NCBI RefSeq assembly: GCF_000007145.1
Contig: NC_003902.1
Span: 1 to 32,000 of the forward strand
Direction of reading: 5' to 3'
Source of the DNA: Xanthomonas campestris pv. campestris str. ATCC 33913
Lineage (GTDB): Bacteria > Pseudomonadota > Gammaproteobacteria > Xanthomonadales > Xanthomonadaceae
DNA length: 32,000 bases
Part shown: piece by piece, positions 1 to 32,000 of the stretch
Layout of the letters: every line of letters starts with the position of its first letter
Numbering within the stretch: the first letter of the stretch is position 1
The notes under the pieces: model-generated
What the model saw: the letters and a program-made list of their open reading frames with translations, nothing else
Databases searched by the model: none
What the model was told of the DNA's origin: nothing
Made by a program: the position numbers and the translations under genes

Positions 1-41
1 TTTTCTGCGCGCCGCAGCCAGCAACAGATGATCACACTTTG

Positions 42-1370
42 ATGGATGCTTGGCCCCGCTGTCTGGAACGTCTCGAAGCTGAATTCCCGCCCGAGGATGT
101 CCACACCTGGTTGAAACCCCTGCAGGCCGAAGATCGCGGCGACAGCATCGTGCTGTACGCGCCGAACGCCTTCATTGTTGAGCAGGTCCGCGAGCGATAC
201 CTGCCGCGCATCCGCGAGTTGCTGGCATATTTCGCCGGCAATGGCGAGGTGGCGCTGGCGGTCGGCTCCCGTCCGCGTGCGCCGGAGCCGCTGCCGGCAC
301 CGCAAGCCGTCGCCAGTGCGCCGGCGGCCGCGCCGATCGTGCCCTTCGCCGGCAACCTGGATTCGCATTACACCTTTGCCAACTTCGTGGAAGGCCGCAG
401 CAACCAGCTCGGTCTGGCCGCGGCGATCCAGGCCGCGCAGAAGCCGGGCGACCGTGCACACAACCCGTTACTGCTGTACGGCAGCACCGGGCTGGGCAAG
501 ACCCACCTGATGTTCGCGGCCGGCAACGCGCTGCGCCAGGCCAATCCGGCGGCCAAGGTGATGTACCTGCGCTCGGAACAGTTCTTCAGCGCGATGATCC
601 GCGCGTTGCAGGACAAGGCAATGGACCAGTTCAAGCGCCAGTTCCAGCAGATCGATGCGCTGCTGATCGACGACATCCAGTTTTTTGCCGGCAAGGACCG
701 CACGCAGGAGGAGTTTTTCCACACCTTCAACGCGCTGTTCGACGGCCGCCAGCAGATCATCCTGACCTGCGACCGCTATCCGCGCGAAGTCGAGGGCCTG
801 GAGCCGCGGCTGAAGTCGCGCCTGGCCTGGGGCCTGTCGGTGGCGATCGACCCGCCGGATTTCGAGACGCGTGCGGCGATCGTGCTGGCCAAGGCGCGCG
901 AGCGCGGCGCCGAGATTCCCGACGACGTGGCGTTTCTGATCGCCAAGAAGATGCGCTCGAACGTGCGCGACCTGGAAGGGGCGCTCAACACGTTGGTGGC
1001 CCGCGCCAACTTCACTGGCCGCTCGATCACTGTGGAGTTTGCGCAGGAGACGCTGCGTGACCTGTTGCGTGCGCAGCAGCAGGCGATCGGCATTCCCAAC
1101 ATCCAGAAGACCGTGGCCGACTACTACGGCCTGCAGATGAAGGACCTGCTTTCCAAGCGCCGCACCCGCTCATTGGCGCGCCCGCGCCAGGTGGCGATGG
1201 CGCTCGCCAAGGAGTTGACCGAGCACAGCCTGCCGGAGATTGGCGATGCGTTTGCCGGCCGCGACCACACCACCGTGCTGCACGCCTGCCGGCAGATCCG
1301 CACGCTGATGGAGGCCGACGGCAAGCTGCGCGAGGACTGGGAAAAGCTGATTCGCAAGCTCAGCGAGTGA
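42..1370 (+). CDS. dnaA: chromosomal replication initiator protein DnaA
   Basis: ORF 39..1370, where 39 is TTG and the first ATG is at 42 ([15 protein letters not shown]...). AAA+ Walker [12 protein letters not shown]-terminal DnaA-box-binding domain ([11 protein letters not shown]). Classic dnaA-dnaN-recF-gyrB synteny. Confidence 0.98.
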
Positions 1371-1439
1371 GCGTTTGGCGCCCTTCTCGCCCGTCTTGGA
1401 AAAAAGCGTGGATGAGTTGGGGCCAAATGCGGGAGAATC

Positions 1440-1448
1440 TGTGGATAA
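1440..1448 (-). promoter_or_regulatory. DnaA box (perfect TTATCCACA on minus strand)
   Basis: Plus strand reads TGTGGATAA, an exact reverse complement of the consensus. Confidence 0.8.
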
Positions 1449-1474
1449 ATGCGGCTGCAGCGTTGAGGCGAAAA

Positions 1475-1483
1475 CTATCCACA
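1475..1483 (+). promoter_or_regulatory. DnaA box (8/9, cTATCCACA)
   Basis: One mismatch to TTATCCACA. Forms an inverted pair with the box at 1440-1448 (26-nt spacer). Confidence 0.65.
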
Positions 1484-1645
1484 GGTTTTCCCACCGCTCC
1501 AGGGGCACTAGTCCATAGACTTTCAAGCTCAAAATAGTTCTTGGAAACAATACGTTAGTGTGGTTGTCCGCCAAAAACGGCCCTACCATCACCACCAAGC
1601 TTTTGATTTATTCCACATCTTTAAAGCATAGGGGCACGGAACCAC

Positions 1646-2746
1646 ATGCGTTTCACACTGCAGCGCGAAGCCTTCCTCAAGCCGTTGGCCCAGGTGGTCA
1701 ATGTCGTCGAACGGCGTCAGACATTGCCGGTACTGGCGAACTTGCTGGTGCAGGTGAACAACGGCCAGCTGTCGCTGACGGGGACCGACCTGGAAGTCGA
1801 AATGATCTCGCGCACCATGGTCGAGGACGCCCAGGACGGCGAAACCACGATCCCGGCGCGCAAGCTGTTCGACATCCTGCGGGCCCTGCCTGACGGCAGC
1901 CGCGTCACCGTCTCGCAGACCGGAGACAAGGTTACGGTGCAGGCCGGGCGCAGCCGCTTTACGCTCGCCACGCTACCGGCCAACGACTTCCCGTCGGTGG
2001 ACGAAGTCGAGGCCACCGAGCGTGTGGCGGTGCCGGAAGCCGGGCTGAAGGAGCTGATGGAGCGCACGGCGTTCGCGATGGCCCAGCAGGACGTGCGTTA
2101 TTACCTCAACGGCCTGCTGTTCGACCTGCGCGATGGCCTGCTGCGCTGCGTGGCGACCGATGGTCACCGCCTGGCGCTGTGCGAGACCGAGCTGGAAAAG
2201 TCCGGTAGCGCGAAGCGCCAGATCATCGTGCCGCGTAAGGGCGTCACCGAGCTGCTGCGCCTGCTGGAGGCGGCTGATCGCGATGTCGAGCTGGAGCTGG
2301 GCCGTAGCCATATCCGGGTCAAGCGCGGCGATGTCACCTTCACCTCGAAGCTGATCGACGGCCGTTTTCCGGATTACGAGGCGGTGATACCGATCGGCGC
2401 GGACCGTGAGGTCAAGGTGGACCGCGAGGCGCTGCGTGCGTCACTGCAGCGTGCGGCGATTCTGTCGAACGAAAAGTACCGCGGCGTTCGCGTCGAAGTA
2501 TCGCCGGGCCAGCTGAAGATCAGCGCGCACAACCCGGAGCAGGAAGAAGCGCAGGAAGAGATCGAGGCCGATACCAAGGTCGATGATCTGGCCATCGGCT
2601 TCAACGTGAACTATCTGCTGGATGCGCTCTCTGCACTGCGCGACGAGCATGTGGTGATCCAGCTGCGCGATGCCAATTCGTCGGCGCTGGTGCGTGAGGC
2701 GAGCAGCGAGAAGTCCCGCCACGTCGTGATGCCGTTGCGCCTCTGA
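1646..2746 (+). CDS. dnaN: DNA polymerase III beta sliding clamp
   Basis: 366 aa, MRFTLQREAFLKPL...VMPLRL. Typical beta-clamp N- and C-termini and the expected position after dnaA. Confidence 0.98.
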   Translation: MRFTLQREAFLKPLAQVVNVVERRQTLPVLANLLVQVNNGQLSLTGTDLEVEMISRTMVEDAQDGETTIPARKLFDILRALPDGSRVTVSQTGDKVTVQAGRSRFTLATLPANDFPSVDEVEATERVAVPEAGLKELMERTAFAMAQQDVRYYLNGLLFDLRDGLLRCVATDGHRLALCETELEKSGSAKRQIIVPRKGVTELLRLLEAADRDVELELGRSHIRVKRGDVTFTSKLIDGRFPDYEAVIPIGADREVKVDREALRASLQRAAILSNEKYRGVRVEVSPGQLKISAHNPEQEEAQEEIEADTKVDDLAIGFNVNYLLDALSALRDEHVVIQLRDANSSALVREASSEKSRHVVMPLRL

Positions 2747-2774
2747 CGCTGCGTTCCACGTGGAACACGAAGGG

Positions 2775-2798
2775 GCCCGGCTTACGCCGGGCTTTTTT
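2775..2798 (+). terminator. rho-independent terminator after dnaN
   Basis: Stem GCCCGGC (2775-2781) / GCCGGGC (2786-2792), loop TTAC, then T6 (2793-2798). Confidence 0.8.
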
Positions 2799-2829
2799 GT
2801 GGGCCAAGGAACATTGAGACAGATGGCTC

Positions 2830-3268
2830 GCTGCCATCGACGTGCCTGCCGGCGTACTCGGGGTTTCTCAAGCCAATGTGCCTTGGTTTGCGGTCTGAGA
2901 TGTCGTGAACGACCGTTGCTGCGAAGTCATGCGGATTGGCTGGGGCAGCGAGCTTCCGCGCACGCAGGATCGACTGATGACTGGTGTCCCGTGTCACGTG
3001 GCAATGGTGGGATATCGCGGGCTTGCTCTTGGCTGGCTCTGAAGACGTAAGAGCCATCACGAGCAATCAGGGAAGCGATTATCTGCTCTCTTCCAATCAT
3101 GGCTCGAAAGCACTCGTGGTCTCGTGGCTAGAACACGGCGGCTATCGGCACACGCTCTCTGCTTCGGGTCGGCCTGCTCCGTAGAAACCTGAGATCGTCA
3201 CTTGGTGAGGGAACATCATAAACACAGGGAACCAGGGTGCGAACAAGAGACTAGGTCTTCTGCAAAAG
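2830..3268 (-). pseudogene. possible decayed, inverted partial copy of the 5' third of dnaN
   Basis: One minus-strand frame, interrupted by 2 stops, gives landmarks collinear with DnaN. LQK (3265-3257) vs LQR aa5-7. RERVPIAAVF* (to 3128) vs ERRQTLPVLANLL aa22-34. AMIGR (3103-3089) vs EMISR aa52-56. LIARDGSYVFRASQ (3070-3029) vs LRALPDGSRVTVSQ aa78-91. QAR vs QAGR. LPRDTGHQSSVD (3004-2969) vs LPANDFPSVD aa110-119. Weaker matches continue in another frame to about 2830. Similarity is weak and judged by eye. Confidence 0.35.
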
Positions 3269-3327
3269 AGTTTCGTGCGATTAGAGCACGGCTTCGGAAG
3301 GTACTTTTGAGTTATGCACAACGTTCA

Positions 3328-3517
3328 AAGCTTTTAAATCTAGATAAATCTTAAAGGCTGGGTGGTGATGGTAGGGCCAGATTTCTCCGAAAAGTAGGTT
3401 AAGCATATGTTCTTAAACACTTTTGTGGCCTTGAAACCCTGTGTCTAGACCCGCTCAAACGCCCTGATTACCTGTGGATAAGCGAAACGGCCGCCATGGG
3501 CATTGAAACTGTCCACA
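3328..3517 (-). repeat. right arm of the inverted oriC-like module pair (partner 1440-1630)
   Basis: Contains perfect DnaA box TGTGGATAA (3473-3481), a 7/9 box cTgTCCACA (3509-3517) 27 nt away, the exact 18-mer GGTGGTGATGGTAGGGCC (3361-3378, reverse complement of 1579-1596) and an AT-rich tract (3328-3360). About 30-45% GC by hand count over 3301-3420. Confidence 0.7.
3473..3481 (-). promoter_or_regulatory. DnaA box (perfect) upstream of recF
   Basis: Plus strand TGTGGATAA, 152 nt upstream of the recF ATG. Confidence 0.7.
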
Positions 3518-3632
3518 ACTTGTCCCCAGTTTGTCGCCGCGTGACGGAAACGTTTGCCGCAGCATGTCCACTGCCGATCACGTATGCTCCGCCCCGTCCG
3601 ATGCCGGACTTCAAGGCCAAGCAGACCGATCG

Positions 3633-7297
<3,665 letters not shown>

Positions 7298-7310
7298 TCC
7301 GCCGCCTGCA

Positions 7311-7339
7311 CCGCCGCATCGCCACGCGCGATGTGGCGG
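7311..7339 (+). terminator. GC-rich hairpin after gyrB (no U-tract)
   Basis: 12-bp stem CCGCCGCATCGC / GCGATGTGGCGG (one G-U pair), loop CACGC, starting 14 nt after the gyrB stop. No T-run follows, so terminator function is uncertain. Confidence 0.3.
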
Positions 7340-7358
7340 TGTGCGCCGCCCTGCAGGG

Positions 7359-8201
7359 ATGACGATGAGCGCAGTTCTTCCGCCTTCCCCGGCGCCGGTG
7401 TCGGTGCCCGGTCCACCGTCACTGCGGTCCGCCGTGCTCGGTTTCTGCATCGATCTGCTGATTGCCATCGGCCTGTTGCTGCTGTTGAGCGTGGCCGGCT
7501 TTGCGGTGTGGGGCTTTCTGCGCAGCATGGGCGAGGTGCAGGCCGTGCGTGCGCAGGGCGGCAGCCCCTCCCCGGCCGCGATCATGGCCGCCATCGGCCA
7601 ACCGGGCGTCATGGTGCAGCTGCTGATCGCGTTGGTCAGCACGGCGACTCCGGCGGTGCTGCTGTACGTCTGGCGTCGCCGTGCCACGCCCGCCGAACAG
7701 GCCACGTCGCGTGCCGCGATCCGGCGCCGGTCGACCTGGGGCTGGATTGCGGCCGTGGCCGCCGGCGTATTCATGCTCAGCAATCTGGTCAGCGTTCTGG
7801 CCTCGGCGCTGGGCATCAAGCCGGTGCCGACCAACCTGCCGCTGATGGAAGAAGCCATCAAGCAATGGCCGCTGGCGCTGGTCGTCTTTGCAGTCGCCAT
7901 TGCGCCTGCCTACGAAGAACTGCTGTTCCGGCGCGTGTTGTTCGGGCGTCTGCTGGCGGCCGGGCGGCCGTGGCTGGGCGTGGTGCTCAGCAGCCTGACC
8001 TTCGCCCTGGTGCATGAAGTGCCCGGCATCAGCGGCAATGGCGTGGTTGCCATCGCCCAACTGTGGCTGGTCTACGGCGGCATGGGCGCGGCGTTTGCAT
8101 GGCTGTATTGGCGCACCGGCACGCTGTGGGCGCCGATCCTGGCGCATGGCATCAACAACGCGACCGCCCTGGCAGCCCTGTACTTTTTTGGTCTCGGCTG
8201 A
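7359..8201 (+). CDS. CPBP-family (CAAX/Abi) intramembrane glutamic endopeptidase
   Basis: ORF 7341..8201 (GTG); in-frame ATGs at 7359 and 7365, so the start is uncertain. Multiple TM helices and the CPBP motifs EELLFRR, FALVHE and HGINN. Confidence 0.85.
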   Translation: MTMSAVLPPSPAPVSVPGPPSLRSAVLGFCIDLLIAIGLLLLLSVAGFAVWGFLRSMGEVQAVRAQGGSPSPAAIMAAIGQPGVMVQLLIALVSTATPAVLLYVWRRRATPAEQATSRAAIRRRSTWGWIAAVAAGVFMLSNLVSVLASALGIKPVPTNLPLMEEAIKQWPLALVVFAVAIAPAYEELLFRRVLFGRLLAAGRPWLGVVLSSLTFALVHEVPGISGNGVVAIAQLWLVYGGMGAAFAWLYWRTGTLWAPILAHGINNATALAALYFFGLG

Positions 8202-8263
8202 CCCGCTTGACGAAAAGTTAAGACGACCCTGCCAAAATGCCCACAGGGTTCAAGGGGGATTGA

Positions 8264-9070
8264 ATGAAAGCCAGGTTGTTGATCGTTGTTGCCGTCCTCG
8301 CGTTGACGGCGTGCGCCACCACTACTTCGCCAACCGGCCGCCGTCAGGTGGTAGGCGGCGTGACGCAAGACCAGCTCGACAAGCTTGGCGCGGAGTCCTT
8401 TGCGCAGACCAAGGCCAAGGAAAAGGTCAGCACCGACGGCAAGCAAAACGCTTACGTGCAGTGCGTGGTCAACGCCCTGGTCGCACAGCTGCCGCCGCAA
8501 TGGCGCGAGACTCGTTGGGAGACCGCGCTGTTTGTCGACGACGAAGCCAATGCCTTCGCCCTGCCCGGTGGCAAGGTCGGTGTGAACACCGGCATCTTCA
8601 CCGTGGCCAAGACCCAGGATCAGCTGGCCGCCGTGCTCGGGCATGAAATCGGGCACGTAATCTCGCGCCACCACGAAGAACGCATCACCCGCCAGCTCGG
8701 CGCCCAGACCGGCCTGGGCATTATCGGCGCGCTGGCCGGCGCGGCCTACGGCGATGGTGCCGCCAGTGCGGTGAACCAGGTCGGCGGCATGACCGCGCAA
8801 ACCGTGTTCCTGCTGCCCGGCTCACGCACCCAGGAAAGCGAGGCCGACGTGGTGGGCCAGCGTCTGATGGCGCAAGCCGGCTTCGACCCGGCCCAGGCGG
8901 TGAGCCTGTGGCAGAACATGATGGCCGCCAGCGGTAACCGTCAGCCGCAGTGGTTGTCCACCCACCCGGATCCGGCCAACCGCATCCGTGAGCTGCAGGC
9001 CGACGTCAATGCCCTGCAACCGGTATATCAGCAGGCCCGACAGGACGGTCGAGTGCCCCGTTGTGGGTAA
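8264..9070 (+). CDS. M48-family zinc metalloprotease, lipoprotein
   Basis: 268 aa. Signal peptide with lipobox LALTAC. HEIGH (HExxH) zinc motif. SD AAGGGGGA precedes the ATG. Confidence 0.88.
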   Translation: MKARLLIVVAVLALTACATTTSPTGRRQVVGGVTQDQLDKLGAESFAQTKAKEKVSTDGKQNAYVQCVVNALVAQLPPQWRETRWETALFVDDEANAFALPGGKVGVNTGIFTVAKTQDQLAAVLGHEIGHVISRHHEERITRQLGAQTGLGIIGALAGAAYGDGAASAVNQVGGMTAQTVFLLPGSRTQESEADVVGQRLMAQAGFDPAQAVSLWQNMMAASGNRQPQWLSTHPDPANRIRELQADVNALQPVYQQARQDGRVPRCG

Positions 9071-9208
9071 TGGCGCCGATGCTGCACCACAGCACGGAAA
9101 CCGTTTTCGGGAACTGAGACTTTCTGCTAAGTTTGCCGGCTCAGAATTTTCGTACAGCTTCCATTCCGCTTTTCGTACCGCCCAACGGCGGCTCGTCCGA
9201 GGTGAATC

Positions 9209-10405
9209 ATGAAACTGCTCAACCGCAAGCACGCCCTGTTGTCCCTGATCATCGCCGCATCGTTGGGCGGGGCTGTCGTTACCGATGCGGTCGCGCAGTC
9301 GGACCGCTCGACCGAGCGGGCCAACCGCAAGTCCAAGAACAGCGGCAAGGCCGAAGAGCTGTACCCGCAGTCCACCCGCACCGCGCCGACCATCAAGCCG
9401 TCGTCCAAGCTGGGCAGCAAGCTGCAGAAGCTGATCGAAACCTTCAACAAGGGCGAGGATTTCCCTGCGGTGCGGGCACAGGCCGACGAGATCCTGGCCA
9501 ACAGCGCTGCCAACGAAGCCGACAAGGCTCTGGCCGGCCAGCTGGCCGCCCAGGCGGCGTACAACATGGACGACACCGCCGCTGCCAAGACCTATCTGCA
9601 GCAGGCCATCGCCCTGAACGCGCTGGACAACAACGGCCAGTTCCAGTCGATGCTGATGCTGGCGCAGCTGCAGTTGCAGGATGACCAGCAGGCCGAAGGT
9701 CTGGCCACGCTGGACAAGTACCTGGACGAGAGCAAGTCGCAGCGCCCGGAAGATCTGATCCTCAAGGGCCAGGCGCTGTACCAGGCCGAGCGCTACAAGG
9801 AAGCCATTCCGGTGCTCAAGCAGGCCATCGCCGCCTCGCCCGAACCCAAGGACACGTGGAACCAGCTGCTGATGGCGTCCTACGCCGAAGCCGGCCAGAC
9901 CGGTGAAGCCGTGGCCGCCGCCGAAGCGCTGGCCGCCAAGACGCCCAACGACAAGAAGGCCCAGCTCAATCTGGCCAGCATGTACATGCAGGCCGACCAG
10001 ATGGACAAGGCGGCCGGGGTGATGGACAAGCTGCGCGCCTCCGGTCAGCTGACCGAAGAGAAGGAATACAAGCAGCTGTACTCGATCTACGCCAACACCG
10101 AGAACAAGGAAAAGGACGTCATCGCCGTCATCACCGAGGGCATGCAGAAGGGCATTCTCAAGCCTGACTACCAGACCTACCTCGCGTTGGCGCAGTCGTA
10201 CTACTACAGCGAAGACGTGCCGAAGGCGATCGAGAATTGGCAGAAGGCCGCCCCCCTCTCCAAGGACGGTGAGACCTATCTGAATCTGGCCAAGGTGCTG
10301 CATTCGGAAGGACGCATCCCCGAGGCCAAGCAGGCCGCACAGCAGGCGATCGCCAAGGGTGTTAAAAAACCCGAAGACGCCAAGAAGATCATCAATCTGA
10401 AGTAA
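9209..10405 (+). CDS. periplasmic tetratricopeptide-repeat (TPR) protein
   Basis: 398 aa with an N-terminal signal peptide (..GGAVVTDAVAQ). Repeated Ala/Tyr/Leu-rich helical pairs typical of TPR (e.g. QALYQAERYKEAIPVLKQAI). SD GAGGTG. Confidence 0.8.
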   Translation: MKLLNRKHALLSLIIAASLGGAVVTDAVAQSDRSTERANRKSKNSGKAEELYPQSTRTAPTIKPSSKLGSKLQKLIETFNKGEDFPAVRAQADEILANSAANEADKALAGQLAAQAAYNMDDTAAAKTYLQQAIALNALDNNGQFQSMLMLAQLQLQDDQQAEGLATLDKYLDESKSQRPEDLILKGQALYQAERYKEAIPVLKQAIAASPEPKDTWNQLLMASYAEAGQTGEAVAAAEALAAKTPNDKKAQLNLASMYMQADQMDKAAGVMDKLRASGQLTEEKEYKQLYSIYANTENKEKDVIAVITEGMQKGILKPDYQTYLALAQSYYYSEDVPKAIENWQKAAPLSKDGETYLNLAKVLHSEGRIPEAKQAAQQAIAKGVKKPEDAKKIINLK

Positions 10406-10462
10406 AAAAAGAAAATAAACCCCCGAAATCCCTGTGTTTTTAGTGGTTACAGGACTCGGGAT

Positions 10463-10471
10463 TGGTATAAG
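10463..10471 (+). promoter_or_regulatory. candidate extended -10 element upstream of tonB (TGGTATAAG)
   Basis: TGnTATAAg lies 88 nt upstream of the tonB ATG in an AT-richer gap. Same TGGTATAA core as the gyrB candidate. Confidence 0.3.
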
Positions 10472-10512
10472 CTTGGGAGTTCCTGCGGTGTCAAAGCCGT
10501 CCGAAAACCTGG

Positions 10513-10530
10513 GGATCATCACAGTGATCC
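10513..10530. promoter_or_regulatory. palindrome GGATCA-N6-TGATCC between candidate promoter and tonB start (possible operator)
   Basis: 6-bp inverted repeat with a 6-nt spacer, 29 nt upstream of the tonB ATG. Only weak resemblance to a Fur box. Confidence 0.25.
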
Positions 10531-10558
10531 GGGCCCCCACTGAAAGAGCCATTGGCGC

Positions 10559-11230
10559 ATGACGGAACAACTCGTTATCCACAGGCATGACTATGATGCC
10601 GGGAACCAGGGTCTGAGCTGGGCCCGCATTATCGGCATTGCTTTCGTAATTGCCCTGCACCTTACTGCATTGATGATGTTGCTGATCCCTGCAGTAGCGC
10701 CGAAGGCTCCGGCCGAGAAGGAGCGCACCACCATGGTCACCTTGGTGGATGCACCGCCTCCTCCCCCGCCGCCGCCGCCGCCGCCGCCGCCGGAAGACAA
10801 GCCGCCACCGCCGGTCAAGAATCTGTCGCCGCCGAAGCCGTCACCGGTTCCGCCGCCGCCGGAAGCTCCGGTGGTCGACGTTCCCGAACCGCGTCCGAGC
10901 GATATCGTCACGCCGCCGAGCCCGCCAGCTCCGCCGGCTCCACCGAGTGACATCGGTGCCAGCGTCGATATCTCGTCCAAGAACATGAACCCACCGAAGT
11001 ACCCGCCGGCCGCATTCCGTGCCGGTGTCCAAGGTGAGGTCATCCTGATCGTGGATGTGGATGCCAACGGCAACGTGACCAATGTGTCGGTCGAAAAGTC
11101 CAGCCGCAACCGCGACCTTGACCGTGCCGCGATGGACGCAGCACGCAAGTGGAAGTTCAACGCCTCCACTGTCAATGGGCAGAAAGCCGCCGGCCGCGTC
11201 CGCGTCCCGGTCAACTTTGCTCTGAACTGA
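10559..11230 (+). CDS. tonB: energy transducer TonB
   Basis: 223 aa. N-terminal TM anchor, long Pro-rich spacer, C-terminal TonB domain (PKYPPAAFRAGVQGEV...RVPVNF). Confidence 0.92.
   Translation: MTEQLVIHRHDYDAGNQGLSWARIIGIAFVIALHLTALMMLLIPAVAPKAPAEKERTTMVTLVDAPPPPPPPPPPPPPEDKPPPPVKNLSPPKPSPVPPPPEAPVVDVPEPRPSDIVTPPSPPAPPAPPSDIGASVDISSKNMNPPKYPPAAFRAGVQGEVILIVDVDANGNVTNVSVEKSSRNRDLDRAAMDAARKWKFNASTVNGQKAAGRVRVPVNFALN
10766..10792 (+). repeat. (CCG)9 trinucleotide microsatellite inside tonB
   Basis: Nine perfect in-frame CCG codons, part of a run of about 13 prolines. Confidence 0.95.
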
Positions 11231-11236
11231 TCCACG

Positions 11237-11254
11237 GGCCGGCTGCGGCCGGCC
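11237..11254 (+). other. GC-only hairpin between tonB and exbB
   Basis: Stem GGCCGGC / GCCGGCC, loop TGCG, 7 nt after the tonB stop with no immediate T-run. Possibly an intra-operon attenuator or RNA-stability element. Confidence 0.3.
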
Positions 11255-11314
11255 TAGGATCCTGTCTTCCTTTCGCTCCACCCTTCATCACCACACACAA
11301 CAAAGGTAAGCGTC

Positions 11315-12076
11315 ATGCTGCAGGAATTCGTTATCGCCGCCGCTGCAGGGGGCTCCAATCCGTCGGCCGCTCTTTCGCAGATGGGCTTTGAGCACCTGAT
11401 CACCGAAATGACCTCCAGCCCCGGCGACTTCGCCGTGTCCTGGGTCGTTCTGATCACCCTGATCGCCATGTCCGCTGCCTCCTGGTACTGGACTGTCATC
11501 AACATCTTCCGCGCCACCCGTCTGAAAAGCGCGGCTGACCGCGTCACCACCGCGTTCTGGGATGCCCCGAATGCACAGGACGCCATCCGCGCTATGGAAG
11601 AGCAGCCGGCTTCCGAGCCGTTCTCCAAGATCGCACTGGATGCAGCCCAGGCTGCTGCGCACCACCAGCGTGCCGAAGGCAGCACCGGCGGTATGGGCGA
11701 GAGCCTGAGCCGTTCGGAGTTCGTCGACCGCGCTCTGCGTCAGGCCGTGACCCGCGAAAGCACCAAGCTGCAGTCGGGCATGACCCTGCTGGCGACCGTC
11801 GGTGCAACCGCGCCGTTCGTCGGTCTGCTCGGTACCGTGTGGGGCATCTACGGCGCGCTGATCAAGATCGGTGCAACCGGTTCGGCCTCCATCGACGCCG
11901 TTGCCGGCCCGGTGGGTGAAGCGCTGATCATGACCGCGATCGGTCTGTTCGTCGCAATCCCGGCCGTGTTCGCGTTCAACTTCTTCTCCAAGGTCAACAG
12001 CTCGGTGATCGCCAAGTTCGACACCTTTGCCCACGACCTGCACGACTTCTTCGCAACCGGTTCGCGCGTTCGCTAA
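11315..12076 (+). CDS. exbB: MotA/TolQ/ExbB proton-channel protein ExbB
   Basis: 253 aa with three TM segments. Conserved C-terminal region LATVGATAPFVGLLGTVWGI...GEALIMTAIGLFVAIPAV. Confidence 0.95.
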   Translation: MLQEFVIAAAAGGSNPSAALSQMGFEHLITEMTSSPGDFAVSWVVLITLIAMSAASWYWTVINIFRATRLKSAADRVTTAFWDAPNAQDAIRAMEEQPASEPFSKIALDAAQAAAHHQRAEGSTGGMGESLSRSEFVDRALRQAVTRESTKLQSGMTLLATVGATAPFVGLLGTVWGIYGALIKIGATGSASIDAVAGPVGEALIMTAIGLFVAIPAVFAFNFFSKVNSSVIAKFDTFAHDLHDFFATGSRVR

Positions 12077-12122
12077 TCCGGTAGTAAAGAACGCCTTCGC
12101 AACGATTTAGACGGAGCCCGTT

Positions 12123-12545
12123 ATGGCCTTCAGTAGTGGAAACAGCGGCGGCCCGATGGCCGACATCAATGTGACGCCCCTCGTGGACGTCATGTTGGTG
12201 CTGCTGATCATCTTCATCATTACGGCACCGCTGATGTCCCACAAGGTCAAGGTGGAGCTGCCAGAGGCCAACTTGATCCAGAAGGAAGATGCGGAGAAGC
12301 GCGCCGCACCGATCACCCTGGCCGTCAAGGAAGACGGGTCGCTGTACTGGAACGACGAGCCGATCTCCAAGGAAGCCCTGGAGTCGCGCCTGTCCACCGC
12401 AGCACAGCAGACCCCGCAACCGCCGCTCAACTTGCGCGGCGACCGCACCACCAAGATGCGTACGATCAACGAGATCACCAAGATCGCGCAGGGTCAGGGC
12501 ATGTTGGACGTCGGCTTCGTTGCAACCAAAGAGAAGGGGCAGTAA
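12123..12545 (+). CDS. exbD: biopolymer transport protein ExbD (copy 1)
   Basis: 140 aa. [23 protein letters not shown] helix carrying the conserved Asp. SD ACGGAG. Confidence 0.93.
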   Translation: MAFSSGNSGGPMADINVTPLVDVMLVLLIIFIITAPLMSHKVKVELPEANLIQKEDAEKRAAPITLAVKEDGSLYWNDEPISKEALESRLSTAAQQTPQPPLNLRGDRTTKMRTINEITKIAQGQGMLDVGFVATKEKGQ

Positions 12546-12548
12546 GCC

Positions 12549-12959
12549 ATGGCATTCAGTACCGGTGGAAACCGCGGCCCAATGGCCGACATCAATGTCA
12601 CGCCTCTCGTGGACGTGATGTTGGTGCTGCTGATCATCTTCATCGTGACCGCGCCGATCATGACTTACCCGATCGCCGTGGATCTGCCGCAGCGGGTGCT
12701 CAACCCGCCACCGCAGACGACCGAACCGCCGCCGCCGATCGAATTGCGGATCGACGCCAGCAACCAGGTGTTCTGGAACAACAGCCCGACCCCGGTCGCG
12801 CAGTTGCAGCAGAAGATGGAAGAAGTGGTGCAGGCCGATCCGACCAATCAGCCGGAGCTGCGCATCGATGCCAACGAGGATGCTGAGTACGAGGTGATGG
12901 CCAAGGTCCTCGCCGCGGCGAAGAACTCGCAGATGAAGAAAATCGGCTTCATGCAGTAA
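12549..12959 (+). CDS. exbD2: biopolymer transport protein ExbD (copy 2)
   Basis: 136 aa. Starts 3 nt after the exbD1 stop. Same N-terminal TM segment and a divergent periplasmic domain. A tonB-exbB-exbD1-exbD2 operon is known in Xanthomonas campestris. Confidence 0.9.
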
Positions 12960-13002
12960 GACATCGCACGACCGCAACACAACAGTCATGACGCGACTGC
13001 AA

Positions 13003-13029
13003 CGCCACCGGAAACGGTGGCGTTTTTTT
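13003..13029 (+). terminator. rho-independent terminator after exbD2
   Basis: Stem CGCCACCG / CGGTGGCG, loop GAAA, followed by T7. Confidence 0.8.
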
Positions 13030-13397
13030 GTGCGGCGATGACGCGAGGGTGCTGCGCATGCGCCTTCGATGCTGCCGATCAAATAGTGGATGCAATCGAT
13101 GCGTCGTCGTTGATCCACGCGTGCGGACGGCAGCGATGCGATGTTGAAACGGCCTCGCTGATGAAGCGTTGTTTGGAAGTCATCGCCACGCCGTTGGTTT
13201 CTGTAGGTGTAGCGGTGCGTCTGATGCAGGCAATGCTCAAGGCATCTTGCGCTGCGTACCTATCAAGTGAGTCTTGAGAAAGACGCGCATTGCGATCAGT
13301 CGGCAAGCAATCGCACTAGCTGCAGATCGCTTCTATCGCATCGCATCGAACGCGATGCCTATCGCCGAGATGCATACAGAGATGCGCTAAGTAGTGC

Positions 13398-13439
13398 CGC
13401 GCACACGCAACGAGCTTGTGACGCGTTCTTGCGATTTCC
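13398..13439 (+). repeat. spacer-repeat core, copy a
   Basis: CGCGCACACGCAACGAGCTTGTGACGCGTTCTTGCGATTTCC aligns with copies b, c and d on the pattern CGC.CACAC..GCAA...TGACG.G..T.TCT.GC..ATTCC. Confidence 0.5.
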
Positions 13440-13490
13440 GTGACAAACCAAACAGCTGACACGTGCATTCGAACGTGTGTGCAGTGGCTT

Positions 13491-13594
13491 GATGGGATGC
13501 CTTGATGAGATGACATGCAGAGCGACGTTCGCATGAGATCGACGAACGCTCACACATGCAAACCTGACGTGCATGTCTGCACATTCCGGTCCAC
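13491..13594 (+). repeat. spacer repeat, long copy b (core 13547-13587)
   Basis: About 105 nt and about 70% identical by eye to 13730-13841. Core CGCTCACACATGCAAACCTGACGTGCATGTCTGCACATTCC. Confidence 0.65.
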
Positions 13595-13729
13595 ATCTCA
13601 TCGTCAGTCGTCTTGGGTATACCTTCTCCCGAAGTGCGAAGCATGCAGTTTCGTTAGAACCTGATTCCGCCCAACACGCGCCACTCACTGGCGCCGGCCG
13701 TGGCAACACCCAAGCAGCAAGCGCCATCC

Positions 13730-13841
13730 AATGGGTAAGTAGTGAAGCGATGGACGACATGCCGAGCGGCATTCGTATGCGATCTGCGGACGCTCATACA
13801 TTCAAACCTGACATCCATCTAGAAACACACTTCCACTCCAC
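13730..13841 (+). repeat. spacer repeat, long copy c (core 13791-13834)
   Basis: Direct repeat of 13491-13594, about 240 nt downstream. Core CGCTCATACATTCAAACCTGACATCCATCTAGAAACACACTTCC. Confidence 0.65.
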
Positions 13842-14112
13842 CGAAACGCATCCGCCTTTCGGGCAACCTCTTCTTGAACATCGAATCTGATGTCTAGTCG
13901 GCGCTGAGTCCATCAATGCTGGCAACATCGCGTTGCCGCCTCCAAAAGCTCATGGCCATTTCGAGTACGGAGAGGCACGGGCTGAGTGGATACGAAAGTG
14001 CTTGGGCGAAGCGCGATTGCACGCATCGCAAGCTCGACTGTGCGGCCGATGCGCATGACGGACGCGCAGCTGCATGTTGCGTGGACTGCGCGCGGCTCGC
14101 TAAAACCCGGGC

Positions 14113-14883
14113 CTAGGCGGCTGTGGTCGCGCCGCCCGCAATAATCGCCAAGTAGGCGCGCACGGTCGGTTCCAGGCCCTGATACAGCGCCTCGCCGACC
14201 AAGGCGTGGCCGATCGAGACCTCCAGGACGTCGGGAACGCCGGCCAGGAAATCGGCCAGGTTGTGCTGGGACAGATCGTGGCCGGCATTGATGCCCAGGC
14301 CGGCCGCGTGGGCACGCCTGGCGGCATCGGCGAACAGGGCCAGGGACGGTTGCGATTGGCCGTGGTGATGGGCCTCGGCGTACGGGCCGGTGTACAGCTC
14401 GATGCGATCGGCACCCAACGCAGCCGCCTGCGCAATCTCCGGATTACCGGCATCCACGAACAGGCTCACGCGGCAGCCGAGAGTCTTGAAGGCGGCAATC
14501 AACGGCGCCAGCCGCGCGCCATCGCGGGCGAAATCCACGCCATGGTCGGAGGTGAGTTGGCCGTCGCCATCCGGCACCAGGGTGACCTGTTGCGGCCGCG
14601 TGGCCCGGCAGAGTTCCAGCAAGCCCGGATAGCCAGCGCGCGGCGGCGCGAACGGATTGCCTTCGATGTTGAATTCCACACCATGCATGCGCGTCAGTGT
14701 GCTGAGCGCGTAGACATCGTCAGCGCGGATATGCCGTTGGTCCGGGCGCGGATGCACGGTGATGCCATGGGCGCCGGCTGCAATGCAGCTGCGCGCGGCC
14801 TGCACTACATCCGGGTCCTGACCGCCGCGCGAATTGCGCAGTACGGCGATCTTGTTGACGTTGACGCTGAGGTGAGTGCTCAC
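14113..14883 (-). CDS. pdxJ: pyridoxine 5'-phosphate synthase
   Basis: 256 aa with a GTG start. [18 protein letters not shown]-terminus and overall PdxJ TIM-barrel pattern ([13 protein letters not shown]). Confidence 0.95.
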
Positions 14884-14890
14884 GTGCTGC

Positions 14891-15160
14891 TCAGGCCTGC
14901 GGCTCGCCGTCGCGCGCGGCCGTCAGTGCAGCGGCCTTGCGGGCTTCGGCAAGTTCGCGCAGCCGGCGCAGTTCGGCTGGGTCGATCATGCTGCCGGTGT
15001 CGCGCTGGGTATCGCCCATGCGTGCGGCGAACCAGCCGCGGGTCCACAGCAGCAACAGCAGCAGTGCCACCAGCAGCGATACGACCAGCAACCACACGTG
15101 CGGCGTGCTGAAGGCCAGCACCAGTGCACCCAGTGCCATAAGCAGAAACAGCCAGTGCAT
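14891..15160 (-). CDS. small hypothetical membrane protein (two predicted TM helices)
   Basis: 89 aa, [17 protein letters not shown]...[22 protein letters not shown] 6 nt before the ATG. GC-rich third positions. Its stop lies 7 nt before the pdxJ GTG. Confidence 0.55.
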
Positions 15161-15234
15161 GACGAGCTCCCCGTTGAGTGGCGGCAGTGTAGCGCTGCGC
15201 CCGGCGTGGTTCCACGTGGGGCGCGGCGCTGCGG

Positions 15235-16695
15235 TCAGAGCAGCGGCGATAGCAGCCGCGCGAAGGCTTCCGGCAGGCGCGATCGCCAGAACGGCCGGCG
15301 CAGGTTGAAGCGCACTTCCTGTGCCTGGGCCATGTCGGTGCCGATCATGCCGGCGAGCTCGGCGGCTACTGCCTGGTCGCGGAACAGCATCGACAGCTCG
15401 AAGTTCAGCCGGAAGCTGCGGCTGTCGAAATTGGCGCTACCGACGATGCAGACATCGTCGTCGGCGATCAGCGCCTTGGTGTGCAACATGCGCGGGCCGT
15501 ACTCGTAGATACGCACGCCGGCCTCCAGCAGTTCATCGAAATACGAGCGCGCGGCATAGGTGACCAGGCGCGAATCGCTGACGCGCGGGATCAGCAGGCG
15601 CACGTCCAGCCCGCCCAGCGCCGCAGAGGTGAGCGCCATGCGCGCGGCCTCGCCCGGCACGAAGTACGGCGTGACCAGCCAGACCCGATGCCTGGCTTCG
15701 TGGATGGCGGCCACCATCAGCCGGTGGATCGCTTCCCAGGACGAATCGGGGCCGGACACCAGCACCTGCGCATCGATGCTGCCCTGCTTGCGGGTGGGCA
15801 CATCCTCCGGCCACAGTTGTTGGCCATGGAAGGCGCCCTGGGCCTGGCGGGTGGCGTAGAGCCAGTCCTCCAGGAACACCAGCTGCAGGCTGCGCACCAC
15901 GTGGCCCTGCAGACGCACATGCAGGTCGCGAAACGCGTCGGGGCGAACCTGTTCGTTCTCTTCGTCGGTGACATTGATGCCGCCGGTGAACGCGATGCGG
16001 CCGTCGATGACGATCAACTTGCGGTGCGTACGCAGGTTCAACCACGGCCGCTTGAACGGCTTGAGCAGCTGGGTGGGATGGAACCAGGCGGTCTCCACGC
16101 CGGCCGCACGCAGCGTGCGCAGGGTGCGCCGGGTCATCGCCGAGGAACCGACTGCATCCATCAACAGCCGCACCTTGACCCCCGCCCGCGCGCGTTCCAT
16201 CAAGGCCTCGCAGATCGGCATGCCGCTGCGGTCGGGCTGGAAAATGTAGTACTCCAGGTGGATGTGGTCGCGCGCCTGTGTGATCGCCTCGATGATCGCC
16301 GCATAGGTGGACGCGCCATCCACCAGCCACAAGGCTTCTGTCGCGCTGCTTGGGGCCAGGCCGGTGGTGGATTGGGCGATCTTGGCCAGCTCGGTGCAAT
16401 CGGCATCGGGCGGACACACGCTGCTGTAGCTTTCCATACCCGAACGCGACCGCCCGCGGCGTAGACGCTGGCGTTTGACCTTTTGCGGGCCCAGCCAGTA
16501 GTAGATCAGCAGGCCCAGATACGGCAGCGCGGCCAGCGACAGCACCCAGCTCAGCGTGGCCACCGGCTCGCGCTTCTGCAGGATGATCCAGCTGACGATC
16601 CACAGCAGATACAGCACGTAGGCGGCGAAGAGGAGCGCTTTGAGGTGGGGAATGTCGGCCAGCCAATCCCACGCGCCCTGTGCAAGTGCGAGCAT
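15235..16695 (-). CDS. cls: cardiolipin synthase
   Basis: 486 aa. Two N-terminal TM helices and two PLD HKD motifs (HRKLIVIDG and HTKALIADD). Confidence 0.93.
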   Translation of the reverse strand: MLALAQGAWDWLADIPHLKALLFAAYVLYLLWIVSWIILQKREPVATLSWVLSLAALPYLGLLIYYWLGPQKVKRQRLRRGRSRSGMESYSSVCPPDADCTELAKIAQSTTGLAPSSATEALWLVDGASTYAAIIEAITQARDHIHLEYYIFQPDRSGMPICEALMERARAGVKVRLLMDAVGSSAMTRRTLRTLRAAGVETAWFHPTQLLKPFKRPWLNLRTHRKLIVIDGRIAFTGGINVTDEENEQVRPDAFRDLHVRLQGHVVRSLQLVFLEDWLYATRQAQGAFHGQQLWPEDVPTRKQGSIDAQVLVSGPDSSWEAIHRLMVAAIHEARHRVWLVTPYFVPGEAARMALTSAALGGLDVRLLIPRVSDSRLVTYAARSYFDELLEAGVRIYEYGPRMLHTKALIADDDVCIVGSANFDSRSFRLNFELSMLFRDQAVAAELAGMIGTDMAQAQEVRFNLRRPFWRSRLPEAFARLLSPLL

Positions 16696-16980
16696 GCGCG
16701 GATTCTACGGCGCACACGCTGTGCTGCGATGACTGCCGGCTGCTGCCCTGGCGATCCTGGTAGCACATGCACGGGAAAGCTGCGGATTAGGGCTCAATGA
16801 GCGAAGGCACGTCTTGTTTTCGGTATGGGGGCTACCGAACGTCGTGCTGCAGTGCCCGTTGCCGAGGCGAGCGTTCTACTCAGACAGTGCAGGCAGCACA
16901 TCGAACACGAAGGCTGAAACCTTTATCCGTGCAGCGGGCTGATCCCAGCAGGTGAGACGCGGCCGCCATAGCATGCCGGC

Positions 16981-18075
16981 ATGGCAAGCGCGATCAAGGG
17001 CCGGGGTGCGACCGGCCATCTGCCCGGACGGTTCGAGGTCACCACGCCGCAGGCGGTGGACGATGGCTGGCACGTGGACGACAGCGACGAGTTCGCTGCG
17101 CCCGCATTGCGCACCCAGGTCACCGACGAGACCGCGCGCAGCATCATCAGCCGCAACCAGTCGCCGGACATCGGGTTCTCGCAGTCGGTCAATCCGTATC
17201 GCGGCTGCGAACATGGCTGCAGCTACTGTTTCGCTCGGCCCTCGCATGCCTACCTCAACCTCTCGCCGGGGCTGGACTTCGAAACGCGGCTGTTCGCCAA
17301 GACCAATGCGCCGGAGCTGCTGCGCCGCGAACTGGCGCGGCCCAGTTACGTGCCCAGCCCGATCGCACTGGGCATCAATACCGATGCCTACCAGCCGATC
17401 GAGCGCAAGCGCGGGTTGACCCGGCAGTTGATCGAAGTGCTGTGGGAGGCGCGGCACCCGTTCACGCTGATCACCAAGAGCGCCCTGGTCACGCGGGATC
17501 TGGATTTGCTGGCCCCGCTGGCGCGCGCGCGCTTGGTCAATGTGCACTTCTCGGTGACCACGCTGGATCCGCATCTGTCGGCCAGGCTGGAACCGCGTGC
17601 GTCCGCGCCGCATGCGCGCCTGCGCGCGATGCGCAGCCTGCACGAGGCCGGCGTGCCGGTCGGGGTGATGGCCGCGCCGGTAATCCCGTGGATCAACGAT
17701 CACGAGCTGGAAGCGATCCTGCAGGCCGCCGCCGATGCCGGCGCCAGCAGTGCCGGTTACGTGCTGCTGCGCCTGCCGCACGAGGTGGCGCCGTTGTTCC
17801 GTGAGTGGCTACAGACCCACCACCCGCAGCGCGCCGAGCACGTGATGAGCACCATCGCCCAGCTGCGCGGCGGCAAGGACTACGACAGCACCTTCGGCAC
17901 CCGCATGCGCGGCCAGGGCGTGTACGCAGACCTGCTGGCGCGCCGCTTCGCGCTGGCGCATCGCCGTGCCGGCTTCGACACCCGCCGCACTCCGCCATTG
18001 GACACCGAACAATTCCGCCGCCCTGCACCGCCGCCCAAACCGGTCAAGGACTCGCCGCAGGGGCAGCTGTTTTAG
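16981..18075 (+). CDS. radical SAM protein (PA0069-like family)
   Basis: 364 aa. CxxxCxxC cluster CEHGCSYCF. N-terminus MASAIKGRGATGHLPGRF is typical of this family. Confidence 0.88.
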   Translation: MASAIKGRGATGHLPGRFEVTTPQAVDDGWHVDDSDEFAAPALRTQVTDETARSIISRNQSPDIGFSQSVNPYRGCEHGCSYCFARPSHAYLNLSPGLDFETRLFAKTNAPELLRRELARPSYVPSPIALGINTDAYQPIERKRGLTRQLIEVLWEARHPFTLITKSALVTRDLDLLAPLARARLVNVHFSVTTLDPHLSARLEPRASAPHARLRAMRSLHEAGVPVGVMAAPVIPWINDHELEAILQAAADAGASSAGYVLLRLPHEVAPLFREWLQTHHPQRAEHVMSTIAQLRGGKDYDSTFGTRMRGQGVYADLLARRFALAHRRAGFDTRRTPPLDTEQFRRPAPPPKPVKDSPQGQLF

Positions 18076-18181
18076 GGCGGGGAATCGGGAGTGGGGAATC
18101 GGGATTCGCAACGGCGAGAGCCACCGCAACAGCGCAGGTCTGCTGGTGCGATTCTCCATTGCCGATTCCCTATTCCCCGCC
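18076..18181. repeat. long imperfect hairpin built from GGGAATC-type units between convergent genes (REP-like / bidirectional terminator candidate)
   Basis: Left arm GGCGGGGAATCGGGAGTGGGGAATCGGGATTCGCA (18076-18110). Right arm TGCGATTCTCCATTGCCGATTCCCTATTCCCCGCC (18147-18181). The outer 10 bp pair perfectly. The right arm overlaps the last 4 codons of the oxygenase gene. Confidence 0.6.
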
Positions 18182-18883
18182 GTACAGCGCCTGCGCCGAT
18201 TGGAACAAAATCCAGCTGGTGGCAATGAACTTATCGCCGCCGACCGGGCGGTTGCCGCGGTGGGTGTGGGTGAAGGCGGTGGGGGCGATCAGCAGGCTGC
18301 CGGTGCGCGGACGCGCCTTGCGTTGCTGGAACAGGAATTCGGTCTCGCCCTGTTCGAACTCTTCGTTGAGATACAGCGTCCACAGCAAATGGCGGTGCAG
18401 GGTCTCTGCGCCGGCGTCGCGCGGATACAGTTCGCAGTGCCAATATGGGTAGCCGCCCTGGTCGGCCAGATACCACTGCAGGTTGATGGCGCCCGGGCGC
18501 AGGCAGGTGCGCGCCAGGTCGCTCAAGGCCGCATCGCTCATCTGCGCGATGTCCTCGGCGACCAACCGGTGCGGAGTGCCATCGGCGGTGGTGACCTGCA
18601 GCATCAAGGGCGAAATCAACGCCTGCGGATACTGCCGCAGGTAGCGGAGCAGGCCCTCGAAGACGGCCTGTTGCAGGCGGTTTTCCACTGCCGCCCAGTC
18701 GGCCAGGCCGCTGATGCGCAGATCGCGGCTGTGCTTGAGGTCGGGGAACACGCCGCTGCCGATGCGGCCCGGCTGCAGCTGCTGGCTATCGCGCATGCGT
18801 TGCACGATCGCCGCGCAGTCGTCGCGCGAAACGGCGTCGTCGGTGATCTGGATGAAGTCGGGTTGGTCCATACGCAGGACCAT
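18170..18883 (-). CDS. 2OG-Fe(II) oxygenase superfamily protein (prolyl-hydroxylase-like)
   Basis: ORF 18170..19045. Start moved to ATG 18883 (alternative 18871) because the upstream 54 codons are Arg/Thr-rich. Motifs YWHCE..., LYLNEEFEQGETEF and THTHRG fit the HxD/E...H double-stranded beta-helix pattern. Confidence 0.7.
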   Translation of the reverse strand: MVLRMDQPDFIQITDDAVSRDDCAAIVQRMRDSQQLQPGRIGSGVFPDLKHSRDLRISGLADWAAVENRLQQAVFEGLLRYLRQYPQALISPLMLQVTTADGTPHRLVAEDIAQMSDAALSDLARTCLRPGAINLQWYLADQGGYPYWHCELYPRDAGAETLHRHLLWTLYLNEEFEQGETEFLFQQRKARPRTGSLLIAPTAFTHTHRGNRPVGGDKFIATSWILFQSAQALYGGE

Positions 18884-19352
18884 AGCAACGTCGTCGCTGT
18901 GCTGCACAGCCCTGGGTGGCACAGCGGCACGCTCACGCACGCGGCGCCTGCGCAGCGTCGATGATCGTCGCGCTGCGCAACGGCGAGGCCAGAACGAGGT
19001 CGTGCCATTGGTCGTGGTGTTGATGCCCGCGGCGGCGCACCGCAATCAGCGACCAACATGCAGGCGACGATGCATCACTGGCTGCAACGCGAGGTCGCGC
19101 AACTCGCCTGTTCCGTAAAAGCACCATGGCTGTTGCACATGCGCGCAAGGTCGGCGGTGCGGTTGCGCTGCACTAACCTTCGGCCGGGATCTTCGCGCCG
19201 ACATGGGTAGGCCCTGGATTGTGCATCGCCAAGCGCCCGTGCGTGCCAGTGCGCGCGTCGCTATCTGCCACGCCGTAGCGCGATGTACTGCCGCCACAAC
19301 CAGAAAAACAGTGCTCGGGCTTTGATCGACTTTTACAGCGCATTCGCAGCCG

Positions 19353-19381
19353 CGCCTCAATGCGAAACCTCCATTGAGGCG
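19353..19381. other. perfect 10-bp hairpin/palindrome CGCCTCAATG-N9-CATTGAGGCG
   Basis: Seen directly. Lies in the 630-nt non-coding stretch upstream of the oxygenase gene. No T-run follows. Confidence 0.4.
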
Positions 19382-19462
19382 ACGCCCTGCGCCTCCGCCA
19401 GCTCACAGATGCAGCGTGCCCCGGCGCCTCGAATCCATGCCATGCAGACACCTGCGCCCAAC

Positions 19463-19489
19463 AAAAAACCCCGCCGAAGCGGGGTTTTT
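19463..19489 (-). terminator. rho-independent (bidirectional) terminator after the FadL-like gene
   Basis: A6-CCCCGC-CGAA-GCGGGG-T5. On the minus strand the stem is followed by T6, 24 nt after the stop. Confidence 0.8.
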
Positions 19490-19512
19490 CGTACGTCATG
19501 CAGCAGCGGCGA

Positions 19513-20853
19513 TCAGAACTTGTAGTTGATCGACGCGGCCAGCACGTCGCCGTGCACCTTGTAGCTGCCGGCCAGCGCGTTGCCGGTGGCAGTGGTGGTG
19601 TCGCTGGTCGGATCGCTGGTGAACAGGTGCGTATAGCCGAAGTTGTACTCGGCCTGCTGCGACGGGCGCCAGCTCAGACCCAGCGAGACCCACTTGCGGC
19701 TCGCGTCCGGCACGCGCACGTCACGGTGCTCGGCGGTGGTCGGGGTCTGGTCATACGCCACACCGCCACGCAGGGTCAGCGTCTCGCTCATGCGGTAGTC
19801 GGCACCGATCGAGGCGAAGGTGGTGTCGCGGTAGGAGAAGTCCAGCACGCTGTTGGGCTGATTGGAGGCGAAGTCCACGGTCACCTGGTCGAACTTGCTC
19901 CAGGCGGTGCGGGTGACGTCGGCCATGATCGACCACTGCTCGTTCACGTTGTGGGTGAAGCTGGCGGTGGCGCTGGCGGGCAGGGTCACGGTGGCGCGGC
20001 CCTTGGTATCGATGAAGGTGCCCGGTGCGGCGAAGCCCAGCGCGGCAGCGGCATTGCCCGGCACGGTGAAGTCGGCGTCGCCGTCGGTGATCTTGTGCTC
20101 CACTTCCGAGCGGTAGCTGAAGCCGATGTGGGTGTTCTCATCGATGCTGAACAAGCCGCCGAGGGTGAAGCCCACTTCGGTGCTGTCGCCCTTGATGCGC
20201 GAGTAGCCATCGGCGCTGCCCGGCGCGAAGCCCGGTGCGCGACGCGCGGCCAGGATGCTGCCGAAGTCCACCGCGTTGCCCAGGTCGATATCCAGACGCT
20301 CCGCGAACACCGACGCGCCGAACGACACGTAGGGGTTCACGTCGTAGGAGAACGCGACGTTGAAGTCGATCGCCTGCAGCTCGGTCTTGGTGCCGTGGTA
20401 GCGGCCGGTCCAGTCGCGGTCGTATTCGGTCTTGAAGCCGAACGGCACGGTCAGCGACGTACCCAGGTGCATGTTGTTGTTCTCACCGAACGGCACGTGG
20501 AAATACGCTGCCGGGACCGGCGCGATCATGCCCGCGTCGCCGCCGTTACCGCCGGAGATCGGGGCGCCGTTGGCGTAGCTGCCGCCTTCGCCCTGGTACT
20601 TGGCCGAGAAGCTGATGGCGCTGACGTCGGCCTGGAACAGGCGGCCGTCCAGCTGGCGCATGCCGGCCGGGTTGTTGGCGATGATCGATGCGTCGTCCGG
20701 GGCGCTGCCCGAACCTGCGAAGGCGCGGCCGAGGCCCTTGGCGCTGTTTTCCTTCAGCTGGAAGGCGGCACCGTGTGCCTGGCCAACGGCCAGCACGCCG
20801 GCAATACCAACGGCCAGCAGGGTGGCGCGGCTGAGAGTGGAAGCGGTAGACAT
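19513..20853 (-). CDS. outer-membrane transport protein, OMPP1/FadL/TodX family
   Basis: ORF 19513..20955. Start at ATG 20853 (MSTASTLSRATLLAVGIAGVLAVGQAHG|AAFQLKENSAKGLGRAFAG) with SD GGAGAG. Signal peptide, family-typical N-terminus and C-terminal ...INYKF. Confidence 0.85.
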   Translation of the reverse strand: MSTASTLSRATLLAVGIAGVLAVGQAHGAAFQLKENSAKGLGRAFAGSGSAPDDASIIANNPAGMRQLDGRLFQADVSAISFSAKYQGEGGSYANGAPISGGNGGDAGMIAPVPAAYFHVPFGENNNMHLGTSLTVPFGFKTEYDRDWTGRYHGTKTELQAIDFNVAFSYDVNPYVSFGASVFAERLDIDLGNAVDFGSILAARRAPGFAPGSADGYSRIKGDSTEVGFTLGGLFSIDENTHIGFSYRSEVEHKITDGDADFTVPGNAAAALGFAAPGTFIDTKGRATVTLPASATASFTHNVNEQWSIMADVTRTAWSKFDQVTVDFASNQPNSVLDFSYRDTTFASIGADYRMSETLTLRGGVAYDQTPTTAEHRDVRVPDASRKWVSLGLSWRPSQQAEYNFGYTHLFTSDPTSDTTTATGNALAGSYKVHGDVLAASINYKF

Positions 20854-20940
20854 GAGTTGTTGCTCTCCGGAATAAAGACTGCAGTGGTCGGTACAGCGCC
20901 CGCGCCCAGTGGCCAACATGGCCCTGGAGCGCGCCGGAGA

Positions 20941-20950
20941 CCCCCCCCCC
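20941..20950. repeat. homopolymeric C10 (G10 on the coding strand of the FadL-like gene)
   Basis: Ten consecutive C, 88-97 nt upstream of the FadL-like ATG, in the divergent intergenic region shared with the rhomboid gene. Confidence 0.95.
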
Positions 20951-20969
20951 GACATACGACGCCGTACGC

Positions 20970-20997
20970 AGTATAACCACGACGATTAACCGAACAA
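20970..20997 (-). promoter_or_regulatory. candidate sigma70 promoter of the FadL-like gene (TTGTTC-16-TATACT)
   Basis: On the minus strand, -35 TTGTTC at 20997-20992 and -10 TATACT at 20975-20970 with a 16-nt spacer. This would place the G10 tract in the 5' UTR. Confidence 0.3.
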
Positions 20998-21073
20998 TAA
21001 CGAAGTGCGCGTTATCAGCCCGGTCAGGTTAGGGGTGGGTTCAGGACGGTGAACCCGCTATTGTGCCACTCCG

Positions 21074-21766
21074 ATGTTTGTCTCGATCCCCTCCCGCAAG
21101 AAATCCGCGCCGCGCTGGGCGGTGCCGCTGCTGTTCGCGGCCGTCTGGCTGGCCTATCTGTGGTCGATCAGCCGCCCGACCGAGGCGCGCAATACGCTGT
21201 GGCTGGACTGGGGCGCGCTGTCCATCGGCGTCTCCAATCTCGGCGACTGGTGGGCCACCTTGCGCGACGGCAGCGTGCTGCGCCTGTTCACCGCGCTGTT
21301 CCTGCACGCGGACTGGTCGCACCTGTTGGGGAACCTGGTGTTCCTGCTGATCTTCGGGTTGCCGGCCGAGCGCATCCTCGGGCCCTGGCGGCTGTTGCTG
21401 CTGTTCCTGCTGGGCGGCGCGGCCTCCAACCTGGCGGCGATCTTCGCCATCGGCACGCCGGACCGGGTGATCATCGGCGCCTCCGGTGCGGTGTCGGCGT
21501 TGATCGGCACCTATCTGGCGCTGTTTCCCGGCGCCAAGCTCGGTGTGGTGCTGCCGCTGGGCGTGTTCCTGGAATTCATTCGCGTGCCGGCGCCATTGTT
21601 GATCGGTGCGTGGGCGGTGCTGCAGGTGGTGTTTGCCTATATCGGCCCGGCCTTCGGCATGGTGGCGTGGTCGGCGCACATTGCCGGTTTCGTGTTCGGC
21701 ATCGTCTATGGGTTGTATGTGCGCGCGGCGATCGCGCGGCGGCTGCGCAAGCGCCACGGGTTCTAG
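21074..21766 (+). CDS. rhomboid-family intramembrane serine protease
   Basis: 230 aa with 6 TM helices. Catalytic GASGAVSALIG and HIAGFVFG. Also the HADWSHLLGN motif. Confidence 0.88.
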   Translation: MFVSIPSRKKSAPRWAVPLLFAAVWLAYLWSISRPTEARNTLWLDWGALSIGVSNLGDWWATLRDGSVLRLFTALFLHADWSHLLGNLVFLLIFGLPAERILGPWRLLLLFLLGGAASNLAAIFAIGTPDRVIIGASGAVSALIGTYLALFPGAKLGVVLPLGVFLEFIRVPAPLLIGAWAVLQVVFAYIGPAFGMVAWSAHIAGFVFGIVYGLYVRAAIARRLRKRHGF

Positions 21767-21782
21767 CGCCCTGCCCTGCGCC

Positions 21783-21788
21783 TATAAT
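21783..21788 (+). promoter_or_regulatory. perfect TATAAT -10 box positioned for a leaderless DUF1820 transcript
   Basis: TATAAT ends 6 nt before the A of ATG 21795. There is no SD in between. The -35 (TTCTAG at 17-nt spacing) is weak. Confidence 0.4.
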
Positions 21789-21794
21789 CGCCGC

Positions 21795-22115
21795 ATGTCC
21801 AAGCCCTTGTACAAAGTCACCTTCCTCAATCACGGCAAGGTGTACGAGCTCTACGCCCAGCACGTCACCGGCAGCCATCTGTGGGGCTTCAACCAGATCA
21901 GCGAGCTGGTGTTCGACGTGCATGACGGGTTGGTGGTCGACCCCACCGAAGAGCGCCTGCGCGAAGAGTTCGGCAACACCAAGGTGCTGCACCTGCCCAT
22001 GCAGAGCATCGTGCGCATCGAGGAAGTGGAAAAGAAGGGGCAGTCGGTGATCCGCGATGCCACCACCGGCGACAAGGTGGTCACCCCGTTCCCGCTGCCG
22101 ACCAAGCCACGCTGA
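21795..22115 (+). CDS. DUF1820-family protein
   Basis: ORF 21606..22115 overlaps the rhomboid 3' end, so I place the start at ATG 21795 (MSKPLYKVTFLNHGKVYELYAQHV...), 106 aa. The sequence resembles the small conserved DUF1820 proteins of gamma-proteobacteria (recognition only). Confidence 0.75.
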   Translation: MSKPLYKVTFLNHGKVYELYAQHVTGSHLWGFNQISELVFDVHDGLVVDPTEERLREEFGNTKVLHLPMQSIVRIEEVEKKGQSVIRDATTGDKVVTPFPLPTKPR

Positions 22116-23101
22116 TGCGCATTCTGGTGCCGGACGATTACCAGGGCGCCGTGCGCGCCCTGCCCTGCCTGCAGCGTCTGCAGGGCCATGAAGTGCAGGT
22201 GCTGGGCGCGCTGGCCACCGATCCCAACGAATGGGCCGAGCGGCTGGTGGAAGCCGATGCGCTGGTATTGATCCGCGAACGTACCCGCGTGGACGCCACG
22301 TTGCTGCGGCGCCTGCCGCGGTTGAAACTGATCAGCCAGACCGGCCGCATTGGCCCGCATGTGGATGTGGCGGCCTGCACCGAGTTTGGCGTGGCGGTCA
22401 CCGAGGGCGTGGGCTCGCCGGTCGCGCCGGCCGAGTTGACCTGGGCGTTGATCCTGTCCGCCAGCCGGCGCCTGACCGAATACCAGCGCGCCCTGCATCA
22501 AGGCCGCTGGCAGGCGCTGGGCGATTCCGCGTTGGGGCGCACCTTGCATGGGCGCACGCTGGGCATCTGGAGCTACGGCCGTATCGGCCAACGCGTGGCC
22601 GCATTCGGGCGGGCGTTTGGCATGCACGTGCTGGTGTGGGGCGGTGAAGTGTCGTGCGCGCAGGCGGCGCGCGATGGCTATGCAATCGCCGACAGCCGAG
22701 AGGCTTTGTTCGAACGCAGCGATGTGCTGTCGCTGCACCGGCGCCTGAGCGCGCAGACCCGGCATGACGTGACCACCGCCGACCTGCTGCGCATGCGCCC
22801 CGACGCGTTGCTGGTCAACACCAGCCGCGCAGAGCTGATCGCACCGGGCGCGTTGATCGCGGCCCTGGACGCCGGCCGCCCTGGGCACGCCGCCGTGGAT
22901 GTGTTCGAGCGCGAACCGGTCCTGGATGCGCGCGACCCGCTGCTGCAACACCCGCGCGTGCTGGCCACCCCGCACCTGGGCTATGTGGAACGCGACAGCT
23001 ACGCGGCTTACTTCGAGGCCGCATTCGACAACGTGCTGGCGTTCGCTGCTGGCACACCGCGCAACCTGGTCAATCCTGAGGCGTTGCTGGTTGCGCGTTA
23101 G
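22115..23101 (+). CDS. D-isomer-specific 2-hydroxyacid dehydrogenase family protein
   Basis: 328 aa. The start overlaps the upstream stop (TGATG). NAD-binding GIWSYGRIGQRVA. Catalytic-domain pattern ...NTSRAELI...DVFEREP...TPHLGY. Confidence 0.88.
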   Translation: MRILVPDDYQGAVRALPCLQRLQGHEVQVLGALATDPNEWAERLVEADALVLIRERTRVDATLLRRLPRLKLISQTGRIGPHVDVAACTEFGVAVTEGVGSPVAPAELTWALILSASRRLTEYQRALHQGRWQALGDSALGRTLHGRTLGIWSYGRIGQRVAAFGRAFGMHVLVWGGEVSCAQAARDGYAIADSREALFERSDVLSLHRRLSAQTRHDVTTADLLRMRPDALLVNTSRAELIAPGALIAALDAGRPGHAAVDVFEREPVLDARDPLLQHPRVLATPHLGYVERDSYAAYFEAAFDNVLAFAAGTPRNLVNPEALLVAR

Positions 23102-23595
23102 GGTGTGAGGTTGCGTGGTTGCGTTGCGGATTGCTGCTGCGCCGTCGCTGCCGACGTCTCATGCGCGAACGGCTCGTCATCACCCGCTCTCCTAGAGTGA
23201 TGTAGCGAAAACAGCTGCAGCAATACGCATGTGTCCATGCGGCTTCCCGCAAGCACGCGTCGTGGTCCTGCGATGCACCGTGCGCCCAAGAGGCACGACC
23301 GCATGTCTTGCTGGCCATCAATGACCTGCAGGGAGCACGCATGAGCGACACAACGGCGAGGTTTAGAACCCGCCGTATTGGTTGCAGCGTGGCACGCCTC
23401 ACGCGCACGTGCGGCCGGCGTTATCCGGACTGGTCGTGCTGCTGCGCTGCGTATCGATCGCGGTGTGACGCATTCGCGCGATATGCAGTGCGTGCATTCC
23501 ATGTCACCCAGCTTAGGTGGTGAGCGCGAATCACTGCATCGAGCAGCGCGGCACCCGCAAAAAGCCGGCAGAGAATCGTTATTGATGAAGTGTTT

Positions 23596-23621
23596 TCAAC
23601 GCGCAACCTCAACGCGCAACT
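23596..23621 (+). repeat. 13-nt tandem duplication TCAACGCGCAAC(C/T) x2
   Basis: Seen directly, 12/13 identical units. Confidence 0.9.
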
Positions 23622-23695
23622 GCGTCGCTGGGAGAGTGCTTAGGCTAGGTGCCCTCGCCCAGCGATCCACGCTGCTGGCGATGACGCGCCAAAGA

Positions 23696-23734
23696 CGCTC
23701 TACACGTTTAATGACGTGCACTGCTCAGAGTTCC
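23696..23734 (+). repeat. spacer-repeat core, copy d (same family as 13398/13547/13791)
   Basis: CGCTCTACACGTTTAATGACGTGCACTGCTCAGAGTTCC. Shares CGCTC.ACAC, TGACGTGCA and the terminal TTCC with copy b. The upstream AGCGATCCACG resembles AGCGATGGACG of copy c. Confidence 0.5.
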
Positions 23735-24001
23735 TACGTATCGCGCGCATCAGCAAGTGAGTGCGACCAAGCGTGGAAGACCACCTGCACAAAGCGCCGG
23801 CATCTTGCTGAGAGTTTTTCAACGGCAAGAAGCTGTCGCCTGGCGACCGGCGATGCCGACGAAACGTACCGCTCTTCCGCAAACGTCATGCGTCCACTCA
23901 CCGCACACGTCGCTGACAATGGCTGTAGGTTAACGGCACGATGCACTACGAGCCGTGTCCGACGCACTCATGCCCGCATGCACACCAGCACCAGCTGCGC
24001 A

Positions 24002-24026
24002 CTGCGGGTGCACGTGGCACCCGCAG
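24002..24026 (-). terminator. perfect 10-bp hairpin just downstream of ctpA (no U-tract)
   Basis: CTGCGGGTGC-ACGTG-GCACCCGCAG, 10 nt after the ctpA stop on the minus strand. No T-run follows. Confidence 0.35.
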
Positions 24027-24035
24027 CACTGCCCG

Positions 24036-25523
24036 TTACTTGACCGGTTCGGCCGGCACAGCTGCCGGTGCTGGCGCCGCCGGCTTGGCCTTGTCCGTCG
24101 GCTCGGACGGCGTGGTCTGCTCGCTGGCGGGCGGGCGTGGTGCGGCGGGCTTGGGCTCGGGCGTTGGCTTGATGGCCTTGGGCTTTTGCGCTTGCGCCTT
24201 GGCCTTGCGCGCGGCCTGGGCCTTGGCAACAGAACCAGGTTGCTTGAGTTCGGCCAGCGCCTCGTTGATCGGGCCATCGCCCGGCAGCACGTCGCCGGCG
24301 CTGTAGCCCTCCTCACCTTCTGCATCGCCGCGCAGGTGGCCCGGTAGGGTTGCCTCGCTGAAGTCGGTGAGGCTGGCCGGCACGTCGGCGTCGCCGGGCT
24401 GCGGTTCGGGGGTGAGCATCACTTCGGGCACGATGCCGCTGGCCTGGATCGACTTGCCACTGGGCGTGTAATAGCGCGCGGTGGTGAGCTTGACCGAGTC
24501 GCCGTTGTCCAGCGGCAACACGGTCTGCACCGAGCCCTTGCCGAAGGTGCGGCTGCCGATGATGCGCGCGCGCTGGTTGTCGCGCAGCGCGCCAGCCAAC
24601 ACTTCCGACGCGCTCGCCGAGCCGGCGTCCACCAGCACCACCACCGGCGCACCGCCGAGCAAATCGCCCGGGGTTGCGTCGAACTTGGCGTCGCTGATGG
24701 AGATGCGCCCGCGCGTGCTGACGATGTTGCCCTTGTCGAGCAGATCGTCGGCAACCTGCACGGCCGAGGTCAGCAGGCCGCCCGGGTTGCTGCGCAGGTC
24801 CAGCACCAGGCCACGCAGCTTGCCGCCGGCCTGCAGTTGCTTGAGGTTCTTCTGGAAGTCGGCGCCGGTGTCGGCCTGGAAGGTGCTGATGCGGATGTAG
24901 CCATAGCCGGGTTCGAGCAGCTTGCTGCGCACGCTGGCCACGCGAATGGTTTCGCGCTGCAGGGTGATGTCGAACGGTTTGGCGACCTTGTCACGCACGA
25001 TGGTCAGCGTGACCTTGCTGCCGGACTCGCCGCGCAGCGGCTCCATTGCCTTGCTGGCGTCGATCGGTTTGCCGTCGATGGCCACGATCACATCGCCCGC
25101 CTTGACACCGGCGCGTGCAGCCGGCGTGTCGTCGATCGGCGCAATCACCTTGAGCGTGTTGTCCTGCTGCTGCAGCAGTTCCACGCCGATACCGTCATAG
25201 GCGCCGGTGGCCTGTTCGTCGAAGGCCTCGGCGTCTTCCTTGTCGAAGTAGGTGCTGTGCGGATCCAGGTCCGACAGCAGGCCGCGCACGGCCGCGTGCA
25301 TCAGCTTCTTGTCCTCGACCGGGTCCACGTAGGCCTGCTTGACCGCGTTGTACACGGCCACGAAGCGGCGGATCTCGTCCAGCGGCACCTTGGAGACGGC
25401 GGCTTCGTTGGCTTCCGGGTCGTCCGCGGTGGCCGGTGCGGCAGCGGGGCTGGCCTGCTGTGCCCAACCGGGCGACGCGAACAGGGCCAGCGACAGGGCA
25501 ACGGACAGGACGGCTACGCGCAT
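24036..25523 (-). CDS. ctpA: S41-family carboxy-terminal processing protease
   Basis: ORF 24036..26147. Start at ATG 25523 (MRVAVLSVALSLALFASPGWA|QQ) with SD GGAG. PDZ domain (GDVIVAIDGKPI), S41 core (RSNPGGLL, GSASASE, GKGSVQ). Ends in a Pro/Ala/Lys-rich tail of about 60 aa. Confidence 0.92.
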   Translation of the reverse strand: MRVAVLSVALSLALFASPGWAQQASPAAAPATADDPEANEAAVSKVPLDEIRRFVAVYNAVKQAYVDPVEDKKLMHAAVRGLLSDLDPHSTYFDKEDAEAFDEQATGAYDGIGVELLQQQDNTLKVIAPIDDTPAARAGVKAGDVIVAIDGKPIDASKAMEPLRGESGSKVTLTIVRDKVAKPFDITLQRETIRVASVRSKLLEPGYGYIRISTFQADTGADFQKNLKQLQAGGKLRGLVLDLRSNPGGLLTSAVQVADDLLDKGNIVSTRGRISISDAKFDATPGDLLGGAPVVVLVDAGSASASEVLAGALRDNQRARIIGSRTFGKGSVQTVLPLDNGDSVKLTTARYYTPSGKSIQASGIVPEVMLTPEPQPGDADVPASLTDFSEATLPGHLRGDAEGEEGYSAGDVLPGDGPINEALAELKQPGSVAKAQAARKAKAQAQKPKAIKPTPEPKPAAPRPPASEQTTPSEPTDKAKPAAPAPAAVPAEPVK

Positions 25524-25780
25524 GAAGCACTCCGAAAAGAGAGAAGACGCCCCACAGCGCGGCGCTGGCTGGATTATGCGCGAAGCAGCGGTAAATCCGC
25601 GTTGAATCGCCGTCAACGCCGGCGTATGTGCGAAGCACCGGCAAGGCTGCGCGATGAGATCTGCTGCGGTGCTGCCGTCGGGACAGTCCGCAGCGACACT
25701 CTGGCGCCGCGAACTGCCGGCATGTGAGCGGCAACACCATGCAGCAAGCAGACGCCGGATAAGTGCGGCGCCCCATGCAC

Positions 25781-27070
25781 TCAGCGGCGCTGCAGCCAGC
25801 TCGAAGGATCCACTGGCTGGCCGTTGCGACGCAGCTCGAAGTACAGCGCCGGCACACCCTGCCCGCCCGAACTGCCGACCTTGGCCACGGCCTCGCCACG
25901 CTTGATGCTGGCGCCCGCATCGCGCAGCAAGGTGTCGTTGTGCGCGTACAGGCTCATGTAGCCGTTGCCGTGATCCACGATCAGGATCATGCCGTAGCCG
26001 GTCATCCAGTCGGAAAACACCACCGTGCCATCGGCCACCGCGGTGACCGTGCTGCCCTTGGGCGCGCCGATCAGCACGCCCTTGCTGGTATGGCCATCCG
26101 GCAGCGTGGCGTTGAAGCGCGCCAGCAGGTTGCCCGACACCGGCCAACTCAGGCCACCGACCTTTGGCGCCGGTGCGTTGGCCACGACCTTGGGCGGTGT
26201 CTTGCCGGGGCGTTCCGGGCGATCGGTTTTGCCGCGCTTGGCCTGCGCGGCGGCTTCGGCGGCCGCACGCTTGGCCGCCGCGCGGCGCTCGGCTTCTGCC
26301 TTGGCCGCGGCTGCACGCAGATTGGCCAGCAACTGCTCCAGCGCCTTGGCATCCTGGCCCAGGGCTTTCTCGCGCTCGGCGCGCTGTTGATAGCGGGTGT
26401 CCAGTTGCGCAACGGTGGCGGCCTGCTGCGAGCGGTCTTTCAGCAGCGACGAGGCCTGTGCTTTTTGTTGTGCGCGTGCGGCGTCCAGCGCCTGGCGCCG
26501 CTCGGTGATTTGCTGCTCGACCTGGGTCAGTGCTTCCAGTTGCGTGGTGAGCCCCTGGATGCGCTGCGCGCGTGCGCTCTGCACGTAGCGGTGGTCGGCC
26601 AGCATGCGCGTGGCATTGCCCACGGTGTCTTGTGACAACAGCACTTTCAGCGGCGCGTTGCGGCCCACATGGTCGGCGGCGCGCAGCAGTGCGGCCAACT
26701 GCACGCGTTGCTCGCGCAGGCCACGCTGCAGCTGCGCGCGCTGCTGCTGCAGTTCGGAGAGTTTCTGTTCGTGCGTGCGCAGCGCGGTTTCGGTCTCGCT
26801 CAGCGCACGTGCGGTCTTGGCGACTTTTTCATCGGCCTGGCGCAGCTGCTGGGCGGCGGTGCCGCGCTTGCCTTCCAGGTCGCGGCGGTCGGCGCTGATG
26901 GTTTTCAGTTCATCGCGCAATTGCTGCAGCTTGCGCTCGGCCTCGCGCTGGCTCTGCGCCCCGGCGCTGGTGCCGGCCAGCAGCGTGCAGGCGAACACGG
27001 CCGCGGCCAGCCATGCGCGTGCGGGCGGGCTGCGGGTCGGGTGCGGCAATGGCGCGGCGGCAGGAGGCAA
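25781..27070 (-). CDS. envC: murein hydrolase activator EnvC-like (coiled coil + degenerate LytM/M23 domain)
   Basis: 429 aa. The start (TTG 27070 or 27049) is uncertain. Signal peptide, long Gln/Ala/Arg/Leu-rich coiled coil, and a C-terminus (SKGVLIGAPKGSTVTAVADGTVVFSDWMTGYGMILIVDHGNGYMSLYAHN...VGSSGGQGVPALYFELRRNGQPVDP) closely similar to E. coli EnvC, including loss of the HxxxD metal ligands. Confidence 0.85.
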   Translation of the reverse strand: MPPAAAPLPHPTRSPPARAWLAAAVFACTLLAGTSAGAQSQREAERKLQQLRDELKTISADRRDLEGKRGTAAQQLRQADEKVAKTARALSETETALRTHEQKLSELQQQRAQLQRGLREQRVQLAALLRAADHVGRNAPLKVLLSQDTVGNATRMLADHRYVQSARAQRIQGLTTQLEALTQVEQQITERRQALDAARAQQKAQASSLLKDRSQQAATVAQLDTRYQQRAEREKALGQDAKALEQLLANLRAAAAKAEAERRAAAKRAAAEAAAQAKRGKTDRPERPGKTPPKVVANAPAPKVGGLSWPVSGNLLARFNATLPDGHTSKGVLIGAPKGSTVTAVADGTVVFSDWMTGYGMILIVDHGNGYMSLYAHNDTLLRDAGASIKRGEAVAKVGSSGGQGVPALYFELRRNGQPVDPSSWLQRR

Positions 27071-27168
27071 ACGAAAGTTCCAGTGACTTCAGGCAGGTGC
27101 GCGATTGTAGCCAAGCATGGTGTGATCGCTGCCACGTTACCGATATCCGCCGCGGCGGGAGGTTCAGC

Positions 27169-27825
27169 ATGAAGCACGCGCATTGGATCCTCGTGTTCTC
27201 CCTGGCCTGCGGCAGCGCCTGGGCCGATGAGGACATCAGCAAGGTCAATGGCCGCATCAGCGCCGAGGCCGGCAAGACCTACGGCGACCTGGAAACGGTC
27301 AACGGTTCCATCGAGATCGGCGCCGCGACGCAGACCAAGAACGTGGAAACCGTCAATGGCAGTATCCAGGTTGGCGAGCATGCCCGCACCGGCGGTGTCT
27401 CCACCGTCAACGGCGGCATCCGCCTGGGCAGCAAGGTGGTGGTGTCGGGCAATCTGGAAACCGTCAACGGCTCGGTGCTGGCCGAGCGCGGCAGCCAGAT
27501 CAGTGGTGGCGTGGAAACCGTCAACGGCAGCATCGGGCTGGTGGAAACCGAGCTGGGCAAGGGCATCGAGACCGTCAACGGCGACATCACCGTGGGCGTG
27601 GGGTCGCACGTACGTGGCGGGATCCTGGTCACCAAGCCCAATTTCGGCTTCTCGTTCAAGCCGAACCGCAAGCCGCGCGTGATCATCGGCCCGAATGCGG
27701 TGGTCGATGGCCCGCTGAAGTTCGAACGCGAGGTCACCTTGTACGTGCACCGCAGCGCCAAGATCGGCGCGGTCACCGGGGCCACCGCGCGCAGCTTCGA
27801 TGGCGATGTGGCGCCGGAGGACTGA
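27169..27825 (+). CDS. secreted repeat protein (7 x 18-19 aa 'ETVNGSI' units, predicted beta-helix/solenoid)
   Basis: ORF 27013..27825. Start at ATG 27169 with SD GGGAGG. Signal peptide MKHAHWILVFSLACGSAWA|DED. Seven units containing xVNGxI at 54/57-nt periodicity. The repeats resemble those of DUF4097-type putative adhesins or bactofilin-like folds (uncertain). Confidence 0.7.
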   Translation: MKHAHWILVFSLACGSAWADEDISKVNGRISAEAGKTYGDLETVNGSIEIGAATQTKNVETVNGSIQVGEHARTGGVSTVNGGIRLGSKVVVSGNLETVNGSVLAERGSQISGGVETVNGSIGLVETELGKGIETVNGDITVGVGSHVRGGILVTKPNFGFSFKPNRKPRVIIGPNAVVDGPLKFEREVTLYVHRSAKIGAVTGATARSFDGDVAPED

Positions 27826-27883
27826 CGCGCTCACCACCGCCTGCGCCTAGAATCGGGAACCCCCGCCGCACCGAGGAGTCCCG

Positions 27884-29668
<1,785 letters not shown>

Positions 29669-29786
29669 GCTGCGGGCAGCCCCTGTGACCGCGCGCTGCG
29701 TGGTGACAGGGGCTGCAGCGGCTTGCTACAACCAGTGCGAAATGCTGGCACGTTGGGTCCAACGTCTGACGCACTTAGCGCCGAAC

Positions 29787-29820
29787 AAAAAAGGGCCTCC
29801 GCATGGAGGCCCTTCGTTTG
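29787..29820. terminator. bidirectional rho-independent terminator (M28 gene on plus strand / PepSY gene on minus strand)
   Basis: A6-GGGCCTCC-GCAT-GGAGGCCC-TTCGTTTG. On the minus strand the 8-bp stem is followed by T6. Confidence 0.75.
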
Positions 29821-30028
29821 TGGCGAGTTTAAGAGCGGCTGACAAAACGTCGCGAGCAGTCGTCAGGTGGATGCGGACGGCGCGGAGGAACCGGAGTGTA
29901 CGTCGGTACATGAGGATTCCGAGCACCGGCCGCGCCCGCCTGGCGGCTGCGCACTAGTTTTGATAGCTGCTCTAAATCGCAACGCACATCCCGCGCGGCC
30001 GCTGCGCGCAAGCGTTAGGCGGGAGCAA

Positions 30029-30475
30029 TCAATCGTTATCCACGCTCACCACGTGCCCATCTTCCGGGTCGACGTGCAGGTCTACCTTCTGCCCACCGCT
30101 TTGTTCGGCATCGGCCTTCCACAGGCCATCTTCGAACTTGAGGTCATGCACCTTGGAATAGCCCTTGGTGGAGAGCGCTGCACGAATGTCGGCCTCGCTC
30201 ATCTTGGAGGTAGTCTGGTCGCCATACACGCGGCCGGTCGTCGGGTCGATCCGCACATCCACATCCTTGCCGTCGCCGCTGCGCGCATCGGCCGTCCACA
30301 CGCCGTGCTCGAACTTGATGTCGTGCACCTTCGTGTAGCCCTTGGCCGTCAACATGCTGCTGACTTCGGCGGAAGTGAGTGCCTTTGCCGGCTTGGCGGC
30401 GTCCTGCGCAAACGCACCGTGTGCGGTGAGGGCAAGTGCGCCAACCAGCGCGATGGTCATCAAACGCTGTGCCAT
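30029..30475 (-). CDS. PepSY-domain periplasmic protein (two PepSY repeats)
   Basis: 148 aa. Signal peptide ..LTAHGAFA|QD. Two repeats: KGYTKVHDIKFEHGVWTADA...VDVRIDPTTGRV and KGYSKVHDLKFEDGLWKADA...VDLHVDPEDGHV. SD AGGAG. Confidence 0.8.
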   Translation of the reverse strand: MAQRLMTIALVGALALTAHGAFAQDAAKPAKALTSAEVSSMLTAKGYTKVHDIKFEHGVWTADARSGDGKDVDVRIDPTTGRVYGDQTTSKMSEADIRAALSTKGYSKVHDLKFEDGLWKADAEQSGGQKVDLHVDPEDGHVVSVDND

Positions 30476-30787
30476 GAGAGTGCTCCTAGCAGTGAAGTGC
30501 GTCCATGCTGGGCGTGGGCAGATCGCGGCGTGGTGAAAAAAACGACCTTATGTATTGCAAAAGTTCAGTTAGCTGACAACCGGGGAGCCTGTTCACCCGT
30601 GCTGCACGTAGCGTTTACACCTGCGAATGAGGTCGCTAAAAACGGTCGATACAGCCTAGCGCGGTCGTTGACCTCGAAAGCGCTCGATCGTGTGGGCGAG
30701 CAAGCAGAGAGCCGCTGTGCACCGGCGGCAATCGATTGCCACGACTGCCACGGCAGCCACGCGTACGTCATCGTCGCAATTCAGCAG

Positions 30788-30866
30788 AAAAATCTGCAGG
30801 AGCGCCCTGGGCGCGATGAAGCCCTACCGACCACGGTAACGCTCCATCGCGCCCAGGGGCGCTCCT
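30788..30866 (-). terminator. long hairpin terminator after the GH5 gene
   Basis: About 20-bp stem (30798-30818 / 30845-30866, one bulged G) with a 26-nt loop. On the minus strand T5 follows 5 nt after the stem. Starts 27 nt after the stop. Confidence 0.55.
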
Positions 30867-30892
30867 ACGAAAGGCGGGCATGCGACAACGTG

Positions 30893-31942
30893 TCAGCGTG
30901 TAGCGCGCGCGGCCTGCGGCGAGAGGATGACCATCTGCGGCTTGTCGGTGCCGTCCTTGTTCGGATGCACGTTGTAGGCGTAGCTGGTGTTCCACCATGC
31001 GCCCGCTGCCCACCATGTCCAGCCCAGCCAGACATCGGCGTAGTTTTCCATGTAGGCCAGCATGCCTTGCAGCGCGGTATTGCAGACGGCGTTGTTGGCG
31101 GTGCCGAACTCACCGAGAAAACCACGCTTGTTGTTGGTGCGTAGCCATTCGGTGAACGCACGCAGGCGATCGGCGCCGATGGTTTCACTGACGCAGACAC
31201 TTGAGGTGCCGCTGGAATCGGCATCCAGATATTGATGCACTTCGAACGCATAGCGATTGAGAGGGTCGCTGATCGATGCCAACGCGGTTGCATTGGAATA
31301 CCCATCGCTGGTCAGCGAGTGCCAGCTGTGTGCGCCGGTCCACAGCGCGCCCGGTACCAGGATCAGATTGTTGGCGCCGGTGGCACGGATCGCATCGATG
31401 CCTGCCTGCGCTGCACCGGCCCATTCGCTGGCAGAGATGTTGTTGGGCTCATTCATCAGCCCGAAGATCACGGCGTTATCGCTGTTGAAGATCACCGCCA
31501 GGCGCCGCCACAGATCGGCAAAGGTGGCGAGCGGCACTTCCGGCCCACCCATTTTATAACCGTAGTACTTGCTGTAGTTGTGGATATCCAGCACCAGATA
31601 CATGCCCGATGCCTTGGCGCGTGCCACCGCTTGCTGCACCAGTGCCAGCTGCGCCGGATCCAGCTCGCCGCGTGCGGCAGGTTGCAGACGTTCCCACAGG
31701 ATCGGCAGGCGAATCACGTTCATTCCAGTCCCAGCGAAATAGCTGTAATCGGTGCTGGCGGGATACATGTAGTCCTTGTTGAGGACGCCAGGTTTTTTCG
31801 ATGACGCAAATTCCGCACCCGCCAAATTGACGCCGGCGTACTTGAGTGCACGCGTTTGTGCATGGCCCATCGGCAGAACACCGAGCAGCAGGAAGAACAC
31901 CGCGCAGGACATTAGCCTGCGCAACCACAGAGAACACGACAT
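30893..31942 (-). CDS. glycoside hydrolase family 5 endoglucanase (cellulase)
   Basis: ORF 30893..31987. Start at ATG 31942 (MSCSLWLRRLMSCAVFFLLLGVLPMGHA|QT) with SD AGGAG. GH5 signatures YAGVNLAGAEF, IRLPILWERLQP, and GLMNEP with the acid/base Glu. Confidence 0.88.
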   Translation of the reverse strand: MSCSLWLRRLMSCAVFFLLLGVLPMGHAQTRALKYAGVNLAGAEFASSKKPGVLNKDYMYPASTDYSYFAGTGMNVIRLPILWERLQPAARGELDPAQLALVQQAVARAKASGMYLVLDIHNYSKYYGYKMGGPEVPLATFADLWRRLAVIFNSDNAVIFGLMNEPNNISASEWAGAAQAGIDAIRATGANNLILVPGALWTGAHSWHSLTSDGYSNATALASISDPLNRYAFEVHQYLDADSSGTSSVCVSETIGADRLRAFTEWLRTNNKRGFLGEFGTANNAVCNTALQGMLAYMENYADVWLGWTWWAAGAWWNTSYAYNVHPNKDGTDKPQMVILSPQAARATR

Positions 31943-32000
31943 GGAAACCACTCCTTCGACGACGGAAAAGATGCATCGCAGCCCCATGGCGTGCGATCGA

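Follow-up and report, generated by a model that had tools for sequence, protein, structure and literature searches.

The window analysed here, the first 32,000 nucleotides of the forward strand of contig NC_003902.1 of Xanthomonas campestris pv. campestris ATCC 33913, carries two origin-like modules that flank dnaN: the accepted replication origin, oriC, in the dnaA-dnaN gap (left module, L; 1418-1633, + strand) and an inverted paralogue of this origin between dnaN and recF (right module, R; 3326-3539, − strand), both delimited by alignment and by an nhmmer profile search. Comparison of the two modules and their relatives points to a single, old intragenomic inverted duplication of the whole dnaA-dnaN origin module. 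We put at about even odds (probability roughly 0.5) the reading that R is a functional origin paralogue, that is, an auxiliary DnaA-assembly module that would act together with oriC.

The homology covers approximately 215 nt, with L 1418-1633 aligning to the reverse complement of R 3326-3539. When the dnaA-dnaN gap was locally aligned with the reverse complement of 3250-3633, positions 1418-1627 paired with 3330-3539 at a score of 51, compared to 11.6 ± 1.6 (maximum 22) for 500 dinucleotide-preserving shuffles (z = 24). Stricter scoring yielded z = 14.5, and comparison of L with R in direct orientation gave a background score only. In the profile search, L was matched at 1419-1633 with E = 5e-53 and R with E = 1e-42, and no further copy of the module was found in the 32-kb window. 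A middle stretch of 95 nt in L and 94 nt in R (net indel of 1 nt) is 59% identical, a level of similarity whose score was reached by none of 2000 shuffles (z = 5.5). Thus, the descriptive core of an earlier note on this DNA, according to which a second, mirrored oriC-like module lies directly upstream of recF, is borne out: the inverted alignment of about 190 nt that it proposed withstands shuffling and is slightly longer than claimed, and we recovered the DnaA-box pairs with spacers of 26 nt on the left and 27 nt on the right, the stretch of about 95 nt with approximately 60% identity and about 1 nt of net indel, the exact shared 18-mer, and the AT-rich tracts (1597-1627 and 3328-3358).

Both modules contain a pair of DnaA boxes on opposite strands. 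The L outer box (1439-1448, − strand) is a perfect TTATCCACA on its own strand (CTGTGGATAA on the + strand), and the L inner box, CTATCCACAG (1475-1484, + strand), begins 26 nt past it, so that the pair consists of TGTGGATAA at 1440-1448, a 26-nt spacer and CTATCCACA at 1475-1483. The R inner box (3472-3481, − strand) is likewise CTGTGGATAA on the + strand and a perfect TTATCCACA on the − strand, and is separated by 27 nt from the R outer box, CTGTCCACA (3509-3517, + strand), the pair being TGTGGATAA at 3473-3481, the 27-nt spacer and CTGTCCACA. The R outer box is TTATCCACA in four of the other five aligned Xanthomonas and TTGTCCACA in X. nasturtii. The boxes are well conserved, both within the two sets of copies (95% identity for the outer box among L copies, 86-88% for the box pair among R copies) and between the sets (0.89-0.91 for the boxes, with 91% for the L outer box). 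The spacing is fixed as well: all 17 L copies have 26 nt and 16 of 17 R copies have 27 nt between the boxes, whereas the sequence of the inter-box spacer is free to vary (40% identity among L copies and 0.31 between L and R). The 27-nt spacing of R is also that of most outgroup L copies, unlike the 26 nt of the L copies of its own clade.

Further boxes have accumulated beside R. A consensus box, TTATGCACA (3312-3320, + strand), lies 6 nt from the R AT tract, toward dnaN, whereas the strong R box pair is about 100-115 nt away from the tract. This box was gained in all Xanthomonas (it is kept in 6 of 6 aligned) and is absent at that position in Stenotrophomonas, two groups of which have gained 1-3 extra boxes of their own. 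With at most one mismatch to TTWTNCACA allowed, there are 1-7 boxes in or beside R, compared to 2-5 in the accepted origin, and as a result of these lineage-specific gains, the dnaN-recF gap matches or exceeds the accepted origin in the number of boxes in 16 of 19 loci.

At the opposite end of the modules from the box pair lie the 18-mer and the AT tract. The 18-mer, GGCCCTACCATCACCACC (1579-1596, + strand), is the exact reverse complement of 3361-3378 (R copy, − strand); the repeat search did not list this pair, which is visible in the sequence itself and in both alignments. A GC cluster makes up its first part and a tract with a 3-nt period (TAC CAT CAC CAC CAA) the rest, and (NAN)5 runs in a single reading frame immediately ahead of the AT tract. 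Compared to the DnaA-trio of B. subtilis in our own reconstruction, this (NAN)5 is located on the opposite strand and does not fit 3'-GAT-5', and in three R copies, a 1-nt insertion disrupts its frame. Over the 18-mer, L copies share 91% identity and R copies 79%, and comparison of L with R gives 84%; the other shared elements are a GGGTTTC motif (L-R identity of 0.73) and the AT tract (0.63).

The four least stable 30-bp windows of the region 1300-3700 coincide with the AT tracts and middle stretches of the two modules. The least stable of all (3327-3356) falls in the R AT tract, a candidate unwinding element at 3327-3358, followed by the L AT tract (candidate DNA-unwinding element, 1597-1630), the R middle AT-rich stretch (3389-3418) and the L middle AT-rich stretch (1528-1557). 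In a simplified superhelical-stress model, which is a single-bubble approximation driven mostly by AT content, the R AT tract is the dominant predicted opening site in 1-5000 (p = 0.95 at sigma −0.055) and the L AT tract opens at sigma −0.06; under the same simplified model, the dominant predicted site was inside R in 16 of 16 related loci tested. Binding of IHF to these modules appears conceivable: the IHF consensus is matched in full on the − strand of the L AT tract (AATCAAAAGCTTG, 1596-1608), a match without deviation in 15 of 17 L copies, and AAACAATACGTTA at 1545-1557, within the L middle stretch, deviates from WATCARNNNNTTR by one mismatch. Most L and R copies have a one-mismatch match at the corresponding place, although such matches are weak evidence in AT-rich DNA.

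The sequence between the modules follows a different evolutionary course. The dnaN gene itself (1646-2746, + strand), an open reading frame with Pfam clamp domains, encodes a beta clamp protein identical to X. campestris Q8PEH4. Immediately past its stop codon is a parS-type palindrome, GTTCCACGTGGAAC (2753-2766), which is kept in 6 of 6 aligned Xanthomonas; three exact copies are present in the window, compared to 0.16 expected by chance, the other two being internal to recF (3633-4739, + strand) at 4064-4077 and 4691-4704, and the same 14-mer is used as parS in papers on P. aeruginosa and M. xanthus. The palindrome is followed by a dnaN terminator that we read from the sequence (2775-2798, + strand), a GCCCGGC-TTAC-GCCGGGC hairpin with a subsequent T run, kept in six Xanthomonas and in relatives that lack R. 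Beyond the terminator and outside the module, 2805-3300 is a hypervariable filler that cannot be aligned among six Xanthomonas species, in which it is 335-680 nt long with identity at the level of shuffled sequences, in species whose dnaN genes are 86-94% identical. No genes are called in the filler in four complete X. campestris genomes, and nothing convincing was found among the small open reading frames of the Stenotrophomonas spacers; in the X. fragariae filler, there is one unsupported call of a 50-aa gene. R is a conserved island within this otherwise unalignable dnaN-recF spacer. On its recF side, GATCACGTATGCT (3576-3588, + strand) is kept in six Xanthomonas and includes TATGCT at 3583-3588, a possible −10 element of recF.

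A DnaN search for further relatives yielded those with at least 90% identity, a range that leaves Xylella and X. translucens outside the survey. An L-type module is present in the dnaA-dnaN gap of nearly all of the 80 Lysobacterales loci fetched. A full-length inverted R was detected in the window and in 16 of these 80 loci, all from Xanthomonas or Stenotrophomonas, and also in X. oryzae, X. fragariae and three additional Stenotrophomonas loci. Without exception, R is inverted and located between dnaN and recF, in 8 of 8 group-2 Xanthomonas species (X. campestris of the window included) and in 15 of 15 Stenotrophomonas loci examined. Outside these groups, R is missing from X. albilineans and Xanthomonas sp. 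AmX2 and also from some 60 other Lysobacterales, all of which have the left copy only, and the dnaN-recF gaps of X. albilineans and AmX2 contain no DnaA boxes. The position of R within the gap varies, from 63 to 763 nt to dnaN and from 62 to 527 nt to recF across loci.

The L copies group in a single clade whose branching follows the species tree, with R separate, and L-L identity is higher than L-R identity in every comparison, which implies an old duplication without gene conversion. The duplication predates the split between Xanthomonas and Stenotrophomonas and occurred in an ancestor shared by Stenotrophomonas and group-2 Xanthomonas. R has changed faster than L (between-genera identity of 0.52-0.59 for R-R versus 0.62-0.72 for L-L), and its identity is higher with L of its own clade (0.55-0.61) than with outgroup L (0.51-0.53). 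Nevertheless, 35 alignment columns are invariant across the 34 L and R sequences.

Several other identities of R can be set aside. Gene conversion is incompatible with the separate clades of L and R and with within-genome L-R identity that is no higher than that between genomes, and import from a distant relative is unlikely given that R most resembles L from within its own clade, although its 27-nt box spacing is the one seen in most outgroup L copies. An RNA gene or leader was rejected because there was no Rfam match at E ≤ 1 and no covarying structure in the 34 aligned copies, in which RNAalifold recovered the box-pair palindrome only, with a covariation term of 0.02. Neither is R a mobile or foreign element, with no blastn match in plasmid and phage collections and no other copy in the 32 kb, nor is the filler a coding fossil left by a duplication that had included dnaN, the best E-value in a tblastn search with DnaN, DnaA and RecF being 0.28. 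The homology of R ends about 15 nt short of the equivalent of the dnaN start. A consensus scan for sigma-70 promoters within L or R found none.

Arrangements with partial resemblance to the L-R pair are known. In Pseudomonadaceae and Halomonadaceae, oriCI and oriCII are located in the rpmH-dnaA gap and upstream of gidA (PMC13438810; bioRxiv 10.1101/2025.08.05.668638), and as in the present case, there are two origin-like DnaA-box regions per origin domain, conserved over a family-level clade; the chromosome can replicate without the second origin of that pair, which is nonetheless conserved and serves a DnaA-dependent function (PMC13438810). However, L and R occupy the dnaA-dnaN and dnaN-recF gaps instead, oriCI and oriCII are not described as mutual copies, and R, unlike oriCII, is a recognisable inverted paralogue, 1.5-2.3 kb from L across dnaN. 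In the bipartite origins of H. pylori and B. subtilis, two DnaA-box clusters are likewise separated by one gene, over up to ~2 kb, and DnaA has been proposed to bridge the sub-regions by looping (PMC3479198; PMC4285127). The boxes at 1440-1483 and 3312-3517 flank dnaN in the same two-part layout, but the spacer gene in those origins is dnaA rather than dnaN, and by definition only one of the sub-regions bears the unwinding element (PMC4285127), whereas L and R are mirror-oriented paralogues that both carry a homologous unwinding-type AT tract, each predicted to open. Moreover, the second half is probably not obligatory here: the bipartite origin around dnaN envisaged in the earlier note is unsupported as an indispensable structure because X. 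albilineans and AmX2 possess the same left module without R. The distal DnaA boxes of incC in B. subtilis work at variable distance and in either orientation and raise the local DnaA concentration, and site duplication has been proposed as a route to robustness (PMC6669920); these are single boxes 130-460 bp off in one gap, whereas R is a complete 215-nt module beyond a gene. The origin of M. bovis BCG Pasteur is also present twice through duplication, but duplications of this type are large, recent, direct, gene-including and strain-specific (PMC4403523), in contrast to a 215-nt inverted non-coding copy conserved across two genera.

We also compared R to the characteristics of DnaA-dependent origins compiled by Weigel 2025, where the consensus DnaA box TGTGNAWAA lies about two helical turns from the unwinding element and DnaA-trio motifs between the two are an optional feature. 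R has both an AT tract that is the least stable DNA and the dominant site in the simplified single-bubble model, and an array of DnaA boxes (1-7, with at most one mismatch). The direction of transcription differs between the modules: in known origins, the gene beside the unwinding element is transcribed away from it 'without exception' (Weigel 2025), and dnaN runs away from the L tract but, being on the + strand, toward that of R.

Under the interpretation that we favor, selection would keep R as a second DnaA-assembly site. DnaA would bind the two high-affinity boxes at their fixed distance of 27 nt and, in some lineages, the added boxes as well, next to the retained 18-mer and the very easily melted AT tract. 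Working in cis with oriC, similarly to the distal half of a bipartite or dual origin, R would raise or buffer the local concentration of DnaA, with dnaN looped out, and possibly would itself open; the outcome would be more robust initiation, with R not being indispensable. The variable position of R between dnaN and recF fits a self-contained module that acts by looping, and its absence from X. albilineans and AmX2 indicates that it is dispensable at least in those lineages. Simple recruitment of DnaA alone leaves the retention of the 18-mer and the AT tract unexplained. Against the favored interpretation stand the faster evolution of R compared to L, the transcription of dnaN toward the R tract, the lack of R in X. 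albilineans and AmX2 with their same left module, and the reported autonomous replication of the dnaA-dnaN gap alone.

These observations bear differently on the alternatives. E. coli datA and DARS2 are non-essential, non-coding clusters of DnaA boxes with IHF sites that tune initiation, and both need IHF. R could be a regulatory locus of this kind outside the origin, which titrates DnaA or changes its nucleotide state in the manner of datA and DARS2 or of the B. subtilis box clusters, a possibility that we consider somewhat unlikely. The high-affinity boxes in fixed geometry, the IHF-like matches at the same position in most copies, the extra boxes accreted beside R in several lineages, and the dispensability of R in some lineages, which is usual for regulators, would all fit, and being 1.5-2.3 kb from the origin, R would be duplicated right after firing and so could help block re-initiation. 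However, titration does not explain why, about 100 nt from the boxes, the 18-mer and the highly unstable AT tract are preserved best within R, and the IHF matches count for little in AT-rich DNA. Furthermore, datA and DARS2 show no homology to oriC, require no unwinding-type AT tract and are far from the origin, whereas R is a copy of oriC without sequence similarity to datA or DARS. If, instead, R controls transcription of recF-gyrB in a DnaA-dependent manner, as oriCII does for gidAB-parAB in Pseudomonas aeruginosa, there is a precedent in that replication-dispensable cluster of origin-like boxes that activates the adjacent operon (PMC13438810). With a terminator at the end of dnaN, recF requires a promoter of its own; the R boxes face recF, and in 8 Xanthomonas species their distance to its start stays within 93-99 nt. 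This geometry does not extend to Stenotrophomonas, where the R-recF distance is 62-527 nt, and GGTATGCT, with its TATGCT, also stands before recF in X. albilineans and Xanthomonas sp. AmX2, which lack R. Both points weaken the suggestion in the earlier note that R is simply a regulatory site for recF. There is also no promoter in R by consensus scan, and the 18-mer and AT tract are at the end of the module that is far from recF; we regard this role as improbable.

Still less probable, on the evidence of the sequence comparisons, is an independent second origin that fires alone, which would make this a dual-origin chromosome with initiation sites about 2 kb apart. Every sequence element of L is found in R, the AT tract of R opens more easily in the model, the Xanthomonas consensus box (TGTGCATAA on the − strand) adjoins that tract, and recF, on the far side of the module, is transcribed away from R; these features have to be weighed against the transcription of dnaN toward the R AT tract, the absence of R from sister lineages and its faster evolution. 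The last two observations would also be expected of a functionless remnant of duplication whose likeness to L persists by chance, recent origin or gene conversion, but this explanation is strongly disfavored and in our estimate very improbable. R is older than the Xanthomonas-Stenotrophomonas split and still shares the 35 invariant columns, while the adjacent filler has diverged to shuffle-level identity; the box spacing is fixed with a freely varying spacer sequence; the separate L and R clades exclude gene conversion; and DnaA boxes have been gained beside R. The proposal in the earlier note of a fossil of an inverted duplication with protein-binding parts under selection thus stands with respect to the duplication and to selection, given that all R-bearing loci keep the elements, but the term fossil undersells a module that shows no decay, holds the least stable DNA of the region and has gained DnaA boxes in several lineages.

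A bolder reading is that the origin of group-2 Xanthomonas and Stenotrophomonas is a mirror-symmetric double origin, in which DnaA would bind both modules and both AT tracts would open across dnaN. We consider this unlikely. If true, initiation would involve two unwinding sites that face each other across dnaN, a design that, to our knowledge, is undescribed for any bacterium. Yen et al. 2002 reportedly found that no more than the 273-bp dnaA-dnaN gap was needed for autonomous replication in X. campestris pv. campestris 17. A paper that cites this work places the oriC boxes between dnaA and dnaN.

The present case bears on how origins diversify. Here, the second element is a demonstrable copy of the origin itself, retained over the entire history of two genera, whose members include major pathogens of plants and an opportunistic pathogen of humans, and it provides a clean case study of origin diversification by duplication. 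Bacterial chromosomes are taught as having a single origin; the known exceptions, bipartite origins with dnaA in between and oriCI/oriCII in Pseudomonas, form a small and little-understood set. The lineages without R are natural knock-outs, so that the role of extra origin-like DnaA sites, be it robustness, timing control or gene regulation, becomes testable in a tractable system. Origin annotation is affected as well because the dnaN-recF gap equals the annotated oriC in its number of DnaA boxes and its DNA is predicted to open more easily. In Xanthomonas and Stenotrophomonas, a pair of origin-like modules, instead of a single one, may serve to start or control replication.

The left module, in the dnaA-dnaN gap (1418-1633, plus strand), is the accepted oriC, and the right module, upstream of recF (3326-3539, minus strand), is its inverted paralogue. 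Positions 1418-1627 align with the reverse complement of 3330-3539 with a score of 51 (z=24; 500 dinucleotide-preserving shuffles gave 11.6 +/- 1.6), and the direct-orientation control gave only a background score. The claim of the earlier note that two inverted oriC-like modules bracket dnaN is borne out, and the homology, ~215 nt, extends slightly beyond the length proposed there. The inverted DnaA-box pairs that it described are present as well, TGTGGATAA-N26-CTATCCACA at 1440-1483 and TGTGGATAA-N27-CTGTCCACA at 3473-3517, as are the AT tracts (1597-1627 and 3328-3358) and the shared 18-mer, GGCCCTACCATCACCACC at 1579-1596, which recurs without mismatch on the opposite strand at 3361-3378. 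The stretch in the middle (95/94 nt) shows 59% identity and by itself reaches z=5.5.

The right module is a mosaic of conservation that parallels the left module element for element, with left-right identity falling from 0.89-0.91 in the DnaA boxes to 0.84 in the 18-mer, 0.73 in the GGGTTTC motif, 0.63 in the AT tract and 0.31 in the inter-box spacer. That spacer is nonetheless invariant in length (26 nt in 17/17 left copies, 27 nt in 16/17 right copies), and such fixed spacing over free sequence is the signature of what we take to be a protein-binding geometry. Throughout the order, this same inverted pair characterises the dnaA-dnaN gap, with the boxes set 25-28 nt apart. Its two 10-mers, CTGTGGATAA and TTATCCACAG, point toward each other in the manner of R1 and R4 of E. 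coli oriC. The 26-nt spacing (window 1449-1474) occurs in the left module of every Xanthomonas and Stenotrophomonas and of most Pseudoxanthomonas, and the 27-nt spacing of the right module (window 3482-3508) is also typical of the left module in most Lysobacter, Luteimonas and Thermomonas. Because 27 nt matches most outgroup left copies, the right module may preserve the older spacing. An extra box, TTATGCACA, adjoins the AT tract of the right module in all Xanthomonas, and two Stenotrophomonas groups carry 1-3 extra boxes on its recF side; because lineages have added boxes to the right module, the near-consensus boxes of the dnaN-recF gap equal or outnumber those of the accepted origin in 16/19 loci.

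Several smaller elements accompany the boxes. Few parts of either module are conserved better than the 18-mer, in which five NAN triplets follow a GC cluster; across the order it was found in only 25/80 dnaA-dnaN gaps. It is similar to the unusual 12-mer DnaA box that Weigel 2025 quotes for Thermotoga maritima, AAACCTACCACC, and several copies read CCTACCACCACC, a likeness that may be coincidental. GGGTTTC lies between the boxes and the AT-rich part (1517-1527 and 3430-3440), at 0.76 in the right and 0.74 in the left module over all copies. At 1596-1608 (minus strand), AATCAAAAGCTTG agrees with the IHF consensus WATCARNNNNTTR at every position and directly abuts the 18-mer in 15/17 left copies; among right copies, several from Stenotrophomonas keep the match with one mismatch or none, and those from Xanthomonas have lost it.

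Across Lysobacterales, a DnaN-relative scan yielded 80 loci, with Xylella and the X. translucens group outside the survey. When the left gap was compared with the reverse complement of the right gap within each genome, z reached 10-40 in 5/5 Xanthomonas and 11/11 Stenotrophomonas loci and stayed at background in every other locus tested. A profile of the 34 copies, run over the 80 loci and the window, placed a left-type module in nearly every dnaA-dnaN gap, and a full-length inverted right module only in the window and those 16 Xanthomonas and Stenotrophomonas loci; further look-ups added X. oryzae, X. fragariae and three more Stenotrophomonas loci. X. albilineans and Xanthomonas sp. AmX2 lack the right module: their gaps (273 and 638 nt) are free of the box pair but retain parS, terminator and pre-recF motif. 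Conservation in close relatives, on which the earlier proposal depended, holds for these Xanthomonas and Stenotrophomonas loci but not for X. albilineans and AmX2.

In a distance tree, the left copies all fall into a single clade whose branching follows the species relationships, with the right copies outside it, grouped by lineage. Between genera, identity is higher among left copies (0.62-0.72) than among right copies (0.52-0.59) or between left and right copies (0.50-0.66), and left-right identity is no higher within genomes than between them. The right module is 0.55-0.61 identical to the left module of Stenotrophomonas and Xanthomonas and 0.51-0.53 identical to that of the outgroups. The simplest reading of these comparisons is a single intragenomic inverted duplication that would predate the Stenotrophomonas/Xanthomonas split, with no subsequent gene conversion and with loss of the right module in the X. 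albilineans/AmX2 lineage. The segment that was copied coincides almost exactly with the intergenic module, the homology stopping ~15 nt short of where the dnaN start would be. A coding remnant in the DNA beyond the homology was sought in the filler and rejected.

The module lies in an unusually long gap of 886 nt between dnaN (1646-2746; product identical to Q8PEH4_XANCP of Xanthomonas campestris) and recF (ATG at 3633, end at 4739), with dnaA (39-1370), the first gene of the window, and gyrB (4853-7297) on either side; four complete genomes sharing the same DnaN have no gene calls in the gap. Among six Xanthomonas species, three parts of the gap are conserved, namely, a parS site and terminator after dnaN, the right module, and the final ~60 nt leading up to recF. 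The stretch from the terminator to the right module (335-680 nt; 2805-3300 in the window) could not be aligned among these species, with identity at shuffle level. Because the dnaN genes of the same species are 86-94% identical, turnover of this filler is faster than substitutions alone can account for. In X. fragariae (locus L090), a 50-residue ORF without a Pfam match is called on the minus strand of the filler (3482-3634 of that locus), and is probably an annotation artefact because the region is unconserved in other species. The palindrome GTTCCACGTGGAAC, a 14-mer that papers on P. aeruginosa and M. xanthus give as the core of the parS centromere sequence, has three exact copies in the window against 0.16 expected by chance: one at 2753-2766, 7 nt past the dnaN stop, and two inside recF (4064-4077 and 4691-4704), encoding 'FHVE'. 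The post-dnaN copy is kept in all examined Xanthomonas, including those that lack the right module, and Stenotrophomonas dnaN-recF spacers contain additional copies.

The least stable 30-bp windows of 1300-3700 are, in order, the AT tract of the right module, that of the left module, and the middle parts of the right and left modules. In a simplified single-bubble model of opening under superhelical stress, which reflects mostly AT content and is not standard SIDD, the right tract (3298-3357) is the dominant opening site of window 1-5000 (p=0.95 at sigma -0.055), and the left tract opens only when the right module is excluded. The dominant site of the 7-kb locus falls inside the right module in 16/16 related loci under the same model, which, as modelled, shows that this module is maintained as very easily melted DNA.

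We favour, with a probability of about 0.5, the reading that the right module is an auxiliary DnaA-assembly module cooperating with oriC, one that would bind DnaA and IHF, engage in looping and open. Its position floats (63-763 nt from dnaN and 62-527 nt from recF, with the distance to recF constant at 93-99 nt within Xanthomonas), which fits a self-contained module that works by looping, as distal DnaA boxes in B. subtilis incC have been shown to do (PMC6669920). The nearest precedent is Pseudomonas oriCII, an origin-like element that replicates a plasmid, is dispensable on the chromosome and is a DnaA-dependent activator of the neighbouring operon (PMC13438810). A datA/DARS-like regulator is a possible, if doubtful, alternative. 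A control region for recF-gyrB is unlikely, given that the floating position argues against a fixed recF operator and that the likely -10 motif of recF is also conserved in genomes without the module. This motif, (G)GTATGCT, lies 40-50 nt before the recF start (3576-3588 in the window, ~4170-4180 and ~4305-4315 in loci L087 and L021), is conserved in genomes with and without the right module, and is a candidate -10 element independent of it; a consensus scan detected no consensus promoter in the module.

That the module is an autonomous second origin appears very unlikely. Scored against published origin-prediction criteria (Weigel 2025), it has a predicted unwinding site and a DnaA-box array; dnaN is transcribed toward the unwinding site, contrary to the neighbour-gene criterion. 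A box adjoins that site only in Xanthomonas, and the NAN triplets of the 18-mer bear an ambiguous likeness to DnaA-trios, lying in our own reconstruction on the strand opposite to the B. subtilis arrangement. Two box clusters split by a gene fit the definition of a bipartite origin (PMC4285127), but its provision that 'only one half' bears the unwinding element does not fit. Of the duplication fossil suggested in the earlier note, the inverted duplication and the conserved elements stand, but a dead fossil is extremely improbable. A mobile element was rejected, with no match in plasmid and phage collections, and so was a structured RNA, with no Rfam match and with the box-pair palindrome, devoid of covariation, as the only structure in the 34 copies.

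A full-text literature search, with DoriC outside its scope, found no description of such a module in Xanthomonas, Stenotrophomonas or Xylella, and Xanthomonas papers place oriC only between dnaA and dnaN. A 2025 preprint states that no bacterium other than P. aeruginosa is known to have two functional origins. Judging from sequence comparison, we rate as new here a putative dual or bipartite-like origin whose second part mirrors the first, as a paralogue, across dnaN.
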